Shown: one piece after another, positions 1 through 64,000 of the stretch
How the letters are laid out: each line of letters begins with the position of its first letter
Numbering within the stretch: the stretch's first letter is position 1
Source: an uncultured Chloroflexia bacterium
Lineage (GTDB): Bacteria; Chloroflexota; Anaerolineae; Anaerolineales; E44-bin32
Assembly: GCA_963789825.1 (NCBI GenBank)
Contig: CAWBME010000005.1
Coordinates: 257,239 to 321,238, forward strand
Direction: 5' to 3'
Length of the DNA stretch: 64,000 bases
Made by a program: the position numbers and the translations under genes
The notes under the pieces: generated by a model
Seen by the model: the letters and a program-made list of their open reading frames with translations, nothing else
Databases searched by the model: none
What the model was told of the DNA's origin: nothing

Positions 1-1972
1 AAGTAGAAGCCGGTCCGGCCGTCCGGGTAGGGCAGCGTGCGCTCGACCTGCACGCCGGTGATCTTGGGGTTCTGCAGAATGGCTGCGTACTCCTCCGGCG
101 TGAGCACGAAGAGCAGCTCCCGGGTCAGTTCCCCAAAGTCTGCTAAGAAGCCGTCGGCATTGGAGACTTCGATCGGAGCTTCGTCGGAGATGAAGAAGCG
201 CTTGACGACATCGATCCCGTTGCCCCAGGTCGGCGAGACCAGCACGCGCTGATCGGGATTCGCCGCCACCACTTCGCTCACGGCGCCAAAGACCTGGGAG
301 GCGCCGTACTGCATCTCCATGCCGTACTCGCGATTCCACGTGGGCCCGTTCGCCAGCGCGTCCCGCAGCATGGCGAGGTTCACGCCGGCCAGGGCGACGA
401 ATACGATTGCCGCTACGGCCGGCGCGCTGCGTGGCGCCCGGCGGACCAGCCACTCCAGCGGCAGATCTACCCCAATGGTCACCAGCATCGTCGCCGGGAC
501 GACGAACGACAGCAGGCGAGTGATGCCTGCCCCGGCCACGGCGCCGGCGAGCGGGACGGCCAGCAGGCAGGCCAGCACGGCGCGATAGGCGGGATCGCGC
601 CAGCGCCGAACGGCCGCGACCAACCCGATCAGAGCCAAGGGCGCCATCCAGCGCGCCATGTGGCCGTAGCCCAACATCGTGTGCCGTGGCAGGTCATGCG
701 CCTGCGGCCAGAACCAATAGGCCGGGCTGATGCCGCGGCCGTAGGCCTGGAGCGAGAACAGGATCTTCCCAGCCAACGGCCCACCCTCCGCCCAGGGGCT
801 GGCCAGGATGCGCAGGATCTCCGGCTGCGCCTCCGGCATCTGCAGGTAGAAGCGCAGGTAGGGAAGCGCCAGAAGGGCCAGAACGAGCACCCCGCGCAGC
901 ACCACCGTGCGCTGGCGGCGATGGTAGGAGAAATCGGACACCACCAGCAGCGCCGCCGTCGCCGGGAGGATGATCTGCCCTGGGCTGTAGGTGTAGAAGG
1001 CCATCGCTCCGAACACCATCGCCAGGTACAGGCTCTTGGGTGACCGCAGCCGGTAGCGCAAGTAGAAATACAGGAAGCAGGCATAGAACGAGACCATCAG
1101 CGTGGTCTCGAAGGCAGTACGCGAGTGCAGGAACCAAGCTGGCACTGCCGAGAACAGGAGCACACCGACCCACCACAGGCGCAGGCGGAAGAAGTCGCGC
1201 AACGCGAAACCCGATAGCGAGCGCCCCGGGAAGGGTGAGCAGGGCAGCGGTGGCCCGCGTCGACGAAGACCGACTTGCCAAACAGCAAATACGGAATGAC
1301 CTGGGCGTAGACCGACAGGCTGAGGTTGAAACGATAGACATTCTGGAAATAGGTCGGGAAGTAGTTGCCGAGGAAGTCGCGAAAACCATCACGCACGAAG
1401 TCCGCCGCCAGCACGGTCTGCACGGCTTCGTCGGTGAAGAAGTAGATCGGGAAGTCGGCTAGGCGGATCAGGCGCAGAGCAAGATAGACCGCCAGCGACA
1501 GCCCGAACAGGACAAGGTCGAAGGCGGGACGCGTGGCAAGAGGACTGCGACCGCCAGTGAGCGGCGCCGACCAGGCGGCGATCTGGGAGCGCAGGCCTGC
1601 CCGCCGAGGGCGCTGCGGTGGCTCCGGCGCTGCAGCCGGGAGCATCTCCAGCTGAGGCTGTGCTGCCACGGAGGGGACTTCGTCCATCGAGGGTGGCGCC
1701 TTCGGGGTGGGCGCCTCGCCCACGGCGTGCTGGAAGATCACTCGCGGCCACTCGCCGGGTTGGGCGGCTTCGACCGTCAGCCGAACCCGGGTGCCGGGGG
1801 GAACCGTCACGCCCAGGGCAACCGACTCCGTGCCCGGAGGTGCGTCCTTCGACGGCTGCTGTTCGAAGGTCAGCTGAGGGCCAGCATCGGGGAGGGTGGG
1901 CTCGCGCCGCCCAGGCTTGCCCCGGCTGGCCTTTCGCCGGCCCTTGGCTCGCTGCCCTTCTCTCGAAGTCAT
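1..1972 (-). CDS. GT-C fold membrane glycosyltransferase, family 39 / ArnT-PMT-like (paralog 1); C-terminus lies beyond window start; two apparent frameshifts near 1200-1260
   Basis: ORF 1097..1972 gives ...FPIYFFTDEAVQTVLAADFVRDGFRDFLGNYFPTYFQNVYRFNLSLSVYAQVIPYLLFGKSVFV. The continuation TRATAALLTLPGALAIGF, then ALRDFFRLRLWWVGVLLFSAVPAWFLHSRTAFETTLMVSFYACFLYFYLRY..., lies in the other two minus frames. The last frame stays open to position 1 (manual translation). Multi-TM pattern typical of ArnT/PMT enzymes. Confidence 0.6.
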
Positions 1973-2017
1973 ACGCGGATCAACACCCTCCGGACCCCGA
2001 CCGCCATCGGCTTGCGA

Positions 2018-2563
2018 CTACTGCAGCGCTTGGCGCACTTCTTGGGTCAGTTCCTCGATGGGCACGTACATCACGCCCCGATTCTCAGCTGCCCCGTAGT
2101 CCTGCAGCCACACCAGCCGGCCGTCTTCATCGACCAGGGCGAAAGTATGTCCGGGCTCGCCCGATGCGACTGCCCACTGCAGAACGCCATAGGCTTCGGA
2201 CACCGAGTGGTCGGCATCACTCAGCATCGGTACGGAGGTGATGCCCAGGGCCTGCGCCTCCGGCGCCATTTCCTCGACGGAGTCGAAGGCGATGCTCAGC
2301 ACCGGGACTCCGAGGGACTGAAACTCAGGATCGTTTTGCAGGTCGACGACCTGCTGCATGCAAGGCGGTCAACCGACCGCCATGTGGAAGAAGAGCAGCA
2401 CCGGGCTGACGCCGGTGAAGTCGGATAGAGCGACCTGGGCGCCGCCGACCGCCGGCAGCGAGAACCCAGGCGCCTCATCGCCGACCTGCAGTCCGGCCGC
2501 AGGAGCGGACCGGCACCCGGCCAGGGCGAGCGCAGCGAAGAAGGCGAGTACCGTTGCACGCAT
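2018..2563 (-). CDS. Exported lipoprotein, thioredoxin-fold redoxin/peroxiredoxin-like; probable selenoprotein with U-P-P-C redox motif (TGA at 2369-2371 read as Sec)
   Basis: ORFs 2369..2563 and 2018..2359 share one frame and are split only by TGA. The joined sequence is MRATVLAFFAALALAGC...VSPVLLFFHMAVG-U-PPCMQQVVDLQNDPEF...GHTFALVDEDGRLVW. It has a lipobox (LALAGC) and a redoxin-like core, and the stop codon sits at the CxxC first-Cys position. Confidence 0.7.
2338..2354 (-). promoter_or_regulatory. Candidate SECIS hairpin 14 nt 3' of the in-frame UGA
   Basis: The minus-strand RNA GCAGGUC-GUC-GACCUGC forms a perfect 7-bp stem with a G/U-containing loop. Its position relative to the UGA is compatible with bacterial SECIS elements. 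Confidence 0.4.
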
Positions 2564-2635
2564 GGCTTCTCCTCAGGGGGCTGGCCCGGCTGTGCCGGCA
2601 TCGTTCCGATCTGGCCCGCCCTCACCGCCGACATT

Positions 2636-4610
2636 CTACTCGGACACCACCCAGGCCAGGATGGGCGGATTGCCGGGCATCTCCTCGAGGGCGATTTCTG
2701 CCCCGGTAGGATATGCTGCGCGGATCCGTGGGAGGATGTCCTGCTTCTCCAGAAGGAAGACGAAAGCATAGGGTGCAGATCCTGCCGGGCAATCCTGGCT
2801 GAGGGGCCAGGCGCCGTCACAGACGGGACGGCCCTGGATCAGGTAGTTCAGACTGGGGAAATTGGCGAAGCTCAGGCGCGGCTCGCCGAAGAGCACAACG
2901 CCGGTTTCCGGTGGAAGCTCGGCGGCAAACTCACCAACCACCCGGGCGGCGTAGGTAGCACTGTCGCCGTAGGCCCCGGCTGGGATGGCCTCGACGAAGA
3001 AGAAATGGGCTTCCCGCACAGCTACCAGCGTCACTGCCTGCAATCGTGCAGATGGCGACCAAACGCCGCAGCGCAGGGGAGGGAATTCCTCTGGCTTGCT
3101 CAACGATCCAGGCCGGGGCGCATGCGGCGATCATCGCTAGCACCGGCAAGATGCCCTGCATGCGGTGCCCGTTGGGAGCCTCCACGCTAAGGGTCCCGAC
3201 GAGGATCGCGCCCGTGAGCGCGCTGAGCAAGATCAACGAGCGCGGGTCGCGGAGGTTGCGCAGCAGGAGCAAACTGCCCAGGCAGAAGAGCACGGCGCTG
3301 AGTGGGAAGAGCATCGGCTGCGTCGGGTGATAGATGCCGCGAATCGGGACCGCCACCAGCCCGAGCACAGAGGTCCAGAACTGCGTCGGCAGCTCGCCCT
3401 GCGAGAACACGCGTGGGCCGTCTCCACCGGACAGCAGGCCTGAGATGTCGGCGACGGCCACGCCGCTCAAGGGGGCGGTGAACTCGTTGGGATGCGCCAC
3501 GAAGAAGAGCGTCAGCGGCAGGACCGTAACCAGACTCACCAGGACCAGGCTGAGCACTCCCTGCACCCGGTCTCGGGCGGGCCAGGTCATCGCAAGGATC
3601 ACCAGCCATAGCGGCACAGCCAGCACCAGCAGCCGGCCCGTTGGATAGAACAACTGCCCAAGCCCGATGGCGAGGCCGGAGAGAAGGAAGGCCCAGCGGG
3701 CGTTGGTCGTCCAGGCGACCCAGAGCGCCCCGATCACCAGCGCCAGGAAGAAACCGTCCCAGACGTTGTTGACCGCGATCCGGCTGAACATCAGGTGGAC
3801 GTGGGAGCCGGCCACGAGCAGCGCCGCGAAAGCCCCGTGAGCCCGGCCGTATAGACGCGAGCCCGTCCAGAAGGTAGCCAGCACGGCCAAGACCCCACCG
3901 ACGGCAGAGGGCAAGCGGGCAGCGAGCAGCGTCGGCCCCAGCCATCGCTGGGACAGGCTGACCAGCCAGAAGTAGAAGGAAGGGAAGGAGTGCCACGCCG
4001 TGCCGAACAGATTGGAGCGCGTTGCGCGGAGGAACTCCAGCCCGGTGATGGCTCCCGAGCCCTCGTCGCCGTTGACAGCGAAGGGGATGGTGTCCATCCG
4101 GTACAGACGCAGCGCCAGGGCGAGCAACCCGAGGCCGATCGCCAACGCCAGCGGGACGAAGGACTTGCGGTCAAGGTGCGGGCGCTCGCCTCGGTTCCAC
4201 AGGCCGGCCGCAGTGAGCACGATCCCACCGGCCCACAACCATCCGTGCATCGTCGAACGCGCCATGGCTTCATCGCCGGTCGCAGAGGCGGCGCCGAGCG
4301 CCAACAGCAGCCCATTGAACAGCAGCACGACCTGCGGTGGCGAGACGCCCAGCCAGCGCCCTAGGCGCTCCACCCCGGCCCATAGTGGCCGGAACCAGCG
4401 CCCGTCGTCGACCTCGAGCCCCAGGAAGAACAGCGTCAGCCCGGCGCCCAGAATCAGGGCGTTGATCAGGACTGACTGCGTTCCCCACAACAGCGCCAGG
4501 CCGACTGCTGCGAGGGCGAAACCGTCGAGCAGACAGATCGTCTGCTCATTGGCAAGCTTGCGCGATGGGGGAGTCTCCGAGTCAGCGGTTTGGAGGCTCA
4601 GCACGGCCAA
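2636..4610 (-). CDS. GT-C fold membrane glycosyltransferase, family 39-like (paralog 2); apparent frameshift near 3100
   Basis: The 559-aa ORF 2931..4610 is multi-TM (…RLYRMDTIPFAVNGDEGSGAITGLEF…HSFPSFYFWLVSLSQRWLGPTLLAARLPSAVGGVLAVLATFW…). The soluble C-terminal domain continues in ORF 2636..3103 in another frame. Confidence 0.65.
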
Positions 4611-4763
4611 GGCTCCTCAAGCGCATTCTAGGGCTGCGGTCTGGCGGTTGGGGTAAGCCATAGGTACTGCGCAGCCGGTCTTCGCCAAGCGTATGGCCCA
4701 GCTCTTCCAGGCGTCGCGGCGCAAGGAGCAAGACCCATGCCGGCGGGGGCGCCTGCTGGCGCC

Positions 4764-5951
<1,188 letters not shown>

Positions 5952-6063
5952 GGCTTCCTCCTTCAGCGTGGAGTCAGTCTAGAGTATAGTGCAGGAGCAT
6001 TTCCGCTGCCCGCGGCGTCGCGGTAGAATCCTCCTCCAGTCCCCTGAAAATCGCGAGGCGTGC

Positions 6064-6384
6064 ATGGCCGAGGCAATCAGCCCGGAGATCTTCCAGCACT
6101 TGGTCGGCCTGGCGGCGCTCGAGCTGGACGCCGGGGAGGCGGAGTACCTGCGCCGCGAACTGAACAGCCAGCTCAAGGCGATCCGCGAGCTGGAAGCCAT
6201 TGACCTGGACCCGGCGACGCCGATTGCCTCCCACGGAGTTCCCTACACGCCGGGGACCAGCCAGCCGCCGCGCGAAGATCGCGCGCAGCCCTCCGGGCTT
6301 GCCGACGACATCCTGGCTCAGGTGCCCGAAACCGAAGGCCGCTACATCGTAGTCCCCGATATCCCGCACACGGAGCTGGAATGA
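6064..6384 (+). CDS. gatC: Asp/Glu-tRNA amidotransferase subunit C
   Basis: MAEAISPEIFQHLVGLAALELDAGEAEYLRRELNSQLKAIRELEAIDL... is GatC-like. Its stop overlaps the gatA start (ATGA at 6381-6384). I chose the internal ATG at 6064 within ORF 5989..6384. Confidence 0.85.
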   Translation: MAEAISPEIFQHLVGLAALELDAGEAEYLRRELNSQLKAIRELEAIDLDPATPIASHGVPYTPGTSQPPREDRAQPSGLADDILAQVPETEGRYIVVPDIPHTELE

Positions 6385-7973
6385 ACCGCGCGCTGTGCGA
6401 TCTGTCTGCCGTCGAGATTGCCGAACGCGTGCGACAGGGCGACTTGCGGGCGGTGGATGTGCTCGACTCGGCGCTCGAACGGATTCGCCAGGTCGACGGA
6501 CGGCCGGGTACGACGACGGCAGGGCAGGCCCTTGCCGACGACGAGATCACGGTGCATGCCTTCATCACGCTGACCGCCGACCGGGCGCGCCGGCAGGCCG
6601 AGACGATCGACCGCCAGGTAGCGGCCGGCGCTGACCCGGGGCCTCTGGCCGGGGTCCCCCTGGCGGTCAAGGACATCTTCTGTGTGCGCGGCACGCCGTC
6701 GACCGCAGGCTCCCGCATCCTCGAGCCCTTTGTCTCCCCCTACACCGCCACGCCCGTCGAGCGGCTGGAGGCGGCCGGAGCGGTGACCCTCGGCAAGGTC
6801 AACCTGGACGAGTTCACCTTCGGCTCGTCGAACGAGTCCACGGCGTTCCAGCCGGCGCCGCGCAACCCGTGGGACCCGGCCTGCGTCCCGGGGGGGTCGT
6901 CTGGCGGCAGCGCGGCGGCCGTCGCCGCCGGGGAAGCAGTGCTCTCGCTCGGGACCGATACGGCAGGCTCCGTCCGCCAGCCGGCCGCGTTCTGCGGCGT
7001 GGTCGGTCTCAAGCCTACCTACGGCCGGATCTCGCGCTATGGGTTGATCGCCTTCGCCTCCTCGCTGGATTGCCCGGGGCCGGTCGCCCGAAGCGTCGCC
7101 GATGCCGCCCGCATGCTCCAGGTGTGCGCCGGCGCCGACCCGCGCGATGCCACCTCCGCCAGCGTTCCGGTACCCGACTACTCGACGGAGCTGGCCCGTG
7201 ACGTGCGCGGGCTGCGGATCGGCTTGTCGCCGGACTACTCGCGCTTGAGGTACCCCGACCCTGCTACCGGGGAACTGGCCGAGCAGGCCATCCACCCCGA
7301 GATCGAGGCCGCCGTGCGGCGGGCGGCCGACATCTTGGCGCGTCAGGGTGCCGAGATCGTCGAGGGCGTGCCCATGCCCAACACGCACTTTGGCATCCCG
7401 GCCTACTTCGTCATCTCGCGCGTCGAGGCCGCCTCCAACCTGCACCGCTACGACGGGGTGAAGTACGGCCGGCGCGCCTTGGGAGACCTGCCGGACGTCC
7501 AGACGCTCTACCGCCGCTCGCGCGGCGGCGCGTTCGGTCTGCAGCCCAAGCTGCGTATCCTGATGGGGATGTACGTCTCGGCCGAGCAATACGAGAAGGA
7601 CTACTACCAACGTGCGCTTCAGGTGCGCACCATGATCCGGCGCGACTTCGAGCAGGTGTTCAACCCGACGGGCGACTTTCGGCTCGACTGCCTGCTGACC
7701 GCCACCACACCGACGACAGCCTTCGAGATGAATGCCGTTTACGGCGACTCGGTGCTGATGCAGTATGCCGACCTACTGACCGTGGCTGCCGATCACGCGG
7801 GTATCCCTGGCATTTCGGTGCCGGCAGGGCTGGATGCGCGGCGGCGGCCGATCGGGATCCAGCTGCTCGGGGCGGATTTCTCGGAAGGGATGCTGCTGCG
7901 CGTGGCACATGCCTTCGAGCAGGCCACAGCCGATCAGGCATGGCGCACCGAGCGCCCCATGGTGCTCCTGTGA
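6381..7973 (+). CDS. gatA: Asp/Glu-tRNA amidotransferase subunit A (amidase signature family)
   Basis: 530-aa ORF with the amidase signature ...GGSSGGSAAAVAAGEAVLSLGTDTAGSVRQPAAFCGVVGLKPTYGRISRYG.... Confidence 0.93.
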   Translation: MNRALCDLSAVEIAERVRQGDLRAVDVLDSALERIRQVDGRPGTTTAGQALADDEITVHAFITLTADRARRQAETIDRQVAAGADPGPLAGVPLAVKDIFCVRGTPSTAGSRILEPFVSPYTATPVERLEAAGAVTLGKVNLDEFTFGSSNESTAFQPAPRNPWDPACVPGGSSGGSAAAVAAGEAVLSLGTDTAGSVRQPAAFCGVVGLKPTYGRISRYGLIAFASSLDCPGPVARSVADAARMLQVCAGADPRDATSASVPVPDYSTELARDVRGLRIGLSPDYSRLRYPDPATGELAEQAIHPEIEAAVRRAADILARQGAEIVEGVPMPNTHFGIPAYFVISRVEAASNLHRYDGVKYGRRALGDLPDVQTLYRRSRGGAFGLQPKLRILMGMYVSAEQYEKDYYQRALQVRTMIRRDFEQVFNPTGDFRLDCLLTATTPTTAFEMNAVYGDSVLMQYADLLTVAADHAGIPGISVPAGLDARRRPIGIQLLGADFSEGMLLRVAHAFEQATADQAWRTERPMVLL

Positions 7974-8090
7974 GGGAAGGCGCCCTCGAATTGCCAGCGA
8001 TCGCCTCCCGATTCTCCGGACTTGTGGCAGGGCGGCGATCGGCCTTCCTGACACTCACCTTCAACCTTCCTCGGCGCACGCATTGAATCG

Positions 8091-10096
8091 ATGACGAACT
8101 CGGCGGACTTGCGAGCGGCACGGGCATCGGCGCCACGCAATCCCGACTGGGGAAGGGGAGACTATGGCGTCCTCGTCGGACTGTGCCTCCTCGGGTTAGC
8201 CCTGATCCTATCCGTCGGAAGGGACTACGGCATCTCCTGGGATGAGCCCAACCTCTCAGCGGTTGGTCGGAGCACGTTGAACGCCTATCGAACGCTGGAG
8301 CGGCCGACCGAGTCCTACGCCGTACAACATGGACCGTTCTACTTCGCGGTGGCGGAGCTTGTGGCGGGCGTACTGAGTGGCGCGGAATTGGGGTTCTCCG
8401 CCAGTGACGGCCACCATCTGGCCTACGCCCTTTGCTTCCTGCTGACCGCGATCTCGGTCTACAGCATCGCTCGAGGCTTCGTCGGACGCCTTGCGGCCAT
8501 GCTGGGAACGTTGATGCTTGTCACGCAGCCGTTGCTCTTTGGACATGCCTTCATCAACCCCAAGGACATCCCGTTCATGGGGTTCTTCTCGGCCGCCATG
8601 GCCCTAGGGATGGTCTTGTATCGCAGCACGCCGGCTGAGCCGTTCAATTCGAAGGACTTCCATCAGGCTGAGCGACGCCGATTGGAGCGCGGCACGATCG
8701 GCGGCGCGGAATCGGTGGCTGGCCGCATCACGCTTGACAAGGCTCGTTGCTATCCTTGGCGCAGCTGTCGCGGCCGTCGTTCTCGTTGACCTCATCTTCG
8801 TCCACCGCCTGGTCTTGCCAGGCATCACGCCCCTGGTCGTCCGGCTGTACGAGGGCCGAGGTGGTGCACCGTTCCAAGCCCTCTTTGACCGGCTGGCGGA
8901 GAACAGGGGTGACGTGCCCGTCGAAGCCTACATTGCCAAGGCGGTGGCTGCTCTCAACAGGCTGACCATCAGTGGGATCGCGCTGCTGCTGCTTGCCGCG
9001 TTGACCACGGCAGCCGCGCTGCTGGCATCCCCCCTCCGCCAGGCTGGGCAGAGGCTTCCTGGCGCTGCTTGTCTTGGCAGGCATCATGCTCGGCCTGACG
9101 ACAGCGATCCGGATCCTCGGGCCTCTCGCCGGGCTGCTGATAAGCGGCTTGCTCGTCAGCCGCCTTCGCCTATGGGCGTTGCCAGCTCTGCTGGTCTACT
9201 GGCTCGTGGCCTCCGTTGTGTGCTACCTGGCTTGGCCGTACCTGTGGGGACACCCGATCGCTGGTCTGCTCGACAGCCTGAGAGTCATGTCTCAGTTCCC
9301 TTGGAATGACCCCGTGTTGTTCGGCGGCCGATTCATCCTGGCCAAGGACGTGCCTTGGTTCTATGCACCTGTGTTGTTCGGCCTTCAACTGACACTCCCC
9401 GCGCTTGTGCTCGGATTGCTGGGCGGGGTCCTTGGCGCGGCGGAATCGCACCACAGACACAGCACCGGCGCCATCCTGGTTCTTTGGAGCTGGCTCATAC
9501 TGCCTCCCCTGCTGGTGATTGGGATGCAATCGACAGTGTATGACAACGCCCGGCACCTGCTCTTCGCCCTTCCTCCACTATTCGTCATGGGTGGACTCGC
9601 CTTCGAATGGATGTTCCGGCGCATACACCTGCCGGCTGTCCGAGGGCTGATTGGGTTGGTGGCGTGCCTCCCCGGTCTCCTTGCCATTGTCCAGTTGCAT
9701 CCCTATGAGTACATCTACTACAACGAAATCGTAGGTGGAGTAGGGGGTGCCGCCCGAAGATATGAGCTCGACTACTGGGGCACCGGGTTTCGCCAGGCCA
9801 TGGAAGAACTAAATCGGATTGCACCGGAAGGCGCCTCAGTTGCTGTGTCCGGACCTCTGACATCGGCCTGGCCCTTCGCCCGAGAGGATATGGTTCTGTG
9901 GAAGAACCCTCGAGCGGCAGGGACGGAACGGCCGGACTTCCAGATCGCCACCTCCAGGTGGAACTGGGATCTGGATCCGACGCAGTGGCACCGGCTGGCC
10001 CATGCCGATTGGTGGCCCGAAGCCCGGGTGGTCTGGGCCCTCGAACGCGATGGGGCTCCCCTGGTGGTCATCAAGGAGTTGAAGCGTGGGGACTGA
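8091..10096 (+). CDS. GT-C fold membrane glycosyltransferase (paralog 3); two apparent frameshifts near 8735 and 9070
   Basis: Three consecutive ORFs (8091..8789, 8734..9309, 9074..10096) align collinearly with the intact neighbour 10588..12153. Shared blocks are YGISWDEP, LLFGHAFINPKDIPF, VYDNARHLLFALPP, QLHPYEYIYYNE and ELDYWGT. Confidence 0.7.
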
Positions 10097-10213
10097 CCCC
10101 GGGCAGCCTGTGACTCAGTCTCACGCTGGGCAGCGCCAAGTTGTTGAGCCGGACCGCAGACGAGCCCCAGCCACAGGACTCTCGGTGGGGTCCTGCCGAA
10201 GCGTGGTGGGCGC

Positions 10214-12153
10214 GTGCTGACCCGATCGCGCTGGGGTCGCTCCGATACGCTGCTGGTGGTCGCCATTGTGGTGGGTGGACTGCTGCTTGCGCTTACGCTG
10301 GGGAACGACTACGGGTTGTCCTGGGACGAGCCCCTCATTGCCACCTACGTCGGACGGCTGCTGCGAGCCTACGCCAGCCTGGAGTCGAAGGATAGCGTCT
10401 TCGTCGACTTGCACTACTACGGCCCGCTGTTCTTCCTGATCGCCGATGGGATCGGTCGAGGCCTGCGGGAGATTCTCACAGGCTGGTCCCTGGCAGACGG
10501 ACGCCACGCCGCCTACTTCCTGAGCTATGTGATGGCCACGCTGTCGGTCTTTGTCATCGCGCGGGGGTAACCGGACGCTGGCCGGCGTTGATCGGCGCCT
10601 TGCTGATGGCGACACAACCCCTGCTCTTCGGACACGCCTTCATCAATCCTAAGGACATCCCCTTCCTCGGATTTTTCGCTGCAGTGGTCGCCTCCGGCAT
10701 GCTGGCGGTACAAGCGATCCCCGCGGAGGCGGGCGTGGCAGGGGGACGGCCGAGTGCTGCCTCGGCGGAGTCTGCTGACTTCCTGATGCGGCTGCGGGCC
10801 GTCTGGAAGCGCATGGCTTGGCCGTTGAGGATTCTGCTCGGCTTGATCCTGGTGCTTGGCCTGGTCTTGCTGGTGGATGCGTTGTTCTTGGCGCGAATCA
10901 CCCTGCCCTTGTTCTTGTCGTTGACCCGGGCAGCCGTGGCCGGCGAGGCGCCTGGCTTGGTCCAGGGGATGTTCGACCGCATGACGGAGGCGGGCCGTGC
11001 GATTTCCATGGAGGATTACCTTCACAAGGTCACCGGGCTGCACCGGAGAATCGGAATCTTCGCAGGCGCACTGTTGCTGGTCTTGTCGCTATCGCTCGTG
11101 ACGTCCGCGGTGCTATCGAGAAACAAGCCGTTGGGAAGGGCGTTCGCCTGGTGGTGGCTGGTCTCGGCGGTCCTGGTGGGCGCGGCCACCGCCATTCGGG
11201 TCTTGGGCCCAATGGCCGGGGTCCTGGTCTGCACGCTGTTGGTTGTCCGCCTGGGCCGGAGGTCAATTCCGCTGGTCGGGTTGTACTGGCTTCTGGGGGC
11301 AGCCGTTGTCTACGCTGCCTGGCCCTACCTGTGGGGCCAGCCGATCGCGGCCTTTCTTGAAGCCTTCAGCCGAGCGGCCGAATCTCCGTGGGATGCCAAG
11401 GTCCTGTTCATGGGGCAGCTGACACGCGTCATCGATCTGCCGCGGTACTACGCGCCAGCAATTCTCTCACTCCAGCTCACATTGCCGGCTTTGGTCCTGG
11501 CGCCGTTGGGCGCCGTGCTCAGCGTTGTCATGGGCAGAAGGACAGGGAATCTGCCGTGGGCGCTTGTGCTGTGGGCGTGGTGGTTGGTTCCATTCGTACC
11601 GAGCGTGGCGCTGGGCTCGATTGTCTATGACAATGCCCGTCAGCTCTTGTTCGCCCTGCCACCCATGTTCGCCTTGAGCAGCTGGGCCATCGCGGTGCTG
11701 CTGCGCGCCGTTCGCTTCCGGCTAGCGCGCCTCGCTCTGTCTCTGCTTATTCTTCTTCCTGGCCTACTGGCGATCCGCCAGCTCCATCCCTACGAGTACC
11801 TCTACTACAACGAGCTTGCCGGAGGTGTGAGTGGCGCCCACCGGCGGTTCGAGATGGACTACTGGGTCACCGGGTTGCGCGAGGCCATGGAGTACGTCAA
11901 TGAGATCGCGCCCCCAAGTGCGACCGTGGCGGTCGCCGGTTCGCGTGCGGTCGCGGCCTACCACGCCCGAGAGGATCTGGATGTGTGGCCGCAGGATGAC
12001 CTGGGAGAGCCCGGGCGTCGACCGGATTTCTTGATCGCGACCACCCGTTGGGACTCGGATCTGAATGCCTGGCCGGAAGCTCCCATCGTCTGGAGGCTGG
12101 AGCGCGACGGTGCGTTGCTGGCGGTGGTCAAGGATCTGCGGGGCGGCGGGTGA
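10214..12153 (+). CDS. GT-C fold membrane glycosyltransferase (paralog 4, tandem duplicate of paralog 3); one apparent frameshift near 10565
   Basis: ORF 10214..10570 ends ...VFVIARG. The +2 frame continues VTGRWPALIGALLMATQPLLFGHAFINPKDIPF, matching paralog 3. The shift lies in a GGGGG run. Confidence 0.7.
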
Positions 12154-12277
12154 ACGCGTTCGGTAGTCGCGGCCTGGATCGATATCGGACTTCAGTGGAC
12201 GACGACGGGTGCGCGCACCCAGGAGTTGGACGACCTCCCGCGCCCGCCGATCGATGCTGCAGGAGGGACGGACGCTG

Positions 12278-13727
<1,450 letters not shown>

Positions 13728-13738
13728 GCCCGCGCCGC

Positions 13739-14650
13739 ATGCCCCACCGAGAACTGCCCGAAGCCGAGTCCGGATTCACCCACGTCGCAGGTCTGCGCAT
13801 CCACGAACTGCACTGGCGGGCGGCGCGCTCCACGGCGCCGATCATCTTGCTGCACGGTCTGGCCTCCAACGCCCGCATCTGGGAGCTGTGCGCGCCGCGC
13901 CTGGCGGCGGCTGGCTTCGACACCTGGGCGATCGACTTGCGAGGACATGGCCTGAGCGGAAAGCCGGCGCGGGGCTACTCCTTCCCGGCGATCCGGGCCG
14001 ACCTCGAGCGCTGGATCCGCGCGCGTCGGCTGCGGCACCCGCTCCTCGTCGGTCACTCGTGGGGTGCCTACCTGGCGATCGACTATGCACGGCGCGATCC
14101 AGCGGGGCCGGCGCGGCCGCGTGGGCTGGTGCTGGTCGACGGCGGGATGAGCCAGATGGCGGACATCCCCGGCGCCAGTTGGTCTTCCGTACGACGGCGG
14201 CTTGCGCCGCCGCGCCTGGCGGGATTGACGGTTGAGCAGCTGCACCAGCGGCTGACCGCGCCCGGCCGAGCCTGGACCCCCACTGTGCGTGCCCTGCAGA
14301 TCGTGATGGGCAACTTCCATGTGGACAGTCGAGGCAGGATCCGGCCCCATCTGACCCGCCCGCGCCACTTGCAGCTGTTGCGCACGATTTGGGACTACCG
14401 CGCGTATCGGGCCTACCGGGAGCTTGCCTGCCCGGTGCTCCTGCTGCCGGCTGTGCCGCCCTCGCCACGCACATCCGCCGAGGACCGGTATCTGGAGGAG
14501 AAGCACAGGGGCGTCGCAATCGCCCGCAGGGAAATCGGCGAGGTGCGGGTGCACTGGATGCGCGACACGATCCACGACGTCCCGCTGCAGCGGCCGAACG
14601 CCCTGGCCAATCAGATCCTCCGCTTTGCCGGGGAGTTGGATTCGAGTTGA
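13739..14650 (+). CDS. Alpha/beta hydrolase fold protein
   Basis: 303-aa ORF with ...PIILLHGLASNARIWE... and the nucleophile elbow ...LLVGHSWGAYLA.... Confidence 0.8.
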   Translation: MPHRELPEAESGFTHVAGLRIHELHWRAARSTAPIILLHGLASNARIWELCAPRLAAAGFDTWAIDLRGHGLSGKPARGYSFPAIRADLERWIRARRLRHPLLVGHSWGAYLAIDYARRDPAGPARPRGLVLVDGGMSQMADIPGASWSSVRRRLAPPRLAGLTVEQLHQRLTAPGRAWTPTVRALQIVMGNFHVDSRGRIRPHLTRPRHLQLLRTIWDYRAYRAYRELACPVLLLPAVPPSPRTSAEDRYLEEKHRGVAIARREIGEVRVHWMRDTIHDVPLQRPNALANQILRFAGELDSS

Positions 14651-14654
14651 ATTC

Positions 14655-15173
14655 GTGGCCGCAGCTTTGAGGTCTCATCCGCAGCATGGGGTCTACACGC
14701 TGCGCCCAGCGAGCGCCGGAGATCAAGCCGCCATCCGGCGGCTGGTGTACCAGGCGCGCATCAATCCGCGCGGGCTGGACTGGCGGCGCTTTGTGCTGGC
14801 GGTCGATGCCGGCCAGCGGATGGTCGGCTGCGGCCAGATCAAGCCGCATGGCGATGGAAGCCGGGAACTGGCATCGATTGCGGTGGACCCCGGCTGGCGG
14901 GAAGGCGGGGTGGCCAGCGCCATCATCGGGGACCTGATGCAGGCCGGCCCGCCGCTGTGGCTGGTCTGCCGCTCGCAGCTCACCCCCTTCTACGCCCGCT
15001 TCGGATTCCGCCCGGTCCTCCCGGAGGAGCCGACGCCGGGCCACTTCCGGCGGATGCTTCGCCTCGGCGGCTGGCTGAACCACTGGGTGCCGCCCGGTCA
15101 GGGTCCGTGCGTCATGGTCTGGGACGGGGCGGACTTACCCTCCAAGGCGGCCGCAGGGCTGCAAGCCGAATGA
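14655..15173 (+). CDS. GNAT family N-acetyltransferase (GTG start inferred)
   Basis: Only the C-terminal part of ORF 14424..15173 looks protein-like: ...VYTLRPASAGDQAAIRRLVYQARIN...ELASIAVDPGWREGGVASAIIGDLM...FYARFGF. I chose the in-frame GTG just after the upstream gene's stop. Confidence 0.55.
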   Translation: MAAALRSHPQHGVYTLRPASAGDQAAIRRLVYQARINPRGLDWRRFVLAVDAGQRMVGCGQIKPHGDGSRELASIAVDPGWREGGVASAIIGDLMQAGPPLWLVCRSQLTPFYARFGFRPVLPEEPTPGHFRRMLRLGGWLNHWVPPGQGPCVMVWDGADLPSKAAAGLQAE

Positions 15174-15298
15174 AAGTTGTCTTCGGCCGGCAAACTCGAT
15201 AGACTGGAACAGGACTTGCATCCCATCTGTGCGGGCAAATCGCGCGCAGGCTGCCCGGTTTGCGCTCTGGGCCGGGTGAGGGAAGGAGCGGGTGGGGG

Positions 15299-15911
15299 AT
15301 GAAAGCCATTCTGGATGACCTCAACGACATTCCCGGCGTCAACGGGGCGTTCGTCTGCGATGCCGAGGGCAAGGTGCTCGCTTCCTCGCTGCAGAAGCCG
15401 ATCGCACAGGACCTGCTGGATGGTGTTGCGAAATCGCTCAGCCGGACGGTAGCAGGGGTCCGCACGCTGCAGGGCAAAGGTTCTCCCGATATCGAGATGG
15501 TCTTCGAGTTCGAGCGTCCTGATTCTCAAGCCGCTTGATCCGGGATCCCTCTGCATTCTGTGTGTCCCCAAGGTCAACATTCCCATGCTCAACCTGACCG
15601 CCAACATGGCGGTCCGCCAATTGAAGAAGGCGCTTGCTGGCGGCGGGACGGCGGCGCCGGCAGTGCCGGCAGCCGGCGGGGCCCGTATCTCGGCGGCTGC
15701 GTTGGCGCAGATCGAGCACGAGCTGGCGGTGGCTGTCGGACCGGTAGCCGTGCTGATGGTCGACGAGACCCTCTCCAAGCTGCGCTGCACACGCGAGACC
15801 CTGACCGAAGCGCAGTCGGCGGCTTTCCTGGATGGGATTTCGGCGGAGATCCCTGATGCAGCCAAGAAGGCCCATTTCATGGAGTCTGCTCGGCGAATTC
15901 TTGCCCGCTGA
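15299..15911 (+). CDS. Roadblock/LC7 (MglB-like) domain protein with a C-terminal extension; apparent frameshift near 15515
   Basis: MKAILDDLNDIPGVNGAFVCDAEGKVLASSL...DIEMVFEFER continues in another frame as VLILKPLDPGSLCILCVPKVNIPMLNLTANMAVRQLKKAL... (ORF 15585..15911). A GGAAGGAG RBS lies upstream of the ATG. Confidence 0.6.
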
Positions 15912-15980
15912 GTGTAAGCATGCGCCGGCCCGAGTGGGGCTTCGGCGACGGCTTACGCCGGCGTGGACGGGAGGTCAATC

Positions 15981-16763
15981 ATGCGCAACACGATCGGTTT
16001 GAGGCTGAGCCTGGGGTTCTTGGTGATGATCGTCCTGCTGTTGGCGGTCAGCGTCGTCGGGCTGTGGTACAGCACCCAAATCGCCACGGCGATCGAGGCG
16101 GTGTCGGTGCAGACTCAGCAGCTGGTCAACCTGGTGCTGATCGAGACGGCCATCGAGCGCGCCGAACTCTCCCTGCAGTCCTCGCTCGCTGACCGTACGG
16201 ACGGCGGATTGGCGCGGTCGGGCGTGCTGCTGGACACGGCCGGCGAGCGGGTGGGCGAGTTCGTCGAGACCACACGCGGCATCGATCCGGCGATGCTGGA
16301 CGCGCTGCGGGTGGGCTCGGACGGGTACCAGGAGGTCGCCGGCTCCTACGTGGAGGCCGCCAGGGAAGGGCCGATCAACCGAACGCAGTCCAACGCGCGC
16401 ATCGGGGAATCGCGCGATCAGCTGCAGCTCGCGCTCGACGCCTTGAAGAAGGCGTTACGCGAGTCGATCAACGCGACCACCGAACAGGCCCAGCAGGCCC
16501 AGCAGACCTCGAGCGTGATCTCGACGGTGATCTCGCTGGCGGCCGTCGCTCTGGGGATCGTGCTGGCCGTGGTAATCACGCGCAGCATCACGCGTCCGCT
16601 CTCCTACCTGGTGCGCACGGCCGACAAGCTGAGCACCGGGGATCTGGAAACACCCGTCGAGGCGCGGTCCAAGGACGAGGTGGGTGAGCTGGCGGAGTCC
16701 CTGGAACGGATGCGTGTCAGCCTGAAGGCGGTGATGGACCGGGTTCGGGCGCGCACAGGCTAG
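15981..16763 (+). CDS. Membrane sensor with a four-helix-bundle-like ectodomain and a HAMP domain, no output domain
   Basis: MRNTIGLRLSLGFLVMIVLLLAVSVVGLWY (TM1) is followed by a helical ectodomain of about 170 aa, then TM2 and HAMP (ITRSITRPLSYLVRTADKLSTGDLETPVEARSKDEVGELAESLERMRVSL), then a stop. A GGGAGG RBS precedes ATG 15981. Confidence 0.7.
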   Translation: MRNTIGLRLSLGFLVMIVLLLAVSVVGLWYSTQIATAIEAVSVQTQQLVNLVLIETAIERAELSLQSSLADRTDGGLARSGVLLDTAGERVGEFVETTRGIDPAMLDALRVGSDGYQEVAGSYVEAAREGPINRTQSNARIGESRDQLQLALDALKKALRESINATTEQAQQAQQTSSVISTVISLAAVALGIVLAVVITRSITRPLSYLVRTADKLSTGDLETPVEARSKDEVGELAESLERMRVSLKAVMDRVRARTG

Positions 16764-16810
16764 CCCGCATCCAGTCAGCCGAGGCTGAGCGTCGAATTGC
16801 CCGCAACGGG

Positions 16811-16846
16811 CAGCCAGGCGTGGGTTTGTGATCCCACGCCTGGCTG
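16811..16846. terminator. Bidirectional intrinsic-terminator-like hairpin between convergent genes
   Basis: Perfect 14-bp stem CAGCCAGGCGTGGG / CCCACGCCTGGCTG with an 8-nt loop, followed by ATTCTTGTG. Confidence 0.6.
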
Positions 16847-16887
16847 ATTCTTGTGCCTGCCCATCGGACCCCGACTTCGGCCGGGCG

Positions 16888-18320
16888 TCAACGTGTGGCG
16901 ACGTCGAAGGAGACGAAGTCACCGCCTGGCGAGGCGAGCAGGGTGAGCGCCCCGGCAATCGAGCCGAGCGACAGGTTCCAGCTGCCTTCGCCGCCGGAGA
17001 GCAGGATGAACTCGCTGGGGTTGATCCACTGCAGAGTGTGCCCGTCGCCCAGGGTCGCCGGCGCAGCTGTGGGAGCGCCGAGCTTCAGGTTGGCTGGCGA
17101 AGTCCTGCGAGAAGACGAAGTGTAGGCTGTCCGGCGACCACCCCTTCCAGCTGACATCGCCCGACACGTACATCCCAAGCCCGCTGCCATCGGCTCGCCC
17201 CAGGTAGAGCTCGGTGACATTGGGGTCGGCGCCCGTCCGCCCAAAGGCGACCTGCTCCAGGTCGGGAGCGAGCGAGGCGGCAGAGAACTGGGTGAAGAAG
17301 AAGTTGCCGGGGATGGCTGGTCCGGCACTGGCGGCGGCTGAGTCGCGCGCGATCCGCCACACCGTACCGCTGGGATCCGCAGCCAGCGGATCGGCCGAGG
17401 CGATGGCGGCGCCCACCGCCCGCGAATCGGGCGACCAGGTCAGCTTGGGGTAGGACAGGTACTCGCTGTAGGTGATGATCATCGGGAAGGTGACCAGGTC
17501 CTGGCGCAGGTCGGACCCGTCGGCATCCACCAGGCCGATCGAGGTCGGTCGGACGAGGGCGATCGTCTCGCCGTCCGGTGAGGGGCTGAAAGCGCCTCCT
17601 TGCCCGGGCGGAAGCAGCGTGGTCAGCGCGCCGGAGTCGGCATCGAGCTGAAGCAGATCGTCGTAGCGGAACACTCCCGGCCCTTCGGGAACGCCCTGGG
17701 TGCCGAGCAGCAGGATGTGGCTGCCCGGCAGGAAGTCGAATCCCGCCAGGTCGTTGAACAAGAACTCGTCGTGAGCGTAGAGTTCGTTCCAGCGGGTCGA
17801 GGCAAGGAGCAGCGTCTGGCCGGAGCCGTCGCGGTTGACTGGCCCAGATCTCGGAGGGCATGTCGATCTGTTCGCGGCGGGCGAAGGCGATTCGCTGGCC
17901 GTCGGACGAGATCACCACCTGTACCACCCCGCCGGTCGTGCTCAGTTGTCTCCCCGGACCATCGCCTTCGATCAGCCAGGCCTCGCCGCCGCTGGTGTAC
18001 GCCAGGCTGAAGCTCCCAGCGGGATCGCCCAGACCGTTGGCAGCGGATGGCGGCTCAACGCCAGTGGTCGGCACCGGAGAAGCGATGGGTCCTTCGGGGG
18101 CCGTGCCGGTCGCCGCCTGCAGGGTGGCGGCGACAGCCGTCGCCACCGGGTCGCCGCCGCTCCCCCCGCCTGCCGGCAGGGCACAGGCCAGGGCGGTGAG
18201 CAGCAATCCAGCGGCCACGGCCAGCATGCGTCCAATGGCACCCCTACCGGTTGGGCGTTCGACGGTCGGGATCGCATTCCGGGAGTCCCGGCGCGATCGA
18301 GTTGGATGCATGACCATCAC
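16888..18320 (-). CDS. Secreted TolB-like beta-propeller lipoprotein; two apparent frameshifts near 17835 and 17100
   Basis: The N-terminus has a signal/lipobox (...LLLTALAC...). SSDGQRIAFAR / SPDGETIALVR / SPDSRAVG / WSPDSLHFVFS repeats span three minus frames (17085..18320, 16919..17761, 16888..17328). Confidence 0.6.
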
Positions 18321-18453
18321 TCCTGTGGCGAATCGGTTGCCGGCGGGTGGTTCAGGTAGGCTGCGGGAGGCAGCCTACGGATGCCGCCGAGGATTGTAGC
18401 GGGAACGCCGCCGACCGCCAACGCGGACCTCGCCGCACGGACAGGCCGATGGC

Positions 18454-19305
18454 TCAGCGGTCGTAGGTGTAGAACCCCCGGCCGGTCTTCCGGCCCAGGT
18501 AGCCGGCGTCGACCATCTTGCGCAGCAGTGGCGCCGGGCGGTACTTGTCCTCGCCCAGGTCGCGCTGCAGCACCTCCATCACGAACAAGACCACGTCCAG
18601 TCCGACCAAATCTGCCAGGGTCAAGGGCCCCATCGGGTGGTTCATGCCCAGCCGCATCACGGTGTCGATGGCTTCGGCGGAGCCGATGCCTTCCTGCAGG
18701 GCGAAGACCGCTTCGTTGATCATCGGGCACAGGATGCGATTGCTGATGAAGCCCGGGGAGTCCTTGGCCTCCACCGGCTCCTTGCCCATCCGGCGGCCGA
18801 CGTCCAGCGCCACGGCAGTTGTGGCGTCGGAGGTCGCCAAACCGCGAATCACTTCTAGCAGGCGCATCAGCGGCACCGGGTTGAAGAAGTGCATGCCGAT
18901 AACCTGCTCAGGCCGCCGCGTGGCGGCGGCGATCTTGGTCAGTGAGATCGACGACGTGTTCGAAGCCAGCACGGCCGCGGCGGGTGCCAGCCGGTCCAGC
19001 TGGCCGAACAGCTCGAGCTTGAGGGAGGGGTTCTCGGTAGCGGCCTCGATCACCAGGTCGGCCTGGCGCACGGGCTCCAGGTCGAGGGCGGTCTCGACCT
19101 TCAAGGCTGCCTGAAGCTGATCCTGGGTGAGGCCACCCTTCTCGGCCATCCGTCCGGCGGACTTGGCGATGGCAGCCCGGCCGGTTTCGATGGCCTGCGG
19201 GATCACGTCGGTCATCACGACCGAGTAGCCGGAGACGGCGGCAGTCTGGGCGATGCCGTTGCCCATTGTGCCGGCGCCGACAACAACGATCTGGCGGATG
19301 TCCAT
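18454..19305 (-). CDS. hbd: 3-hydroxybutyryl-CoA dehydrogenase
   Basis: [34 protein letters not shown]... is an NAD-binding 3HCDH N-domain followed by the C-domain; 283 aa, intact. Confidence 0.9.
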
Positions 19306-19314
19306 GGTCCCTCC

Positions 19315-20526
19315 TCAGGCCTCGATCTCGATGGCCATGGCAACGGCCTCGCCGCCGCCGAGACACAATGCGGCGAGGCCGCGCCGCTGTCCACGGTCCT
19401 GCAGCGCGTGCAGCAAGGTGGTCAGGACGCGCGCCCCCGAGGCGCCAAGCGGATGCCCGAGGGCGATCCCGCCGCCGCGCACGTTGACCTTGTCCCAGTC
19501 CCACCCCTGGTCGGCCAGGGCGTAGCCGTCCGCCAGCACCTGCGCCGCGAAGGCCTCGTTGAGCTCGATCAGGTCCACCTCCGGCAGGCGCCAGCCGACG
19601 CGTTCCAGCAGGCGGGGGATCGCACGGGCCGGAGCGATGAAAAGCTCCTTGGGCGGGACGGCCACCTGAGCGGAGCCGACGATGCGCGCCATCGGCCGCG
19701 CACCCAACTGCTGCGCCCGGCGGCGGCTGGCGATCACGACCGCCGCGGCGCCATCGTTCAGCCCGGGTGAATTGCCGGCCGTGACCAGCCCATCGGGCTT
19801 GAAGGCCGGCTTCAGGGCGGCGAGCGCTTCGCGTGTGGTGTCGCGGCGGGGCGTCTCGTCCTGCGCCAAGATCGTCGGCGGCCCCTTGCGCTTGGGGATC
19901 TCGATCGGGATGATCTCGCGGGCGAACTCGCCGCGGTCGATGGCGGCAATCGCCTTCTGATGGCTGCGCAAAGCCCAGTCGTCCATCGCCTGGCGGGTGA
20001 CCTGGTAGGCGGCGGCGATGTACTCGGCCGCCATCCCCATGGCCCAGTCCTCGAACGGATCCCACAAGCCGTCATGCAGCAGCGAGTCGACGAGCGCCTG
20101 GTGGCCGTAGGAGATTCCACCGCGCCCGCGCACCAGGTGCGGTGTGTTGCTCATGCTCTCCATGCCGCCGGCGACGATCAGTTCGGCGTCTCCCAGACGG
20201 ACGGCCTGCGCCGCGAGCATGCAGGCCTTCAGTCCCGAGCCGCACACCTTGTTCAGTGTGGTGGCGCCAACGGTTGGCGGCAGGCCGGCATGCAGCGCTG
20301 CCTGGCGAGCCGGGGCCTGCCCGAGCCCGGCAGAGACCACGTTTCCCATCAGGACTTCGTCGATCGTGTCGAGTTGCTCGACCCCGGCCCGCTCCACGGC
20401 GGCGCGGATGACAACGGCGCCAAGCCGGGGAGCGGGAAGCGGCGCCAGGCTCCCCTGGAAGTGGCCCATCGGCGTTCGAGCCGCGCTCAGGATGACCGGC
20501 TCATGTGCGTCAGACGGTGAAGCCAT
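19315..20526 (-). CDS. Acetyl-CoA C-acetyltransferase (thiolase II)
   Basis: 403-aa ORF with ...LNKVCGSGLKA... (nucleophile Cys) and C-terminal ...ALCLGGGEAVAMAIE. Confidence 0.92.
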   Translation of the reverse strand: MASPSDAHEPVILSAARTPMGHFQGSLAPLPAPRLGAVVIRAAVERAGVEQLDTIDEVLMGNVVSAGLGQAPARQAALHAGLPPTVGATTLNKVCGSGLKACMLAAQAVRLGDAELIVAGGMESMSNTPHLVRGRGGISYGHQALVDSLLHDGLWDPFEDWAMGMAAEYIAAAYQVTRQAMDDWALRSHQKAIAAIDRGEFAREIIPIEIPKRKGPPTILAQDETPRRDTTREALAALKPAFKPDGLVTAGNSPGLNDGAAAVVIASRRRAQQLGARPMARIVGSAQVAVPPKELFIAPARAIPRLLERVGWRLPEVDLIELNEAFAAQVLADGYALADQGWDWDKVNVRGGGIALGHPLGASGARVLTTLLHALQDRGQRRGLAALCLGGGEAVAMAIEIEA

Positions 20527-20593
20527 GTGCTTCCTCCTGGGATGAACGAACCGGATGTGTCAGGAGGCGGCCTGTTGGGCCGCGTCGCTCAGG

Positions 20594-21124
20594 CTACTCG
20601 GTGGGCGGCGTGCCGGTCGGCTGGGCATCGCCCAGGGTGAGGGATTGCCACGCGGTGTGCAGCCGCTGATAGCTGCGGGAAAGGTCCTCGGGGATCACCC
20701 GAGTCTGGGCGGTGGTCGCCATGAAGTTGGTGTCGCCCGCCCAGCGCGGCACGACGTGCACGTGGACGTGATCGGCAACTCCCGCTCCGGCCGGCGCGCC
20801 GATGTTGATCCCGACATTGAACGCCAGCGCGCCGTACGCGCCGCTCAGCGCCTGCAGTGCCAGCCCGGTCAGCTGCATCAGTTCGGCCTGAGCCGGCGGC
20901 TCGAGATCGACGATGGAGGGCACATGCCGGTACGGCACGACCATCAGGTGCCCGTTGGTGTAGGGGAAGCGATTGAGGATGACGAAGCCGTGCTGGGCCC
21001 GATGCACCACCAGGTTCGTGTCGCCGTCCGGCTGAGCCAGGCAGTCGCAGAGGAAACAGGCAGCCGGCTCGCCGCCAGCAGACTCGATGTATGGCATTCG
21101 CCAGGGGGCCCAGATCCGCTTCAT
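20594..21124 (-). CDS. HIT family (histidine triad) nucleotide hydrolase/transferase
   Basis: ...FPYTNGHLMVVP... and the histidine triad ...ADHVHVHVVPRW.... Confidence 0.85.
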   Translation of the reverse strand: MKRIWAPWRMPYIESAGGEPAACFLCDCLAQPDGDTNLVVHRAQHGFVILNRFPYTNGHLMVVPYRHVPSIVDLEPPAQAELMQLTGLALQALSGAYGALAFNVGINIGAPAGAGVADHVHVHVVPRWAGDTNFMATTAQTRVIPEDLSRSYQRLHTAWQSLTLGDAQPTGTPPTE

Positions 21125-21195
21125 CGACGCCTTCCATTCTAGCAGAAGGCCGAAGGCTTGGCATAGAAACCTGCAAGCCGTCCTACAATGTGACC

Positions 21196-22002
21196 ATGTT
21201 GGATGCCGCCTCGGTCGAGCGCCGACTGTCCGCAGGGGGACTGGGCCTTCCGCTGATCTTCCGGCCTCGGGTGGGGTCTACCCAGACGCTGGCCAGCGAG
21301 CTGGCGGCCGCCGGCGCGACGCATGGCACGCTCGTGGTGGCCGACGAGCAGACGGAAGGCAGAGGCCGGCATGGGCGCCGCTGGTTCACCCCCCCCGAGT
21401 CGGCGCTTGCCTTCAGCCTGGTGCTGCGCCCGAACCTGCCCTCGGGCGCAGCGGGCAGCCGTCAGCTGGCAGCCTGGAACCTGCTCGGCGCGCTGGCGCT
21501 GGCCGAAGCGCTCGAAGCGCTGGGGGCTCACCCGGCGATCAAGTGGCCGAACGACGTCCTGCTCGAAGGGCGCAAGGTGGCCGGCGTGCTGCTCGAGGTT
21601 GAGTGGGTCGAGGCAACCGTCGATCGCCTGCTGATGGGCATCGGCGTAAACGTAGCTGCCGGCGCCGCGCCGCCAGGGACTGCCGTCGACTACCCGGCCA
21701 CCAGCGTGGAGGAGGCCGTCGGATCCCTGCCCAGCCGGGAAGACCTGCTGCTGAGCATCGTCGGCCGCATCGATGCCTATTGCCAGGTACTGGACCCGCC
21801 GGCGATCGTGGCCGGTGTGAACCAGCGCCTGGCCTACCGGGGCCAAGGGGTTCAGGTGGGCACCGGGTCGGCGACGAAGCAGGGCATCCTCGTGGCGGTA
21901 GGCGAGGAGGGTGAGATCGTCCTCAGGGTGGAAGGCGAGGGGGATGTGCACCTGTCCGGCGCGGATCCCCATCTGCGCCCGCTCGACGTGCCACGCGAGT
22001 AG
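21196..22002 (+). CDS. birA: Biotin--[acetyl-CoA-carboxylase] ligase, class I (no N-terminal HTH)
   Basis: ...VVADEQTEGRGRHGRRWFTPPESALAFSLVLRP...IKWPNDVLLEGRKVAGVLLE.... I chose the internal ATG at 21196 in ORF 21091..22002. Confidence 0.85.
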   Translation: MLDAASVERRLSAGGLGLPLIFRPRVGSTQTLASELAAAGATHGTLVVADEQTEGRGRHGRRWFTPPESALAFSLVLRPNLPSGAAGSRQLAAWNLLGALALAEALEALGAHPAIKWPNDVLLEGRKVAGVLLEVEWVEATVDRLLMGIGVNVAAGAAPPGTAVDYPATSVEEAVGSLPSREDLLLSIVGRIDAYCQVLDPPAIVAGVNQRLAYRGQGVQVGTGSATKQGILVAVGEEGEIVLRVEGEGDVHLSGADPHLRPLDVPRE

Positions 22003-22047
22003 AATAGGCGGCAGGCGCGGCGTTGCCTGCCGTACGGGAGGCTGGAG

Positions 22048-22263
22048 ATGTTCGACAATCTGCGGGACATGTCGGAAGGGGAGTCCTACCTGGATTCGTC
22101 TGACCTGGAAACCAGCGTTCAGCCCAAGCGAAAGGGCCCGGAGCGCCGCGTCATCGGCATGACTGCCGGGCAGCGCCTTGTCCTCTCCATTCTGTTGCTG
22201 TTCACATCGATCGTGATGGGCGCCATGTGCCTGCTGGTCTTCGGGAAGGTCTGGGTCGTCTAG
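22048..22263 (+). CDS. Small hypothetical membrane protein (71 aa)
   Basis: Acidic N-terminus followed by one clear TM segment (LVLSILLLFTSIVMGAMCLLVFG). I recognise no family. Confidence 0.35.
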   Translation: MFDNLRDMSEGESYLDSSDLETSVQPKRKGPERRVIGMTAGQRLVLSILLLFTSIVMGAMCLLVFGKVWVV

Positions 22264-22368
22264 CGGCCGTCGGGGGCTCTCGACCGGAACCCCGCGCCGG
22301 CAGCCGGAAGCTGTACCAGTGCGAGGCCATGCCTGGCCCATAGAGGGCCAGCACGGATGACATTGCCG

Positions 22369-22400
22369 GGGGTGGGGGGAGCCTTGGCTCCCCCCACCCC
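22369..22400. other. Perfect 15-bp G/C-rich hairpin
   Basis: GGGGTGGGGGGAGCC-TT-GGCTCCCCCCACCCC lies downstream of the small ORF. There is no T-tract, so a terminator role is uncertain. Confidence 0.4.
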
Positions 22401-22463
22401 CGGATGGGTTTCAGCCCGCACGGCTTGGCCGGGGAGCAGGCACGCTGATCCCCGGCTGCGCTC

Positions 22464-22801
22464 GGGATGGCACGTCACCGCCACATGTCATCCTGAGCCC
22501 CCGCCAGGGGGCGAAGGATCTGCTTGTGGTTTCGGCGCGGCGCCGAGGTGGGACTCCGGAAAGCAGATCCCTCGCTGCGCTCGGGATGACACAGGTGGAA
22601 GGCGCTCGGGATGACACATCTGCGAGTTGCCTGGGATGGCACGTCACCGCCACATGTCATCCTGAGCCCCCGTCAGGGGGCGAAGGATCTGCTTGTGGTT
22701 TCGGCGCGGCGAGGTGGCAAGCAGATCCCTCGCTGCGCTCGGGATGACATGGCCAGAGTGCCGGGATGCAGCGGCGCTCGGGATGACACAGGTGGAAGGC
22801 G
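22464..22801. repeat. Two tandem ~169-bp units, each containing a ~95-106 bp imperfect palindromic element (TGTCATCCTGAGC...GAAGGATCTGC...GCAGATCCCTC...GCTCGGGATGACA)
   Basis: GGGATGGCACGTCACCGCCACATGTCATCCTGAGCCCCC recurs at 22464 and 22633. The palindromic cores are 22486-22591 and 22655-22749, with extra GCGCTCGGGATGACA half-sites between them. Confidence 0.85.
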
Positions 22802-22859
22802 CTCGGGACGACAAGCCGCTGCCGTGCCGCGGCTTGCATGGTTGCATGGGGGCGCCGCG

Positions 22860-23786
22860 CTACGCTTCGATAGGGCGTTGGGCGAGGAATGCGTCGACCT
22901 GCGCTCGGGTCGGCAGGCCCGCTCGCCCGCCGAGCGCCTGGGTGTTCAACGCCGCCACGGCGCTGGCGAAGCGGGCGGTCTCGCGATGCGTCATCCCCTG
23001 CAGCAGGCCGAACACGAACGCACCATGGAAGCTGTCGCCGCAGCCGGTCGTGTCGACCACCTCTGGCATGGCGTAGGCCGGCTGGTGGAACGGCGGCTCG
23101 CCCTGGCCGTGCACCCAGCAGCCGCGCGGGCCGTCGGTGATCACGACCAGCGCGGGACCCTCCGACAGCAGCCGGCGCGCGGCGGGCTCGAGCTCAGCTT
23201 CGCCGGTGTAAGCCTGGGCAAACTGGCGGGCGACGATACAGAGGTCGGTGCGCGGAACCAGGCGCAGCAGCTCCTGGCGGAAGCGGTGGGCGCCGCCATC
23301 GAAAGAGACCCGCCCTCCGGTCTGATGGGCCCACTCGCACGCCTGCAGGCACGCCTCGAGGTGGCGGCCGTTCAGGTGGACGAAGCCGGCCGCCTCGACC
23401 GCCTGGCGCAGCGGTTCGCCCGGCGCCAGCGGCGGCGCGCTGCCCGGATACCACACGATGGTGCGTGCGCCGTCGTTCCTGCGGACGAGCACGCACGAGA
23501 GGGTTGAAGTGGCGCCGGGATGAGTCTCAAGCAACTCGTCGGCCACCCCTGCCTCGGCGAAGGACCGGCGGACGAACTCGCCGCGCCAGTCGTCGCCGAT
23601 GGTGTCGGCCATGGCGGCACGCGCGCCAAGCCGCGCCAGGGTCACGATGGCCGTCGCTACCGGACCGCCGCCCTGCAGCGTCATCGCCAGCGCCTGCTGG
23701 TTCTCCTCGTCGCTGGGGAAGTGATCGACCAGGTAGAGCGCATCTACCGTAGAGACACCCAGCCCCAGCACGTCAAGGCGCTTCAT
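22860..23786 (-). CDS. PfkB-family carbohydrate kinase (ribokinase-like)
   Basis: MKRLDVLGLGVSTVDALYLV...GGGPVATA... and the C-terminal ...VVDTTGCGDSFHGAFVFGLL... (DTxGxGD motif). Confidence 0.85.
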   Translation of the reverse strand: MKRLDVLGLGVSTVDALYLVDHFPSDEENQQALAMTLQGGGPVATAIVTLARLGARAAMADTIGDDWRGEFVRRSFAEAGVADELLETHPGATSTLSCVLVRRNDGARTIVWYPGSAPPLAPGEPLRQAVEAAGFVHLNGRHLEACLQACEWAHQTGGRVSFDGGAHRFRQELLRLVPRTDLCIVARQFAQAYTGEAELEPAARRLLSEGPALVVITDGPRGCWVHGQGEPPFHQPAYAMPEVVDTTGCGDSFHGAFVFGLLQGMTHRETARFASAVAALNTQALGGRAGLPTRAQVDAFLAQRPIEA

Positions 23787-24300
23787 CGGCGGCGAGTGTA
23801 GCACAGGCACCGGGTGCAGAGAGCCGAGGCTGGGGCTCATTCAGGTGGATTGCCTGTCCACGCCAGGCTCGCTGGCCGCCCAGGCGGACGCCGCTGGCCA
23901 GACCGGCGCATCGGCTGCAAGGCACCGTACGCAGGTCGAGCCGCGCACTGCTCGGCTTGTCTCCCGGCCCGAAGCGGTGAGCCCCCGCGCAGCGCTCGGC
24001 CGCCGGAAGGCGCAGCAGGAAGCAGACGGGAGACGCAGGTTCCCGCGGCAGGCGCCACGCGCCAAGCGGAAGAACGGGGGTGGGGCGCGCCTGGAATCCC
24101 ACGAGTCCGGGGACTGGCAACCCCGGTCGCCCAGTCCTCATGGGCTCGGGAACAGCATCGAGCAGGGCGGGCCCTGCTCGATGGTGAATCTCGGTCGGGC
24201 GGCGGGCTGGTATCCACCGATGCCCCACCTCGGCGCCCAGCCGCTGGGCTGGCGCGGATCCCGATGCTTCGTGCTCGGCTCGCCGGCTGACGCCTTCCGG

Positions 24301-26727
24301 TCAGGGGGTCAGCGTCAGGTGGTCGGCCGCAGAGGCTTCCACATCCGACCTGGCCCACAGCATCGGGTGCAACTGGATGTTGCGCCACAGGTCGATCATG
24401 TCGTCGTAGTGCGGATGGAACGGATGCCCCGACTGCCCCGTGGTGTGCACCGAGACCGAACGCGCGAAGTCGGCCAGGTCGATGATCTGGCGGTAGCTGG
24501 GAACCCAATTGACATCGAAGGGTTCGGCCAGGTCATAGCTGGTGGCGTTGAGCGTGTCGCCCAACCCGTCGACCTCGACCGGCCCGCGGTTGAAGATGCG
24601 CTCAATCGGGGCGATGCCACTCTGCCCCAGGCTCTGGTTCTCGAAGGTCGCCCGGTGCAGGTCACCCCAGCGCCAGCCGGTCATGTCTTCGCCCTGGCTT
24701 TCCATCAACTCGTCGACGGCGTCGGCCAGCGCCAGCAGCAGGATCATCTCCCGGTCCTCGACCTCCGGTGTGCGCCGGTCATCGAACCAGGCCGAAGTCG
24801 GATCCTCGAGCAGGTTGAGCAGCGCCACCATACTCTGCTCGATGGCCTTCTCGAACAGCTTCTCGCCCATCTCGTCTTCGAAGACCCGTTGCGCCAGGTG
24901 CAGGCGGAAGACCTCGAACAGTGCAGCGGCGCCGCTGTCGCGGGTGGCGTTCCCGTCCCAGGCGCGCAGCAGTCCAATCGCCTCGAACAGCGCCGGGTCC
25001 TCGGGGTTGAGCGCCAGCACGTAGGGCAGGACCTGGCGCGTCCAGGTTGAGAGGCTGTCGCCCTGCAGCAGCTGGATTTCGTCACGCGTCAGGCTGCTAT
25101 CGTTGGCCAACGCCTCGTCGAGGCGCAGGGCGCGGTAGCCAGGATCCCAGTCCTTGGTGAGCAGATAGGGGTAGCTTTCGCCGACCACAGCATTGTTGGC
25201 CGTGCTGATATACCCCTTCTCCGGGTTGAAGGAGGTAGGAAGCGAGTCGAAGGGGATGAACCCCGTCCATTCATGCTCACCCGTCCACCCTGGGACCGGC
25301 ATCGTCCCGTTGCCGGAGGCGCGCTGCGGAATCCGTCCAGGCGCCTGGTAGCCGATGTTGCCGTCGACGTCGGCGTAGACGAAGTTCTGGCTGGCGATGT
25401 CCCAGTAGCGCAGTGCCTCGCGGAACTCCTCCCAGTTTCCGGCGCGGTCGATCCGCAATACGCTCGGGATCAAGCTGCTGGGCTGCAGTGCCGTCCACGA
25501 GAGCGCCAGCGGCTGCCAGCCGAAGTACCAGTCGTCCTCCGGCCCGCCCAGGACGTCGTTGATGATCGGGCCGTGGCGTGACTGGCGCACCAGGATGGTC
25601 ACCGGCTCTTCCTCGCCGGCCACAGCGATCTCCTCGGTGATCAACTCCAGGTCTTGCCAGACGCCCTGATACTCGTACTGCATCGGATTGTCGGGATTCA
25701 AACGCTCGATGAACAGATCCTGGACATCCGGGCCGAGGTTGGTGAGACCCCAGGCGATACGCGCGTTGTGGCCGATGATTACCCCGGGAGCCCCGGCGAA
25801 GGAGGCGCCCACAAGGTCATAGCGGCATGCCGGGCCCGGCTCCGTGCAGTGCAGTCCGATTTCATACCAGATGGAGGGCATCTGGATGCCAAGATGGGGA
25901 TCGTTGGCCAGGTAGGGCATGCCGGTGTCGGTTCGGCTGCCGGCGACCACCCAGCTGTTGCTGCCGATACCTGATCCACGGCCGAAGGCCAACGGTCGGG
26001 AAGCTTGCTCGGGGATGGCGGCCAGGGTCGCGGGGTGAACAGCCTGACTGACGATCACCGGGTAGTCGGGGGGGTAGTCGGGATAGAAGACGCGTACGGC
26101 GTTGTCGCCAAGCGCCGCGGCCAGATGCGAGCGCAGCAGTTCATCGTCCATGTTGCCGCCCAGGTCCCAGGCCATCACCTTGGCCCAGGTGAGGGTGTTG
26201 AGCGGGGTCCAGGGCTCGGGCTCGAAGGAAACGCCTGTAAGCCCGAGCAGGACGAATTCCAGGCCAAGCTTGCCGCGGTTGGCCGAGACGTAGGCATTGA
26301 CGCCGTCGGCGTAGGCCTGCAGGGCGTCGCGGTCCTCACCGGCGAGCGCCTCGAGCTCCTTGGCCGCGACGCGATGCCAGCCGAGGGTGCGGATGAAGCG
26401 ATCATTCTCAAGGGCGGAGGGGCCAAGGATCTCGGACAGGCGGCCAGCGCCGATACGGCGCCAGAACTCCATCTGCCAGAACCGTTCCTGCGCGTGAACA
26501 AAGCCCTGGGCGAAGAACAGGTCGTGCTCATTGGCAGCGTAGAGGTGTGGGATTCCCAGAGAGTCGCGGTAGACCTCGACCGTTTGCTGCAGCCCGGGCG
26601 CGGCCAGCGTGCCGCTGGTGGTCGGGAACTGTTGGCGGGCGGTCAGGTAACCCCCGACCAGCAGTCCGATCGCAAGCGCGAGCACAATGATGATGAAGAC
26701 AAGGATGACCTTGGCTGTGCGTGACAT
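24301..26727 (-). CDS. Penicillin acylase family Ntn-hydrolase (penicillin/AHL acylase-like), N-terminal membrane anchor
   Basis: Intact ORF of about 808 aa with ...RGSGIGSNSWVVAGSRTDTGMPYLANDPHL... (the Ser nucleophile context of family S45). Start MSRTAKVILVFIIIVLALAI with a GGAGGGG RBS. Confidence 0.88.
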   Translation of the reverse strand: MSRTAKVILVFIIIVLALAIGLLVGGYLTARQQFPTTSGTLAAPGLQQTVEVYRDSLGIPHLYAANEHDLFFAQGFVHAQERFWQMEFWRRIGAGRLSEILGPSALENDRFIRTLGWHRVAAKELEALAGEDRDALQAYADGVNAYVSANRGKLGLEFVLLGLTGVSFEPEPWTPLNTLTWAKVMAWDLGGNMDDELLRSHLAAALGDNAVRVFYPDYPPDYPVIVSQAVHPATLAAIPEQASRPLAFGRGSGIGSNSWVVAGSRTDTGMPYLANDPHLGIQMPSIWYEIGLHCTEPGPACRYDLVGASFAGAPGVIIGHNARIAWGLTNLGPDVQDLFIERLNPDNPMQYEYQGVWQDLELITEEIAVAGEEEPVTILVRQSRHGPIINDVLGGPEDDWYFGWQPLALSWTALQPSSLIPSVLRIDRAGNWEEFREALRYWDIASQNFVYADVDGNIGYQAPGRIPQRASGNGTMPVPGWTGEHEWTGFIPFDSLPTSFNPEKGYISTANNAVVGESYPYLLTKDWDPGYRALRLDEALANDSSLTRDEIQLLQGDSLSTWTRQVLPYVLALNPEDPALFEAIGLLRAWDGNATRDSGAAALFEVFRLHLAQRVFEDEMGEKLFEKAIEQSMVALLNLLEDPTSAWFDDRRTPEVEDREMILLLALADAVDELMESQGEDMTGWRWGDLHRATFENQSLGQSGIAPIERIFNRGPVEVDGLGDTLNATSYDLAEPFDVNWVPSYRQIIDLADFARSVSVHTTGQSGHPFHPHYDDMIDLWRNIQLHPMLWARSDVEASAADHLTLTP

Positions 26728-26861
26728 CGTCCCCTCCGAGCGTGAGATGGGTTGTAGCATGCCGGAGAGGCGAAGTCAACACGCATAAGCTGCGGAAACT
26801 TGACCTGGGAGGCCAGAGGCATTGGATTCGGAGCCGGTGGAGCGGATCCCCCGCCTGGAAT

Positions 26862-26974
26862 TGTCATCCCGAGGCTGGTCTTCGGCCGAGGGATCTGCTT
26901 GTGCGGTCGGCGAGGGCCAAGCAGATCCCTCGCTGCCCCTCCGCTGCGCTGCGGGGCGGGCGCTCGGGATGACA
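26862..26974. repeat. Third copy of the palindromic element
   Basis: TGTCATCCCGAGG...GAGGGATCTGCTTGTGCGG...GCAGATCCCTCGCTGC...GCGCTCGGGATGACA has the same arms as the copies at 22486 and 22655. Confidence 0.8.
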
Positions 26975-27240
26975 CAAACCCCATGTCACCGTGGCGGGGG
27001 GCGCTCGGGATGACACAAACCCCATGTCACCGTCGCAGGGCGGGCGCTCGGGATGACACAAACTCCATGTCACCGCTGGCGGGGCGGGCGCTCGGGATGA
27101 CACAAACCCCATGTCACCGCCGCAGGGCGGGCGCTCGGGATGACACAATCGCCAGGTCACCGTGGCGGAGCGGACGCTCGGGATGACAGAGGGTGCTGCG
27201 CTCGGGGTGACAGCGGGGGTGCGCTCGGGATGGCGGCGAG
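26960..27240. repeat. Tandem array: six units of 41-44 bp (GCGCTCGGGATGACACAAACCCCATGTCACCG + ~10 nt) followed by two shorter ~23-bp units
   Basis: Unit starts read at 26960, 27001, 27044, 27088, 27131, 27174, 27198 and 27221. Each unit can fold as GATGACA...TGTCACC. The array ends about 150 bp before the gyrA start. Confidence 0.85.
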
Positions 27241-27392
27241 GTGACATGCTCGGGGGACAAGGGCACGCTGTGCTTGGGAGGGCCGAAGGAAGCGGAGATG
27301 TCCGCCAACGTACCCCGAATCCCGGTCCCCGGGGTATAATTCCATTTCGGCCGCGGTCCCCCCGAGTCCCGCACAACGAGTTGACATAAGAG

Positions 27393-29875
27393 ATGGAAAT
27401 CGGCACTGTCCAACAGGTCGATATCGACGAGCAGATGCGTGGGGCGTACCTCGACTACGCCATGAGCGTGATCGTGGCGCGCGCCCTGCCGGACGCCCGC
27501 GACGGCCTCAAGCCGGTTCACCGCCGCATCCTGTACGCCATGCACGACATGGGGATCCGCTCGAACACGCCCCACCGCAAGTCGGCCCGCATCGTGGGCG
27601 AGGTGCTCGGCAAGTACCACCCGCATGGGGACGTGGCGGTGTACGACACCATGGCCCGCCTGGCGCAGGACTTCTCGATGCGCTACCTGCTGATCGACGG
27701 CCAGGGCAATTTCGGCTCGATCGATGGCGACCCGCCGGCGGCCATGCGTTACACCGAGGCCCGCCTCAATCGCCAGGCGGAAGAATTGCTGCTCGATATC
27801 GACAAGGAGACGGTTGATTTCGTCGACAATTTCGACGCCTCCCTGCAGGAGCCGACGGTGCTGCCCGCCCGCCTGCCCAATCTACTGCTCAACGGAACCA
27901 CGGGCATCGCCGTCGGAATGGCCACCAACATCCCGCCGCACAACTTGCGCGAGCTGGCCAGCGCCATTCGCTTCCTGGTCGATGAATACGAGCGGATGGA
28001 CGAGATCGGCGTCGAAGACCTGATGCGGCATGTGCCCGGGCCGGACTTTCCCACCGGCGGCACGATCATCGGCATCGAGGGCATCAAGCAGGCCTACAGC
28101 ACCGGCAAGGGGCGCCTGGTCTTGCGAGCCACTGCCCACATCGAGGAGATGTCGGGCGGCCGCCACCGCATCGTGATCACCGAAATCCCCTACCAGATCA
28201 ACAAGACCGGGCTGATCGAACGGATTGCCGAGCTGGCGCGCGATGGCAGGCTCGACGACATCTCGGATCTGCGGGATGAGTTCGATCGGCGTGGCATGAG
28301 CCTGATCGTCGAGCTGCGTCGCGGAGCGCAGCCGAAGAAGGTCCTGAACAAGCTTTTCAAGTACACCCCGCTGCAGACGACCTACGGCGTGCAGATGCTG
28401 GCCCTGGTCGACGGCGAGCCGCGGGTGCTTTCGCTCAAGCGCGCCCTGCAGGTCTACATCGAGCACCGCCGGGCGGTGATCACCCGCCGCTCGCAGTTTG
28501 AACTTAGGAAGGCCCAGGCCCGGGCCCACATCCTGGATGGCCTGCTGATCGCCCTGGCCAACATCGACGCCGTCATCGAGACCATCCGCAAGTCGAAGGA
28601 CAGCGAAGCCGCCAAGGCCCGCCTGATGGAGCGCTTCTCGCTCAGCGAGCTCCAGGCGGTGGCCATCCTCGACATGCAGCTGCGCCGTCTGGCGGCGCTC
28701 GAGCGCGAGAAGATCGAGACGCGAACACAAAGAAGTTCTCAAGCGCATCGCCCAGCTGGAGGACCTGCTGGCGCATCCCAAGAAGCTACTGGGGGTCATC
28801 AAGGAAGACCTGAGCCAGGTGGAGGCTAGCCTACGGCGACGATCGCCGCTCGAAGATCGCCATCGACGCCTCGGAGGAGCTGCGCGAGGAAGACCTGGTG
28901 GCCGACGAGGCGGTGCTGGTCAGCATCACCGAGCGCGGCTACGTCAAGCGGGTGGCGGCGACGGCCTATCGACGCCAAGGCCGTGGCGGGCGCGGTGTCA
29001 TGGGTCACTCGATGCGCGGCGAAGATGAAGTGATGATGCTCTTCCCGGCGCGCTCGCTCGATACGGTGCTGTTCTTCTCCGATCGCGGCAAGGTGTACTC
29101 GGAGAAGGCCTACCAGATCCCGGACGCCAGCCGGACGGACCGCGGCGTGTCAATGGTCAACATCCTGGCGGTCGAGGCGGACGAGACGATCACCGCCACG
29201 GTGACCGTGCCCAACTTCGAGAGCGCCAACTACTGCACCATGGTCACGCGCAAGGGCAAGATCAAGCGCGTGCAGCTCTCCGAGTTCGCCGCCGTCCGGC
29301 CGTCGGGGTTGATCGCCATCTCGCTCGACAAGGGCGACGAACTCGGCTGGGTCAGGCTGACCAGCGGCAAGAACGAGATCATCCTGGTCACCGAGGCCGG
29401 CCAGGCGCTGCGCTTCCACGAGAAACTGGTGCGCCCGATGGGGCGCCCGGCTGCCGGCATGCGCGCCATCGCCCTGCGCGCCAAGGATCAGGTGGCCAGC
29501 ATGGACGTTGTCGAGGCCAAGGGGGATTTGCTGGTTGTGACCAAGAAAGGCTATGGCAAGCGCACGCCCCTCAAGGAGTACACCCCCAAGGGACGGGCTA
29601 CCAGCGGCGTGCTGACGCTGAGCAAAGAGAAGATGAGCCTCACCGGGCGGATCGCCGCCGCGCGTGTGGTGCACGCCGAGGACGACCTGACGATCATCTC
29701 CAGCGGCGGGATCATGCTGCGCACCAAGGTCGGCCAGGTGAAGCAGGCCGGGCGGGCGACGATGGGCGTGCGCGTGGTCGACCTGAAGGACAAGGACGAG
29801 GTGGGCTCGGTGGCCATCATCTCGGCCAAGGACCTCGAAGCGGCGGGGGTCGAGCAGAACGGGGCCGGCGGCTGA
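27393..29875 (+). CDS. gyrA: DNA gyrase subunit A; two apparent frameshifts near 28720 and 28830
   Basis: ...[32 protein letters not shown]...MRYTEARL.... The three frames join as ...LEREKIE / [36 protein letters not shown] / [26 protein letters not shown]..., followed by C-terminal beta-pinwheel repeats. Confidence 0.92.
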
Positions 29876-29991
29876 CGGGGCGAGCCCGGTCTGGTTTGCC
29901 CGCTCGTCCGGGGCTTGGGGGAGTGGCCCCGCACACCCGAGTCCCTGCCAGTCCCAGATGCCTACACCCACGCTAGAGTGCCCCATCCGTT

Positions 29992-30007
29992 TGTGACGTC
30001 CATCACG
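29992..30007. promoter_or_regulatory. CRP/FNR-family-like palindrome TGTGA-N6-TCACG upstream of the cytochrome operon
   Basis: TGTGACGTCCATCACG matches 9 of 10 positions of TGTGA-N6-TCACA. It lies about 170 bp upstream of ATG 30175, and a GATAAT box sits at 30053-30058. Confidence 0.3.
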
Positions 30008-30174
30008 AGGAGCGGGTGACATCCTTCTCTCCCCTTCGGCACATGCCCAAGCGATAATCCCAGAGAATAGTGGTATTCGCTTATGCGGATGAAAGCTGGT
30101 CCCTGAGCACGGGTGGGCGGCTTCATGAGCCGCCGCATCTGCCAGCGAAGTTCCGCCTCAAGGGAGACAAGCGC

Positions 30175-31634
30175 ATGCGACGTCGCTACGTGTGGATCCT
30201 GGGGCTTGCCGTCACCCTGGCGTTGATCCTCATCCCGATCGCCATCTTCTTCCCCCGCGCGGAGCCGGCGCGCGATGACCCGGCGGCAGCGCTCACGGTG
30301 CGCAAGCCGCCGACCGACCATCAGCCGCTGATGACCGGCCCTTACACCACCGGCGAAGACGTGACGCGCGCCTGCCTGGAATGCCATGCCGACGAAGCCG
30401 ACGAAGTGATGCAGACCGTTCATTGGACCTGGGAGAGCAAGCCCTACCCGATTCCCGGCCACGATGAGCTGGTGACGATCGGCAAGAAGAACAGCCTCAA
30501 CAACTTCTGCATCGGCATCCAGTCCAACTGGGCCGGATGCACCTCCTGCCACGCCGGCTACGGCTGGGAAGATGCCGACTTCGACTTCGGCGACAGCGAG
30601 AAGGTCGACTGCCTGGTGTGCCATGACAACACCGGCACCTACCTGAAGGGACAGGCAGGACTGCCGGCTGAGGGCGTCGACCTGGCCTACGTGGCGCAGA
30701 GCGTCACCTGCCCGACCCGGGAGAACTGCGGCTCGTGCCACTTCTCCGGGGGCGGCGGCAACGCCGTCAAACACGGCGACCTCGATCAGCACCTGATCTA
30801 CCCGACCGAGAACCTGGACGTGCACATGGGCGGCCAGGACATGCTGTGCACCGACTGCCACCAGACCGAGGATCACCAGATCCGCGGCCGGGCGATCTCG
30901 GTCAGCTTCGACCAGGAGAACCAGGCGCATGTGCACGGATTGCCACAGCCAGGCGCCGCATGAGGACGACCGCATCAACACCCACCTGGCCAGCGTCGCT
31001 TGCCAGACCTGCCACGTCCCGGCTGGCGGCACAGGCGATCCGACCAAGATGACCTGGGACTGGTCGACCGCCGGACAAGATCGGCCGGAGGACGAGCACG
31101 AGTATCTGAAGATCAAGGGCTCGTTCTTCTACGAAGAGCGACTTCACGCCGGAGTACTTACTGGTACAACGGCATCTCCGATCGCTATATCCTGGGAGAT
31201 ACGTTTGATCCAAGTCAGCCGCTCAACATGAACCCGCTGGCCGGCGATATCAATGACCCGGACGCCCGCATCTTCCCCTTCAAGGTGCATCGGGCCAAGC
31301 AGCCGTACGACACGCGTCTACAACTACCTGCTCCAGCCCAAGACCTTCGGCGAGGGCGGGTTCTGGACGGAGTTCGACTGGGACCAGGCGCTCCGGATGG
31401 GCTCCGAGGCCGTCGGCCTACCCTTCAGTGGGGAGTACGGCTTCGCCGAGACCGAGATGTACTGGCCGCTGACGCACACCGTCGCACCGGCCGGACAAGG
31501 CACTGCTGTGCGCCGACTGCCATTCACCGGAGGGGCGGCTCGACTGGCAGGCGCTCGGCTATCCCGGTGACCCGATGGAATGGGGCGTGCGGAGTCCGGC
31601 CGCTCCAGGCGAGACCGCGCAGGTGACACCATGA
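30175..31634 (+). CDS. Membrane-anchored octaheme c-type cytochrome, tetrathionate reductase (Otr) family-like; four apparent frameshifts (near 30925, 31148, 31315, 31495)
   Basis: N-terminal TM segment (RRRYVWILGLAVTLALILIPIAIFF). Eight CxxCH motifs: CLECH, CTSCH, CLVCH, CGSCH, CTDCH, CTDCH, CQTCH, CADCH. Blocks such as TVHWTWES and IGKKNSLNNFCIGIQSNWAGCTSCH recall the Otr family from memory. AGGGAG RBS; the stop overlaps the next start (ATGA). Confidence 0.7.
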
Positions 31635-34385
31635 TCTTGCGCGGCAGGCTCCTCCATCCGATCTTCGGCGTGCTCGTCTTCGTCGGGCTGCTGCTGATCG
31701 TCGGCGGCCTCCAGGCGTTGGACGCCTCCGCTGCGCTGAGCTTCAAGCCCGCCGCAGCAGACCTCTCCCCTTCACCCCGATGTGGCGCTGTTGGATGCGG
31801 ATGGCGTGAATGTGTTGGAGAGCGGCAAGCCCGTCTCCACGATGCGCACCTGTGGCGAGTGCCACGACACCGAGTTCATCGCCGCCCATTCCGGCCATTC
31901 GCAGGCTGGCCTCGATAGCTTGGCGCCCGCCGGGGAAACCTCGACCGGGCGTCCCTGGGACATGAGCGAGGGGATCTTCGGGAAGTGGGACCCGATGGTC
32001 TATCGCGTGCTGTCCGAGAGCGGCGGCGCGGAGCTCGACCTAGGGACGGCCGGCTGGGTCCAGACCATCGGGGCCCGCCACGTCGGCGGGGGGCCGGCGG
32101 CGCTCAGCCGCGACGGCACGCCCCTGCAGGAACTGCCAGTCCGCTCCGACGATCCCGAAACCAGCTGGCTCGACCCCGAAAGCGGACAGGTGCGGGCTTG
32201 GGATTGGGAGCAGTCCGGCGTCGTCGAGATGAATTGCTTCCTGTGCCATACGGCCGAGCCCGACAATGCGGCGCGCATCGAGGCCCTGCAGCAGGGTTCC
32301 TTCGGCTGGGCCAACACGGCCACGCTGCTGGCAACCGGCCTGGTCGACCGCACAGGCGATACCTATCGCTGGAACCCATCGGCCTTCGCCGAAGACGGGA
32401 CGGTCACCGCCGCCCAGCTGGCGATCCAGGACCCGGTCAACGAGAACTGCGGTCAGTGCCACGGGCTGGTGCACGATGAGGGCGACGACCCGATTGTAGC
32501 GGTCAGTTGCGACCCGGCGATTCGCCGCACGGTGACCACCGGCCAGATCATCGCCCCCGAGCGGCTCTCTGACTCGGGGATGAACCTGGTCGGCAAGGAA
32601 GACCTAACCCGGCCGTGGGACATCCATGCCGAGCGCCGGGTGGAGTGCACCGACTGCCACTACTCGCTCAACAACCCGGTCTACTTCCAGGAGGCCGAGA
32701 GCGCCCGCCCGGAGCACCTGACCTTCGACCCGCGCCGTCTCGAACTGGGTGAGTACCTGTACCAGCCGTTGCACGATCTGGCGCGTGGGCCAAGCCTCAG
32801 CGATCCAGTGACGCCGGAACAGGCCGGCTCGATGCGCCGCTGCGACTCTTGTCACAGCATCGAGTCCACCCATGACTGGTTGCCCTACAAGGACCGCCAC
32901 CTGGCAGCCTTGAGCTGCGAGACCTGCCACGTGCCGGATATGTACTCCAACGCCGCCCGGCAGGTCGACTGGACCGTGCTGCGCCCTGACAGCTTCGCCC
33001 GCGGCATCTGCCGTGGCACAGACACCACAGTTGGCGGACAGCCGGTCATCACCGGCTTCCAGCCGGTGTGGATGCCGCGCCAGGAACCGGATGGCAGCGC
33101 CCCGCTGACCCCCTACAACCTGGTGACGACCTGGTTCTGGGTTGCCGGCGATCCTGAGCAGCCGGTTCGCCTGACCGAACTGGAGGGCGCCTGGTTCGTG
33201 GGCGATGCCTATGCCCCGGAAGTGATTGCCGCCCTGGATGCGGATGGGGACGGAGCGCTGGCGGACGTGGAACTGCAGCTGGACACGCCGGAGAAGGTGG
33301 AGCTGATCGCCGGTCGCCTGGCGGCACTCGGGGTGGAGAACCCGCGGATCACCGGCGAGATCCAACCCTTCGGCATTCACCACACCATCGCCAGCGATGA
33401 GTGGGCGATCCAGGACTGCCAGGACTGCCACAGTGACCAGTCACGCCTCACCCAGTCCTTCGACCTCGCCGCGTACGTGCCTCCCGGCGCCGAAGCGGCG
33501 TTTGTTGGCGGTTCGACCGCCATCACCTCGGGCGAGATCGTGGCCGCCTCCGACGGCGGGTTGGTGTATCAGCCCGACACCGGGTCGCGCCAGTTGTATG
33601 TTCTGGGACACGACCGTGCCGAGTGGGTCGACTGGCTGGGCGGGCTGCTCTTCGTCGGTGTGCTGATCGGGATCGTGATCCATGGCGGCTTGCGCGTGGT
33701 TTCGGCGATGCGCCACCGCGGGGCTGCCGCCGAACCGGCCACCGAGACCGTGCGCATGTACGGTGTCTACGAACGCCTGTGGCACTGGCTTCAGACCTTC
33801 GCCATCGTGGCGCTGCTCTTCACCGGCCTGGTGATCCACCGTCCCGACAGCTTCGGCATGTTCAGCTTCCGCGGCGTTGTTCTGGTCCACAACATCCTGG
33901 CGGCGATCCTGGTGGTGAACGCCGGCCTGTCGCTCTTCTATCACCTGACCAGCGGGGAGATCCGCCAGTTCGTCCCGCGCCCGGTCGGCTTCTTTGACCA
34001 GGCCATGCTGCAGGCCAAGTACTACCTGAAGGGCATCTTCCGCAATGAACCGCATCCGTTCGAGAAGACGCCGGGCAGGAAGCTCAACCCGCTGCAGCAG
34101 GTGACCTACTTCGGGATCCTCAACGTACTGCTGCCGCTGATGATCCTGACCGGCATCCTGATGTGGGGCGCGCAACGCTGGCCGGAGTACTCGGCCTTGA
34201 TCGGCGGACTAACCGTCCTCGGCCCGGTGCACGCCGGCGTCGCCTGGATGCTGGCGGCTTTCATTGTCGGGCACGTCTATCTGACCACCACTGGGCCCAA
34301 GCCCTTGAGCAGCCTGCAGGGAATGATGTTCGGCACAGAGGCAGTCGAGAAGGGTCCTCTGGAGACCCAGGGAGGGAAGGCATGA
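31631..34385 (+). CDS. Heptaheme cytochrome c fused to a C-terminal di-heme cytochrome b membrane domain (PhsC / FdnI / Ni-Fe hydrogenase cyt b family-like); one apparent frameshift near 31778
   Basis: Signal anchor MILRGRLLHPIFGVLVFVGLLLIVGG. Seven CxxCH motifs: CGECH, CFLCH, CGQCH, CTDCH, CDSCH, CETCH, CQDCH. A C-terminal domain of about 230 aa has 4-5 TM helices and four spaced His (RLWHW, LVHNIL, GPVHAG, IVGHVYL). Confidence 0.75.
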
Positions 34386-34957
34386 CCACAAGCTCCGAGA
34401 TCGGGACGGCCCCGAAGCGAGGACTCCTGCACGCGCTCACCGGCCGGCCGGAAAGGCCATATGCCAATTCCTACGCCGCCGGTGCGTTGCTGGGGATCGT
34501 GCTGTTCCTGTCGTTCTTCATCACCGGCAACGGCCTGGGCGCTTCCGGTGGGTTGAACCGGATGATCGTCTTCGTCGAAGACCTGATCGCGCCGGCCCAC
34601 ATCGACCGCACGCCCTACCTGATCGAGATGGCGGGCGGGGTGCGCAACGCCCTCGATAGCTGGGTGGTGTTCGTCGCCCTGGGGGCGCTGGTTGGCGGCT
34701 TTGCCTCTGGTTGGTTCAACGGTCGGCTGAAGGCGGAGACCAAGAAGGGGCCGCGCATTTCGGTGCGCACCCGCTGGGCGACGGCTTTCGTCGGCGGAGC
34801 GATCATGGGCTATGGCGCCCGCTTCGCCCGCGGTTGCACCTCCGGCCAGGCGCTATCCGGCGGAGCGACGCTCTCTGTCGGAAGTTGGGCGCTGATGTTC
34901 TGCATCTTCGGCAGCGCCTACGCCCTGGCGTACTTTGTGCGCCGTTTGTGGACATAG
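34382..34957 (+). CDS. YeeE/YedE family sulfur-compound transporter half-protein
   Basis: The ATG overlaps the upstream stop. Multi-TM with ...FITGNGLGASGG... and ...GYGARFARGCTSGQALSGG... (sulphur-transport repeat with a conserved Cys). Confidence 0.8.
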   Translation: MTTSSEIGTAPKRGLLHALTGRPERPYANSYAAGALLGIVLFLSFFITGNGLGASGGLNRMIVFVEDLIAPAHIDRTPYLIEMAGGVRNALDSWVVFVALGALVGGFASGWFNGRLKAETKKGPRISVRTRWATAFVGGAIMGYGARFARGCTSGQALSGGATLSVGSWALMFCIFGSAYALAYFVRRLWT

Positions 34958-34967
34958 GGAGGTCAGT

Positions 34968-36197
34968 ATGCCGCCGTTTCCGCTCCACCTCGAGTCCCTG
35001 GTCGGCCAGTACGGCAGCTACCTGGTCTTCTTGCTGATCGGTATCGCCTTCGGCTATGCGTTGGAGATTGCCGGCTTCGGCAACTCCATCAAGCTGGCCA
35101 ACCAGTTCTACCTGAAAGACATGACCGTGCTCAAAGTGATGTTCACGGCGATCGTCGTGGCCATGGTGCTGATTTTCGGTGCCAGTGCCCTCGGCTTGCT
35201 GGACGTCAACCTGATCTGGGTCAATCCCACCTACCTGATCCCGGGGCTCGTCGGCGGCCTGATCATGGGCGTTGGCTTCATCGTCGGCGGCTTCTGCCCC
35301 GGCACCTCGGTGGTGGCAATGGCCACCTGGAAGATCGACGGCCTGTTCTATGTGCTGGGCACGCTGTTCGGCATCTTCCTGTTCGGTGAGACCGTCGACA
35401 ACTTCAGCGCCTTCTGGAACTCGACCTACATGGGCCGGTTGATGCTGCCCGAATGGCTGGGCGTGGATACCGGCGTGGTCGTGGTGGGCGTCGTGCTGAT
35501 GGCGATCGGTATGTTCGCCGGCGCCGAGCAGCTGGAGCGCATCTTTGGCAAGAAGGACCTGAAGGCCGAGCCGCGCCGGCGTTTCGTCGGCGCCGGGGCA
35601 CTGGTCGGGTTGGCGGTGGTGGTTGCGCTGATCGGTCAGCCGACCACCAAAGACCGCTGGCAGGCCGTATCCAGCGTCAAGGAAGCGGCGCTTGCCGAGC
35701 GGCAGGTCCAGATCGAGCCCGGGGAGCTGCTGAACCTGCTGCACGACCACGAGCTCAAGCCGATGCTGCTCGATGTGCGCGACGAGGCAGACTACAACCT
35801 GTTCCATCTCGAACGGGCGATGCACGTGACGCCGGAGATGTTGCCCGAGCGGCTGGAGGAGTTCCAGCTCGAGGGCCCGACGACGGTGTTCGTGGTGATG
35901 AGCAATGATGAGCAGGCGGCAACAGAAGTATGGAAGACGCTGGTGGCCGAGAGTGTGCCCAACGTCTACGTCCTCTCGGGCGGCGTCAACGGCTGGCTCG
36001 ACACCTTTGCCGCCGAGGATGAGCGCATCCAGCCGGCGGAGCCCGGCGCGCCGGACGCGCTGCGCTACACCTTCGCCGCGGCGCTGGGCTCAACCTACCC
36101 GGCCGCCGATCCGAACCCCGGGGAGTATGCGTTGGAGTACCCGACGAAGATCAAGCTAGAACTGAAGCGCGGCCCGACCGGCGGCGGCTGCGGTTGA
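34968..36197 (+). CDS. YeeE/YedE family transporter half fused to a rhodanese-homology domain; C-terminal GGGCG tail
   Basis: GGGAGG RBS. ...IMGVGFIVGGFCPGTSVV... belongs to the membrane domain. The rhodanese-like region (...MLLDVRDEADYNLFHLERAMHV...VFVVMSNDEQAATEVW...VLSGGVNGW) has Ser where the catalytic Cys is expected. The protein ends ...KIKLELKRGPTGGGCG. Confidence 0.75.
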   Translation: MPPFPLHLESLVGQYGSYLVFLLIGIAFGYALEIAGFGNSIKLANQFYLKDMTVLKVMFTAIVVAMVLIFGASALGLLDVNLIWVNPTYLIPGLVGGLIMGVGFIVGGFCPGTSVVAMATWKIDGLFYVLGTLFGIFLFGETVDNFSAFWNSTYMGRLMLPEWLGVDTGVVVVGVVLMAIGMFAGAEQLERIFGKKDLKAEPRRRFVGAGALVGLAVVVALIGQPTTKDRWQAVSSVKEAALAERQVQIEPGELLNLLHDHELKPMLLDVRDEADYNLFHLERAMHVTPEMLPERLEEFQLEGPTTVFVVMSNDEQAATEVWKTLVAESVPNVYVLSGGVNGWLDTFAAEDERIQPAEPGAPDALRYTFAAALGSTYPAADPNPGEYALEYPTKIKLELKRGPTGGGCG

Positions 36198-36235
36198 AAC
36201 CGCCAGACTGAGGCCGATCCCTGCGCCTCTGCCGA

Positions 36236-36278
36236 GCGACCCGCCAGGTCAAGGTGCGAACCGAGACCGGCGGGTCGC
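36236..36278. terminator. Hairpin between convergent genes (possible terminator)
   Basis: GCGACCCGCC ... GGCGGGTCGC forms a 10-bp stem with a 23-nt loop, followed by TGCGTTTGG. Confidence 0.35.
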
Positions 36279-36342
36279 TGCGTTTGGATCAAGACCCATA
36301 GCGGTGGCGGCGGTGAGGGAGTCCTCGCTGACCAGGGTTCGT

Positions 36343-37161
36343 TCAAGCCCGCTGCAACGTGCCGCCCAGCCACACGGCGCGTTCAACCTCGGCGCCACTT
36401 GGCAACAAGCGCGGCAGCAACCCCGCCAGGCGCTGCGGGTCACCGGTGGTGAATAGCCGGGGCGGGCCGGGCTGACCTCGGACTGCCGTCAGGCGGCGCT
36501 CAGTGAGCAGTCGGGCCGCCTGGCGGGCAACGGCCGGCGAGGGGTCGATCACTTGAACGCCCGGTCCGGCCAGTTCCTCAATCAGCGGGATCACGAATGG
36601 GTAGTGGGTGCAGCCGAGCACCAGCGTGTCGACGCCGCGCGCCAGCAAAGGCGCAAGGCCGCGCTGCACAATCGCTCGCGTCTCCGGCCCATCGAAATCG
36701 CCGGCCTCGATGCGCTCGACCAGGCCGGGGAGGGTCTGGGGGATCACTTCGACGCCGCCGGCGAAGCGCTCGACGACCGAGGCGAACAGCTCGCCCTGGA
36801 AGGTGGCCGGCGTGGCCAGCACGCCCACCACCTTGCTGCGGGTGGTCGCCGCCGCCGGCTTGACGGCAGGTTCCATCCCCACAAAGGGGACTTCCGGGAA
36901 GGTCCGGCGCAAGTGCTGCAGCGCGGCGGCGGAGGCCGTGTTGCAGGCCACGACGATCAGCTTGGCGGCGTGATCCAGCAGGAAGCGGGTGATGCCCTCG
37001 GAGAAGGCCTGGACCTGCTCAAGGGGCCTGGGACCGTAGGGGACATGCGCCTGATCGGCGAGGTAGACGACAGACTCATCCGGCAGGGTGCTGCGGATCT
37101 GACGCAACACCGAGAGCCCGCCGAGGCCTGAATCAAACACGCCGATGGGGGATTCGCGCAT
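36343..37161 (-). CDS. murI: Glutamate racemase
   Basis: MRESPIGVFDSGLGGLSVL..., ...VVACNTASAAAL..., ...LGCTHYPF.... Confidence 0.92.
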   Translation of the reverse strand: MRESPIGVFDSGLGGLSVLRQIRSTLPDESVVYLADQAHVPYGPRPLEQVQAFSEGITRFLLDHAAKLIVVACNTASAAALQHLRRTFPEVPFVGMEPAVKPAAATTRSKVVGVLATPATFQGELFASVVERFAGGVEVIPQTLPGLVERIEAGDFDGPETRAIVQRGLAPLLARGVDTLVLGCTHYPFVIPLIEELAGPGVQVIDPSPAVARQAARLLTERRLTAVRGQPGPPRLFTTGDPQRLAGLLPRLLPSGAEVERAVWLGGTLQRA

Positions 37162-37195
37162 GGCCGTCGATGCTGGACCCGGGTCGGACCGGCGG

Positions 37196-37924
37196 CTAGC
37201 CCGCCGCGCCCCGGGCTGCGGCGATCAAGCCGGTGAATAGGGCTGCCGAGCGATCTTCCGCCGGCATCCGCTCGGGGTGCCATTGTACTCCGAGGTAATG
37301 GGGATGGCCCTCCAACTCCGCCGCCTCAATCACGCCGTCGGGCGCGAAGGCCGTAGGTCGCAGTCCGGATCCAGGCAGGTCGATCGCCTGGTGATGGGCG
37401 CTGTTGACCTGCAGGATCGTGGCACCGAGGCAGGCCGTCAGCGCACTGCCGTCGGTGACGGTCACTGCATGGACCGGCTGCTCGGAGGGTTGATCGTCCG
37501 CATCGTGACGGATGGGACCGGGGCGCTGGCTGGGCAGGTCTTGGAACAGCGTGCCGCCGGCGGCGACGTTGATCAGCTGCAGGCCGCGGCAGATCGCCAG
37601 CAGCGGGCTGCCCTCGTCCGCCGCCCAGCGGGCAAGCTGCAGTTCGGTCTCGTCCCGGGCGGCATCCAGGCTGTGCAGGCCGTCGATGGGCGTCTGGCCA
37701 TAGCGCTGCGGCGAGACATCGCCGCCTCCGGTCAGCAGCAGCCCGTCTAGCCGCTGATAGAGCACGCGCAGCGTATCGCCGAGGAGGCCATAGGGGATCA
37801 ACAGCGGCAGGCCACCGGCGCGTTCAACCGCTCGCACGTAGGCCTGGATGCGGTCGGCGAGTGGACCCGAGGACTTGCTCGTAGGCAGCGTTGTGGTCAG
37901 GCCGATCAGTGGTGCCTGAAGCAT
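37196..37924 (-). CDS. Class I glutamine amidotransferase, peptidase C26 / gamma-glutamyl-GABA hydrolase (PuuD)-like
   Basis: Only the last 242 aa of ORF 37196..38746 are protein-like: MLQAPLIGLT...LLAICRGLQLINVAAGGTL...VNSAHHQAI...LGVQWHPE. Confidence 0.8.
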   Translation of the reverse strand: MLQAPLIGLTTTLPTSKSSGPLADRIQAYVRAVERAGGLPLLIPYGLLGDTLRVLYQRLDGLLLTGGGDVSPQRYGQTPIDGLHSLDAARDETELQLARWAADEGSPLLAICRGLQLINVAAGGTLFQDLPSQRPGPIRHDADDQPSEQPVHAVTVTDGSALTACLGATILQVNSAHHQAIDLPGSGLRPTAFAPDGVIEAAELEGHPHYLGVQWHPERMPAEDRSAALFTGLIAAARGAAG

Positions 37925-37950
37925 CTCGCCTCGCTCGCCCGAAACAAGAA

Positions 37951-37975
37951 GCGGGTTCGGGCTTGACCCGAACCC
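37951..37975 (-). terminator. Intrinsic terminator downstream of rplS
   Basis: The minus-strand RNA CGGGUUCGGG-UCAAG-CCCGAACCCG forms a 10-bp stem, followed by CUUCUUGUUUCGGG. Confidence 0.6.
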
Positions 37976-38040
37976 GACACATGTCGAGCTTGGAACTGTT
38001 GCGCGGCGCGGATCCGACACGCTGTCCGCCGCGCTCGTAG

Positions 38041-38391
38041 CTAGGCCTTGCGCTTCTCGGTCAGCCGTGCTCGCTTGCCCGTGCGGCCGCGCAGGTAGTA
38101 CAGCTGCGCCCGGCGCACGCGTGCCTGGCGTTGAACCTCGACCTTTTCGATGCGCGGCGAGCGAAGCAGAAAGGTGCGCTCGACGCCGATGCCATGCGAG
38201 GCGGTGCGGCGGACGGTGAAGTTGGCGTTGTTGCCGCCGTTGCGCAGGCGGATCACCGTGCCGCGGAACTCCTGGATGCGCTCGCGGTCGCCTTCCTTGA
38301 TCCGGACATGCACGTTGACCGTGTCGCCAGGGTTGAGCTGGGGGATGTTGGGATTGGCCGCAGCTTCCACGGCTCTCAACGTTTCCTGCAT
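38041..38391 (-). CDS. rplS: 50S ribosomal protein L19
   Basis: [86 protein letters not shown].... Confidence 0.93.
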
Positions 38392-38422
38392 GATGACCCA
38401 TCCTTGCCTGAGGGCAAACGAC

Positions 38423-38486
38423 CGCCGCCCCACGCTTCCGGGCGGCGCAGGCAGGCATTTTACCACGGTCTGGGCACCCCTGTCCA
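38423..38486 (-). promoter_or_regulatory. Putative sigma-70-type promoter plus 5' leader hairpin of rplS
   Basis: On the minus strand, TGGACA (38481-38486) is followed by an 18-nt spacer and TG-n-TAAAAT (the -10 box at 38457-38462). Downstream is an 8-bp leader hairpin CGCCGCCC/GGGCGGCG (38423-38447). Confidence 0.35.
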
Positions 38487-38828
38487 TGCCGCGCGGAGTT
38501 CAGCCGGCGGGTGCGCCCCTGCGGGCAGGAAGGGCTCCACGCAGGGGAACCCCCACCCCCGCCCCCCGCACTCCCCCTGTCCGGGGGTGCGTTCCCAGGG
38601 GCTCGAGGTTCGTCACTGGGGAGGGTTGATGGGGGCTGTGGGCGGGGCTGCCTCGGCGACCCAGCTTCCCTGCACGGGCCTGGCCGGCCTTGACCAGGCG
38701 CCGAAGCTCGGTGAAGCGAGGTTCGGGCACCGCCGTTGAGCGCCATACGGGATGGAGCCGATGGGGCGGTGACAATGCTCAGGCTCCGGTTCTGAGGGGG
38801 TGAGGCAATGCCCAGGCGGGGGCCGCCG

Positions 38829-39809
38829 TCAAGGCGCTTGCCGGTAGGCGACGTACAAGTCAGCCTCGATCAGCTTCCCTTCCTCGACAAAATGGTGCAC
38901 GAAAACAAGATTCCCGGCGGGGTCCAGCGTCGGCTCGCCGGCGAAGCTCGAGACGATGAGCTCAGCCGAGCCCCAATCCACGCCGGCCCAACGTGCGCGG
39001 TAGACGGCGGGGGCCCCCTGATACCAACGCGTGAACCACAGTTCCTTGCCGTCGGGCGTCAGGTACGGCCAGCCTTCGTCCTCAGGCGTGTTCACCGCTG
39101 CCAGTGCGGTCGGGGCGGACCAGCCGTCCCCCACTCGGACCGTTGTCCACAAGTCACGGCCGCTTCCCGTCTCGCTCTCGCCATGGAACACCATCCGGCT
39201 TCCGTCGGCGGAGAGATGCATCTCGCCCGCCTGCAGGTCGCGGTTGAGCTGCTCGCCGGCGTTGCGCCACCCCGAGGCCACACCCTGGCGTAGCGTGGCT
39301 GTCCACAAGTCAACATCCCGGAAGTTGCCCGGGCGGGCGGAGCAGAACCAAAGTTGCTCACCGAGGAGGAACGGGCACCCGTCCAACGCGGGCTGCCCGA
39401 GGTCCTGGAGTTCAAGGAGTACGGGCTCGCCCCAGTCACCGGTGCTAGCTGTGGAGAGGTAAATGCCGGTGACCCCGTCGCCGACCTGCTGCTCTGCCGG
39501 TATGGCCAGATCGGGCGTGAACCAGAACAACAGGCTCTGACCGTCCGCCGAAAGGAATGGCAAGTCCTCGGCTCCGGCGGTGTTGATCGGGCCGGGCAGA
39601 GGAACGGGATCGGACCAGCCAGGGTTGTGAACCCTCGGTGGATAGCGGTCGGTGTCCGGAGTCCGCTTCACGGCCTGCTGCGGGATCTGGGTCAAGCGCG
39701 AGGTTGGCGCGACCGTCGCCGTGGGAGGCGCAGGTGCACATCCCGAAAGAAGGACGGAGAAGGTCAGGGACCAGGCGGCGACTTGGCTTGCTCTGAGAGA
39801 GCTCATCAA
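38829..39809 (-). CDS. Secreted TolB-like beta-propeller lipoprotein
   Basis: Lipobox ...FSVLLSGC.... Repeats: LSADGQSLLFW, LSADGSRMVFH, LTPDGKELWFT. Confidence 0.7.
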   Translation of the reverse strand: MMSSLRASQVAAWSLTFSVLLSGCAPAPPTATVAPTSRLTQIPQQAVKRTPDTDRYPPRVHNPGWSDPVPLPGPINTAGAEDLPFLSADGQSLLFWFTPDLAIPAEQQVGDGVTGIYLSTASTGDWGEPVLLELQDLGQPALDGCPFLLGEQLWFCSARPGNFRDVDLWTATLRQGVASGWRNAGEQLNRDLQAGEMHLSADGSRMVFHGESETGSGRDLWTTVRVGDGWSAPTALAAVNTPEDEGWPYLTPDGKELWFTRWYQGAPAVYRARWAGVDWGSAELIVSSFAGEPTLDPAGNLVFVHHFVEEGKLIEADLYVAYRQAP

Positions 39810-40066
39810 TCGATCATGGCGGATTCATACAGAGATACAGCCTGTCGGCGGCGCAGGTTGCGCTGGGTCCGGCCAGGCGATCAGGCTGGAAGCGCAGGCG
39901 CCAGCTGCCAGCTCGCGCTCTTGGGCGGGGGCCCCGGCCGCGTGGTGGGCCGATCCTGTGAGGGCCTCGACCACCGTGCGCGTGCTGCCAGGAAGGGAGC
40001 CTCGCCGGGGGACCTCGTTCGACCCGGGCCCGCCCAGCCGAACGCGACCCCCGGACCCGACCGGCC

Positions 40067-40600
40067 TCAAGTCGGGATCAGGGACTTCCGCGCCAGCAAC
40101 AGCCCGGCGAGCGACTTGGCATCCTCCAGCATTCCGGACTCGACCAGGCGCGCCAGCCCTGTCAGGGGGACCTTCTTGATCTGCAAGTCCTCATCGGCAT
40201 CCGGCTCCAGCGGTGCCGGGGTGAGCGCGCCAACCAGGTACAGGTGGAGGTACTCGCTCGAGTAGCCTGGAGCCAGGTAGAAGCCCCCGAGGCGCTTGAT
40301 CCTTCCCGGTGACATGCCGATTTCCTCGCGGCATTCGCGCACGGCGCACGCCTCGGGTGTCTCCCCGGGCTCGAGCGTCCCCGCCGGCAGTTCGAGCATC
40401 ATCTTGCCGCAGGAATGCCGGTACTGGCGCACGAACCAGACGTTGCCCTCGCTGTCAAGCGGCACCAAGGTGATGGCCTGCGGATGATCGACGACCTCGA
40501 CCTGCATCGTCTCGCCATCCGGCCGGCGCACCGTGTCGACGTGGACCGAGAAGGCCCGGCCGTGGAAGCTCTCTTCGGATCCGAGGACAGTGTAGGACAT
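40067..40600 (-). CDS. NUDIX hydrolase (ADP-ribose pyrophosphatase-like)
   Basis: Nudix box GTLEPGETPEACAVRECREEIG. I chose the internal start MSYTVLGSEE. Confidence 0.85.
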   Translation of the reverse strand: MSYTVLGSEESFHGRAFSVHVDTVRRPDGETMQVEVVDHPQAITLVPLDSEGNVWFVRQYRHSCGKMMLELPAGTLEPGETPEACAVRECREEIGMSPGRIKRLGGFYLAPGYSSEYLHLYLVGALTPAPLEPDADEDLQIKKVPLTGLARLVESGMLEDAKSLAGLLLARKSLIPT

Positions 40601-40741
40601 CAGCCTGGTCTCCTGCTCGCGGCCCACCCCAGTGTTCGGGGCCTGCGTGAATGAACGGGGTTCGGACATCGTCCGAACCCCGGCGGAATTCGCTCGCGCG
40701 TGCAGCGGCTGATCAGCAGGCTTGATGCTGCCAGCAGGACC

Positions 40742-41263
40742 TCAGCTCTCGCAGGGGATCGTCAGCTCCTGACCCGGGAAGATCAGCCAGGGGGAGACAA
40801 TGTTGTTGGCGGCGGCGATCTCCTTCCAGAAATCCGGATCATAGCCCAGGTTGATCGAGATGCGGAACAGCCGATCCCCTGGCTTGACCACGTACTTGTA
40901 CGGGCAGCTGGGCCGGGCGGTAGGGACGGCTGTCGCCACCAGCGCCGGGGTCGGGGTCACCAGCGGGGTCGTCAGAAGCCCCGTGGGCGTCGGTGGGGCG
41001 GCCGTCGGGACAGTTCCACCGGGTGCCTGCGTCGCCTGGGGCTGTGCGCCGCCGCCCGCCGCCTGGGCAGTCTGTGTCAGCAGCGCGTAGCGCACGGCCT
41101 CCATCGTGGCCTGCAGGCCGGAAGAGGCCCCGGGGGTGCCGGCAGGCGTGCCGGCGCCTCCCGTGGCGGGTGGCGGGGTGGACGCGCTCCGGCTGCAGGC
41201 GGAGGCGGTCAGAAGCAGCAGCAGCGCCAGCAGCAAGTAGGGCAAACGGCGCGAGACCAACAT
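40742..41263 (-). CDS. LysM-domain lipoprotein with a Pro/Thr/Ala-rich linker
   Basis: Lipobox LLLTASAC. C-terminal LysM domain YKYVVKPGDRLFRISINLGYDPDFWKEIAAANNIVSPWLIFPGQELTIP. Confidence 0.8.
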   Translation of the reverse strand: MLVSRRLPYLLLALLLLLTASACSRSASTPPPATGGAGTPAGTPGASSGLQATMEAVRYALLTQTAQAAGGGAQPQATQAPGGTVPTAAPPTPTGLLTTPLVTPTPALVATAVPTARPSCPYKYVVKPGDRLFRISINLGYDPDFWKEIAAANNIVSPWLIFPGQELTIPCES

Positions 41264-41478
41264 TGGTTCCTCCCGTGGGTCCTCCGGGGATCGGACGCAG
41301 ACCCAGACGCCCCAACGGCCGGCATGCTAGCACAGCCGTAGGGGAGCGTCAAGCGGCCATGAGGGCCCAGCGCTCCATCGGTGCAAGACTCGTGCCGCGC
41401 GGCAGCCTTGCCAGCGCCAGGTGCGGACGGCGGAATCGGGTGGGGGCAACCCGACTGGGCAGCCCGGCCCGGTGCGTC

Positions 41479-42643
41479 TCAGTGCAAGCTTTGCAGGATG
41501 GTGGTGACGATGGTGGCGCCGGAGCCACCGACGTTCTGGGCCATGCCGAGGTGTGCCCGGCTCAGCTGATTGCGACCGGCCTCTCCCCACAACTGGCGCA
41601 CCACCTCGACGATCTGGTACACGCCGGTTGCACCGACCGGGTGGCCGCGTGCCTTGAGGCCGCCATGCGTGGCGATCGGCAGTCGGCCATCCGCCCCCAG
41701 CTCACCGTCCAAACCCATCCGGGGGCCCTGACCGGGCGCGGCGAAGCCGCCCGCCTCGAGCGAGAGGGCGGACATGATGGAGAAGGCGTCGTGCAGCTCG
41801 AAGAAGTCGATGTCCTTAGGCCCAACCCCGGCCATGGCGTAGGCTCGAGCAGCCGAACTCCTCGGCTGCCTGCAGGCGCAGCGGCTCGCGCCGATCGTGG
41901 ATGGCGAGGCTGTCGGTGGCGCTGGCACTGCCCGCCACACGCAGCGGGGCGCGGCCCGAGCGCGGGGAGAAGCGGTCCAGCGGCGCCAGCAACACGGCCG
42001 CCGCTCCGTCGCCGATCGGGGAGGCGTCCAGCAAGTTGATCGGATCGCAGATCATGCGCGCCTTGCGATACGCCTCGGCGCTGATGCGATCCTGCAGCCG
42101 GGCATAGGGATTGCGCGAGGCGTTGTCATGCGCCACGATCGAGAAGGGGGCGAAGTCCTCGTGCTTCCAGCCATACTCGTACATATAGCGCTGCATGATC
42201 AGCGCGTTCAGGGCGACGAAGCTTGGGCCATGCGGCACTTCGAAATCGGCATCCGCCGCCGAGGCCAGGCCGAGCGTCACTTCGGAGACGAGCGTTTCGG
42301 TCATCTTCTCGACGCCGACCACCAGCGCCACGTCGACTTGGCCCGAGGCGACCGCCAACCATCCGGCGCGGAACGCCGAACCCCCCGAGGCGCAGGCGGA
42401 CTCGGCCTTGAAGGCCTCGATCCCGCGCAGACCGGACCAGTCGGCGATCTGGGCACCCAGGTTCAGCTGGCCGTGGCGGCCGCAGGCTGCCAGCATGTTG
42501 GCGACGACCAATAGATCGACCGAGTCGACGCCGGCATCCTGGCGCACAGCCTGCACGGCGGCGCCGGCGAGCTCGAGGGTTGATTGCCCCCAGTGCTCGC
42601 CGACGGGCAGCATGCCGTATCCGAGAACGCCTACGTTTCGCAT
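41479..42643 (-). CDS. Thiolase-like protein (archaeal / SCP-x type acetyl-CoA acetyltransferase), paralog 1; apparent frameshift near 41875
   Basis: ...GIEAFKAESACASGGSAFRAGWLAVASGQVDVALVVGVEKM... carries the nucleophile Cys. The C-terminus (...DIDFFELHDAFSI...GGLKARGHPVGATGV...) is in ORF 41479..41940. Confidence 0.8.
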
Positions 42644-42716
42644 CGCACCTTGACAAGCGGACAGCCTGCCGGCAGAGTGACCCAGCAGGCTGTCCGGCGA
42701 GTGTCGTCCGGAGGTT

Positions 42717-43115
42717 TCAGGCCGCCAACAGCGGGCGGAACTTGTAGCCGTAGACCAGCATGCCGCGCTCGCCGTCCGAGCGCAGCCGGCGGGTAACCAT
42801 CTCGACAGGCATGCCGATTTCCACCGACTGGTCCCCCAGGTCGGTGAGCTGAGCGGTCACCATCGGGCCCTCCGCCAGCCGAACCAGGGCGACGGTGTAG
42901 GGGGCCGTCTCCTCATAGCCGGCGGGAGGCGTATGGACGGTGGTGAAGGAGTAGACCTCGCCCCGGCCGCTGAAGGCATAGGCCGTGCGCGCTTCCTGCC
43001 CGCAGTCCGGGCAGACGTCACGCGGCGGGAAGATCTTGACCTGGCAGTGCGGGCACATCTCGCCCACCAGGGAGTAGCGCTGCTGCCTCAAACGCCAATG
43101 TCGGGATACTTCCAT
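42717..43115 (-). CDS. DUF35 OB-fold / zinc-ribbon protein (thiolase-HMGS scaffold type)
   Basis: ...GEMCPHCQVKIFPPRDVCPDCG... (rubredoxin-like ribbon) followed by an OB-fold (...YTVALVRLAEGPMVTAQL...). Confidence 0.85.
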   Translation of the reverse strand: MEVSRHWRLRQQRYSLVGEMCPHCQVKIFPPRDVCPDCGQEARTAYAFSGRGEVYSFTTVHTPPAGYEETAPYTVALVRLAEGPMVTAQLTDLGDQSVEIGMPVEMVTRRLRSDGERGMLVYGYKFRPLLAA

Positions 43116-43188
43116 AAAGGCACCTCTTCCACGTTGTGCAGGCCGAGTCTAGGCCCGAGCCCCTGTCAAGAACTATCAGGCTGGCGCC

Positions 43189-44379
43189 TCAGCTCTCCAT
43201 CCGGCTCAGGACGTGGGTGGCGGCGGTCGCCCCGGCTCCGCCGATGCACTGGGCAGCCCCAACCCGGGCCCCGGGGACCTGGTTTTCCCCCGCCCGTCCC
43301 TGGAGTTGCAGCGTCAGTTCCGCCAGCTGGTAGACCCCGGTGGCCCCGCCGGCATCGCCGCGGGCCTTCGACCCGCCGAAGGTCAGGATTGGCAGGCTGC
43401 CGCCGCGGCCGAACGCCCCCTCGCCGGCCAGATGCCAGGCCTGCCCGCGCGGTGCCAGGCCTGCCGCCTCCAGCGAGAGCGCAGCCTGGATGCTGAACAG
43501 GTCGTGCAGTTCGAACAGGTCCAGGTCATCCGGGGTGGCGCCGGCCTGGGCGAGGGCGCGTTGAAACGATAGCGATCCGGCAGGCATCGCCAGCGGGTCC
43601 GGCTGATCGTGCAGCGCGACCGGTGCCGTGGCCACGGCCGAGCCAGCAACGACAACCGATGGCCGGTCAGCAGTGCGCGGCAGCAAGCCGGCGCGGGTGA
43701 GCACCAGCGCCGCCGCACCGTCGGCCATCGGTGCGGCATCCAGCTGACCCACGGGTGGGGCGACGGGCCCAGCCTGGAGGTAGTCGGTCAGCGTGATCGC
43801 ACGTCGGTAGATGGCGTTGGGGTTGGTGATGGCGTTCTGATGCGCCTGCAGGGAGAAGGGCGCCAGGGCTGCCTCGGGAGCGCCCGATTCGAGCAGGTAG
43901 CGGCGCATCAACAGCGCTGCCTGCGCCGCCGGTGTCATGCCCTGGACGGCCTCGAAATCGGCGTCGACGCTCATGGCAATGGCGGCGTCGACCAGCGGAC
44001 CGGTGCGGTCGGTGACCTTCTCGACTCCGACGACCAGCACGCAGTCGACCTGCCCGGAGAGCAGGGCCAGATATCCCTGGCGGAAGGCGACGCCCCCGGA
44101 GGCGCCTGCCGCTTCGAAGCTGAGGGCCTCGATCCCGCGCTGCCCGATGAAATCGGCGATCAGCACGCCGAGATGCGTCTGGCCGGACAAGGCGGGGGCA
44201 TACATGTTGCCGACATAGAGCGCCTGGGGTTGCAGACCGCCGGCATCCTGCTGGGCGCGCTCCGTGGCGCGCAACGCCAGCTGGCGCAGCGAGACATCCC
44301 AATGCTCACCGACCGGCGTGATGCCCACGCCGGCGACGACGACCGCCTGATCGGGATCGGAAATGGCGCCGGCAGTCAT
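43189..44379 (-). CDS. Thiolase-like protein, paralog 2, lacking the nucleophile Cys (Gly at that position)
   Basis: Collinear with paralog 1 but reads ...[41 protein letters not shown].... The codon is GGC (checked on the DNA). Confidence 0.8.
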
Positions 44380-45449
44380 GTCATGGCCAGCGTGCCGCGG
44401 AAGCGCGCGTAGGTGGCGTAGTCGATCTCGGTGCGGCGCTCGATGTAGGTCTGGGTGCTGGGAGCGCGGCCGCGCCGATCGACCAGCCGCTCGGTGGCCA
44501 CCAGATGGAAGGCGTCCGAGCCGGCGCCCGAGCCATACGAGACGAGCAGAATCCGGTCGCCCGGCCGGGCCAGGTCCAGCACGGCGGTCAACCCCACCAG
44601 CGCCGAGCCGGCGTAGGTGTTGCCGATGAGCGGGACGAGCAGGCCGGGCGCGATCTGCTCAGGCTTGAAGCCCAGCGTCTTGCCGATGCGCTGAGGGAAC
44701 TTGGTGTTCGGCTGGTGGAAGACGACGTAGGCGTAGTCAGAAGGGCGGGTGCCCAATCCGCGCAGCATGGCCTCCGCCGCCTCGGTGATGTGCTTGAAGT
44801 AGGCCGGCTCGCCGGTGAACCGCTCCCCGTGCTCGGGATACTTTTCGTGCGCCCGACGCCAGAAGTCGGGTGTGTCGGTGGCGTAGGACAGCGAGGCCTC
44901 GATCAGGCAGAGCGAAGTCTCCGCCGGACCGAGCAGGTAGGCTGCGCCGCCCGAGGCCGCGGTGTACTCCAGCGCGTCGCCCGGACGAGCTTGGGCGATG
45001 TCCATGCCGATCGCCAGGGCGTGCGGCGCCATGCCGGAACCGACGAAGCCAATGGCTGCCTGAAAGGCCTCGGTGCCGGCCTTGCAGGCGAACTCCCAGT
45101 CGGCAGCCTGCGTGAAGGGCGTGGCGCCGATCGCTTCGGCCACCAGGGTTGAGGTGGGCTTGACCGCGTAGGGGTGCGACTCCGAACCGACCCAGACGGC
45201 GCGGATGGTGGAGGGATCGATGTCCGCCCGGGCCAGCGCGTTGCGGGCGGCCTCGATCGACATCGTCACAACGTCCTCATCCATCCCGGCGACCGCCTTC
45301 TCCTTGACCGGCAGTCCAGCGGCGCCGGCGTGCCATACCCGGGCGACCTCGCGTGCCGGCAGGCGGTAGCGGGGGATATAGGCGCCATAGCCGACGATGC
45401 CGACTGGGCGGACCGGCCGCAGCAGGGGGGTTGGTCCAGCTTCTGTCAT
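44376..45449 (-). CDS. Hydroxymethylglutaryl-CoA synthase (archaeal-type)
   Basis: ...[15 protein letters not shown]..., ...[12 protein letters not shown]..., ...[13 protein letters not shown]..., ...[10 protein letters not shown]..., ...GNTYAGSAL.... Its stop overlaps the start of the downstream thiolase-like gene. Confidence 0.85.
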
Positions 45450-45480
45450 AGGGAAAGCTCCCGGTTCCGCAGCCGCCGCC

Positions 45481-46809
<1,329 letters not shown>

Positions 46810-46988
46810 CGCCCGGTTTATAGGCTGTCCAAGCTGGCAAAAGCTATCAGCCTGGGTGCCGCCCCTGCGGCGGGCGAGGATAGGGTAGAATCCGCAGGCG
46901 GATGAGACCAGCGGTGAGCCCGGACCCACGTCCAGCACGCAACAACCCCTCGCACAATGCCCTGCCGGCGACCGACCCAATCGAGTCG

Positions 46989-48692
46989 ATGCGGTCCCTT
47001 CACCGCGCCACCCTCAGCCTGTACTCCGATCTCTCGCTGGATGGTGTGTTGCACCGGATCACCAGCGCCGCCCGCGAACTCTCCGGCGCGGAGTACGCCG
47101 CCCTGGGGATCCCGGACGGACACGGAGGGCTTGAGAAGTTCATCCCGGTCGGGATGAGCGAGGAACAAATCCAACGCATCGATCATCACCCGGTCGGGGA
47201 GGGGCTGATCGGGGAAATGCTGCGGCGAGGCGAAAGCATCCGCCTGGACAACCTGTCCCAGCACCCGAAGTCGATCGGGTTTCCGCTCGGCCATCCGCCG
47301 ATGCGCTCGTTCCTCGGCGTGCCAATCTCCGCCTATGGCCGGTCGATTGGGCAGCTCTACCTCACCGAGAAACGCGGCGACGCAGCCTTCACCGAGGAAG
47401 ACCAGCGCCTGATCGAGATGCTGGCCTCGCATGCCGCAGCCGCCATCGAAAACGCCAGGTTGTACCGGCAGGTGTTGGAGAGCGAAAAGGAGCTGTCCCA
47501 GCGCAACGAGGAACTCGAACTGTTCAACACCCTGGCTACCGCAGTGAGCTCGGCGCTCGAGCTGGATGAGCTGCTGGAGTCGATGCTGCCGCATGTGATT
47601 CAGCTGTTCGGCGCGGAGGCGGGCGAAGTCTTTCTGCGCGAGGAAGGCACGAGCGCCTACCGCCTGGCGCTGCTCAAGGGCGACAGCCCGCGCCCGTTCT
47701 GGGAGCTGGACCACTTCCATCTGGGCGAGGGATTCGTCGGGGGTGTGGCACTGGCCGGCAAACCCGCCTGGACCGATAACCTGTCGGACGAGCCGCGCTT
47801 CCTCTCCCCGGCCTTGGCGCGTTCAGGGTTCGAGGCGCTGGTCGGCGTACCGCTCACGGCGCGCGGCCAGGTGGTGGGTGTGCTCGACATGGCCTTCCGC
47901 TCGCCGCGGCGGATCACCTCGCGCGAGGCCGGCCTGCTGGAAGCGGTGGGCGCAGGCGTCGGCGTGGCGGTGGACAATGCCCGTCTCTACCGCGATGCTC
48001 GGCGGCTGGCTGTGCTCGAGGAGCGCGAGCGCATCGGGATGGACCTGCACGACGGGATCATCCAATCGATCTACGCCGTGGGTCTGAACCTGGAGTCCGC
48101 TCGCCTGCTGTTCGATGACTCCGCCGAGAAAGCCATGGAGCTGATCCCTCAGGCGATCGATGCTCTCAATGCCACCATCCGCGACATCCGCAATTACATC
48201 CTCGACCTGCAGCCCAGCCGCATTCCGACAGGCGATCTGGCCAAGGCACTGGGACGCCTGGTGCGTGAGTTCCGCGCCAACACGCTCTCCGAGACCGATC
48301 TGCAATTGGAGGCGGCGGCGCTGGTGAGGCTGGCGCCGGAGGTCTCGACCTCGCTGTTCATGATTGCCCAGGAAGCGCTGGCCAACGTCGCCAAACACGC
48401 CCGCGCCTCGCGCGCCTGGGTCAGCCTGCGCATGATCGGCGGAGAGGTTTGCCTGCAGATCATCGACAACGGTGGCGGGTTCGACGCCGAGCATGCCTCC
48501 CGCGTGCTGGGCCATGGCATGTCGAACATGGCTTCCCGGGCACGGCAGATCGACGGCGAACTGGAAGTGGTTTCGGAGCCAGGCGAAGGCACGACGTTGA
48601 CCGTGCGCCTGCCGGGACAAAGCGGTAACGTGCCGCTACCGGTAGGCTCGCAGACCGAAGAAGGCAGCTCCTCGCTCGATTCCTCGCTCTGA
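46989..48692 (+). CDS. GAF-GAF sensor histidine kinase (HisKA_3 / NarX-DegS type)
   Basis: Two GAF-like regions, then the H-box ...EERERIGMDLHDGIIQSIYAVGL... and an HATPase domain (...GHGMSNMASRARQIDGELEVVSEPGEGTTLTVRLP). An alternative start exists at 46902. Confidence 0.85.
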   Translation: MRSLHRATLSLYSDLSLDGVLHRITSAARELSGAEYAALGIPDGHGGLEKFIPVGMSEEQIQRIDHHPVGEGLIGEMLRRGESIRLDNLSQHPKSIGFPLGHPPMRSFLGVPISAYGRSIGQLYLTEKRGDAAFTEEDQRLIEMLASHAAAAIENARLYRQVLESEKELSQRNEELELFNTLATAVSSALELDELLESMLPHVIQLFGAEAGEVFLREEGTSAYRLALLKGDSPRPFWELDHFHLGEGFVGGVALAGKPAWTDNLSDEPRFLSPALARSGFEALVGVPLTARGQVVGVLDMAFRSPRRITSREAGLLEAVGAGVGVAVDNARLYRDARRLAVLEERERIGMDLHDGIIQSIYAVGLNLESARLLFDDSAEKAMELIPQAIDALNATIRDIRNYILDLQPSRIPTGDLAKALGRLVREFRANTLSETDLQLEAAALVRLAPEVSTSLFMIAQEALANVAKHARASRAWVSLRMIGGEVCLQIIDNGGGFDAEHASRVLGHGMSNMASRARQIDGELEVVSEPGEGTTLTVRLPGQSGNVPLPVGSQTEEGSSSLDSSL

Positions 48693-48778
48693 TAGGTGGC
48701 CTGTCACAAGGGGACAGGTATCACTACAGCCCATCTGCCCGGCTTCCTATACTGAAGGCTGCCGGGGGATGGCCTGAC

Positions 48779-49147
48779 GTGAATCCGGCCTTGGTCTACA
48801 TTGTCGACGAGCACGAACCCGTTCGGGGTGCCCTGGCCGAACGGCTCGGGCGCGCCGAGGGGATCGCCATCCTCGGTCACTCGGGGGAGGTCGGCCAGGT
48901 CATGCAGGACACGCTCGACGACCACCCCGATGTCGTGCTGCTGGAAATCAAGCGCACCGACGGCATGGGCGTCGAGCTGCTGCGCCAGCTGACGCACCTT
49001 CCCGACCCACCGCAAGTGATCGTCCTGACCTCGTATCCAACGGAGTGGGAAAAGGATGCGGCCCGCCGTGCGGGGGCCGCCGCGTACCTGCTGAAGGAGA
49101 TCGACTCGGACGAGTTGATCCGTTACATCGAGGACATCGCCGGCTGA
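48779..49147 (+). CDS. Stand-alone receiver (REC) domain protein with Glu at the phospho-acceptor position
   Basis: VYIVDEHEPVR..., ...PDVVLLEIKRTDGMGVELL... (Glu where the conserved Asp is expected), ...VIVLTSY..., ...YLLKEID.... GTG start. Confidence 0.75.
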   Translation: MNPALVYIVDEHEPVRGALAERLGRAEGIAILGHSGEVGQVMQDTLDDHPDVVLLEIKRTDGMGVELLRQLTHLPDPPQVIVLTSYPTEWEKDAARRAGAAAYLLKEIDSDELIRYIEDIAG

Positions 49148-49181
49148 CCGCCGGCGGGCGGCGTCCGCCCGGGCGCCGAGG

Positions 49182-49379
49182 CTAGCTTCTCAAGTACTGC
49201 GTCTTGAGAAAGTAGTCCAGCCAGATGAAGGTCAGGCTGGCGAACGCCAGGCAGATCAACAGCGCATTGCTCAGCGAGAACTTGTCCAGTGTGGTGTTGA
49301 AGGCCAGGATCGCCCCGGCGCTGGCGGCGAGGCCAACGACCAGCGAGATCCCCCAGACAGCTGCACGACGAACCCTCAT
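49182..49379 (-). CDS. Small hypothetical two-TM membrane protein
   Basis: MRVRRAAVWGISLVVGLAASAGAILAFNTTLDKFSLSNALLICLAFASLTFIWLDYFLK. I recognise no family. Confidence 0.35.
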   Translation of the reverse strand: MRVRRAAVWGISLVVGLAASAGAILAFNTTLDKFSLSNALLICLAFASLTFIWLDYFLKTQYLRS

Positions 49380-49777
49380 GGCTGACCACTCCCAAATCCG
49401 AGTAACTCGGGTGATTTTACCGGCCACCACGCCGACCGTCAAGCTCCGGAGGAGATCCCGGCAAAGCAGGACGCCCGGTCCTTACCCCCGCCTCCGTTGG
49501 AGCGAGCCCAGGCGCGCCCGCCCGGGCTGACCTGGCCTCCTGCCTCACTGGCGTGCCCGTCTCCGCCGTCGGGTGCGGCCTCGCGCATGCCAGCCCAGCG
49601 GATTGCAGGCCGTCAGCGGAACAGCGCACCTTCGGGGAGCGACGGACCGAAGCGATGTGAAGTGGAGTGAGCGAATGGGCATGGCCGCGGCCGGGGCGCT
49701 CCGGGCCCCGACCTGCGACTTCGACTGACTCAGCGCGTTGCGCTCAAGGGTAGCTGCGCAGGCGTGAGCCTTCGAGG

Positions 49778-50275
49778 TCAAGAGGGCCCAGGGTGTGACG
49801 GCTCTTCCTGGTGCAGCTCCCGCAGGATCTCCAGGATCTCGGCGTTCTCGGGAATCTCCGACATGGAATGACCGTAGTGGGCATAGCGGGCGGTTCCCTG
49901 GCGGTCGACGATCACCTGCGCCGGCATGCGCCCCAACTTGAACAGGTTGACCTCCTGCCCGAACAGCCGGAGCACCTTGTGCTCGGGATCGGGAAGGCCG
50001 ATGAACGGCAGGTCGTGCTCGGCCCAGTAGGCGCGAAAGGCGTCGGCGGTGTCTGGCCCAACGACGACGATCTCGGCGCCGGCGGCGACAAACTGGGGAT
50101 GGTCCAGGCGCAACTGCGCCATGTGCCGGCGGCAGAACGGTCAGGTGAAGCCGCGATTGAAAACCAGGACGAGCGCCTTCTCCCTCGACAGGTCGGACAG
50201 GCGGAACGACTTGCCAGTGAAGTCCTGGAGTTCGAAATCCGGCGCCGGCAGACCCAGGGCGGCCTTGGGGCTCAT
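49778..50275 (-). CDS. PRX_like2-type thioredoxin-fold protein; probable selenoprotein with U-P-F-C redox motif (TGA at 50141-50143 read as Sec)
   Basis: MSPKAALGLPAPDFELQDFTGKSFRLSDLSREKALVLVFNRGFT-U-PFCRRHMAQLRLDHPQFVAAGAEIVVVGPD...MPAQVIVDRQGTARY.... The TGA is in frame and sits at the first Cys of the FxRGxWCPxC motif. GGAGGTG RBS before ATG 50275. Confidence 0.7.
50114..50135 (-). promoter_or_regulatory. Candidate SECIS hairpin 5 nt 3' of the in-frame UGA
   Basis: The minus-strand RNA CUGC(C)GCC-GGCACAU-GGCGCAG forms a 7-bp stem with one bulged C and a 7-nt loop beginning GG. Confidence 0.4.
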
Positions 50276-51286
50276 GGCAACACCTCCACGTTCGATGCGA
50301 CTGCAGCACGGGTGAACGAATTCGAGATGGCCCTGCAGGAACTGCCGCAGCACGGGCAGCAAGGCCTGCGGGCACTCCTCCTGCGGAAGGTGGCCGCACT
50401 CGGGCAGCACGACCCATCCTGCCCCCGGGATCAGCTCGGCGACGCGCTGGCTGTCCTCGGGCGGTACGATCTGATCGCTGGCCCCGGTGACCACCAGTGT
50501 GGGAACCGAGACCTCGGGCAGGCGGGCTTCCAGCCCAAGCGGCTGGCTGGCTCGCCTCAGCTCCCACAGCGCAACGTCCCAATGGTCGGCCCGGAGAGGC
50601 TTATCGTATCCCTGGCGGATCTCGGGCGTGATGCGGCTTGGATCGTGCCAGGCCAGGTCCAGCAACATCCGACTTCTCCCAATGAAGGTGCGCGCAATCA
50701 GCGGGCCGAGGCGATCGATCGGCGGCAGGCGATAGAGCCACGTCGGGCCCGGTGGCCCCCCAACCTCGAGCACCGCCGGGGAGATCAACACCAGGCCGAG
50801 CACGCGTTCCGGATGCTCCAGCGCCGCTTGGACGGCGATCGCTCCCCCGGCGGAGTTGCCCACCAGCACGGCCTGTTCGATAGACTGCGAGTCCATCAAT
50901 TCCAGCAGCAGGTCGACCTGCGCCTCGGCGCTGTATGGGCTCTCAGCCTGCCACGTCCCGGGCAGCGGGCGTTCGGTCAGTCCGAACGCCGGACGGTCGT
51001 AGGCGATCACGCTGCCGGACTGTGCCAGAGGCTCGAGCACCTCGTGCCAACTGAACAGGCTGGCGCCAAAGCCGTGCAGCAGGATGATGGCCGGCTCGCC
51101 ATCGCCGGCGGCTTTGAAGTGCACGCGCAGGTCGTTGGCCGTGGCGAACTGGCTGTCGGGATCGGCCAGACTGGCGGGAGGCACGCTGTCAGGCAGTTCT
51201 GGAATCGGGATCACCATGGGCAGTGCCAGGAGAGCCAGCAGCAACAGACCCAGCAGGATGGCAACCCCGCGGATGGCGGTGGTCAT
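50276..51286 (-). CDS. Alpha/beta hydrolase (membrane-anchored); as assembled it has no stop codon before the downstream redoxin gene
   Basis: MTTAIRGVAILLGLLLLALLALPMV..., ...AIILLHGFGASLFSW..., ...VLVGNSAGGAIA..., ...PECGHLPQEE.... The frame runs on through ...FVHPCCSRIERGGVA into MSPKAAL.... Confidence 0.7.
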
Positions 51287-52036
51287 GGCCGGGCGCCGTC
51301 GACTTCGGCCAGAAGGGCAAGGGTTGCTTGCACGACCAGGTCCTGCTGCTGGTCGGGCGAAATGGCCGCCGGGTGCGAGCCGGGCTGCGGCGGATAGCGG
51401 CCGAATTGGGCGTGATTCCCTCCGACGATCTCGACGTAGTGGGTGTGCAGCCGGAATCACGGCACGACGAGCGCGGCGATGGTCTCGGGCTGGACCAGCC
51501 GATCGTCCGTTGCCGTAGATCGATGGTGCGCGGGAATGGTCAGCCGGGAGAGGTCATCGTCATCGGCGGGAATGGCGGCCCACAGCACCAGGCCGGTCGC
51601 ACGCGTTCGGGTGTTGCGGACAAAGCGGGCGGCGGCAATCGCCCCGCCGAGGGAGTGCCCGGCCAATGACCCACTGCCGAATTGCGGGAAGGCCTGCATC
51701 GCGGCCTGACGGCCGCGTTGGGCGCCAGCAAGGCAAGATTGAACGGCATGGGGACGGTCAGGATGGTGATAGCCTCGATCGGCGATCGCCGCGCACCGTT
51801 CGGCGTAGATGCGCGGATCGACCCGGGCGCCCGGGTACAGGATCGAGACCGGTGGCGCGCGCTCGGTGCCGGCAGGAAGGCGATCCATGGATCGAGCTGC
51901 ACGGCCAGTCTGGCTTCGGCGACCAGCGCGGCAAGCGCCTCGGGCTCCGGTTGCGCCGGGGTCCAGACCCAGATGGCGCACCCACCAGCAGCGCCGCTCA
52001 GGGCAGCCCGCCAGGAGGATGAGCAATACGCTCCAT
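51283..52036 (-). pseudogene. Alpha/beta hydrolase paralog B, heavily disrupted (about five frame changes plus an in-frame TGA at 51457-51459)
   Basis: Pieces in three frames align to paralog A: ...QLDPWIAFLPA / ERAPPVSILYPGARVDPRIYAERCAAIADRGY / ITILTVPMPFNLALLAPNAA / AAMQAFPQFGSGSLAGHSLGGAIAAARF...LVLWAAIPADDDD...ALVVP-stop-FRLHTHYVEIVGGNHAQFGRY...GARP. Confidence 0.5.
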
Positions 52037-52088
52037 CTCGCCCTCTCGCGCGCTTGCGTCCATCAGTCGAGGGTCGACAGCCAGATGC

Positions 52089-52965
52089 TCACGTGCGTAG
52101 GCCGGCCGGGCATCGCGTGGAAGGCAGGTGCCGACGCCGACGACTACCATCGATCCGCACCTCGCTGGCCAAGCCGTCAGGCGCATCCGGCCGAGATCGC
52201 GAAGCCCTATGCCGGTCTCCATCGACACGCTGGAGCAAGGCCAGCGTGGCCGCATCAATATGATCCCACTGTTCGTTGGCGGAGATGGTCGCCGGATTGT
52301 CGCCGGTCTGCGGCCCATAGTCGCCGAACTGGGCGTGGTTGCCTCCAGCAATCTCGACGAAGGCCGTGTCCGCTGGGAGCAAGGCCTCGAGGCAGGATGG
52401 TCATCGGGTCGGACGAGGCCATCGAGCGAGCCGGAGATCGAGGCCGCCGGCAGGCCGCTGGTCGAGAGGTCGTCGCCGCCGGCAGGATAGGCGGCCCACA
52501 GCACGAGGCCATCCGTCCGATCCGGATGCTGTGCGGCGAAGTTGGCGGCCATGGCGCCGCCCAACGAGTGGCCGCCGACCACCCAGCGTTCGATCCCAGG
52601 ATATGCCTGCATCACTTCCAGCGCGCGGCCGGGAGCGAACACGGCCAGGTTGAGCGGCATCGGCACGATCACCGTGAGATAGCCGGCCTCGGCCAGGCGG
52701 CGTGCAGTGACGGCGTAGGCACGCGGATCGACACGGCCGCCCGGGTACAGGATCAGCGCCGGTCGGCTTGGGCTCGGCGGGGGTGAAGGTGATCCATGGG
52801 ATCCTGTGAGACTTCGACTTGGCCGTCGGAGACCAGGGCGGCCAACGCCGCCGCTTGCGGCTGCGCCGCGTCCGATGCCCACACGGTGAAGGCAAGAACG
52901 GCGAGGCAGATCACTGCCGCCAGGCCCGCCAGCAGCCACAGTCCTTTGCGCACCACGGGTCTCAT
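52089..52965 (-). pseudogene. Alpha/beta hydrolase paralog A, three apparent frameshifts (near 52800, 52760, 52385)
   Basis: MRPVVRKGLWLLAGLAAVICLAVLAF...EVSQDP / WITFTPAEPKPTG / ALILYPGGRVDPRAYAV...VVGGHSLGGAMAANF...LVLWAAYPAGGDD... / LLPADTAFVEIAGGNHAQFGDYG.... This could be an intact gene with assembly errors. Confidence 0.45.
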
Positions 52966-53147
52966 GCGAAACCGCCTCCGTGACTAGTGACGCGCCGAAA
53001 GGCGACGCGCAGTGCCTCGCCCCGTCCGCGGACGGACCGGAACCGGCACCGGCTGCGGCGGGGCAGGTGGGCGCAGGGAGCGGGCGAGATCGAGCAGCGC
53101 GGCCCTCAGCTCCGACCAGAGGGAGGGCGCGAGCGAGTCCTTGGGAT

Positions 53148-53564
53148 TCATGTCTCTTCTCCTCCTGCGGCTCGTTCCGCAGGCGAATCGATGCGGATGG
53201 TTGCCCAGCTACCACGCCTCAACTTCATCATGACCTCGAAGCCTCTGAGCTGCAAGCCATACTTCTTGCGGAAGAGCCGCTGAGCGAGGTCGGCCTGCTC
53301 GGGGGGTGCGAGCTGTGCGCGGGCTTCGATCCACTCGCCTTTGGGATTCCCCTGGGCATCGCTCGGCACGAGGCGCACGCGTGCCTGATGGCGGATGCGC
53401 TTGACCTTGCCGCTGTCTGCCTGGGTGCGCACGAACAAGCGGCCCTGGTCTTCGGCAAACCAGACCGGGGTGCGCACACCGACGCCAGATCGGCGGAAGG
53501 TTTCCAGGTTGAGGTACTGGTGCCCGGTGAGGGCATCGGTCCATTGGCTTGCGTTGGTTGGCAT
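53148..53564 (-). CDS. PPOX-class (pyridoxamine 5'-phosphate oxidase-like) probable F420/FMN-binding protein
   Basis: ...HQYLNLETFRRSGVGVRTPVWFAEDQGRLFVRTQADSGKVKRIRHQARVRLVPSD...; 138 aa. Confidence 0.7.
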   Translation of the reverse strand: MPTNASQWTDALTGHQYLNLETFRRSGVGVRTPVWFAEDQGRLFVRTQADSGKVKRIRHQARVRLVPSDAQGNPKGEWIEARAQLAPPEQADLAQRLFRKKYGLQLRGFEVMMKLRRGSWATIRIDSPAERAAGGEET

Positions 53565-53568
53565 CTCG

Positions 53569-54436
53569 TTATGGCTCCAGGGAGGGCAGCGTGGCCGGAC
53601 GAACGTCGACGCTCACGCCGAAGTGCTCCTGCTGGCTGCGGCTGAGGCGCTGCCAGCCCTCGCGGCAGTGCGCCGCGCAGCATCCACCCCATCCCGGCTG
53701 CCCGCACGATGCGCCCGGTCTGCCCGTCGGTCGCCGAGCTGGCCAGCCAGACCGCGCGCTGCGCCGGGATTTCGGCATCCTGGGCCCACATGCGCACGAT
53801 CGTCTCCATCACCCGCAGCCGGCCCTCGAACCCTTCGACCGCCGCGGGCCGGATCAGCATGTCGGTGCGCACCATCCCGGGCAGAAAACCGAACACGCCG
53901 ATGCCGCTCTGGCGGTACTCCTTGGCCAGGGACAGCGTGAATGAGCGCATCCAGGCCTTGCTGGCGGCATAGGCGTTCTGATAGGCGACCGGGCGATCGG
54001 CGCCGCGCCCCAGGACGTTGATCAACTTGCCGGAGCGGCGTGGAAGAAAGTAGCGCATCGCTTCGCGGCTTCCCCAGTAGGTCCCGAGGATGTTGGCTTG
54101 CACGACGGCGGTGAAATCGCGTGGGTCGACGTGCATCGTGGCGCCATACGGGGCAGAAAGGCCGGCATTGTTCACCCAAATGTCGACGCCGCCGAACTGC
54201 TCCTGTGCCAGCCTGCCAAGCCTGCGAACCTGATCACCGTCGGCCACATCCACCGCCAGGCCAGCCGCCCGCCGTCCAGCCTGCGTCAGCTGCGACAGAG
54301 CGGCTTCGACGGAATCCGCCTGCCGAGAGCCAATGACAACGGCCGCGCCCTGCGCTAGGTAGGCGTGTGCGATCGCCAGGCCGAGGCCGCGTGTGCCGCC
54401 GGTGATCACTGCCACTTTGCCGTCCAGTACGCCCAT
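53569..54436 (-). CDS. Short-chain dehydrogenase/reductase (SDR); apparent frameshift near 53680
   Basis: MGVLDGKVAVITGGTRGLGLAIA... (TGxxxGxG), ...NNAG..., ...YAASKAW... (YxxxK). The C-terminal tail continues in ORF 53569..53778. Confidence 0.8.
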
Positions 54437-54576
54437 CTCGGTCTCCGGCCTGTCTGCGCGGCTCTGGGCCGCGCTATTCCATCCTATCACGGGGACAAGG
54501 TTTTGTCAAGGTTACGTCCATATTCGCCGGGGAGGCGAACCGCAAGCCTGCCGGCGGAGGGGACGCCCGGGTGTGC

Positions 54577-55525
54577 TCACGTGGCGGCGGCCTCGTCCAG
54601 GGCGGCAACCTCTTGGGCGCTCAACTGCCACCCCATGGCACCGGCGTTCTCCGTGGCTTGGGCGGCGTTCTTGGCGCCAGGTATGGCCACGGCGCCTTTG
54701 GCGATCACCCAGTTCAGCGCCACCTGCGAGGGTGTCTTGTCTGCGTGTTCCCGCCCGATCTGCCGGAGCAGGTCGAGAAGGCGTGCCAGACGGTCTGAAG
54801 GAACACGAGACGCCATCCAGCGCCGCATGCCGGGAGGCCGGTTGCCCTCACCGTACTTCCCGGTCAGCAGGCCTTGGGCGAGGGGACTGTAGGCAATCAA
54901 GGTGATCGAGTGCTGCCGGCAGGCGTCCAGCAGGCCGTTGGTCTCCGGCTGACGCGCCAGCAGGCTGAAGCGGACCTGGTTGGAGGCCAGCGGCAGGCCA
55001 TACCGGTCCAACGCCTCGGCCGCCTCCAGCATCTGCTGTCGGTTGTAGTTGGAGACGCCGATCGCGCGCCACCAGCCCCAACTCGTGGGCCTCGGCCATG
55101 GCCTGCATCCAGGTGTGGATGGCGACCGGCGGCAACGGCTGATGAATCTGATACAGGTCCACTCGCCGCGCGCCGATCCGCTCGAGACTGCGCCGCAGGG
55201 CGTTGAGCAACTCTCGCCGGCGCAGCCTCCAGGGAAAGGGCATGAACTTGGTGGCCAGGACGACCTGGCCCGGGGATTGGCGCAGATACTCTCCGAGCAG
55301 ACGCTCCGAAGTCCCATGGCTGTACACCTCGGCCGTGTCCACCCAGTTCACGCCGGCCCGGCGTGAGACGTCGAAGGCCTGCTGCACATCGTGCAGCTGA
55401 TGCGTCGAGCCATAGGACCAGAACCAGCGGTCGCCCCACTGCCAGGCGCCCAGCCCGATGGGGCTGATGCGGACCTCGGACTTCCCCAGGGGCAGCGTGC
55501 TGTCGAACTCGGATCGAAGACTCAT
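54577..55525 (-). CDS. Aldo/keto reductase; apparent frameshift near 55068
   Basis: The N-terminal half MSLRSEFDSTLPLGKSEVRISPIGLGAWQWG...VNWVDTAEVYSHGTSERLLGE...VDLYQIHQP... is in ORF 54848..55624. The C-terminal half ...RAIGVSNYNRQQM...LIAYSPLAQGLLTGKY...ALNWVIAKGAVAIPGAKN... is in ORF 54577..55317. Confidence 0.8.
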
Positions 55526-55889
55526 CCATCGCTCTCCATGACGTGGCTCACGATTTCTTGACCGGGGAGGCGGTGCTCGGGGATTGGCGCAGAAACTCTC
55601 CGAGCAGACGCTCCGAAGTCCCATTGCTGTACACCTCGGCCGTGTCCACCCAGTTCACGCCGGCCCGGCGTGAGACGTCGAAGGCCTGCCGGACATCGTG
55701 CAGCTGATGCGTCGAGCCATAGGACCAGAACCAGCGGTCGCCCCACTGCCAGGCGCCCAGCCCGATGGGGCTGATGCGGACCTCGGACTTCCCCAGGGGC
55801 AGCGTGCTGTCGAACTCGGATCGAAGACTCATCCATCGCTCTCCATGACGTGGCTCACGATTTCTTGACCGGGGACGCGGTGCTGCGGG
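55276..55889. repeat. Direct tandem duplication, 2 x 307 bp (about 98 percent identical)
   Basis: ATTGGCGCAGA(T/A)ACTCTCCGAGCAG...CTCATCCATCGCTCTCCATGACGTGGCTCACGATTTCTTGACCGGGGA occurs at 55276 and 55583. I counted about six mismatches by eye. Confidence 0.85.
55548..55832 (-). pseudogene. Truncated duplicate of the aldo/keto reductase 5' end (first ~90 codons) created by the 307-bp duplication
   Basis: MSLRSEFDSTLPLGKSEVRISPIGLGAWQWG...VYSNGTSERLLGEFLRQSP then reads across the duplication junction into STASPVKKS-stop. Confidence 0.6.
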
Positions 55890-57302
55890 CGCGGCCGTAG
55901 GCCGCCAGCGCTCGCTGTCGCGCCCAGCCGTGGTCGACCAGCGGCAGCGGGTACTGTTCGCCCAGGTGGCAGCCGGATTCGCGCTGCACGCCGGCCGGCA
56001 TCTCCCAGGGCTGGTGGATCCAGCCCTCGGGCACTTGTGCCAGCTCGGGGACCCAACGGCGGATGTACGCCCCGTCCGGATCATGGCGTTGGGCTTGCGC
56101 CGTCGGATTGAACACGCGGAAGTAGGGAGCGGCATCGGTGCCCGTCCCCGCCGCCCACTGCCAGCCGCCGTTGTTGGAGGCCGGGTCGCCGTCCAGCAGC
56201 TGCTGCATGAACCAGCGTCTCGCCCCAACGCCAATCGATCAGCAGATCCTTCACCAGGAAGGAAGCCACGATCATCCGTGCGCGATTGTGCATCCACCCG
56301 GTCGCTGCCAGCTGACGCATGGCCGCGTCAACCAGTGGGTAGCCGGTGCGGCCGGCACACCAGGCCTGGAAGGCGTGCCGATCGTTCTCCCAGCGGATCG
56401 AGCGCAGATCGGCACGGAAGCTACGGCGTCCGACGAGCGGGAAGTGGAACAGGATGGCCGCGAAGAACTCGCGCCAGATCAGTTCGTTCAGCCAGATGTC
56501 CGCACCCTCGCGGGCGGCCTTGTCCGGGGCCAGCTGATAGGCGTCGAGCGCCCCCAGCGCGGCCTGGCGCGCCGAGAGCATCCCGAAGCGCAAGTAGGGT
56601 GACAGCCGGGAAGTCCCAGGCAGGTCGACTCGGTCGCGGCCGAGGCTGTAATCGAAGATCGCTGCCGGCGAAGCGGTGGTGAACTGCTCCAGCTGTCGGT
56701 GGGCGGCGGCCTCGCCGGGCTGGAACTCGTTCGCCTCCACGGCCTCGGGCCGCGGGATCGGCAGGCCGGCGATGCGCGCAGGGGTCGGGATCGAGGCGGG
56801 GGCAGGCAGCAACTCGGGCCGGCCGGGCAGTGGCAGCGACCTCCAGGTGCGCCCGAAGGGCGTGAAGATGGTGTACGGCGTTCCGTCGCGCTTGAGGACG
56901 GCCGCCGGATCGTGCACCGTCGGCCATCCGGTCAGCATCAGCGGGAGGCGTTCGGCGACCTCGGCATCGCGCCGACGGGCGTACGGCGAGACGTCGGCCT
57001 CGGCGAAGATAGCCCGAGCGTCGACCTCGGCGGCCAGCTCGCCCAGCGCTTCGACGGGCACGCCCTGCCGCAGGATCAGCCGCGATCCGCGTGACCTCAG
57101 ATCCTGGTCGAGCGCGCGCAGTCCGTCGAACAGGAAAGCCTGTCGGCGCGGGCTGGCGTTCTTCCCTCCGAGCAGCTGGGGGTCGAGGATGAACACGGGG
57201 ACGACACGTCCCCTCGGCGCACCCCGCCTGCAATGCCGGATTGTCCAGCAGTCGCAGGTCGCGTCGGATCCACCACAGGGCAACCGATCGGCTGCGGCTC
57301 AT
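55855..57302 (-). CDS. phr: Deoxyribodipyrimidine photolyase / cryptochrome family; two apparent frameshifts near 57220 and 56215
   Basis: [24 protein letters not shown] / ...[12 protein letters not shown]...[43 protein letters not shown] / ...[32 protein letters not shown].... Confidence 0.85.
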
Positions 57303-58831
57303 ACTGCTCCAGCCTGATGCCCTGGCGCATGCTCAACGGGCATGCCGGATCGGGCGGCCTCGCCCAGGACGAGTTGCGCCACGCGCAGCCCTCCGAGGGC
57401 GACGGCGGTCGTCGATTGGCCCGGGAAGATGCTGTCGCCTACGCGGTACAGCCCCCGGCCGAGGCGCGGGGCCTCGAAGCGCAGCAGATGGGTCTGTGGG
57501 TATCCGCCGACCCAGCCGCCGGCGCGCAGGGTGAAGCGCTCGAAGGTGAGTGGCGTGGCGGGGAGCAGCAACCGGACACGCGAGCGGATGCCCGGGATGG
57601 CTGCTTCGGCGGCCTGCAGCAGGCGCTCGGTGTAGCGCTCGCGGCGGCCCTCGAAGGCTGCCGGGTCCCGCCGGTGCAGCTCCCACCAGGGATGGGGCAG
57701 GGTGTGCGTGCTGAGGGTGACCGCCCGATGGCCGGAGGGCGCCCGCGCCGAATCCCAGTGCGGGCTGAGCGAGAGGAAGACGCTGTTGCCCTCGCCCAGC
57801 GGCTCCCCCAGGATGGCCTGATGGTGCAGGGGCAAGTCGTCTGGGAGCCCGTCGCCCTCGACCCCGAGGTACAAGCAGAATGCGCTCCAGGCATCGGACG
57901 ACGGCACATCCGCCGGGTCCGATTGGCGGCGGCGCGGCGCATCGACCAGCAGCCGGTGGATGTTGGCCGAAGGGAGGTTGAAGATGACCTGAGAAGCCTG
58001 CAGCGACAGTCCCTTGGCGGTCTCGACGCGGTATCCCGAAGCGCCCGCAATTGGACGCACGGCCGTGACCCGCTGGCGGTAGTGAATCGTCCCGCCCAGC
58101 CGTGTGATCTGGGCGGCCAGTGTCTTGGCCAACGTACCCATCCCGCCCGGCAGGTGCACGACGCCGCGCCGCGGCAGGTCAAGCGCCGCTGCAGCGTAGA
58201 GGGCGTTGGCGCGGGCCGAAGGGGTCTGTGCCGAAATCAACAATTGGGCATCGACCAGCAGCCGCGTGCGATCCGATGCCGCCCCCAATCGCCTCCGAAC
58301 GGGAAGGAGGGCGTCCAGTGCCATCCCGGGAAGGGTTGCCGGAGCGCGGGCGGCGATGCCGACGGCGAGACCGGCCAGCGCCCGCACCTGCCTCGGTGAC
58401 TGTGGCGGCCAGGGCGGCAGCTGCTGCGCCGCCTGCCAAAGCCGATCGGCGGTTTGTTCCTGCCAGCGCCAGAAGGCTTCCGCCTTCGGGTCCAGCCTCA
58501 GGCGCTCCTCCTGCCACCGGGCGGGGTCTCCCCAGCGTTGGACCACCATTCCATCCGGCAGGTGAACGGTCATCGCCGGATCCGTGGGCCGGGCGTCCCA
58601 GCCGTCGAGGCCGATGGCGCGCGCAACCAGGTCCATCGGCCCACCGGCAGCGAACCCTCCGGCCAGTGTCGCGCCGGCGTCGAAGCGATAGCCTTGATGG
58701 TAGAAGGTGCCGGCGCAGCCTCCGGGGTAGATGTGCGCCTCCAGCACGACCACCGGCGCGCCGGCGCGGGCAAGCCTGGCGGCCGCCACCAGGCCGCCGA
58801 TGCCCGCGCCGACCACGACGACAGGCTTCAT
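57299..58831 (-). CDS. FAD-dependent oxidoreductase of the phytoene desaturase (CrtI/CrtD) family
   Basis: MKPVVVVGAGIGGLVAAARLARAGAPVVVLEAHIYPGGCAGTF...; 510 aa, intact. Start and stop overlap the neighbouring genes. Confidence 0.8.
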   Translation of the reverse strand: MKPVVVVGAGIGGLVAAARLARAGAPVVVLEAHIYPGGCAGTFYHQGYRFDAGATLAGGFAAGGPMDLVARAIGLDGWDARPTDPAMTVHLPDGMVVQRWGDPARWQEERLRLDPKAEAFWRWQEQTADRLWQAAQQLPPWPPQSPRQVRALAGLAVGIAARAPATLPGMALDALLPVRRRLGAASDRTRLLVDAQLLISAQTPSARANALYAAAALDLPRRGVVHLPGGMGTLAKTLAAQITRLGGTIHYRQRVTAVRPIAGASGYRVETAKGLSLQASQVIFNLPSANIHRLLVDAPRRRQSDPADVPSSDAWSAFCLYLGVEGDGLPDDLPLHHQAILGEPLGEGNSVFLSLSPHWDSARAPSGHRAVTLSTHTLPHPWWELHRRDPAAFEGRRERYTERLLQAAEAAIPGIRSRVRLLLPATPLTFERFTLRAGGWVGGYPQTHLLRFEAPRLGRGLYRVGDSIFPGQSTTAVALGGLRVAQLVLGEAARSGMPVEHAPGHQAGAV

Positions 58832-59271
58832 TCCAGTTCCAGCAGGCTGCGCGTGCGCCGGGCGCGGAAGGCGAACAAGAGCGGCAGGCCCAACACCATC
58901 CCCAACCCGAACGGACCCCACCAGAGATGCGGACGTAAACGGATCTCGATCTCGTCGCGGACTTCGGTCAGTTCCGGCCCAAGCTCATGGAAACCGTGCC
59001 GATGGACCCAGCGCCGGAATGGACCGGACTCCTGCACATCCACGAATCCTTGCTGCGTGACGTCCTCGAGGCGCGCCGCCCAGTGCACCGGGAGCGGGCC
59101 GAACCAGAGCGTGAAGCGCATCTGGCCGCCGCTCTCCAGCGAAGCAGGGGCGTCACGAAGCTGCATGCGGATCGGGGGCGGCGTGATTGCCGCCAGTGCT
59201 TCGGGGCGAGCGTGGAAGTCGCGCACCCGCTCGACGGGAGCGCGCAGGGTGAACGTGTGGCGGTAGATCAT
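58828..59271 (-). CDS. SRPBCC (START / cyclase-dehydrase-like) ligand-binding protein with a C-terminal TM segment
   Basis: MIYRHTFTLRAPVERVRDFHARPEALAAITPPP...FRRWVHRHGF...; tail WWGPFGLGMVLGLPLLFAF. Confidence 0.65.
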   Translation of the reverse strand: MIYRHTFTLRAPVERVRDFHARPEALAAITPPPIRMQLRDAPASLESGGQMRFTLWFGPLPVHWAARLEDVTQQGFVDVQESGPFRRWVHRHGFHELGPELTEVRDEIEIRLRPHLWWGPFGLGMVLGLPLLFAFRARRTRSLLELE

Positions 59272-60200
59272 CGATAGAGATCGGCGAGTGCCTGCTCGGC
59301 TGACGGGAACTCGAACGCAAACCCTAGATCCTGCAAGCGCTGGGGGATGATCTGGCAGCCATTGAGCACCAGGGTCGCTTTCTCTCCCATCATCAGGCGC
59401 AGCAGGAAAGCTGGCGTCGGGAACCAGAAGGGACGCCGCAGCGCGCGTCCAACGGCGCGGCCGAAGTCGTCGCTGCTCACCGCTCCGGGGGCGACCAGAT
59501 TGAAGGCGCCTGCGCCCTCGGGGCGCTCGATCAGGAAGCGGATGGCCGCCACCTCATCCCGCAGGTCGATCCACGGGACCCACTGTCGCCCGCTTCCCAG
59601 CCGCCCGCCGATCATCAGCCGGAAGGGCAAGGCCATCATCGGCAGGATGCCTCCCTGCGCACCCAAGACTACGCCTGAGCGGATGACCGCGCGCCGAACC
59701 CCCAGGGATTCGACCGCCTGGGAGGAGGCCTCCCACTCGACGCACACGGAGGCCAGGAAATCCTCCCCGGCGGGTTGGGTCTCTGCCACGGGGCCGGATT
59801 GGGCGACGCCGTAGTAATTAACCCCGGAAGCCTGGATGAAGGCGGTTGGCCGTCGATGTGCCTGGCGGATCGCCTGCGTCAGGACCTTGCCGGTGTCAGC
59901 GCGGCTGGAGCGGATCGCTCGCTTCTTGGCATCGGTCCAGCGGCCAAACAGGATGGAGGGCAGGCTCTCCCCGGCGATGCTGACTCCGGCCAGGTTGACG
60001 ACGGCGTGCGCCCCGTCGACTTCGGCCGCCCAGTCGCCGAGATTCCTGCCGTCCCACCGGACTTCACGGATCCCGGAAGCGGGAGATTGCGCCGAGGCGG
60101 GAGTCCGGGTCAGCACGACCACCTCCCAGCCCGCGGCGGCCATCTCGTCGGCTAGAGCCCTCCCTATCAACCCAGAACCACCTGCAAGAATGACGCGCAT
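59268..60200 (-). CDS. YfcH-type atypical SDR (NAD-dependent epimerase-like with a DUF1731-type C-terminus)
   Basis: MRVILAGGSGLIGRALADEMAAAGWEVVVLTR..., ...WVPWIDLRDEVAAIRFL..., ...FEFPSAEQAL. Confidence 0.75.
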   Translation of the reverse strand: MRVILAGGSGLIGRALADEMAAAGWEVVVLTRTPASAQSPASGIREVRWDGRNLGDWAAEVDGAHAVVNLAGVSIAGESLPSILFGRWTDAKKRAIRSSRADTGKVLTQAIRQAHRRPTAFIQASGVNYYGVAQSGPVAETQPAGEDFLASVCVEWEASSQAVESLGVRRAVIRSGVVLGAQGGILPMMALPFRLMIGGRLGSGRQWVPWIDLRDEVAAIRFLIERPEGAGAFNLVAPGAVSSDDFGRAVGRALRRPFWFPTPAFLLRLMMGEKATLVLNGCQIIPQRLQDLGFAFEFPSAEQALADLYR

Positions 60201-60312
60201 CTGCTCCTACCTTCCGTATCTGCTCGCTTGGGTGCTGCTGGCGGATGCTCGCTGCACGTGCGGGCCGCGTGCCGGACAGATCGCCGGCGGGGACCGCCGA
60301 GCGATCCCAGCC

Positions 60313-61620
60313 CTACCCGCCGAGCGTCCTCTGGAACCAGTCCAGGATGGGGCGACCGCTATCGCCCATTTGACGGGCGACTGCCCGGCTGAAGGTCTGC
60401 AGGTACTGCCGGAGCAGCTCGGGCTTCAGGTTGCGGTTGCTGATCAGGCCTTCGACCCAGGCGATGTCGCTTCCGAGAAGGCTCATGTCCCCCAGGGTGA
60501 GGGCGGCTCGGATCTCGGCGCTGAAGCTGGGATTGACCTCGCTGAGGATGTGATGCGGGATGGCGCCGTTGAGGTTCGAGACCACATCGGCCAGGATCGC
60601 TGCCTGGTGGGAGTCGAAGGCCTCACGCGCCTTACGATAGAGGGCCGAGGGTTTGTTGGGGGTCGGAGACGGAGCGCTCGCACTGAGCAATGCCTCGACG
60701 CTTGCCGGGACCTCGGACAGGGTGTTGCCAAGGAAGTGGCCGGGAATCAGTTGTCGGAGTTCGGGGAGCAGGCTGGCGATCCGTCCACCGTAAGCGAGCG
60801 GGACCGCTTGAGTTCCGAGCAGCTCGGCGATCGCCGGGAGGTGGGCGGCGGCCGGGAGGGTTTGCACAGGGGCGATCACCAGATCGGCGCCGTTGTCGGC
60901 CAAGGCGCGATCGAGATTCTGGAGCGGAACATTGGCGCCGAGGTAGACGACATGCCACCCGCGGCGTCGCAGCAACAGGGTGACAAGCAGCGGCGCGAAG
61001 GTGTGCTGCTCGCCTGGCGGGCACACCACCAGGATCCGCCCCTTGCGCGTCGCGGGAGGGGTGGTCAGCAGCAGCGACTCGAGGCGGCGCTGGGCTAACT
61101 CGGAGGCGAAGTGTTCTTGCTGCGTCGTGCTTCCCCCGGCATACCAGGCGTCGCCGATCTCGGAAAGGCCGCGCTGCAGGATGTCGACCAGGACGCTCTC
61201 GGCGGGGTACAGTGCGAAGGCTTGCGACAGCGTGGCTTCGGCGAGCGGCTCATCGTAGGCCATGCAGGCTGTCACCCAGCCCTGGCGCAGTTCTGAGAGC
61301 GCTTCGCCGCTGACGGACGGCAAGCGCGTCGGATCAGCGGCGCGGTAGACCGGCAGGGACAGCGGGTCCTCACCGTTGGCGCTGTGCCGCTGCCACAGCT
61401 CTGCGGCGCGGCTGATGCTCATCCCCTCAGCCTGACGGGCAACGAGCCACTTCAGCGTCTCGATGTCGCGTGGGGAGTACAGACGGTGACCGCCGCCGCT
61501 GCGATCCGGATGGGGAAGGCCGTAGCGCCTCTCCCAGGCACGCAGCGTGTCCGGCTTAAGACCGGTTTCGCGCACGACTGCCTTCAGGTTGAAGGTCGGG
61601 GTATCTGCCGTCGACGGCAT
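60313..61620 (-). CDS. carH: MerR-family regulator with a cobalamin-binding domain (CarH/LitR-type light sensor) plus a ~130-aa C-terminal extension
   Basis: MerR HTH FNLKAVVRETGLKPDTLRAWERRYGL. W-x9-E-H motif (DAWYAGGSTTQQEHF). B12 loop ILVVCPPGEQHTFAPLLV (E-x-H-x-x-A). Confidence 0.75.
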   Translation of the reverse strand: MPSTADTPTFNLKAVVRETGLKPDTLRAWERRYGLPHPDRSGGGHRLYSPRDIETLKWLVARQAEGMSISRAAELWQRHSANGEDPLSLPVYRAADPTRLPSVSGEALSELRQGWVTACMAYDEPLAEATLSQAFALYPAESVLVDILQRGLSEIGDAWYAGGSTTQQEHFASELAQRRLESLLLTTPPATRKGRILVVCPPGEQHTFAPLLVTLLLRRRGWHVVYLGANVPLQNLDRALADNGADLVIAPVQTLPAAAHLPAIAELLGTQAVPLAYGGRIASLLPELRQLIPGHFLGNTLSEVPASVEALLSASAPSPTPNKPSALYRKAREAFDSHQAAILADVVSNLNGAIPHHILSEVNPSFSAEIRAALTLGDMSLLGSDIAWVEGLISNRNLKPELLRQYLQTFSRAVARQMGDSGRPILDWFQRTLGG

Positions 61621-61648
61621 GCACCTGCTCCTCGGAGTGTATGAAAGC

Positions 61649-61678
61649 ATCCTACCACATCTGTCTAGTTTTTGTCTA
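61649..61678 (-). promoter_or_regulatory. Putative carH promoter with two 11-bp-spaced TAGACA direct repeats (candidate CarH operator)
   Basis: The minus strand reads TAGACAaaaacTAGACAgatgtggTAGGAT. The first TAGACA is a -35-like box 18 nt from the TG-n-TAGGAT -10 box. A GAGGAG RBS lies 8 nt before the ATG. Confidence 0.35.
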
Positions 61679-61778
61679 TACCCGCACCAGATAGTCGCAA
61701 CCGGGGATTCGGGGGGCTTGGGGAAACCGCACGCCGCCCGTGAGGGCGGCGGGGAGCCAGGGAGAGGCTGAGTGGGTG

Positions 61779-61851
61779 TGCCCCCACGGGGATTCGAACC
61801 CCGGTTTAGGCCTTGAAAGGGCCGCGTCCTGGTCCACTAGACGATGGGGGC
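61779..61851 (-). tRNA. tRNA-Glu: tRNA-Glu (anticodon UUC)
   Basis: I folded the reverse complement GCCCCCATCGTCTAGTGGACCAGGACGCGGCCCTTTCAAGGCCTAAACCGGGGTTCGAATCCCCGTGGGGGCA by hand. It has a 7-bp acceptor stem, a D arm GTCT/GGAC, an anticodon loop CUUUCAA and a T arm CGGGG-TTCGAAT-CCCCG. No CCA is encoded. Confidence 0.9.
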
Positions 61852-61916
61852 CGATCGACGGCCATTCTACCATCCGCGCTCGAGGCCGGTCAACGCGTGA
61901 GCGGGCGCGGGTGCGC

Positions 61917-63317
61917 TCAGCGCTTGCGCGGCCGGCGGGGGCGCCCTTCGACGTAGGAGGGCACGGTCAAGCCGAACACCGTGCACAGCCGGTTGTCGAG
62001 CATGCGCGAACGGATGCGAGGGTCGATCTCGTCCAAGCGCAGAGAGCTGGTGATCACCGTGGGCAGGGCCTTGTTGTAGCGGTGGTTGAGGATCTGGTAC
62101 AGCTTCTCCTGGGCCCAGGCGGTCGAGGCCTGCGTCCCGAGATCGTCCAGCACCAGCAGCGGAGTCTCGCGGATCTCGTCAAAGCGTCGGTCATAGGAAA
62201 CCGGACTGGATGGGCTGAAGGTTGCCCGCAGATGGTCGAGCAGGTCCGGCACCGGAACGAACATCACCGGGTAGCCCTGGCTGGCGCGATAGTTGGCGAT
62301 GGCCGCTGCCAGGTGGGTCTTGCCACTGCCATAGGTCCCGCTGAGCACCAGCCAGCCGGATGGCTCTTCGGCGAACTTGCGGGCCACGTCGAAGGCTTTG
62401 TGCAAGTTGCGCATATCGTCGGCCGAGAGCTTCTCCTCCTCGCGCAGGCTGAGCGTGCCGAAGGTCTGCTTGCCGTGTACATCCAGGGTGGAGAGCTCGT
62501 GTTGACCGAGGTCGTCGATCGGCCGGCGGTAGTCAGGCGCCTGGATCAGCACATGGTTGACGAGTTCGGGATCGGACAGGCGCGAGCGCAGCCGTCCATC
62601 GATCTCGTTCAGCGGCTGGTTGGTCGTGAGCACCGCAGGAAGGTGATTGATGTAGCGGTAGTTGAGGATCTGGAACAGCTTCTCGCGCGCCCATTCGGTA
62701 GCATGCTGGGTTCCCAGGTCATCCAGCACCAGCAGCCCGGCGTTGCGGATCTGGTCGAACCGATCTTCGTAATTGGTAGCCTCGCTGTCGAAGGCGGCGC
62801 GCAGCGAATCCAGCAGATCGGGCACGGTCAGGAACAGCGTTGGGACGCCGAGCGAGACGCACTCGTTGGCGATGGCCGCCGCCAGGTGGGTCTTACCGCA
62901 GCCGTAGCCTCCTTGCAGCAGCAGCCAGCCATCGAGGGTGTGGGCGTAGTGCCGGCTGGCCTGGAAGGCGCGCTCGAGCGATTCCTGGTGATAGGTGGCC
63001 AGGTTGGGGCGGCCGCGCGGCAGGAACGACTCGAAGGTCAGATCTTGCAGGCGGTCAAGCCGGCTGAGGCTGAACAGCTGCTGGCGGACCTGGCGGCGCA
63101 GGCCGGCCTGGCGGCAGGTGCAGGGCTCGAGCCGACCGAAGTCCGGGTCGCCCAGCGGCCGCTCGCGGCGCAGGTAGCCCAGTCCGTGGCAGTGCGGGCA
63201 ACTCGGATCGCCGGAATCCCCGGCGGCCGGGTCAGTGGTCGATGAAGTCGGCGTAGTCGCCCTCGACGTAGCGGCGGCGATCCGCTTCAGTGTCTCGGAG
63301 ATCTTCTCGCTCATCAC
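61917..63317 (-). CDS. Tandem double DnaC/DnaI-like AAA+ helicase-loader protein with an N-terminal CxxCxGxG zinc motif
   Basis: Two full modules: GWLLLQGGYGCGKTHLAAAIAN...LLVLDDLG...TTN and GWLVLSGTYGSGKTHLAAAIAN...LLVLDDLG...ITSS. The N-terminus has SCPHCHGLGYL...CTC. Confidence 0.8.
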   Translation of the reverse strand: MMSEKISETLKRIAAATSRATTPTSSTTDPAAGDSGDPSCPHCHGLGYLRRERPLGDPDFGRLEPCTCRQAGLRRQVRQQLFSLSRLDRLQDLTFESFLPRGRPNLATYHQESLERAFQASRHYAHTLDGWLLLQGGYGCGKTHLAAAIANECVSLGVPTLFLTVPDLLDSLRAAFDSEATNYEDRFDQIRNAGLLVLDDLGTQHATEWAREKLFQILNYRYINHLPAVLTTNQPLNEIDGRLRSRLSDPELVNHVLIQAPDYRRPIDDLGQHELSTLDVHGKQTFGTLSLREEEKLSADDMRNLHKAFDVARKFAEEPSGWLVLSGTYGSGKTHLAAAIANYRASQGYPVMFVPVPDLLDHLRATFSPSSPVSYDRRFDEIRETPLLVLDDLGTQASTAWAQEKLYQILNHRYNKALPTVITSSLRLDEIDPRIRSRMLDNRLCTVFGLTVPSYVEGRPRRPRKR

Positions 63318-63940
63318 GTCCCTTTGCCTGCCAGTCGTTCAGGATGGCCTGGACGTACGACCACTTGCGCACATTGTTGGCGACGGCGATGCGCATCGCC
63401 TCCTCGACCCAGGGTGCCGGGTAGCTGCGCTCGGCGTCGCGCAGGTGATCGGCGATCATCGGCGTCAGCGGACCGATGTTCTGCTCGTACAGGCTATAGA
63501 TGTTCGGCCGCTCGGGCAAGTCGATCTGCCCCAGCAGGTCTTCCGGCGCTGGCGACCACGCCCCGCTGGCCAGGCCGCCGGCGGCTGCCCGCCCGCGTTC
63601 GGTATTCAGGAAGTATAGCGTGGGCTCGCCCTCGCCAGCGGAGGCCGAGACCAGTGTGCCGCGCGCCACGGCGCGTGCCAGAGCGTCGTCCAGCGCGGCG
63701 TCTTCCTGCGTGCCCGAGGCACCCAGCGCCAGCATCAACCGGGCGTCCTGCGCCAGCTGTTGGCGCGTCAGGAAGCGCGAGCGTGCCCTCGCGGCGGGCG
63801 AGGGCATACAGCGCATACAGGCTGAGCTTGAGCTCGCCCAGATCGTCGATCGCCGGCAGAAGCTCGCGGAAGAAAGCCTCCGGCACGGGCGTCATGCGCT
63901 GACGTCCCTCCGGGAAGCCGGGGAAGCCTTGGCCGCTCAC
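63232..63940 (-). CDS. DnaD / replication-initiation (DnaB_2 domain)-like protein; apparent frameshift near 63790
   Basis: MSGQGFPGFPEGRQRMTPVPEAFFRELLPAIDDLGELKLSLYALYALARREG / ...RFLTRQQLAQDARLM...PNIYSLYEQNIGPLTPMIADHLRDAERSYPAPWVEEAMRIAVANNVRKWSYVQAILNDWQAKG.... Confidence 0.7.
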
Positions 63941-64000
63941 CCCACCCTCGAGGGGGGCGCGCTAGACCGGCTCTTCAGCCAGGTGAATGGTGCGCGTTTC

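Follow-up and report, generated by a model that had tools for sequence, protein, structure and literature searches.

The question raised by this locus is whether an in-frame TGA on the minus strand (2369..2371) is a genuine stop codon or the selenocysteine (Sec) codon of an exported redox protein. The window is the whole stretch of DNA that was analysed (64,000 nucleotides).

One gene across an in-frame TGA

The minus-strand frame 2563..2018 translates as MRATVLAFFAALALAGC...LLFFHMAVG-[TGA]-PPCMQQVVDLQ... and is terminated by TAG (2020..2018). Read through the TGA, it is a complete selenoprotein gene of 181 codons (2018..2563, minus strand; ATG, 2563..2561), in which the TGA is codon 65 (U65). 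A Shine-Dalgarno-like GAGGAG, called on consensus resemblance only, is found 5 nt 5′ of the ATG (2569..2574, minus strand). The initial annotation described two ORFs in one frame, split only by this TGA. This description is borne out by a single Pfam AhpC/TSA match (PF00578; peroxiredoxin-like, Prx-like, thioredoxin fold) that crosses the TGA: residues 27-151, 2111..2485, minus strand, E 1.9e-23, 83 bits vs a cut-off of 26. The Pfam Redoxin match likewise spans the TGA.

TGA occupies this column in each of 80 related loci, all taken from species-representative genomes (Chloroflexota and Actinomycetota), and in three metagenome contigs (L001, L086, L087) whose database translations show W there; this is far beyond chance. 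The family-wide tally at the Sec column is 84 TGA, 1 TGC and 1 TGG. The TGC (Cys) is carried by ortholog L003, with the motif GCSPC; the TGG is carried by ortholog L002. The conserved motif around the TGA is FHMAxG-U-PPC, and the redox motif U65-P-P-C68 (2360..2371, minus strand) is defined by translation and homolog alignment. Members of a broader, more distant family (35-47% identity) have Cys at the Sec column (GCxPC). Cys homologs, both L003 and this broader family, thus align their Cys with the TGA, as had been anticipated. Three sequences with W at this column (P0002, P0004, P0028) were rejected as evidence for Trp: the W comes from translation of TGA with code 4, on short contigs.

At codon positions 1/2/3, variability amounts to 0.23/0.23/0.45 on the upstream side of the TGA and to 0.13/0.09/0.36 on the downstream side. 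Variation is dominated by the third position, in the same frame on both flanks, so both sides of the TGA are coding. The TGA is almost certainly the Sec codon of an exported Prx-like lipoprotein.

The N-terminus (MR-ATVLAFFAALA-LAGC) consists of MR, a hydrophobic core and a lipobox, and forms a lipoprotein signal peptide (2513..2563, minus strand) in which Cys17 is the predicted lipidated residue. The lipobox LAGC (codons 14-17), noticed initially, fits the pattern [LVI][ASTVI][GAS]C and is kept among orthologs. The pattern matches 63 of 84 ortholog N-termini; the remaining ones, read by eye, have LQAC, LPAC or LTAC, which lie beyond the limit of the regular-expression search. Essentially all orthologs have [AG]-C after a hydrophobic stretch. 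The conserved lipobox supports the earlier proposal of an exported selenoprotein; the rarity then attributed to such proteins has to be qualified, since exported thioredoxin-fold selenoproteins have precedents.

A covarying hairpin downstream of the TGA

A perfect 7-bp hairpin had been reported to start 14 nt after the TGA, and was found there (2338..2354, minus strand): GCAGGUC (2354..2348), loop GUC (2347..2345) and GACCUGC (2344..2338). It overlaps codons Q70-Q76 and its folding energy is -10.1 kcal/mol. In the family alignment, 95% of hairpin cells are paired, vs 12-36% for slid controls, and the helix is recovered independently by RNAalifold. In alignment A2, pairs 36-46 and 37-45 alternate between G-C and A-U, and one-sided intermediates are absent. 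These switches occurred independently at least 6 times (pair 36-46) and at least 4 times (pair 37-45). In one of the two pairs, both changes are synonymous (CAG to CAA, CTG to TTG).

The published criteria for bacterial SECIS elements (bSECIS) are an apical loop of 3-9 nt, an upper stem of 4-16 bp, a G at loop position 1 or 2, with G or U usually coming next, a distance from UGA to apical loop of 16-37 nt and a minimum free energy (MFE) of -7.5 kcal/mol or lower (PMC13188914). The loop has 3 nt, or 5 nt with its closing C-G pair open, and the stem has 7 bp here and 6-7 bp in the family as a whole; both sizes are within range. A GUN loop is seen at all 82 loci, in agreement with the loop criterion; its G and U also begin an invariant Val codon, so that their conservation cannot be separated from that of the protein. 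The distance from UGA to loop is 21 nt at every locus, with zero indels, and falls within the required spacing. The window hairpin passes the MFE limit; across the family, 49 of the 82 core hairpins pass it by themselves, and 73 of the 82 regions taken from UGA to +44 do so. The earlier suggestion that this hairpin is a bacterial SECIS is thus supported by every published criterion and by compensatory covariation.

The peptide that overlaps the hairpin has 7 forms in 84 genes of the Sec clade vs 50 forms in 53 proteins of the Cys clade, which indicates an extra constraint on this peptide in the Sec clade. The hairpin is lost in the TGG ortholog and retained in the Cys ortholog. No Rfam match to the hairpin was found, either at gathering thresholds or in a permissive E-value scan of 2200-2500. 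The MFE z-score of the region against shuffles is weak (-1.2). The single-sequence MFE fold of 2300-2375 has an alternative helix that takes in the UGA; it was rejected, the covarying hairpin being preferred.

Proposed decoding and function, and competing readings

The main reading, given a probability of roughly 0.87, is an exported Prx-like lipoprotein with the active site Sec65-Pro-Pro-Cys68, whose UGA is decoded as Sec via the SECIS, and which has a reductase or peroxidase role. Sec insertion itself, cellular location, chemistry and substrate are worded here as expectations from the gene and its alignments. The UGA (2371..2369) would be decoded as Sec during translation. The 6-7 bp hairpin with its GUN loop, which lies within the coding sequence of QQ[IV]VDLQ, would act as a bacterial SECIS and would be expected to recruit SelB carrying Sec-tRNA(Sec). 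The conserved lipobox suggests that the pre-protein is exported, lipidated at Cys17 and anchored to the outer face of the cytoplasmic membrane. According to the CxxC-type alignment, Sec65 would make the nucleophilic attack and Cys68 would act as the resolving residue; the resulting Sec65-Cys68 selenenyl-sulfide would have to be recycled by some extracytoplasmic reductant. Most probably, the protein would reduce oxidised exported proteins in the manner of TlpA, ResA or Etrx, or serve as a selenol peroxidase. In many lineages, this role may be tied to copper export and c-type cytochromes.

This last link comes from the genomic neighbourhood. In 19 loci (about one quarter of the orthologs), the gene is immediately preceded on its own strand by one for a copper-exporting ATPase, either CopB-like, with CPH, or CopA-like, with CPC and HMA domains. 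About 10 loci have a cytochrome c gene as a neighbour, and a fusion to cytochrome c is seen in one homolog. At 67% GC, ORF-based clustering of neighbourhoods gave noisy results: one "cluster" consisted of an antisense ORF running across the gene, and unrelated genes were lumped together through their response-regulator domains. Only the ATPase and cytochrome c links were retained, after tblastn and Pfam checks. A broader proposal is tentative and less likely than not: the family would be an unrecognised, obligately Sec-containing family of extracytoplasmic lipoproteins coupled to CopA/CopB copper export and c-type cytochromes. Present catalogues would miss it, since all gene callers either split the gene or render the TGA as Trp. 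If coupled to copper, the protein could, for example, repair copper-damaged exported proteins or handle Cu(I) directly via a Sec/Cys/His/Met site.

The same neighbourhoods are among the arguments for a function mainly in binding or handling soft metals (Cu(I)/Hg(II)), Sco-like or copper-chaperone-like, instead of disulfide reduction or peroxidase activity. This function is rather unlikely. Its candidate ligands are Sec65, Cys68 and perhaps His60, Met61 and His139; the two His and the Met are invariant or nearly so. Two subtypes of copper exporter precede the gene, the TGG ortholog lies amid MerR, MerA-like and HMA genes, and the table of a selenoprotein review includes metal-handling selenoproteins. 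Against it, no metal gene adjoins in about three quarters of the loci, the window included, where the neighbours are PMT_2-like glycosyltransferase genes and not copper or cytochrome genes. The spacing is UxxC here vs CxxxC, with a distal His, in Sco/SenC; a Pfam search of the joined protein gave no SCO1-SenC hit, and the best fold matches are peroxiredoxins.

The UGA might also be read through without Sec, a near-cognate or suppressor tRNA inserting Trp, Cys, Arg or Gly and the hairpin only slowing termination. Genome-wide reassignment of TGA was rejected on stop-codon usage in the window: TGA is an ordinary terminator, as had been noted from the outset, and the commonest one, ending 22 of 31 long ORFs, among them the gatC-like ORF 5989..6384. 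In 79 of 82 loci the base after the TGA is C, which makes for weak termination. Searches for Sec machinery gave no hit: SelA, SelB and SelD had no match by tblastn with E. coli queries in the window and 1.29 Mb of related flanks (window searched to E = 10; the positive control worked), and ARAGORN found no tRNA-Sec in the window or the 83 loci. With about one chance hit expected, this negative does not argue for absence of the machinery. The Sec trait is nevertheless documented in Anaerolineales, single-cell genomes of which have a Sec-containing formate dehydrogenase and SelB (PMC4959059). The one ortholog with TGG would fit insertion of Trp, but it is a single case in which the hairpin is lost. 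Moreover, the column is that of the nucleophilic Cys of CxxC, filled by Cys in homologs, and the hairpin fits every bSECIS criterion. Read-through without Sec is therefore very unlikely.

A second window gene of the same architecture also argues against it and supports Sec decoding in this genome. This gene (49778..50275, minus strand; 165 codons; TGA 50143..50141, codon 45) would encode a cytoplasmic UxxC Prx-like selenoprotein of the FNRGFx-U-PFC family, whose nearest NCBIfam model is "SelL-related redox protein". Its hairpin (GGCGC-AGUU-GCGCC; 50120..50107, minus strand) lies 20 nt downstream of the TGA and is nearly invariant; 59 of 61 metagenome loci retain the TGA. Both genes have an AhpC/TSA fold, a UxxC motif, a downstream SECIS hairpin and truncation by gene callers. 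The second differs by having no signal peptide, another hairpin and a much larger family (5390 hits).

Still less probable is a genuine stop, in which the locus would be a pseudogene, or would encode a 64-residue lipopeptide and a 113-residue protein, as annotated by gene callers. Nearly all database entries are indeed C-terminal pieces of 113-115 residues or N-terminal pieces ending in FHMAVG, and an ATG follows the Cys codon in the window. UxxC is followed by ATG in only 50 of 82 loci and by another codon in the remaining 32, so this ATG is no internal start. One domain extends across the TGA, more than 80 species show coding selection on the two halves in a single frame, and the C-terminal piece would have neither active site nor signal peptide. 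That TGC, TGT or TGG was misread or misassembled as TGA can practically be discarded: both flanking genes are frameshifted relative to intact orthologs, which shows that the assembly is not flawless, but the same TGA recurs in 83 independent assemblies, which many projects produced.

Members of the family occur widely in Chloroflexota, and their genes are split at the TGA in public catalogues. The splitting by automated annotation that had been foreseen is seen in nearly all database entries, which are C-terminal or N-terminal fragments; others carry a spurious W. Hundreds of family entries are truncated "peroxiredoxins" of 113-115 residues or have a spurious Trp from code-4 gene calling; truncated and code-4 entries alike are devoid of the real active site. 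A dedicated model would mend annotations across Anaerolineales and related Actinomycetota, and the corrected annotation would raise selenoproteome counts in a phylum thought to be selenoprotein-poor. The family would be a clear case of selenium chemistry on the outer side of the membrane, in which Sec is almost never swapped for Cys. The recurrent copper-exporter link is a testable lead on function, and a SECIS over the strongly constrained peptide QQ[IV]VDLQ is a compact example of dual coding.

Comparison with known systems

No NCBIfam model, selenoprotein models included, reached its cut-off, so the function rests on distant similarity. Scores and cut-offs (bits) are: Bcp, 55.5 vs 140; SelL-related redox protein (NF040769), 41 vs 120; ResA, 35 vs 170; PrxU, 33.5 vs 270; PrxQ, 24 vs 260. 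The AlphaFold2 model of the Cys ortholog has a pLDDT of 88.6, and its best Foldseek matches in the PDB are peroxiredoxins (TM 0.64-0.81).

Peroxiredoxins (Prx1, AhpE, Bcp/PrxQ and PrxU, the last with TxxU) are the best structural matches and belong to the same Pfam family. They differ by the motif PxxxTxxC, with the catalytic residue last. In the phmmer alignment to 4kw6, the canonical PxxxT/SxxC is absent: Sec replaces Thr, His60 is at the Pro position and C68 is at the peroxidatic position.

Etrx1/Etrx2 of S. pneumoniae (2yp6, 4hqz), ResA of B. subtilis (1st9) and TlpA are likewise membrane-anchored or lipoprotein extracytoplasmic proteins of thioredoxin fold. Sec aligns with the first Cys of the WCxPC of Etrx/ResA (UPPC vs WCGPC/WCEPC). 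The features of the ResA/TlpA type, CxxC at the start of helix 1 and extracytoplasmic location, have their counterparts in the UPPC alignment and the lipobox. These proteins differ by using Cys; the similarity is weak (E about 1e-7 to 1e-4) and the fold is nearer to peroxiredoxins.

The hairpin resembles the E. coli fdhF-type SECIS and the bSECISearch consensus: a coding-region stem-loop with a loop beginning G-U, 21 nt from the UGA, and a 7-bp stem. It differs from the fdhF type by a minimal 3-nt loop, no bulged U and no sequence similarity.

Selenoproteins with PF00578 and UxxC or UxxU are named "Prx-like thiol:disulfide oxidoreductase" (PMC9312934), so UxxC proteins of thioredoxin fold are, as first presumed, a known class. 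The reference is WP_010940744.1 (Geobacter), in the catalogues of Kryukov and Gladyshev and of Zhang and Gladyshev. By its PF00578 domain and UxxC motif, the gene is a new member of this class, with which it shares the AhpC/TSA domain, Sec as first residue of UxxC and a SECIS in the coding region just downstream. Within the class, it belongs to a distinct Chloroflexota/Actinomycetota clade, set apart by description: a lipoprotein signal, the motifs FHMAxG-U-PPC and GEPGHTF and an almost exclusive use of Sec.

The interrupted gene and its relatives

The minus-strand frame from ATG 2563..2561, with GAGGAG 5 nt upstream, to TAG 2020..2018 is interrupted solely by TGA 2371..2369 and reads MRATVLAFFAALALAGC...SPVLLFFHMAVG-[TGA]-PPCMQQVVDLQND... 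When the stop was replaced by Cys, a single Pfam match to AhpC/TSA (residues 27-151, E 1.9e-23) crosses the TGA, as does one to Redoxin. The two ORFs that the initial annotation had described as split by TGA 2369-2371 in one frame are therefore halves of one domain, and the gene is a single unit. TGA terminates 22 of the 31 long ORFs of the window, the gatC-like one included; it is thus an ordinary terminator here and the recoding is local, as had been proposed, rather than due to an alternative code.

A search of 5.8 billion proteins returned 488 relatives. The close ones are nearly all 113-115 residues long, cover the C-terminal 62% only and start at the Met after U-P-P-C; other fragments, P0153 and P0196 among them, stop exactly at ...FFHMAVG. 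Gene callers therefore cut the family at the same codon everywhere, which is the splitting and truncation that had been predicted for automated annotation. W occupies the Sec column in a few full-length entries; the DNA is TGA for P0002, P0004 and P0028 (contigs of about 900 bp-1 kb), so this W is an artefact of code 4 translation. A Trp-variant reading of loci L001, L086, L087 and L088 (P0002, P0004, P0028, P0272) was rejected for the same reason. Such artefacts take the form of full-length 'GWPPC' or 'RGFxWPFC' proteins, Trp-like in appearance only. Genuine replacements are TGC in P0005 (locus L003), giving GCSPC, and TGG (Trp) in P0006 (locus L002, 2474-3028 of SMUX01365537.1), the only such case.

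When each GTDB species was scanned through a single genome, 80 loci were recovered, mostly from MAGs of Anaerolineales or other Chloroflexota, with about a dozen from Actinomycetota. TGA is found at the Sec column in 80/80, inside LL[FY]FHMAxG-U-PPC-[ML]QQ[IV]VDL[QE]N. Exhaustive phmmer with the Cys ortholog as query reached a broader, membrane-anchored family (35-47% identity; ...F[HN]EG[VI]G-C-xP-C-W.QI...) with Cys at the TGA column; homologs, like L003, thus place Cys where this had been expected.

Some MAGs carry two family copies: L007 and L023 (CAWBYY010000011.1), L010 and L032 (JBJYWI01), L038 and L039 (DASWJQ010000060.1). The last two are identical and face opposite ways on a shared contig; this points to either an inverted duplication or an artefact of assembly. 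L027 (JAIWHF010000120.1), binned as a Methanosarcinales archaeon, and L066 (CAXMRF010000071.1), binned as Nitrosomonadaceae, carry typical Chloroflexota-type members, so both contigs are probably mis-binned.

The hairpin covaries and matches the bacterial SECIS consensus

The hairpin GCAGGUC-GUC-GACCUGC (2354..2338, minus strand) is, as first described, a perfect 7 bp stem starting 14 nt after the TGA. When 82 loci are aligned without gaps, columns 33-39 and 43-49 form the two strands of its helix. Standard pairs fill 95.2% of the helix cells, versus 12-36% in controls whose 3' partner was slid by 1-3 columns. Among distinct sequences, 71 have G-C and 10 have A-U at pair 36-46, while 71 have A-U and 10 have G-C at pair 37-45, with 0 one-sided or broken intermediates at each. 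Both changes of the 36-46 switch are silent (CAG to CAA for Gln, CTG to TTG for Leu), and the switch is not explicable by protein selection. In a neighbour-joining tree for which the hairpin columns were left out, pair 36-46 changed independently at least 6 times and pair 37-45 at least 4 times; RNAalifold independently found pairs 34-48 to 38-44.

The published bacterial consensus (PMC13188914) has a loop of 3-9 nt with G within its first two positions, mostly ahead of a G or U, a stem of 4-16 bp, 16-37 nt from UGA to loop and an MFE not above -7.5 kcal/mol. A GUN loop is present in 82/82 loci, the stem has 6-7 bp and the spacing is 21 nt; the window hairpin has an MFE of -10.1 kcal/mol, and 49/82 core hairpins and 73/82 regions from UGA to +44 are at or below -7.5 kcal/mol. 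Its identification as a bacterial SECIS is supported. The loop G-U is also imposed by a Val codon, the single-sequence fold is unexceptional (z = -1.2), and no Rfam family matches the hairpin. The helix is gone in the TGG ortholog (decay CTG to TTA) and kept in the single Cys ortholog. The overlying peptide has 7 forms in 84 Sec-clade genes versus 50 in 53 Cys-clade proteins. The narrower range agrees with an extra constraint at the RNA level, but divergence is also greater among the sampled Cys-clade proteins.

At the basal pair (columns 33/49; window 2354, 2338), 59 loci have G-C and 22 have A..G. C49 to G (Gln to Glu) is always accompanied by a synonymous G33 to A, and the tree requires at least 5 such joint changes, even though A.G is a non-standard pair.

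Protein identity and gene neighbourhood

MR, a hydrophobic core and LAGC together make up a lipoprotein signal at the N-terminus, and essentially all orthologs have [AG]-C after a hydrophobic stretch, in agreement with the exported, lipobox-bearing protein first described. Matches to solved structures are weak and form two groups. In the extracytoplasmic thioredoxin-family proteins (Etrx lipoproteins of S. pneumoniae, 2yp6 and 4hqz, and ResA), the counterpart of Sec is the initial Cys of WCGPC; in the alignments to peroxiredoxins, Cys68 pairs with the peroxidatic Cys, and the conserved Thr of TxxC stands opposite Sec. The AlphaFold2 model of the Cys ortholog (pLDDT 88.6) has a Prx-like fold, nearest to Prx1, AhpE and Bcp4 (TM 0.64-0.81). 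No NCBIfam model reached its cut-off (Bcp 55 vs 140 bits, SelL-related 41 vs 120, ResA 35 vs 170, PrxU 33 vs 270). The protein therefore has a Prx-like fold; its centre is of the CxxC type, and Sec would be the N-terminal nucleophile there.

Two PMT_2-like glycosyltransferase genes flank the gene in the window, as they do in the closest relatives, L004 and L005. Those of the window (2636-4610 and 3-1972, minus strand) are each split across frames, at about 3028-3033 and about 1232-1262; their L004 orthologs are intact (655 and 814 residues, about 85% identical), and the split genes are either real pseudogenes or products of assembly indels. A P1B-type ATPase gene is directly upstream on the same strand in 19/82 loci, CopB-like (His-rich N-terminus, CPH) or CopA-like (two HMA domains, CPC), the subtypes being assigned by these motifs. 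A gene for a CxxCH cytochrome c lipoprotein adjoins in about 10 loci (about 0.6-1.3 kb upstream in L023; directly downstream in L007, L010, L016, L069 and L083), and P0126, a homolog, ends in a fused cytochrome c domain. Around the TGG copy lie genes for MerR, cytochrome c, an HMA protein and a MerA-like reductase that contains an HMA domain. These neighbours point to, but do not establish, a role tied to copper stress or to cuproprotein/cytochrome maturation; the copper-exporter link is a testable lead on function. A metal-binding role is unlikely without being far-fetched.

Probable Sec decoding, a second UxxC gene and known families

With the ribosome at the UGA, SelB carrying Sec-tRNA(Sec) would bind the hairpin. 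Export would come next, together with lipidation; Sec65 could attack a disulfide, sulfenate or peroxide substrate, Cys68 would resolve the adduct to a selenenyl-sulfide, and a membrane reductant may recycle the latter.

Readthrough of the UGA without Sec is improbable. The only tRNA gene in the window is tRNA-Glu, and tblastn with E. coli SelA, SelB and SelD (positive control successful) gave no match, neither in the window nor across 1.29 Mb of related flanks; with about 1 chance match expected, this negative weighs neither for nor against Sec decoding. Sec decoding is supported indirectly by Sec-containing formate dehydrogenases and SelB in Anaerolineales single-cell genomes (PMC4959059), and by a second gene of the window, retrieved by a GC3-based scan of every in-frame TGA. 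This candidate (50275..49778, minus strand, 165 codons) encodes a cytoplasmic AhpC/TSA protein without signal peptide, ...VLVFNRGFT-[TGA 50143..50141]-PFCRRHMAQL..., whose one AhpC/TSA domain (residues 8-131) bridges the TGA; its closest database homologs are C-terminal fragments of 114 residues. Its family includes genuine Cys forms (RGFACPFC, RGFMCPFC, RSFVCPFC), and the 'W' form (P0272, L088) has TGA in the DNA. Among 81 loci (80 from a metagenome scan, plus L088), the motif pattern was located in 61, with TGA in 59/61 and TGC in 2/61. The 14-nt hairpin GGCGC-AGUU-GCGCC (50120..50107, minus strand) is nearly invariant despite overlapping Ala, Gln, Leu and Arg codons.

True termination at the TGA is still less probable. 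The family genes close with TAG (31), TGA (29) or TAA (23); variability at codon positions 1/2/3 is 0.23/0.23/0.45 over the 20 codons upstream and 0.13/0.09/0.36 downstream, which indicates coding selection in one frame on both halves, and ATG follows the Cys codon in only 50/82 loci, so the C-terminal piece has no conserved start of its own. With 84 TGA, 1 TGC and 1 TGG, the clade almost always uses Sec. A sequencing error is scarcely credible. The original call of a probable selenoprotein is correct.

The practical value of the finding is annotation repair. Three selenoprotein families had been credited to Chloroflexi (PMC1794560). Selenoprotein families are named in reviews by domain and motif (PMC9312934); by this convention, the combination of PF00578 and UxxC denotes a known family, 'Prx-like thiol:disulfide oxidoreductase'. 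The best NCBIfam model for the second gene, below cut-off, is the SelL-related redox protein. The class of the lipoprotein is thus already known, and its clade appears to have been without annotation so far.

What the first reader, a model, noticed from the sequence alone, without database searches (positions are those of the whole stretch)
30175..36197. Four-gene operon: octaheme Otr-like cytochrome + heptaheme-cytochrome b fusion + split YeeE/YedE transporter with rhodanese domain - candidate novel sulfur-compound respiration/uptake module
Four same-strand genes are tightly coupled. Two junctions are ATGA overlaps (31631-31634 and 34382-34385), and the last gene starts 10 nt after the previous stop with its own GGGAGG RBS. 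Together they encode 15 CxxCH heme c sites, a four-His di-heme b membrane domain and both halves of a YeeE/YedE-type channel. Established knowledge: Otr-family octaheme cytochromes reduce tetrathionate (and nitrite or hydroxylamine) in vitro. PhsC/FdnI-type cytochromes b are quinol-interacting anchors. YeeE/YedE proteins transport thiosulfate or related sulfur species. Inference: quinol is oxidised by the cyt b domain, electrons pass along a 7 + 8 heme wire on the outer face of the membrane to an Otr-type active site, and the thiosulfate product is imported through the co-encoded YeeE pair. I do not know of a described system with this gene combination. Caveat: the Otr-like gene carries four frame disruptions in the assembly.
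Basis: partly seen in the sequence, partly recalled or inferred. Interest (0 to 1): 0.8.

Follow-up and report, generated by a model that had tools for sequence, protein, structure and literature searches.

The report
Conserved Anaerolineae Otr–quinol–sulfur-channel gene cassette
Four tightly linked genes found together in hundreds of Anaerolineae genomes appear to wire membrane quinol to an outward-facing Otr-type octaheme reductase sitting beside a split sulfur channel, whose outside domain ends in a SoxY-like cysteine tail; this gives a testable clue to what Otr enzymes do in cells.

Summary
Window 30175-36197 (+) carries four coupled genes:
- g1: an octaheme cytochrome that scores as Otr family once repaired (TIGR04315, 576 bits against a cut-off of 375). 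The heme-2 lysine and the active-site cysteine are conserved.
- g2: a 917-aa protein with seven CxxCH motifs fused to a PhsC/FdnI-type cytochrome b.
- g3 and g4: a split PmpAB/YeeE-type channel.

The frame breaks are five single-base insertions in g1 and one in g2. They belong to a patch of eight insertions in 3 kb that also breaks the essential gyrA. g1 has dN/dS 0.057, so this is an assembly error, not a pseudogene.

The cassette is not a one-off. All 67 of the 80 related genome loci with enough sequence hold g1-g2-g3-g4 in the same order, and 60 of 72 have an ArsR-type regulator upstream.

The rhodanese domain of g4 lacks its catalytic cysteine. It ends in an invariant GGCG tail and is predicted to face outwards.

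The most likely function is quinol-driven reduction of an oxidised sulfur compound outside the cell, coupled to uptake of the product. Substrate and direction are inferred, not shown. I found no paper that describes this cassette. I rate it a new variant of a known kind.

The parts
30162..30166 (+). Shine-Dalgarno-like GGGAG, 8 nt before the g1 ATG
   Evidence: Read directly from the sequence.
30175..31634 (+). g1: Otr-family octaheme cytochrome c. It is 484 aa after removal of five inserted bases and has an N-terminal membrane anchor (residues 8-26).
   Evidence: Eight CxxCH motifs. TIGR04315 576 bits against a cut-off of 375. Shewanella Otr structure 1SP3, E = 1.7e-153. Lys104 (1SP3 Lys56) and Cys112 (Cys64) are invariant in 75 homologues. 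dN/dS against L004 is 0.057.
30929..31754 (+). Six window-specific single-base insertions at 30929, 31137, 31160, 31315, about 31495-31498 and 31754. They break g1 five times and g2 once.
   Evidence: Alignments to L001 and L004, both short-read assemblies with intact genes. They belong to a patch of eight insertions that starts in gyrA at 28722 and 28825.
31631..33608 (+). g2, N-terminal part: signal anchor plus an extracytoplasmic heptaheme c domain (residues 1 to about 659).
   Evidence: Seven invariant CxxCH motifs plus invariant non-motif histidines. hhalign matches residues 258-607 to Otr-family residues 170-455 at 97% probability. The Otr heme-2/lysine region is not matched.
33609..34385 (+). 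g2, C-terminal part: one extra transmembrane helix with invariant His684, then a four-helix cytochrome b domain of the PhsC/FdnI/HydC type.
   Evidence: PF01292 88.7 bits. NF011582 (PhsC) 125 bits, below its cut-off of 204. His718, His753, His867 and His881 are invariant in transmembrane helices.
34382..34957 (+). g3: PmpA-like half of a YeeE/YedE channel (191 aa), equivalent to the C-terminal half of YeeE.
   Evidence: PF04143 66.9 bits, profile positions 176-308. The RGCTSGQ cysteine (Cys152) is invariant in 76 homologues and corresponds to YeeE Cys293 (PMC7449682, PMC11582611).
34957..34962 (+). GGGAGG ribosome-binding site for g4. It overlaps the last base of the g3 stop codon and lies 5 nt before the ATG.
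   Evidence: Read directly from the sequence.
34968..35639 (+). g4, N-terminal part: PmpB-like half channel (equivalent to YeeE H1-H7) plus one extra transmembrane helix (residues 1-224).
   Evidence: PF04143 48.7 bits, profile positions 9-199. The GGFCPG cysteine (Cys110, equivalent to YeeE Cys91) is invariant. Helix pattern in the AF2 model. Loop charges alternate as expected.
35640..36182 (+). g4: rhodanese-homology domain without a catalytic cysteine (invariant Met-Ser-x-Asp in its place), predicted to be extracytoplasmic.
   Evidence: PF00581 51.4 bits. Foldseek matches single-domain rhodaneses, including Sud and YgaP. Conservation of the active-site loop. Topology evidence.
36183..36197 (+). 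g4 C-terminal GGCG tail and stop codon; a flexible arm carrying one invariant cysteine.
   Evidence: 68 of 68 complete homologues end in GGCG or GGCGG. pLDDT is 34 for residues 401-409. The same tail is found on stand-alone anchored relatives.

Best explanation
The four genes encode a self-contained membrane complex of Anaerolineae that reduces an oxidised or sulfane sulfur compound on the outer face of the membrane and takes up the sulfur product.

- Electron input: menaquinol is oxidised at the di-heme cytochrome b domain of g2.
- Electron path: electrons cross the membrane and run along the seven bis-His-type hemes c of g2 into the membrane-anchored Otr-type octaheme enzyme g1. There, the lysine-ligated heme 2 with its neighbouring cysteine reduces the substrate.
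- Substrate: most likely tetrathionate or a related thiosulfonate or polysulfide species.
- Product uptake: g3 and the N-terminal part of g4 form a PmpAB-type (split YeeE) channel that carries the product, most likely thiosulfate, into the cell.
- Substrate handling: the g4 rhodanese-like domain sits outside next to the channel mouth. Its flexible GGCG tail probably binds or presents the sulfur species.

Shown here: family memberships, conserved catalytic and channel residues, invariant gene linkage, purifying selection.
Inferred: topology, electron direction, substrate, product, and the role of the tail.
For: - g1 is a bona fide Otr-family member, with the heme-2 lysine and the active-site cysteine conserved.
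- g2 has seven invariant CxxCH motifs, several invariant extra histidines, and a PF01292/PhsC-like b domain with four invariant transmembrane histidines.
- The g2 heme domain is a distant paralogue of Otr hemes 4-8 only, without the catalytic part. That fits a wire rather than an enzyme.
- g3 and g4 keep the two cysteines that are essential in YeeE (PMC7449682, PMC11582611).
- Start and stop codons overlap or are 10 nt apart.
- g1-g2-g3-g4 is present in 67 of 67 testable loci. 537 stretches among 185,579 species genomes encode a g2 relative.
- dN/dS is 0.06-0.12 for all four genes.
- The rhodanese domain is placed outside by three lines of evidence. YeeE is N-out, and g4 has H1-H7 plus one extra helix. 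The positive-inside pattern holds over 69 homologues. Stand-alone relatives have an N-terminal signal anchor.
- Upstream regulators are sulfur- or metal-type ArsR proteins with an invariant His14/Cys18.
- Precedents exist: a Geobacter multiheme polysulfide reductase (PMC13510729), Dethiobacter octaheme + rhodanese clusters induced on thiosulfate (PMC10376724), and the Wolinella Sud rhodanese that serves Psr (fold match).
Against: - No experiment bears on substrate or direction.
- Shewanella Otr also reduces nitrite and hydroxylamine in vitro (cited in PMC7887784 and PMC13510729), so family membership does not fix the substrate.
- g3 and g4 score far below the TsuA thiosulfate-transporter cut-offs (34 against 400; 16 against 645).
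- The g2 b domain is below the PhsC equivalog cut-off (125 against 204).
- The AF2 model of g2 is poor (pLDDT 52), so the heme wire is not modelled.
- Topology is predicted, not measured.
- In this window the ArsR gene is absent and g1 is interrupted in the assembly.
Confidence: 0.5

Rival explanations
1. A nitrogen-oxide module. The Otr-type enzyme works in vivo as a quinol-dependent nitrite, hydroxylamine or NO reductase (ammonification or detoxification). The YeeE-like pair has an accessory or unrelated transport role.
For: Otr reduces nitrite and hydroxylamine in vitro (Atkinson et al. 2007, as cited in PMC7887784; PMC13510729 notes its promiscuity). The lysine-ligated catalytic heme resembles that of NrfA (family knowledge). 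Quinol-dehydrogenase partners are normal for such reductases.
Against: Invariant linkage in 67 of 67 loci to a channel of the sulfur-transport family with both essential cysteines, and to a rhodanese-like domain with a cysteine tail. No nitrogen-metabolism gene recurs in the flanks.
Confidence: 0.12
2. A selenium or tellurium oxyanion reduction and uptake system. The multiheme enzyme reduces selenite outside the cell, and the YedE-like channel with its cysteine-tailed domain takes up or traps the selenium.
For: g3 weakly matches the YedE/FdhT selenium model (26.8 bits). Sec-containing forms of both YeeE/YedE (GUxSG) and TIGR04315 proteins are listed in PMC13188914. Geobacter MccSep also reduces selenite, and the rhodanese-like ExtH is tied to selenite (PMC13510729). 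The regulators are ArsR-family metalloid-type.
Against: All selenium-model scores are far below cut-off (26.8 against 350). No selD, selA or yedF genes were seen in the flanks. The TsuA model scores slightly better than the YedE model.
Confidence: 0.1
3. An extracellular electron-transfer conduit. g2 acts like Geobacter CbcBA, passing menaquinol electrons to an outward multiheme protein (g1) that reduces metals or other external acceptors.
For: g2 has the CbcA (seven hemes, C-terminal helix with His) plus CbcB (di-heme b annotated as 'thiosulfate reductase-like') architecture. Joshi et al. note cbcB-cbcA fusions in Chloroflexi as possible markers of extracellular respiration.
Against: g1 keeps the Otr catalytic lysine and cysteine and is 55-60% identical to a soluble-substrate enzyme. 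This reading gives the invariantly linked channel and rhodanese-tail domain no role. Homology to GSU0593/0594 was not tested by sequence here.
Confidence: 0.08
4. The oxidative direction. Thiosulfate or sulfide is oxidised at g1, SoxXA-like, onto the GGCG cysteine, and electrons flow into the quinone pool through g2.
For: The GGCG tail resembles the SoxY GGCGG arm, which accepts thiosulfate oxidatively (family knowledge). Multiheme wires are reversible in principle.
Against: The tetrathionate/thiosulfate couple (about +0.2 V, established value) cannot reduce menaquinone (about -0.07 V). No SoxZ, SoxB or SoxAX genes are in the cassette or flanks. The characterised Otr enzyme works reductively.
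Confidence: 0.07
5. In this particular organism g1 (and so the module) is a decaying pseudogene.
For: Five frameshifts in 1.46 kb of g1 and one in g2 in the assembly.
Against: The same kind of single-base insertion breaks the essential gyrA twice, 1.3-1.5 kb upstream of g1, and removing the two bases restores an 826-aa ORF. All eight lie in one 3-kb patch, with none in the next 4.4 kb. After repair g1 has no stop codons and dN/dS of 0.057, or 0.020 downstream of the first shift.
Confidence: 0.04

Closest known systems
Octaheme tetrathionate reductase Otr of Shewanella oneidensis (PDB 1SP3; TIGR04315)
   Same: g1 aligns over the whole mature protein (E = 1.7e-153). It has eight CxxCH motifs, the heme-2 lysine and the neighbouring cysteine, and passes the family cut-off.
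   Different: g1 is membrane-anchored, in a phylum usually regarded as single-membraned (background knowledge, not tested here). It is translationally coupled to its own quinol dehydrogenase, a sulfur channel and a cysteine-tailed domain. The physiological role of Shewanella Otr is itself unsettled.
Geobacter sulfurreducens CbcBA (GSU0593-0594) and CbcL quinol:cytochrome c oxidoreductases
   Same: A multiheme c domain outside the membrane plus a di-heme b of the HydC/FdnI/PhsC type. CbcA has seven hemes and a C-terminal helix that supplies a histidine, as the g2 arrangement suggests.
   Different: g2 is a single polypeptide, and its c domain is a paralogue of Otr hemes 4-8. Sequence homology to CbcA and CbcB was not tested. 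In Geobacter the partner is the extracellular electron-transfer chain, not an Otr enzyme.
YeeE/TsuA thiosulfate transporter and the split PmpA/PmpB proteins
   Same: g3 corresponds to the C-terminal half and g4 to the N-terminal half. The equivalents of Cys293 and Cys91 are invariant (PMC7449682, PMC11582611).
   Different: g4 keeps an H7-like helix and adds another helix and an outside rhodanese-like domain. Scores are far below the TsuA cut-offs. The partner is not the cytoplasmic YeeD/TusA.
SoxY sulfur-carrier protein (C-terminal GGCGG swinging arm)
   Same: A flexible glycine-rich C-terminal tail with a single invariant cysteine on an extracytoplasmic protein.
   Different: The fold is unrelated (rhodanese-like, not the SoxY fold). 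There is no SoxZ partner and no Sox enzymes. Carrier function is only inferred from the motif.
Periplasmic rhodanese Sud of Wolinella succinogenes (polysulfide-sulfur transferase serving Psr)
   Same: An extracytoplasmic single-domain rhodanese fold associated with a respiratory sulfur reductase (Foldseek match to 1QXN).
   Different: Sud uses the canonical active-site cysteine. Here that position is an invariant Met-Ser, and the only conserved cysteine is in the tail.

Membership tests
Otr family octaheme cytochrome c (TIGR04315) | Whole-protein score above the curated cut-off of 375 bits | tested here: met
   576.1 bits, profile positions 2-440 of 440, after removal of five inserted bases. 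The unrepaired fragments score 270 + 87 + 56 + 70 bits.
Otr family octaheme cytochrome c (TIGR04315) | Eight CxxCH heme-binding motifs | tested here: met
   Motifs at residues 67, 122, 146, 185, 225, 253, 276 and 444. All are invariant in alignment A3.
Otr family octaheme cytochrome c (TIGR04315) | Lysine ligand of the catalytic heme 2 (Lys56 of 1SP3) and the nearby cysteine (Cys64) | tested here: met
   GKKNSLNNFC aligns with GKKNSINNFC of 1SP3. Lys104 and Cys112 are invariant in 75 and 18 homologues. The residue roles come from my recollection of Mowat et al. 2004.
Otr family octaheme cytochrome c (TIGR04315) | Tetrathionate reductase activity | not testable with these tools
   Needs an enzyme assay.
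PhsC / Ni_hydr_CYTB di-heme cytochrome b (PF01292; NF011582) | Pfam domain above the gathering score | tested here: met
   88.7 bits against 30.1, residues 660-850 of the 867-aa fragment.
PhsC / Ni_hydr_CYTB di-heme cytochrome b (PF01292; NF011582) | Four transmembrane histidines for two hemes b | tested here: met
   His718, His753, His867 and His881 are invariant and lie in predicted helices. His684 is an additional invariant histidine in the extra helix.
PhsC / Ni_hydr_CYTB di-heme cytochrome b (PF01292; NF011582) | PhsC equivalog score, and a PhsAB molybdoenzyme partner | tested here: not met
   125.4 bits against a cut-off of 204. No molybdopterin subunit is in the cassette. It is therefore PhsC-like, not PhsC.
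CbcBA-type quinol:cytochrome c oxidoreductase (Geobacter) | Seven-heme c subunit with a C-terminal helix carrying a histidine, plus a di-heme b subunit | tested here: met
   Architecture only: 7 CxxCH motifs, a helix with invariant His684, then the b domain, compared with the description in 10.1101/2021.04.15.440034.
CbcBA-type quinol:cytochrome c oxidoreductase (Geobacter) | Sequence homology to GSU0593/GSU0594 | not tested
YeeE/YedE sulfur transport family (PF04143), split PmpAB type | Pfam domain above the gathering score in both halves | tested here: met
   g3 66.9 bits and g4 48.7 bits against 27. They match complementary halves of the profile.
YeeE/YedE sulfur transport family (PF04143), split PmpAB type | Conserved cysteines equivalent to YeeE Cys91 and Cys293 | tested here: met
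   g4 Cys110 (GGFCPG) and g3 Cys152 (RGCTSGQ) are invariant. The mapping follows PMC11582611.
YeeE/YedE sulfur transport family (PF04143), split PmpAB type | TsuA thiosulfate-transporter equivalog score | tested here: not met
   34 bits against 400 (NF052577) and 16 bits against 645 (NF041049).
Rhodanese sulfurtransferase (PF00581) | Rhodanese fold | tested here: met
   51.4 bits against 22.2. The AF2 domain has pLDDT 80-90, and Foldseek matches single-domain rhodaneses.
Rhodanese sulfurtransferase (PF00581) | Catalytic cysteine in the active-site loop | tested here: not met
   The position is Met311-Ser312. Ser312 is invariant and Met311 is kept in at least 97% of the close homologues, with Asn313/Glu315 invariant and Asp314 nearly so. 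The wider family has [SG]N[DG]E there. I placed the loop by eye against GlpE.
SoxY-type covalent sulfur carrier | C-terminal GGCGG-like cysteine arm | tested here: met
   GGCG or GGCGG in 68 of 68 complete homologues, and in 81 of 84 full-length representatives. The tail is disordered in the model.
SoxY-type covalent sulfur carrier | SoxY fold with a SoxZ partner | tested here: not met
   The fold is rhodanese-like, and no SoxZ-like gene is in the cassette or flanks. This is an analogy, not membership.

The most novel reading that the evidence does not exclude
The membrane-anchored, outward-facing rhodanese-like domain with the invariant GGCG tail is a previously unrecognised SoxY-like covalent sulfur carrier. 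On this reading, the physiological substrate of Otr-type octaheme enzymes in these bacteria is not free tetrathionate. It is the carrier-bound cysteine thiosulfonate or persulfide, which Otr cleaves reductively at the mouth of the split YeeE channel so that the released sulfur anion is taken up directly.
Probability: 0.22. Interest if true: 0.8.

Novelty: new variant of a known kind. Interest (0 to 1): 0.6.

Why it matters
Metagenomic surveys routinely count otr as a 'tetrathionate reduction' gene, yet the in-vivo role and partners of Otr are unsettled. Here an Otr orthologue is locked, in every one of the 67 testable loci from Chloroflexota MAGs (mostly Anaerolineae), to three things: a dedicated quinol dehydrogenase, a sulfur-family channel, and an outside domain with a carrier-like cysteine tail.

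That yields concrete and cheap tests. Examples are adduct mass spectrometry on the tail, reductase assays with and without the domain, and transport assays.

It also defines a rhodanese-derived family of about 500 clusters at 50% identity, for which I found no published description. Anaerolineae are abundant in sediments, digesters and activated sludge, so a real sulfur-intermediate sink in them would change sulfur-cycle budgets.

Tried and rejected
- AF2 model of g2: mean pLDDT 52, with the heme domain at 25-45. Too poor for a fold search, so none was run.
- PDB sequence search with g2 gave only a marginal FdnI hit.
- The promoter and terminator scan of 29800-36500 found nothing above shuffled expectation.
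- The second-best NCBIfam hit of the ArsR regulator, 'TsoR', turned out to belong to a 'three selenoprotein operon' and scores well below cut-off (62 against 115). I dropped it as a functional clue.
- The BigR and SqrR models are also below cut-off. The regulator has one invariant cysteine, not the two I recall for BigR/SqrR.
- No ArsR homologue exists anywhere in the 64-kb window.
- Clustering 506 flanking ORFs found no further conserved partner. Response regulators occur in 16 loci, LysR in 12, NrfD-like proteins in 7 and multiheme proteins in 6.
- No second copy of the rhodanese-tail domain was found in the window. Among the loci, only L047 shows a weak second match (14556-14660, E 1.4e-07).
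- The genomic context of the stand-alone 210-aa relatives could not be looked up, because the tool does not accept them.
- The pseudogene reading was rejected (see the rival explanations).
Full report
**What is in the sequence**

Window 30175-36197 (+) holds four genes in a row.
- g1 runs from 30175 to 31634.
- g2 runs from 31631 to 34385.
- g3 runs from 34382 to 34957.
- g4 runs from 34968 to 36197.

The g1/g2 and g2/g3 junctions are ATGA overlaps. Ten bases separate g3 from g4, and GGGAGG lies at 34957-34962.

As assembled, g1 is split over three reading frames. The start of g2 is in a different frame from the rest of the gene.

**The frame breaks are assembly errors**

I aligned the region to two relatives from short-read assemblies. 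They are L001 (JGI contig, about 88% nucleotide identity) and L004 (JBFYRF010000071.1, Anaerolineales bacterium PPR_0206; 87.7% identity over window 27329-38490, with gyrA upstream as here).

Every break is one extra base in the window. The positions are 30929, 31137, 31160, 31315 and about 31495-98 in g1, and 31754 in g2.

Two more insertions of the same kind lie in gyrA, at 28722 and 28825. Removing them restores an uninterrupted 826-aa GyrA.

All eight insertions fall within 3.03 kb. None occurs in the next 4.4 kb of the operon.

After repair g1 has no internal stop codon. Its dN/dS against L004 is 0.057, and 0.020 for the part downstream of the first shift. The values for g2, g3 and g4 are 0.115, 0.073 and 0.092.

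An essential gene broken in the same way, together with strong purifying selection, points to a low-quality assembly patch rather than a pseudogene.

**The four proteins**

*g1 (484 aa after repair)*
- It has an N-terminal anchor and eight CxxCH motifs.
- It scores 576 bits on TIGR04315, whose cut-off is 375.
- It aligns end to end with Shewanella Otr, PDB 1SP3, at E = 1.7e-153.
- The lysine and cysteine that align with Lys56 and Cys64 of 1SP3 are invariant in 75 homologues. As I recall from Mowat et al. 2004, these are the heme-2 ligand and the active-site cysteine.

*g2 (917 aa)*
- It has an N-terminal anchor and seven CxxCH motifs, all invariant in 24 homologues.
- At least eight further histidines outside the motifs are invariant. 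That is enough for bis-His ligation of all seven hemes.
- One extra helix with invariant His684 follows.
- A PF01292 cytochrome b domain comes last (88.7 bits). His718, His753, His867 and His881 are invariant in its helices.
- Its best NCBIfam match is PhsC, but below the cut-off (125 against 204).
- A profile-profile comparison places g2 residues 258-607 on Otr-family residues 170-455 (97% probability, E = 1e-10). This covers Otr hemes 4-8 but not the catalytic N-terminal part.
- The g2 heme domain therefore looks like an Otr-derived electron wire.
- The layout matches what Joshi, Chan and Bond describe for Geobacter CbcA + CbcB. CbcA has seven hemes and a C-terminal helix that supplies a histidine; CbcB is a di-heme b annotated as thiosulfate-reductase-like. 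[quoted passage not shown] I could not test that homology by sequence.

*g3 (191 aa) and the first 224 residues of g4*
- They match complementary halves of PF04143.
- The YeeE crystal structure paper and the Dahl-lab analysis of PmpA and PmpB guide the mapping.
- g3 corresponds to the C-terminal half; its invariant Cys152 maps to the essential Cys293.
- g4 corresponds to H1-H7; its invariant Cys110 maps to the essential Cys91.
- Both score far below the TsuA equivalog cut-offs.

**The g4 C-terminal domain**

Residues 225-409 of g4 are a rhodanese-fold domain (PF00581, 51.4 bits). The AF2 model has pLDDT 80-90 there, and Foldseek matches single-domain rhodaneses including Sud and YgaP.

The position of the catalytic cysteine is an invariant Met-Ser.

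The only conserved cysteine is in the C-terminal GGCG. This tail is present in 68 of 68 complete homologues and is disordered in the model (pLDDT 34).

Three lines of evidence place the domain outside the cell.
- YeeE is N-out. g4 has the H1-H7 helix pattern plus one extra helix, which brings the chain back out.
- Loop charges over 69 homologues alternate as the positive-inside rule expects. The loop before the last helix has 5.5 Lys+Arg, and the domain has net charge -16.
- A search of 1.84 billion representatives with the domain alone found 503 clusters in two architectures. One is about 400-450 aa fused to the half channel. The other is about 200-225 aa, with just an N-terminal Lys/Arg-plus-hydrophobic signal anchor in 45 of 52. 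The G-C-[GSA] ending is present in 32 of 32 and 49 of 52 respectively.

The tail resembles the GGCGG arm of SoxY. This is an analogy drawn from family knowledge; the fold differs.

**Conservation**

g2 has more than 2,000 database relatives at E ≤ 1e-5, and the 120 best are 54-61% identical over the full length. A scan of one genome per species (185,579 genomes) found 537 stretches that encode a relative.

The best 80 loci are almost all from Chloroflexota MAGs. The labels include Anaerolineales, Promineifilaceae, Ardenticatenaceae, Caldilineaceae, Ca. Amarolinea aalborgensis and Ca. Desulfolinea nitratireducens. Two contigs carry other phylum labels.

In 67 of the 80 loci, g1, g2, g3 and g4 are all present in the same order. 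The other 13 are cut by contig ends exactly where the missing gene would be.

An ArsR/SmtB-type regulator with invariant His14 and Cys18 lies directly upstream in 60 of 72 loci. Other loci have HTH + PocR-like or XRE + cupin regulators instead. The window and its closest relative L004 have none adjacent.

No other neighbour recurs in more than 16 loci. The cassette is therefore self-contained.

**Most likely mechanism**

Menaquinol is oxidised at the g2 b domain. Electrons then pass through two hemes b and seven hemes c to the eight hemes of g1, where the substrate is reduced at the lysine-ligated heme on the outer face.

The invariant coupling to a sulfur-family channel, and to an outside domain with a cysteine tail, argues that the substrate is a sulfur compound and that the product is imported. 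Tetrathionate giving thiosulfate is the simplest case, given the characterised Shewanella enzyme.

Thiols react with tetrathionate to give cysteine thiosulfonates (established chemistry). The tail could therefore capture the substrate and present it to g1.

There are precedents for multiheme cytochromes as sulfur reductases with rhodanese helpers. They are Geobacter MccSep, the Dethiobacter clusters and Wolinella Sud.

The oxidative direction is unlikely on potentials. The tetrathionate/thiosulfate couple is about +0.2 V and menaquinone about -0.07 V (established values).

All of this paragraph is inference. Nothing here tests substrate, direction or topology experimentally.

**Rival readings**

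The rivals are nitrite/hydroxylamine reduction, selenium handling, extracellular electron transfer and sulfur oxidation. They are listed with their weights in the Rival explanations section.

**Novelty**

Full-text searches found three kinds of earlier mention, but no description of this cassette or of the tailed rhodanese family.
- Surveys that list otr in Anaerolineae bins.
- An Otr + cytochrome b561 pair in an Ignavibacteria MAG.
- The passing remark on Chloroflexi cbc fusions.

The library lacks most subscription-journal papers, so this absence is not proof. Each part belongs to a known family. What is new is the fixed combination and the relocated cysteine on an outward-facing, catalytically disabled rhodanese. 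I therefore rate it a new variant of a known kind.

Noticed in passing
window 27393-29875 (+): gyrA is broken by two single-base insertions (28722 and 28825) relative to L004. Removing them gives an intact 826-aa ORF. Together with the six in g1 and g2 they form a 3-kb patch of insertion errors. Most of the inserted bases are A, and none is in a homopolymer run.
   Followed up: yes
window 26947-27232: A tandem array just upstream of gyrA: a 43-nt unit, 5.5 copies, 89% matches, followed by a related 24-nt repeat. L004 has a shorter version, and the window carries an extra 41 nt at 26870. Function unknown.
   Followed up: partly
L002 2346-5099: In one relative (ENA contig_288) genes for DsrC-like, DsrE_2-like and Pyr_redox_2 proteins lie 1-4 kb upstream of the ArsR-cassette. 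This hints at a cytoplasmic sulfur relay, but it does not recur across loci.
   Followed up: partly
L027, L035, L048, L077 (about 800 nt upstream of g1); L045, L051, L057, L066: Where ArsR is missing, the gene directly upstream of g1 encodes one of two regulators. One is an HTH protein of about 250-270 aa with a Cys-rich, PocR-like C-terminal part. The other is an XRE-HTH + cupin protein of about 205-225 aa. The family names are from reading the sequences, not from a scan.
   Followed up: no
L064 2578-3807, L078 683-1708 and similar: In 6-7 loci an NrfD/PsrC-like membrane protein and another multiheme cytochrome lie 1.3-3.4 kb upstream of the cassette. This may be a second respiratory complex.
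   Followed up: no
literature (PMC13188914): Selenocysteine-containing variants are listed both for TIGR04315 octaheme cytochromes and for YeeE/YedE proteins (GUxSG, the motif that is RGCTSGQ in g3). I did not check which Otr residue is replaced.
   Followed up: no
window 36343-37161 (-), 38041-38487 (-): By reading the translations, the downstream genes look like ordinary housekeeping genes (glutamate racemase MurI, ribosomal protein L19). They are syntenic with L004 and unrelated to the cassette.
   Followed up: no
L042, L058: Two cassette-bearing contigs are labelled Zixiibacteriota and Nitrosomonadaceae MAGs, although their proteins are 53-63% identical to the Anaerolineae ones. This is probably mis-binning rather than transfer.
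   Followed up: no

Follow-up and report, generated by a model that had tools for sequence, protein, structure and literature searches.

A widespread c7-b cytochrome fusion encoded between an Otr-family octahaem cytochrome and YeeE-like proteins in an uncultured Chloroflexota bacterium

Results

The window, that is, the whole 64,000-nucleotide stretch of DNA that was analysed, carries an operon in which an Otr-family octahaem cytochrome gene (otr) is followed by a gene joining a heptahaem cytochrome c to a cytochrome b (c7-b), a YeeE-like half-transporter gene, and a YeeE-like/rhodanese fusion gene, with c7-b in second place (Table 1). The ATG of c7-b overlaps the otr stop codon (ATGA; CCATGATC) and its stop codon overlaps the start of the first YeeE-like gene (ATGA; GCATGACC); 31631-34385 extends from the first base of the c7-b start codon to the last base of its stop codon.

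Table 1. Coordinates of the genes, domains and motifs at the c7-b locus, in positions of the window
Feature	Position	Strand	Remarks
Otr-family octahaem cytochrome c gene (likely redox partner)	30175..31634	+	Broken by five single-base insertions
c7-b fusion gene	31631..34385	+	917 aa after removal of one extra base near 31754
N-terminal Sec-type signal peptide or signal anchor (MILRGRLLHPIFGVLVFVGLLLIVGGLQALDASAALSFKPA)	31631..31753	+	Frame differs from rest of gene in window
Extra base behind the frame change	31754	+	Placement ambiguous within ~31747-31765
Extracytoplasmic heptahaem c domain	31782..33617	+	Seven CxxCH motifs
EF-hand-like loop (DADGDGALADVE)	33237..33272	+	Within confidently modelled beta domain, aa 393-531
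Linker transmembrane helix TM0, aa 613-644	33618..33713	+	Hydrophobic segment; model helix 614-644
Four-helix cytochrome b domain (PF01292), predicted dihaem	33759..34331	+	Profile, conserved His, fold match
YeeE/YedE-like half-transporter (PF04143), operon gene 3	34382..34957	+	Pfam Sulf_transp 64.7 bits
YeeE-like half plus rhodanese-like domain, operon gene 4	34968..36197	+	Rhodanese 51.3 bits, Sulf_transp 48 bits

As given in the window, the main ORF of the fusion comprises 867 aa (31782-34385, + strand), and the ATG at 31631, which starts MILRGRLLHPIFGVLVFVGLLLIVGG, is out of frame with it. Deletion of one base at ~31754 yields a 917-aa ORF that aligns without gaps to the L001 orthologue at 88.6% identity (at the frame change, AGCCCGCCGCAGCAGAC in the window against AGCCCACC-CAGCAGGC), and the signal sequence is in frame in L001 and in 917-aa relatives that are 86-89% identical (P0001-P0003). 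An earlier note, made from this DNA alone, had described a single frame change after the signal anchor and otherwise one ORF; this single extra base accounts for it. The uninterrupted run from the c part into the b part that it had reported also stands, with no stop and no frameshift between them in the window ORF and a linker (RHRGAAAEPATETVRMYGVYERLWHW) that is in frame and free of indels relative to L001. Between these two orthologues, overall dN/dS was 0.115 (c domain, 0.10; b domain, 0.11). Hydrophobic segments of the 867-aa ORF lie at aa 613-644, 666-687, 691-725, 771-799, and 806-837, which, as a hydropathy estimate, gives five helices after the ectodomain in addition to the N-terminal signal or anchor. 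By its sequence, the 917-aa product is a membrane bc-type cytochrome, predicted to carry seven c haems outside the membrane and a dihaem b domain.

The seven CxxCH motifs start at aa 24, 152, 223, 289, 354, 379, and 546 of the 867-aa ORF (nt 31851, 32235, 32448, 32646, 32841, 32916, and 33417), against 0.0095 expected by chance at the Cys and His content of this ORF. None of the seven varies in an alignment of 44 homologues, confirming the count in the earlier note, which had spread them over about 600 aa; the extracytoplasmic domain spans ~570 residues, or ~80 residues per haem. Seven more His in this domain (H39, H100, H282, H331, H364, H373, and H534) are invariant in the 44 sequences, which is the number of distal ligands required if every haem is bis-His. 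The c part gave weak matches to MmcA (TIGR04314, 42 bits) and Otr (TIGR04315, 31 bits), and the fusion protein weakly matched a model of MtrC/MtrF domain II/IV. In the AlphaFold model, a beta domain sits between the haems, with pLDDT of 82-93 over most of aa 391-530 and a drop to 52-67 at aa 411-450. It bears the EF-hand-like loop, in which D486 and E497 are invariant (alignment consensus FDxDGDGxLxxxEL); a recoverin match to this region was not significant (E 0.84).

The b part matched PF01292 at 88.7 bits (cut-off, 30.1), with aa 660-850 covering profile positions 2-178 of 179. Its top NCBIfam match was PhsC (NF011582; aa 615-851) at 125.4 bits, with 124.5 bits for the L001 orthologue, which falls short of the equivalog cut-off of 204; PhsA/PhsB molybdopterin and FeS subunits were not among the neighbours, which comprise Otr, the YeeE-like genes, gyrA, and a glutamate racemase-like gene. 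The b-domain model (pLDDT mostly 70-90) most closely matched FdnI in Foldseek (1kqf_C; E 6.2e-4, target TM-score 0.69, rmsd 3.4, 211 columns), followed by HyaC (6g94_A; target TM-score 0.61). These two were also the only respiratory PDB matches of the family profile, at a marginal E of 0.013-0.07, and the HyaC alignment placed RIWHWL and H...GHVYM opposite the RLWHW motif and the H...H helix of the fusion. The four His named in the earlier note, namely, H668 (RLWHW), H703 (LVHNIL), H817 (GPVHAG), and H831 (IVGHVYL), are invariant in the 44 sequences and are laid out 1+1+2 on helices 1, 2, and 4, with H817 and H831 14 residues apart. For FdnI, we take the haem ligand pairs to be His18/His169 and His57/His155, and by this pattern we propose H668/H831 on the cytoplasmic side and H703/H817 on the outer side as putative pairs; four additional invariant His of the membrane part (H634, H686, H721, and H758) fall outside the proposed set. 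Profile and model together support the earlier assignment of the C-terminal part as an FdnI/HyaC/PhsC-type cytochrome b of PF01292, for which the binding of two haems is predicted. The structure prediction that the earlier note had suggested thus recovered an FdnI-like fold for the b domain but did less for the c domain, where the model was poor over the haem-rich aa 218-390 (pLDDT < 50) and Foldseek returned no PDB fold match.

Upstream, the otr fragments of the window matched TIGR04315 at 270 and 87 bits, and once five bases are taken out, they form a single 484-aa ORF in which CxxCH occurs eight times. The intact L001 Otr orthologue scored 576.6 bits with the same model (cut-off, 375) and was 55% identical to Shewanella OTR (1SP3; 520 bits), in an alignment that preserves the GKKNS motif, whose Lys56 we take to be a haem ligand in the Shewanella protein. 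Eight single-base insertions are grouped within 28722-31754, five in otr (30929, 31137, 31160, 31315, and 31495), one in the fusion gene, and two in gyrA; all three genes are intact in L001, complete ORFs return when the insertions are removed, and the remaining 4.4 kb of the operon holds none. The window also contains, at another place, a split photolyase gene, which suggests that assembly quality is at fault.

The operon is conserved across 80 listed loci, with Otr upstream in 74-75, the half-transporter gene directly downstream in 77, the YeeE/rhodanese gene in 72, and an ArsR-family regulator gene in 54; the exceptions seen to this synteny were matches near a locus end. The rhodanese-like domain lacks the catalytic Cys: of 61 sequences, 60 have Ser at the active-site position and one has Gly. 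The gene 4 protein ends in GGCG in the window and in 59 of 60 related loci (GGCGG in one), and stand-alone rhodanese versions retain this tail and have an N-terminal hydrophobic anchor. Sauvé et al. in 2007 reportedly defined the SoxY carrier arm by a C-terminal GGCG(G) peptide that bears the only exposed conserved Cys, and the gene 4 tail matches this motif. The likeness to SoxY is at the level of the motif only, since the domain preceding the tail is rhodanese-like (PF00581, 51 bits) rather than of the SoxY fold and the conserved neighbours at the 80 loci include no SoxY or SoxZ homologue.

The c7-b fusion is common and conserved, not an oddity. A relative is encoded in 538 species-level genomes, and each of the best 120 of 2114 database matches was a full-length fusion. 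The search for homologues that the earlier note had advised thus found the same fusion, mostly in Chloroflexota among the 80 listed genomes; a link to monoderm cells, in whose genomes it had also advised looking, is not supported, given that the same fused gene and the same operon occur in Xanthomonadales/Gammaproteobacteria MAGs. With the c domain alone as the query, 746 representative clusters were retrieved, and among the best 150 of these, 35 carry a full b domain and another 57 are proteins of 550-760 aa with six to eight haems that terminate in one TM helix. Two split loci (L081 and L086) have the gene order Otr, c7, PF01292 cytochrome b as a gene of its own, two Sulf_transp genes, and rhodanese. 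Their seven-haem ectodomains are homologous to that of the fusion (E 1e-183 and 1e-172) and end in a TM0-equivalent helix plus a basic tail, their cytochrome b starts at the '...YMY..YERIWHW' sequence of the fusion with all four His kept, and their rhodanese proteins end in GGGCG and GGCGG. In contrast to the fusion, both c7 and cytochrome b and the YeeE-like and rhodanese parts are separate there, with c7 and b parting in the cytoplasmic loop that follows TM0. Homologous split systems therefore do exist, in line with the earlier view that separate subunits are the norm, but the fusion itself is not unusual among the best 120 matches. A related fused clade (P0157) has ten CxxCH motifs and stands alone by fumarate reductase genes without Otr, so the family is not obligately tied to Otr.

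Discussion

Before a function is considered, it must be asked whether the gene is intact and whether the fusion is genuine. The window as given, where insertions disrupt the frame five times in otr and once in c7-b, could represent a decaying pseudogene cluster in this organism in which these frame changes are real. We find this improbable: each of the eight changes adds one base to coding sequence that is otherwise whole, and taking these bases out restores the ORFs; two of identical type break the essential gyrA in the same 3-kb stretch, which favours sequence error; dN/dS is low, at the 0.115 given above; and the other 4.4 kb of the operon is clean, with the split photolyase suggesting a problem of assembly quality. 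The frame change in the fusion gene is thus most likely a sequence error, and the organism itself probably carries an intact gene. A reverse kind of error, the deletion of a stop codon that merged adjacent c7 and cytochrome b genes, might be imagined for a window that shows indel errors, as two-gene versions exist in other genomes. Its probability is negligible, as the best 120 of 2114 matches are continuous proteins of 893-965 aa with 98-100% query coverage, the reading is likewise continuous in 80 independent genome loci and in the 917-aa L001 orthologue, and the linker is in frame without an indel. Short of one error common to all assemblies, these independent continuous homologues refute an artefactual join.

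The gene context, which the earlier note had overlooked, with Otr upstream and YeeE/rhodanese genes downstream, points to the function of the fusion. We propose that c7-b is probably a quinone-pool coupling module dedicated to Otr, passing electrons from quinol to Otr, a reading supported by the translational coupling of c7-b to otr directly upstream. Specifically, a Sec signal sequence would export the ~570-residue domain with seven bis-His c haems, TM0 would re-enter the cytoplasm, and a short basic loop would lead into the four-helix cytochrome b, with its two haems stacked across the membrane. The fusion would then be the joined form of a two-gene module consisting of an anchored seven-haem cytochrome and a separate cytochrome b, and such a join would be topologically simple, since the anchor helix ends and cytochrome b begins on the same, cytoplasmic side. 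Electrons would flow from menaquinol through the two b haems and the seven-haem wire to the Otr octahaem enzyme, which would act on an extracytoplasmic sulfur (or nitrogen-oxide) compound, with sulfur species handled by the products of the downstream genes, two YeeE-like proteins plus the rhodanese/GGCG protein. A caveat as to the substrate is that tetrathionate respiration in Shewanella ANA-3 does not need OTR and that nitrite and hydroxylamine activities dominate in vitro (PMC12949373). The pairing with Otr, the quinol donor, and the direction are putative, and we consider flow from quinol to Otr considerably more plausible than the reverse.

In that reverse case, the same wiring would carry electrons inward, with Otr oxidising a reduced sulfur donor (sulfide, sulfite, or a carrier-tail-bound species) on the outer side and menaquinone being reduced at a cytoplasmic-side site, thereby building proton-motive force as an FdnI-type redox loop. 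The membrane domain has the fold and His pattern of FdnI, and in formate dehydrogenase-N, the FdnI-type domain takes electrons inward to a cytoplasmic-side quinone site. The GGCG tail, the YeeE-like proteins, and the ArsR-family regulator (54 of 80 loci) further recall Sox accessory genes, the counterparts presumably being soxR, soxT, and soxY. Nevertheless, we regard inward flow as unlikely, given that the top curated family of the b domain, PhsC, is a quinol-oxidising subunit. The potential of menaquinone is about -74 mV. The conversion of thiosulfate to tetrathionate (+198 mV; PMC8528874) is unable to reduce it, and although an otr gene adjoins the divergent soxY/soxZ in lucinid symbionts (PMC11237559), the known activities of the Otr family are reductions, namely, of tetrathionate, nitrite, and hydroxylamine (PMC12949373). 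Slimmer still are the chances that Otr is uninvolved and that the protein is a self-sufficient extracellular conduit, of the type of Geobacter CbcL, to soluble carriers, minerals, or humics. Such a conduit would fit an architecture of multihaem c plus HydC/FdnI-like b in one chain (PMC6295460, PMC9129911), the weak match to MtrC/MtrF domain II/IV, the beta domain between haems, and the ten-haem fused clade that occurs without Otr. It fits poorly with the presence of Otr upstream, with overlapping stop and start, in essentially every locus uncut by a contig end across two phyla, with a haem density far below that of CbcL (~80 against 28 residues per haem), and with downstream genes for sulfur handling rather than metal reduction.

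Returning to the quinone-coupling module that we favour, a doubtful but possible elaboration is that the operon is a carrier-based sulfur redox machine, in which Otr would act on a sulfur species bound covalently to the SoxY-like GGCG Cys rather than on free tetrathionate, with c7-b connecting it to menaquinone. The GGCG arm would be borne by the membrane-anchored YeeE/rhodanese protein at the outer face of the membrane, and c7-b might be driven by, or might build, proton-motive force via its transmembrane b-haem pair. If so, hundreds of Chloroflexota species genomes and some Gammaproteobacteria would encode an uncharacterised system, and the OTR family would gain its missing physiological role and electron partner.

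There is published precedent for quinol oxidases that combine multihaem c and dihaem b parts in one chain, namely, Geobacter CbcL (GSU0274) and its homologues MtoC and MtrH (PMC6295460, PMC9129911), which, together with the 538 species-level genomes encoding a relative, removes the rarity that the earlier note had ascribed to the fusion. By architecture, these share with c7-b an N-terminal periplasmic multihaem c part and a C-terminal HydC/FdnI-like b part (PMC6295460), and CbcL is an inner-membrane menaquinol oxidase in which the c haems are all bis-His (PMC6295460, PMC9129911). The two differ in that CbcL packs nine CxxCH motifs into residues 30-279 (~250 residues; 28 per haem) (PMC9129911), whereas in the fusion protein seven CxxCH motifs are spread over ~570 residues, which also include a beta domain and an EF-hand-like loop. 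CbcL has six TM helices, against five by hydropathy after the ectodomain of the fusion, and homologues with four or five are listed (PMC6295460). CbcL supplies PpcA and extracellular acceptors, while the fusion gene is operon-linked to Otr and sulfur-handling proteins. Chloroflexi yielded no CbcL homologue in a survey of 2018 (PMC6295460). Otr genes that adjoin a gene for a b561 or 'PhsC-like' cytochrome b have been reported from Ignavibacteria (PMC7509429) and orange Beggiatoaceae (PMC6449678), where these clusters were interpreted as a membrane-linked reductase. The likeness to c7-b is by description, and these reports describe no seven-haem cytochrome, fused or intervening, and no YeeE or rhodanese-GGCG genes.

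For the b domain, the top curated family over aa 615-851, including the extra first helix, is PhsC of the thiosulfate reductase PhsABC, a PF01292 subunit that oxidises quinol on behalf of a reductase of sulfur compounds. Unlike in PhsABC, the partners of the b domain here would be the heptahaem cytochrome c to which it is fused and an octahaem enzyme, with no PhsA/PhsB nearby. The nearest solved folds, FdnI (1KQF) and HyaC (4GD3, 6G94), have the same four-His ligand pattern. In FdnH/FdnI and HyaA/HyaC, the terminal TM helix of a periplasmic electron-transfer subunit packs on the four-helix cytochrome b; these electron-transfer subunits are iron-sulfur proteins rather than c-type cytochromes and, to our knowledge, are never fused to cytochrome b. 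The split homologues of c7-b repeat this FdnH/FdnI-type anchor-helix arrangement, and the fusion makes it covalent.

Gene structure and origin of the frame change

The fusion gene (c7-b) holds an 867-aa open reading frame (ORF) with seven CxxCH motifs (aa 24, 152, 223, 289, 354, 379, and 546), against a chance expectation of 0.0095 computed from the Cys and His content of the ORF, and, beyond about 610 residues, with five hydrophobic segments (aa 613-644, 666-687, 691-725, 771-799, and 806-837). An earlier note, made from the sequence alone, had described a seven-CxxCH ORF running into a cytochrome b domain; this is confirmed, with neither a stop nor a shift between the c and b parts, and the coordinates assigned there are the exact extent of the gene. 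The single frame change placed after the signal sequence was borne out as one extra base. Specifically, the ATG of the gene starts a typical signal sequence, MILRGRLLHPIFGVLVFVGLLLIVGG, in a frame other than that of the long ORF, and the frames meet near 31754. In the nearest relatives (P0001-P0003; 917 aa, 86-89% identity), the signal sequence is in frame. With one base at 31754 removed, the ORF extends to 917 aa and shows a gap-free alignment, at 88.6% identity, with its ortholog in L001, an Anaerolineales MAG.

Relative to L001, which served as the reference for indels (87.8% DNA identity over 11 kb), the window carries eight uncompensated single-base insertions and zero deletions, all within 28722-31754, the majority of them not homopolymer extensions and none in the following 4.4 kb of the same operon. 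Without its five extra bases, otr, which encodes an octaheme "tetrathionate reductase" family protein (Otr), becomes a 484-aa ORF with eight CxxCH motifs; the other two upstream insertions are the reason that gyrA lies in two pieces in the window, while the L001 gyrA is intact (826 aa). We consider the eight extra bases very probably to be sequence errors rather than gene decay, because gyrA is an essential gene, nothing but inserted bases disturbs the coding sequence, and the fusion gene has a dN/dS of 0.115. We discarded programmed frameshifting as an explanation for the change at 31754, as relatives show no shift at this site and the seven other insertions of this kind are close by, gyrA having two of them.

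Elsewhere in the window, a frame change divides a DNA photolyase gene into overlapping ORFs, one with DNA_photolyase and FAD_binding_7 positions 1-98 and the other with positions 94-201; indel problems therefore extend beyond the otr region, which also weighs toward sequence errors there. This was the sole confirmed split gene among five suspicious ORF pairs checked with Pfam, and a GC3-based frame plot was too noisy for window-wide frameshift mapping.

Features of the fusion gene, its operon, and flanking sequence, by position in the window
Feature	Position	Strand	Remark
Tandem repeat	26947-27188		43-nt unit GGGCGGGCGCTCGGGATGACACAAACCCCATGTCACCGTGGCA, 5.5 copies, 89% matches
gyrA, N-terminal ORF	27390-28829	+	
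gyrA, C-terminal ORF	28898-29875	+	
Insertions in gyrA	28722, 28824		relative to L001
Insertions in otr	30929, 31137, 31160, 31315, 31495		relative to L001
Insertion in c7-b	31754		relative to L001
c7-b gene	31631-34385	+	
Long ORF of c7-b	31782-34385	+	867 aa
EF-hand-like loop	33237-33272	+	DADGDGALADVE; canonical-looking; consensus FDxDGDGxLxxxEL; extracytoplasmic beta domain
Further invariant His	33681-34055	+	H634, H686, H721, H758
YeeE-like/rhodanese protein	34968-36197	+	fourth operon gene
DNA photolyase gene	55855-57298	-	frame change near 56081-56238

The cytochrome b and c domains

The earlier note was correct in assigning the C-terminal part to the PhsC/FdnI/HyaC type of b domain. 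It matches PF01292 at 88.7 bits (cut-off 30.1), and its closest curated NCBI family is PhsC (125 bits over aa 615-851, under the equivalog cut-off of 204), followed by HyaC-type and FdnI-type models. A PDB search with the single sequence gave no matches; with a 44-homolog profile, the respiratory matches were only HyaC (E 0.013) and FdnI (E 0.07), both marginal, the HyaC alignment having RLWHW and the H...H helix in register. In the AlphaFold model, the b domain (pLDDT mostly 70-90) was nearest by Foldseek to FdnI (1kqf_C; target TM-score 0.69, rmsd 3.4 Å), with HyaC second. The four His singled out earlier (H668, H703, H817, and H831) are invariant in the 44-sequence alignment. Helices 1 and 2 carry one each and helix 4 carries a pair spaced by 14 residues, which corresponds to the ligand pattern of FdnI (His18/His169 and His57/His155). 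Given the topology implied by the signal sequence and by the basic loop after the linker helix (TM0), the cytoplasmic-side heme would be held by H668 and H831 and the outer heme by H703 and H817. Four further His, beyond the FdnI-type ligands, are invariant in or near the membrane domain (Table); they may serve an extra heme or the quinone site, or neither. One of them, H634, sits where the linker helix reaches the cytoplasmic side and is kept also in split seven-heme proteins.

In the c domain, all seven CxxCH motifs are invariant across the same alignment, as are exactly seven further His (H39, H100, H282, H331, H364, H373, and H534), a count that would fit seven bis-His electron-transfer hemes and not a catalytic heme. 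The c half was only weakly similar to known multiheme families (MmcA, 42 bits; Otr, 31 bits; an MtrC domain II/IV model, 28 bits). The AlphaFold2 model from the 44-sequence alignment (mean pLDDT 66) has an FdnI-like b domain and falls below pLDDT 50 over the heme-rich aa 218-390, and Foldseek matched the b domain alone, with no fold match for the c domain. A confidently modeled beta domain (aa 393-531) holds a conserved EF-hand-like loop that may be a Ca2+ site.

Fused and split forms

Homologs with the same fusion, which the earlier note had taken to be unusual, are abundant. A protein search returned 2114 matches, and the best 120 of these are all full-length fusions (893-965 aa, 98-100% query coverage, PF01292 present), carrying in databases merely the names "cytochrome b/b6 domain-containing protein" or "thiosulfate reductase cytochrome b subunit." A relative is encoded in 538 genomes, at one genome per species, and the 80 loci listed from these are nearly all from Anaerolineales or other Chloroflexota. 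The fusion is not confined to monoderm cells, and an adaptation to the monoderm envelope was rejected, since Xanthomonadales/Gammaproteobacteria MAGs carry the same fusion and operon, as does a contig encoding an LptD-like protein.

The ectodomain alone retrieved 746 representative clusters. Among the best 150, 35 have the full fused b domain (33 with seven hemes, one with ten, and one with fifteen), and 57 are proteins of 550-760 aa with six to eight hemes and a single terminal TM helix, without a b domain. In the two loci where split genes were looked up (L081 and L086), a separate 204-214-aa PF01292 gene lies immediately 3'. The split seven-heme proteins there terminate in a TM0-equivalent helix and a basic tail, and the separate cytochromes b, with all four His retained, start at the post-linker sequence of the fusion (…YMY..YERIWHW), so the window protein is this two-subunit module in fused form, with the junction in a cytoplasmic loop. 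The c7-b module, fused or split, thereby mirrors formate dehydrogenase and hydrogenase systems, in which FdnH or HyaA has a C-terminal helix packed against FdnI or HyaC. Together, the fused and split pairs provide a clear-cut case, found in nature, of two subunits fused within a cytoplasmic loop.

A search with the ten-heme fused relative P0157 (946 aa, ten CxxCH; L084 and L085, 6001-8841) retrieved proteins of Gammaproteobacteria MAGs rather than Geobacter CbcL, and its relatives are named Gammaproteobacteria. This fused cytochrome occurs without Otr; its neighbors are a small cytochrome resembling c7, fumarate reductase genes of the frdABCD type, and a methyltransferase of the UbiE type.

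A conserved operon with otr

The operon is kept in nearly all of the 80 loci examined from the 538 species genomes, in the order otr (74-75/80), c7-b (80/80), YeeE-like (77/80), and YeeE-like/rhodanese (72/80); in the exceptions seen, the match lay close to the locus end. In the window, ATGA overlaps join the otr stop to the c7-b start and the c7-b stop to the next start. The L001 Otr scores 576.6 bits against TIGR04315 (cut-off 375) and 520 bits against the crystallized Shewanella OTR (1SP3; 55% identity over 418 residues), with GKKNS kept.

In the fourth protein, the rhodanese catalytic position is Ser in 60 of 61 orthologs, Gly in one, and Cys in none. Its C-terminal tail reads GGCG in 59 of 60 related loci, as in the window, and GGCGG in one; the one further invariant Cys of the protein is in the YeeE motif GGFCPGTS. 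The tail resembles the carrier arm of SoxY, a GGCGG motif. Stand-alone rhodaneses (L081, 5942-6598; L086, 5263-5889) retain the tail and start with a hydrophobic anchor, and the fused version has a strongly basic loop ahead of its last helix; from these features, the GGCG tail probably lies on the extracytoplasmic side, next to Otr and the c7 domain.

Directly 5' of otr, 54 of the 80 loci (all within L003-L080) have a regulator of the ArsR/SmtB family (about 115 aa; e.g., L011, 3988-4329), which scores 78-82 bits against a cut-off of 55 and shows weaker similarity to TsoR and BigR models. It is present neither at 29876-30174 of the window nor in L001, and in both gyrA lies directly upstream. 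When 29800-36500 was scanned for promoters and terminators, no signal exceeded the chance level. A 43-nt tandem repeat lies between a penicillin-amidase gene (-) and gyrA, with a matching repeat region at the L001 counterpart.

In the literature, otr adjoins divergent soxY and soxZ in lucinid symbionts (PMC11237559), and earlier papers describe Otr genes beside a cytochrome b gene in Ignavibacteria and Beggiatoaceae (PMC7509429, PMC6449678). We found no description of the seven-heme subunit, its fusion, or the GGCG-tailed protein, and literature on octaheme/tetrathionate with YeeE and rhodanese yielded no description of the operon.

Direction of electron flow and substrate

The best-supported reading is that c7-b would act as a quinone-pool coupling subunit dedicated to the co-encoded Otr, with electrons passing from menaquinol through the two transmembrane b hemes and the seven c hemes to Otr; against an obligate tie to Otr stands the one related ten-heme fused clade that lacks it. 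With a quinone site on the cytoplasmic side, as in FdnI, such outward flow would consume membrane potential, as reported for PhsABC, and would be suited to low-potential sulfur acceptors. Flow in the inward direction would generate potential, as Fdn-N does, and we regard it as distinctly less likely: the tetrathionate/thiosulfate couple, at +198 mV (PMC8528874), cannot reduce menaquinone, and the known Otr activities are reductions. On both counts, the reductive direction is favored, and probable.

As to the substrate, tetrathionate respiration in Shewanella ANA-3 does not depend on OTR, which in vitro favors nitrite and hydroxylamine, and as of 2026 neither the physiological role nor the electron donor of the enzyme was regarded as established (PMC12949373). 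The genes around it (YeeE, rhodanese-GGCG, and ArsR) point to a sulfur species, which may be carrier-bound, as the substrate of the Otr encoded here.

Significance and comparison with known systems

The finding draws its main weight from the conserved operon and its implications for how OTR functions. Its value is in the context, in which an OTR relative is tied to a proposed quinone-coupling cytochrome, two YeeE-like proteins, and a Cys-less rhodanese/GGCG protein, giving testable predictions for substrate (a sulfur species, perhaps carrier-bound), donor (menaquinol via c7-b), and energy coupling. Further, it suggests that abundant Anaerolineae of sludge and sediments take part in the cycling of sulfur intermediates.

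The fusion as such is ordinary, given that CbcL-type quinol oxidases are known and that the c7-b family is abundant in databases under generic names. c7-b is not a PhsC equivalog, its score being under the cut-off and PhsAB genes being absent nearby. By description, its layout is that of CbcL of Geobacter, MtoC, and MtrH, in which a multiheme c part and a HydC/FdnI-like diheme b part form a single chain, a type known as a menaquinol oxidase (PMC6295460, PMC9129911). A 2018 survey did not find a CbcL homolog in Chloroflexi (PMC6295460), and none of the papers listed in our literature search mentioned CbcL together with Chloroflexi, Chloroflexota, or Anaerolineae. CbcL has nine hemes in 250 residues and c7-b seven in about 570, and the two also differ in helix number, partner, and gene context. 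c7-b is a typical member of a large, uncharacterized family and a variant of the known fused bc-cytochrome theme, from which it is set apart by its distinct c domain and its likely dedicated partner enzyme.

Follow-up and report, generated by a model that had tools for sequence, protein, structure and literature searches.

A split YeeE/YedE channel pair with a candidate sulfur-carrier arm, encoded beside an Otr-family octaheme cytochrome

The window, the whole 64,000-nucleotide stretch of DNA analyzed here, encodes a split YeeE/YedE pair, P0001 and P0002, the second of which carries a rhodanese-homology domain devoid of Cys and ends in a Gly-rich tail tipped with a conserved Cys. With slightly more confidence than doubt, we propose that the two proteins form a channel with a tethered carrier arm serving the Otr-family cytochrome encoded in the same operon. 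Sulfur energy metabolism relies centrally on terminal-Cys carrier arms such as those of SoxY and DsrC. If true, our reading would add a third, unrelated design, in which a dead rhodanese fold is welded to a membrane channel. We found no publication describing a Cys-tipped rhodanese arm on a split YeeE pair.

Anatomy of the channel pair

P0001 (34382..34957, + strand, 191 aa) resembles the C-terminal half of YeeE/YedE, spanning helices H8-H13 of YeeE, and its ATG overlaps the stop codon of the upstream cytochrome gene (ATGA, 34382-34385). P0002 (34968..36197, + strand, 409 aa) opens with the YeeE N-half in residues 1-222 (34968..35633, + strand), where H1-H6 are followed by an H7-like helix (residues 168-186 in the AF2 model) and an extra transmembrane helix (206-222). 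Both proteins exceed the 27-bit Pfam cut-off of PF04143 (Sulf_transp), P0001 with 66.9 bits over profile positions 176-308 and P0002 with 48.7 bits over positions 9-199. These matches in both halves bear out the split pair described in an earlier note on this DNA, and the coordinates it gave are exact. Across 80 genome loci, a P0001 homolog lies immediately upstream of the P0002 homolog in 79, and the remaining one is a 2.3-kb contig with too little flank. While TsuA/YeeE is a single polypeptide with nine transmembrane helices, there are two genes here, and the equivalog models NF052577 (cut-off, 400 bits) and NF041049 (cut-off, 645 bits) give 34 and 16.4 bits. PmpAB provides a precedent for split halves (PMC11582611), but the P0001/P0002 pair differs from both PmpAB and YeeE-YeeD in retaining the H7-like helix plus one extra helix.

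The stretch from residue 111 to 407 of P0002 is free of Cys; the protein's sole Cys, C110 and C408, are both invariant. C110 (codon TGC, 35295..35297, + strand), equivalent to YeeE C91, is kept in 121/121 close family sequences. It lies in the re-entrant pore loop GGFCPGTS, and a second such loop, ARGCTSGQ in P0001, carries the outer-side C152, a motif also present in the P0001 homolog; the first loop (LA) is without Cys.

The rhodanese-homology domain (35718..35999, + strand) covers P0002 residues 251-344, over which it matches PF00581 with 51.4 bits (cut-off, 22.2), and its Foldseek matches are exclusively rhodaneses (GlpE, YgaP, and others). In active sulfurtransferases a Cys opens a six-residue loop that follows the central strand. 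Here the loop, within TTVFVVMSNDEQAATEVW (residues 305-322), is shortened to four residues and acidic, S312-N-D-E. The earlier claim of a rhodanese lacking its catalytic Cys stands, as there is no Cys anywhere in the domain and alignment reveals none elsewhere in the loop; a loop Cys is likewise found in none of 121 close sequences and in just two of ~100 distant representatives (P0123 and P0230). The accompanying claim that Ser occupies the catalytic position survives in part: upon alignment to GlpE (1GMX) and 6MXV, that position falls on S312 in one alignment but on M311 in another. Ser312 (codon AGC, 35901..35903, + strand), at or adjoining the catalytic position, is the first residue past the strand formed by residues 306-311 in the AF2 model, and it aligns with the sole loop Cys of the two rare relatives.

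P0002 terminates in KIKLELKRGPTGGGCG (residues 394-409), with the flexible tail G-P-T-G-G-G-C-G and stop at 36171..36197 (+ strand) and the Cys408 codon, TGC, at 36189-36191. Residues 402-409 have a pLDDT of <50 in the AF2 model and are predicted to be disordered. Among close homologs G407, C408, and G409 are invariant: of the 121 close sequences in the family, counting the query, 119 end in GCG and two in GCGG or GCGS. The tail Cys is present at 79/80 genome loci, with TGA at the Cys codon of the 80th, and at 73 of the 75 metagenome loci that reach the C terminus, while a C-terminal GGC(G/S) or [ER]GC marks nearly every full-length representative with at least ~31% identity. Judged by these alignments, the tail is conserved far beyond chance. 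As both channel genes have a clean frame against an 84%-identical syntenic relative, the C terminus is no assembly artefact. Thus, the conserved, Gly-flanked terminal Cys to which the earlier note drew attention is confirmed.

The description of this tail as SoxY-like, however, reduces to an analogy of motif and position. The SoxY profile PF13501 has no match in P0002 at E <= 0.1, no SoxY was found in the host genome (90% complete), and the tail, GGGCG in P0002 and GGCG, GGC, or [ER]GC among its relatives, is similar but not identical to the invariant GGCGG peptide of SoxY. A penultimate Cys on a flexible C-terminal arm, here C408 of 409 residues, is also a trait of DsrC/TusE, and Pfam matches to P0002 include no DsrC fold.

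Selenocysteine at both conserved positions

In eight relatives' loci, TGA replaces the codon of one or both conserved Cys, whereas the window's own P0002 copy has Cys at both sites. The tail codon is TGA in seven sequenced loci, to which 33 protein clusters ending in ...GGG can be added, and the C110 codon is TGA in L166, L167, L191, L192, and L201. Given as C110/tail, the states are Cys/Sec in L063, L190, and L193, Sec/Sec in L166, L167, L191, and L192, and Sec/Cys in L201. Between the tail TGA and the stop there is invariably a single Gly codon, GGC, GGT, or GGA, and in all seven Sec-tail loci a perfect 6- to 7-bp hairpin with a G-first triloop starts 15-17 nt past the TGA, its stems showing compensatory changes. 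Even under a looser pattern, such a hairpin occurs in only 1 of 144 Cys-tail loci. Each locus with TGA at C110 similarly has a short hairpin ~14 nt further on. SelB scores above its cut-off in three of the four checkable Sec-variant genomes and is fragmentary in the fourth, and the family thereby combines the hallmarks of bacterial selenoproteins, namely, an aligned TGA, a SECIS-like hairpin, and SelB. Replacement by Sec in relatives implies that the tail Cys is chemically important, and the TGA in sublineages, the TGA-specific hairpin, and the presence of SelB together indicate that C110 and C408 are both chemically active. The independent Sec replacement of the two invariant Cys singles them out as mutation targets.

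A YeeE/YedE selenoprotein, WP_012471001.1, with the motif GUxSG, is already catalogued (PMC13188914, PMC9312934). It belongs to the same Pfam family and likewise has Sec in place of a pore-loop Cys, but its Sec is in the GCTSG-type loop, which keeps Cys in P0001, whereas relatives of P0002 have Sec in the GGF-U-PGTS loop and the C-terminal GG-U-G. Neither of the latter was found in the selenoprotein lists of PMC13188914 and PMC9312934. Two apparently uncatalogued Sec positions are thus added, one with a SECIS-like hairpin in the 3' untranslated region.

Sec exchange also bears on two other explanations of the cassette. The GG that immediately precedes the Cys in most members might suggest a Gly-Gly carrier, in which Cys-Gly is cleaved off and the new C terminus is thiocarboxylated as in ThiS, MoaD, and QbsE-type proteins; QbsE-type carriers end in GG plus two residues that are later removed. 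We regard this as extremely improbable, since Sec recoding would be pointless for a residue destined for removal, many relatives end in EGC or RGC without GG, the fold is rhodanese rather than beta-grasp, the cassette has no E1-like or JAMM gene, and adenylation would lack ATP at the predicted outside location of the domain. Alternatively, the cassette could be a selenium system, with cytochromes reducing selenite or other Se species outside, the arm binding S-Se, and the channel importing it for selenoproteins. The host genome and many relatives do use selenocysteine, some family members are selenoproteins themselves, and YedE relatives are linked to selenium, although the NCBIfam selenium-YedE models match only weakly, at 24-27 bits against cut-offs of 200-350. 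SelD, however, is found in 21 of 25 cassette genomes versus 39 of 56 non-cassette genomes of the order sample, four cassette genomes that are 92-96% complete are without it, and Otr together with active rhodaneses indicates sulfur. We consider a selenium role quite unlikely.

Membrane topology and operon partners

The solved structure of YeeE has an N-out topology (PMC7449682). P0001 is predicted to be N-in, C-in, and in P0002 a flip of H7 plus the extra helix is predicted to put the rhodanese domain and tail outside the cytoplasm. This placement derives from homology to the YeeE structure and from the distribution of K+R, which averages 8.7 in predicted inside loops versus 1.7 in outside loops over 121 sequences. 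In addition, the separate rhodanese proteins with a ...PRGGC tail in Bacteroidota cassettes have N-terminal anchors or lipoprotein signals, which supports the outside topology.

Two cytochrome genes precede the channel pair. The first, encoding an Otr-family octaheme c-type cytochrome (30175..31626, + strand), is broken by five single-base insertions, at 30927, 31137, 31159, 31314, and 31495 relative to the intact 484-aa gene of L200. Its pieces consequently score 269.6 and 155.8 bits against TIGR04315 (cut-off, 375 bits), compared to 578.5 bits for an intact homolog and 500-646 bits for orthologs in the same position, which have eight CxxCH motifs. As the essential gene gyrA of the host assembly has two such insertions as well, those in Otr are probably sequence errors. 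The second gene (31631..34385, + strand; start approximate owing to a 1-nt insertion at 31755) fuses a haem-c domain, with seven CxxCH counted in an intact homolog, to a PhsC-like cytochrome b. It represents the quinol-side membrane subunit and matches PF01292 with 88.7 bits and the thiosulfate reductase cytochrome b subunit model NF011582 with E = 2.7e-36 and 125.4 bits, below the 204-bit cut-off.

The order Otr, haem-c/cytochrome b, P0001, P0002 holds at every locus with enough flank (80 loci). In an 81-genome sample of the taxonomic order, Otr is present in 24 of the 25 P0002-bearing genomes, nearly always on the same contig as P0002 and ~4.6 kb from it. A few Otr genes in that taxonomic order occur without the channel, which speaks against our proposal. 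The cassette extends, at ~30-35% identity, to Bacteroidales, Ignavibacteriales, and one further genome, and Otr in distant cassettes reaches 533 and 599 bits against TIGR04315. Because the channel pair always adjoins it, the Otr-family enzyme probably acts on sulfur held by the arm. The obligatory cytochrome partners, the predicted location outside the cytoplasm, and the Cys/Sec exchange were all missed by the earlier note.

The Bacteroidota cassettes encode two further proteins that bear the ...PRGGC tail without being fused to the channel, and one of these is a lipoprotein containing two active rhodanese domains. These proteins better fit diffusible carriers than a redox gate, in which the tail Cys, bonded to a channel Cys as a disulfide (or selenenylsulfide), would plug the outer mouth and the cytochromes would switch the channel through the redox state of that bond, with no cargo on the arm. 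Such a gate would agree with the flexible tail adjoining the channel in the AF2 model, with the ability of both invariant Cys to be Sec, jointly so in several lineages as befits a redox pair, and with the disulfide that YeeE's own Cys form in crystals (PMC7449682). Nevertheless, single-site Sec occurs at either Cys (L063 and L201), and eight plus seven haems would be a costly gating apparatus, so that we hold gating to be unlikely.

The tight linkage with Otr could also mean that the tail Cys is a ligand, coordinating the Otr active-site haem iron or a metal, e.g., Cu(I) as in MccA, and so completing or regulating the catalytic site. The haems of MccA, a related sulfite reductase, and Otr superimpose, and the copper site of MccA is absent from Otr (PMC12949373). 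This explanation is very unlikely in our estimation: several differently built proteins share the tail in one operon, an arrangement uncommon among structural ligands, and exchange chemistry typically goes with a disordered tail and Sec substitution.

A proposed sulfur relay and its counterparts

A carrier arm joined to a transporter, as the earlier note had suggested, remains the best reading of an invariant, Sec-swapped Cys on a predicted flexible tail. We propose that P0001 and P0002 would form a heterodimeric YeeE-type sulfur channel, with P0002 bearing the tethered arm on the extracytoplasmic face. The dead rhodanese fold would serve as a scaffold or docking module for the Gly-rich tail that follows it, and the tail Cys or Sec may bind sulfur covalently as a persulfide/polysulfide, S-thiosulfonate, or S-sulfonate. 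The arm would move between the Otr active site and the outer mouth of the channel, where P0001 C152 and then P0002 C110 would pass sulfur onward. Otr would be connected via the haem-c/cytochrome-b subunit to the quinone pool and would most likely work reductively. With the arm predicted to be outside, beside an Otr-family cytochrome, sulfur may just as well pass from enzyme or environment onto the arm and into the channel as from channel to arm, the direction given in the earlier note. The 90%-complete host genome yielded neither TusA nor any other obvious acceptor in the cytoplasm, which weakens a scheme of import to TusA.

What Otr acts on in the cell is still disputed (PMC12949373), and its strict linkage with the channel pair provides a concrete hypothesis that can be tested. 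A more specific version, which we find doubtful, is that Otr-family enzymes act on sulfur held on Gly-Gly-Cys/Sec arms rather than on free tetrathionate, the product crossing by the relay C408->C152->C110. Were it true, the role of Otr, a question open since 2004, would be settled, and a new mode of sulfur translocation would emerge in which the YeeE-type pore is a covalent thiol/selenol "bucket brigade" and not a simple anion channel.

The proposed arm has partial counterparts in known systems. Like SoxY (SoxYZ, PF13501), it would present one Gly-flanked reactive Cys at the extreme C terminus of a flexible arm outside the cytoplasm, served by c-type cytochromes, yet there is no sequence or fold kinship, the motif is GGCG or GGC rather than GGCGG, and the rhodanese-fold arm is fused to a transporter whereas SoxYZ is a soluble heterodimer. 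DsrC presents sulfur to DsrAB on a mobile C-terminal arm with a penultimate Cys. P0002 shares the penultimate Cys and the C-terminal arm, predicted to be flexible, of DsrC/TusE, and its putative partner would likewise be a multi-centre sulfur reductase, but it differs in fold, has a single arm Cys where DsrC/TusE has two, is predicted to expose the arm outside rather than in the cytoplasm, and would be paired with an octaheme cytochrome in place of the sirohaem enzyme. Sud of Wolinella succinogenes is a periplasmic polysulfide-sulfur transferase with a rhodanese fold that bears sulfur on one Cys, and it feeds a quinol-linked periplasmic sulfur reductase. Sud has its Cys in the canonical active-site loop, whereas P0002 has lost that Cys, carries its putative reactive Cys on the C-terminal tail, and has the domain fused to a channel. 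A YeeE-like importer, SoxT, is the proposed recipient of the sulfur carried by SoxY (PMC11582611). The YeeE-YeeD (TsuA-TsuB) system shares the channel family and the Cys-bearing loops along the pore, and its partner protein YeeD, which has one reactive Cys, docks at a channel mouth and binds cargo covalently (PMC7449682, PMC11073785). YeeD, however, is a separate, cytoplasmic protein of the TusA fold, as opposed to the fused, rhodanese-fold arm of P0002, which is predicted to be outside.

Finally, public annotation splits or truncates the genes of this cassette, which shows in proteins that end in ...GGG and in product lengths of 114-117 aa and 289-307 aa.

A split YeeE/YedE pair with a cysteine tail

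The region 34382-36197 is occupied by two co-directional genes. For the first, encoding P0001 (34382-34957, + strand; 191 aa), the start codon and the TGA stop of the preceding gene overlap in the sequence ATGA; the second, encoding P0002 (34968-36197, + strand; 409 aa), follows after a 10-nt gap with a GGGAGG ribosome-binding site. Pfam assigns PF04143 (Sulf_transp) to both proteins, at profile positions 176-308 in P0001 and 9-199 in P0002, and additionally places PF00581 (Rhodanese) at P0002 residues 251-344. As both PF04143 halves are matched, and the pair scores far under the NCBIfam cut-offs for the TsuA and selenium-YedE equivalogs, these profiles identify it as a split YeeE/YedE rather than a TsuA ortholog, of the kind for which PmpAB is the precedent (PMC11582611).

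Both P0002 peptides quoted in an earlier note, from the rhodanese region and the C terminus, are present in the protein, and the Cys-less rhodanese domain described there is borne out. P0002 has exactly two cysteines, C110 in the channel loop (GGFCPGTS) and C408 in the tail. Active rhodaneses have a six-residue loop with Cys first; in the P0002 model (AF2, pLDDT 77), the strand at 306-311 is joined to a helix starting at 316 by only four residues, S312-N-D-E. HMMER alignments place the catalytic Cys of GlpE (1GMX) and 6MXV opposite V309 to M311, with the exact register uncertain; in the family alignment, S312 lines up with a loop Cys that occurs rarely, in two relatives. Whatever the register, the loop is short, acidic, and Cys free. 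Foldseek, with the whole model as query, retrieved only rhodanese folds from the PDB and nothing for the channel half. By sequence and model, this is a rhodanese homology domain without the usual sulfurtransferase chemistry.

The tail, residues 402-409 (GPTGGGCG), is the only stretch where the model's pLDDT falls under 50. The earlier note had asked whether the terminal Cys-Gly motif is conserved in orthologs, and we find that it is: G407, C408, and G409 do not vary across an alignment of 74 sequences, and among 121 close family members, counting the query, 119 end in GCG and the other two in GCGG or GCGS. The tail Cys is present in 79 of 80 loci from species genomes, the 80th having TGA at the same codon, and in 73 of 75 complete tails from a metagenome scan with the protein of locus L063. 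Among 1.84 billion representatives clustered at 50% identity, 316 clusters match at E < 1e-30; nearly all full-length representatives, down to 31% identity, end in GGCG, GGC, GGCS, EGC, or RGC, with a Lys/Arg-rich linker usually preceding the motif.

The octaheme cytochrome cassette

In all sufficiently flanked loci of the 80, the gene order is octaheme cytochrome, seven-haem c/cytochrome b fusion, P0001 homolog, and P0002 homolog. In intact relatives, the first gene has 8 CxxCH motifs and matches TIGR04315, the tetrathionate reductase family octaheme cytochrome (Otr), at 578.5 bits (cut-off, 375), and the cytochrome b part of the second is similar to PhsC (E = 3e-37). A syntenic contig of 84% identity (L200) served to check the reading frames. 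Within 27393-31760, the window carries single-base insertions relative to this contig in gyrA (28721 and 28833), broken into pieces of 478 and 325 aa in place of one 826-aa product, in the Otr gene (30927, 31137, 31159, 31314, and 31495), and in the haem-c/cytochrome-b gene (31755). Since they also hit an essential gene, gyrA, the insertions probably represent assembly errors rather than decay or pseudogenes. P0001 and P0002 have no insertion relative to L200, which allays the concern that the C terminus of P0002 had been altered.

Among 81 genomes of the window's order, the P0002 family is found in 25, Otr in 29, and both in 24, nearly always on one contig and about 4.6 kb apart; the only genome with P0002 alone is fragmented and its match partial. 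The cassette also recurs at about 30 to 35% identity in Perlabentimonas gracilis (Bacteroidales; L196), one Ignavibacteriales MAG, and a third genome; in all three, the cytochrome b is separate. Two of the three also encode a small anchored dead rhodanese and a lipoprotein that has two active rhodanese domains, all with RGGC at the end. The two extra exported proteins of Bacteroidota-type cassettes, with ...PRGGC tails, lie at 5301-6359 and 8238-8831 in L196 and at 5411-6469 and 8277-8894 in L198; both lipoprotein domains retain the active-site Cys (C-x-x-G-Q), and the anchored Cys-less domain has a Y-A-[ND]-[ST]-E-A-E loop resembling that of P0002. The presence of the same tail on proteins unfused to a channel weakens the reading of the tail Cys as a redox gate. 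Separately, the full cassette is found, at 56 to 58% identity to the Chloroflexota protein, in five MAGs labelled Chromatiaceae, Lysobacterales, or Xanthomonadales (L056, L062, L065, L069, and L079), reflecting either horizontal transfer or mis-binned contigs.

An ArsR/SmtB-family regulator lies directly upstream of the cassette in five loci of the selenocysteine form, co-directional in L190 (856-1206), L191 (387-746), and L192 (455-796) and divergent in L166 (region 1-3400) and L167 (3255-3587). Matches of this regulator to TsoR and BigR are weak. The genes that come next in L166 code for a lipoate-protein ligase, TusA, and two DsrE proteins, a set that typically goes with cytoplasmic sulfur oxidation. 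No such regulator precedes the cassette in the window, where gyrA lies upstream, and neither TusA nor SoxY was found in the window's own, 90%-complete genome.

Selenocysteine at the positions of C110 and C408

The relative P0169 starts just past the GGFCPGTS motif and ends ...GGG. Among the 116 clusters listed in a search with it, 33 end ...GGG, exactly one residue short of the Cys, and 24 of these also begin just past the channel motif. Loci L166, L167, L191, and L192 read GG[FY]-TGA-PGTS in the channel and ...GGG-TGA-GGN-stop in the tail; L063, L190, and L193 have a channel Cys and a tail TGA, and L201 has the reverse. In every case, one Gly codon (GGC, GGT, or GGA) separates the tail TGA from a stop codon, so translation past this TGA is under selection. 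On these sequences a true stop is excluded at the internal TGA, where the conserved membrane domain would be cut, and very unlikely at the tail TGA.

A perfect 6- to 7-bp hairpin with a G-first triloop begins 15 to 17 nt past the TGA in all seven loci with selenocysteine (Sec) tails, whereas even a looser pattern is met by only 1 of 144 Cys-tail loci. Its stems vary by compensatory pairs (GCCGCC/GGCGGC, GCCGCA/TGCGGC, and GTCGCA/TGCGAC). The L063 hairpin by itself has a weak fold z-score (-1.69), and the weight of the hairpin comes from the cross-locus comparison; no known Rfam family matched the L063 3' region. At the internal site, GGTAGC-GGTC-GCTACC lies 14 nt beyond the TGA. SelB scores above the cut-off in the L063, L166, and L201 genomes and is fragmentary in that of L193. 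The window's Cys-form gene can itself form a 6-bp hairpin, GGTGGC-AATG-GCCACC, at 35312-35327, just 3' of the C110 codon and where Sec-form relatives have the SECIS-like GGTAGC-GGTC-GCTACC; this could be a relic or a mere consequence of the conserved peptide.

Cys/Sec exchange is the classical mark of redox-active or nucleophilic residues, so C110 and C408 both take part in chemistry. Recoding of the tail Cys is incompatible with cleavage to a Gly-Gly thiocarboxylate, a reading that was ruled out on this ground. A role for the tail Cys as a ligand is still conceivable. A selenium-specific role of the cassette was rejected as the main reading after cross-tabulation with SelD, and it is weakened by the absence of SelD from four cassette genomes that are 92 to 96% complete and by its about equal frequency without (39/56) and with (21/25) the cassette. 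SelD is over the cut-off in 60 of the 81 genomes of the order, the window's included, each with one in-frame TGA, so SelD is a selenoprotein in its own right throughout this group.

Published selenoprotein lists hold a YeeE/YedE entry with the motif GUxSG, of the other loop type, and five rhodanese forms; neither the C110-type nor the C408-type position was found in them. The metagenome scan with the L063 protein gave no TGA among its 75 complete tails, and the Sec lineage was reached via P0169. In a phylum-wide sample of 401 genomes, only 18, all from one order, have a P0002-type protein, none in the Sec form. Public gene calls cut Sec forms into a fragment of 114 to 117 aa and a "rhodanese" protein of 289 to 307 aa or end them at ...GGG (P0169, P0273-P0304, and P0330; calls in L166, L167, L191, and L192); given the two TGA codons, these are annotation errors.

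Membrane side and a possible carrier arm

The solved YeeE is N-out, with four transmembrane helices and two re-entrant loops per half, and its H7 flips the chain (PMC7449682). In P0002, H1-H6 are followed by an H7-like helix at 168-186, which a strongly basic loop (187-205) connects to a further helix at 206-222. Across 121 sequences, mean K+R is 2.3, 1.0, and 5.4 in the three predicted-inside loops versus 0.5, 0.0, and 1.2 in the three predicted-outside loops. The charge bias, the extra helix, and the YeeE topology together predict an extracytoplasmic location for the rhodanese domain and tail. In keeping with this, the partners are c-type cytochromes with N-terminal anchors, and the Bacteroidota ...PRGGC proteins have a lipoprotein signal (LLSAC) or an N-terminal anchor.

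The most likely role of the arm is that of a carrier tethered at the outer face, with a Cys or Sec that would bind a sulfur species covalently and present it to the Otr-type enzyme, which would be linked to quinol via fifteen c haems and cytochrome b; the arm would also exchange sulfur with a channel Cys relay, the outer-side loop C152 of P0001 and then C110. The principle of a terminal-Cys carrier arm, the YeeE pore, and the rhodanese fold are already known; what is new is the way they are combined, along with the outside tethering, the obligatory Otr partner, and the double Cys/Sec sites, and the literature searched yielded no account of the fusion or of the cassette. The cargo could be a persulfide, an S-thiosulfonate, or an S-sulfonate. 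PhsC-type subunits serve quinol-oxidising reductases, and the potential of the tetrathionate/thiosulfate couple lies well above that of menaquinone; on both grounds, the reductive direction is favored. A 2026 study ascribes to Otr no role in tetrathionate respiration and suggests sulfite reduction (PMC12949373).
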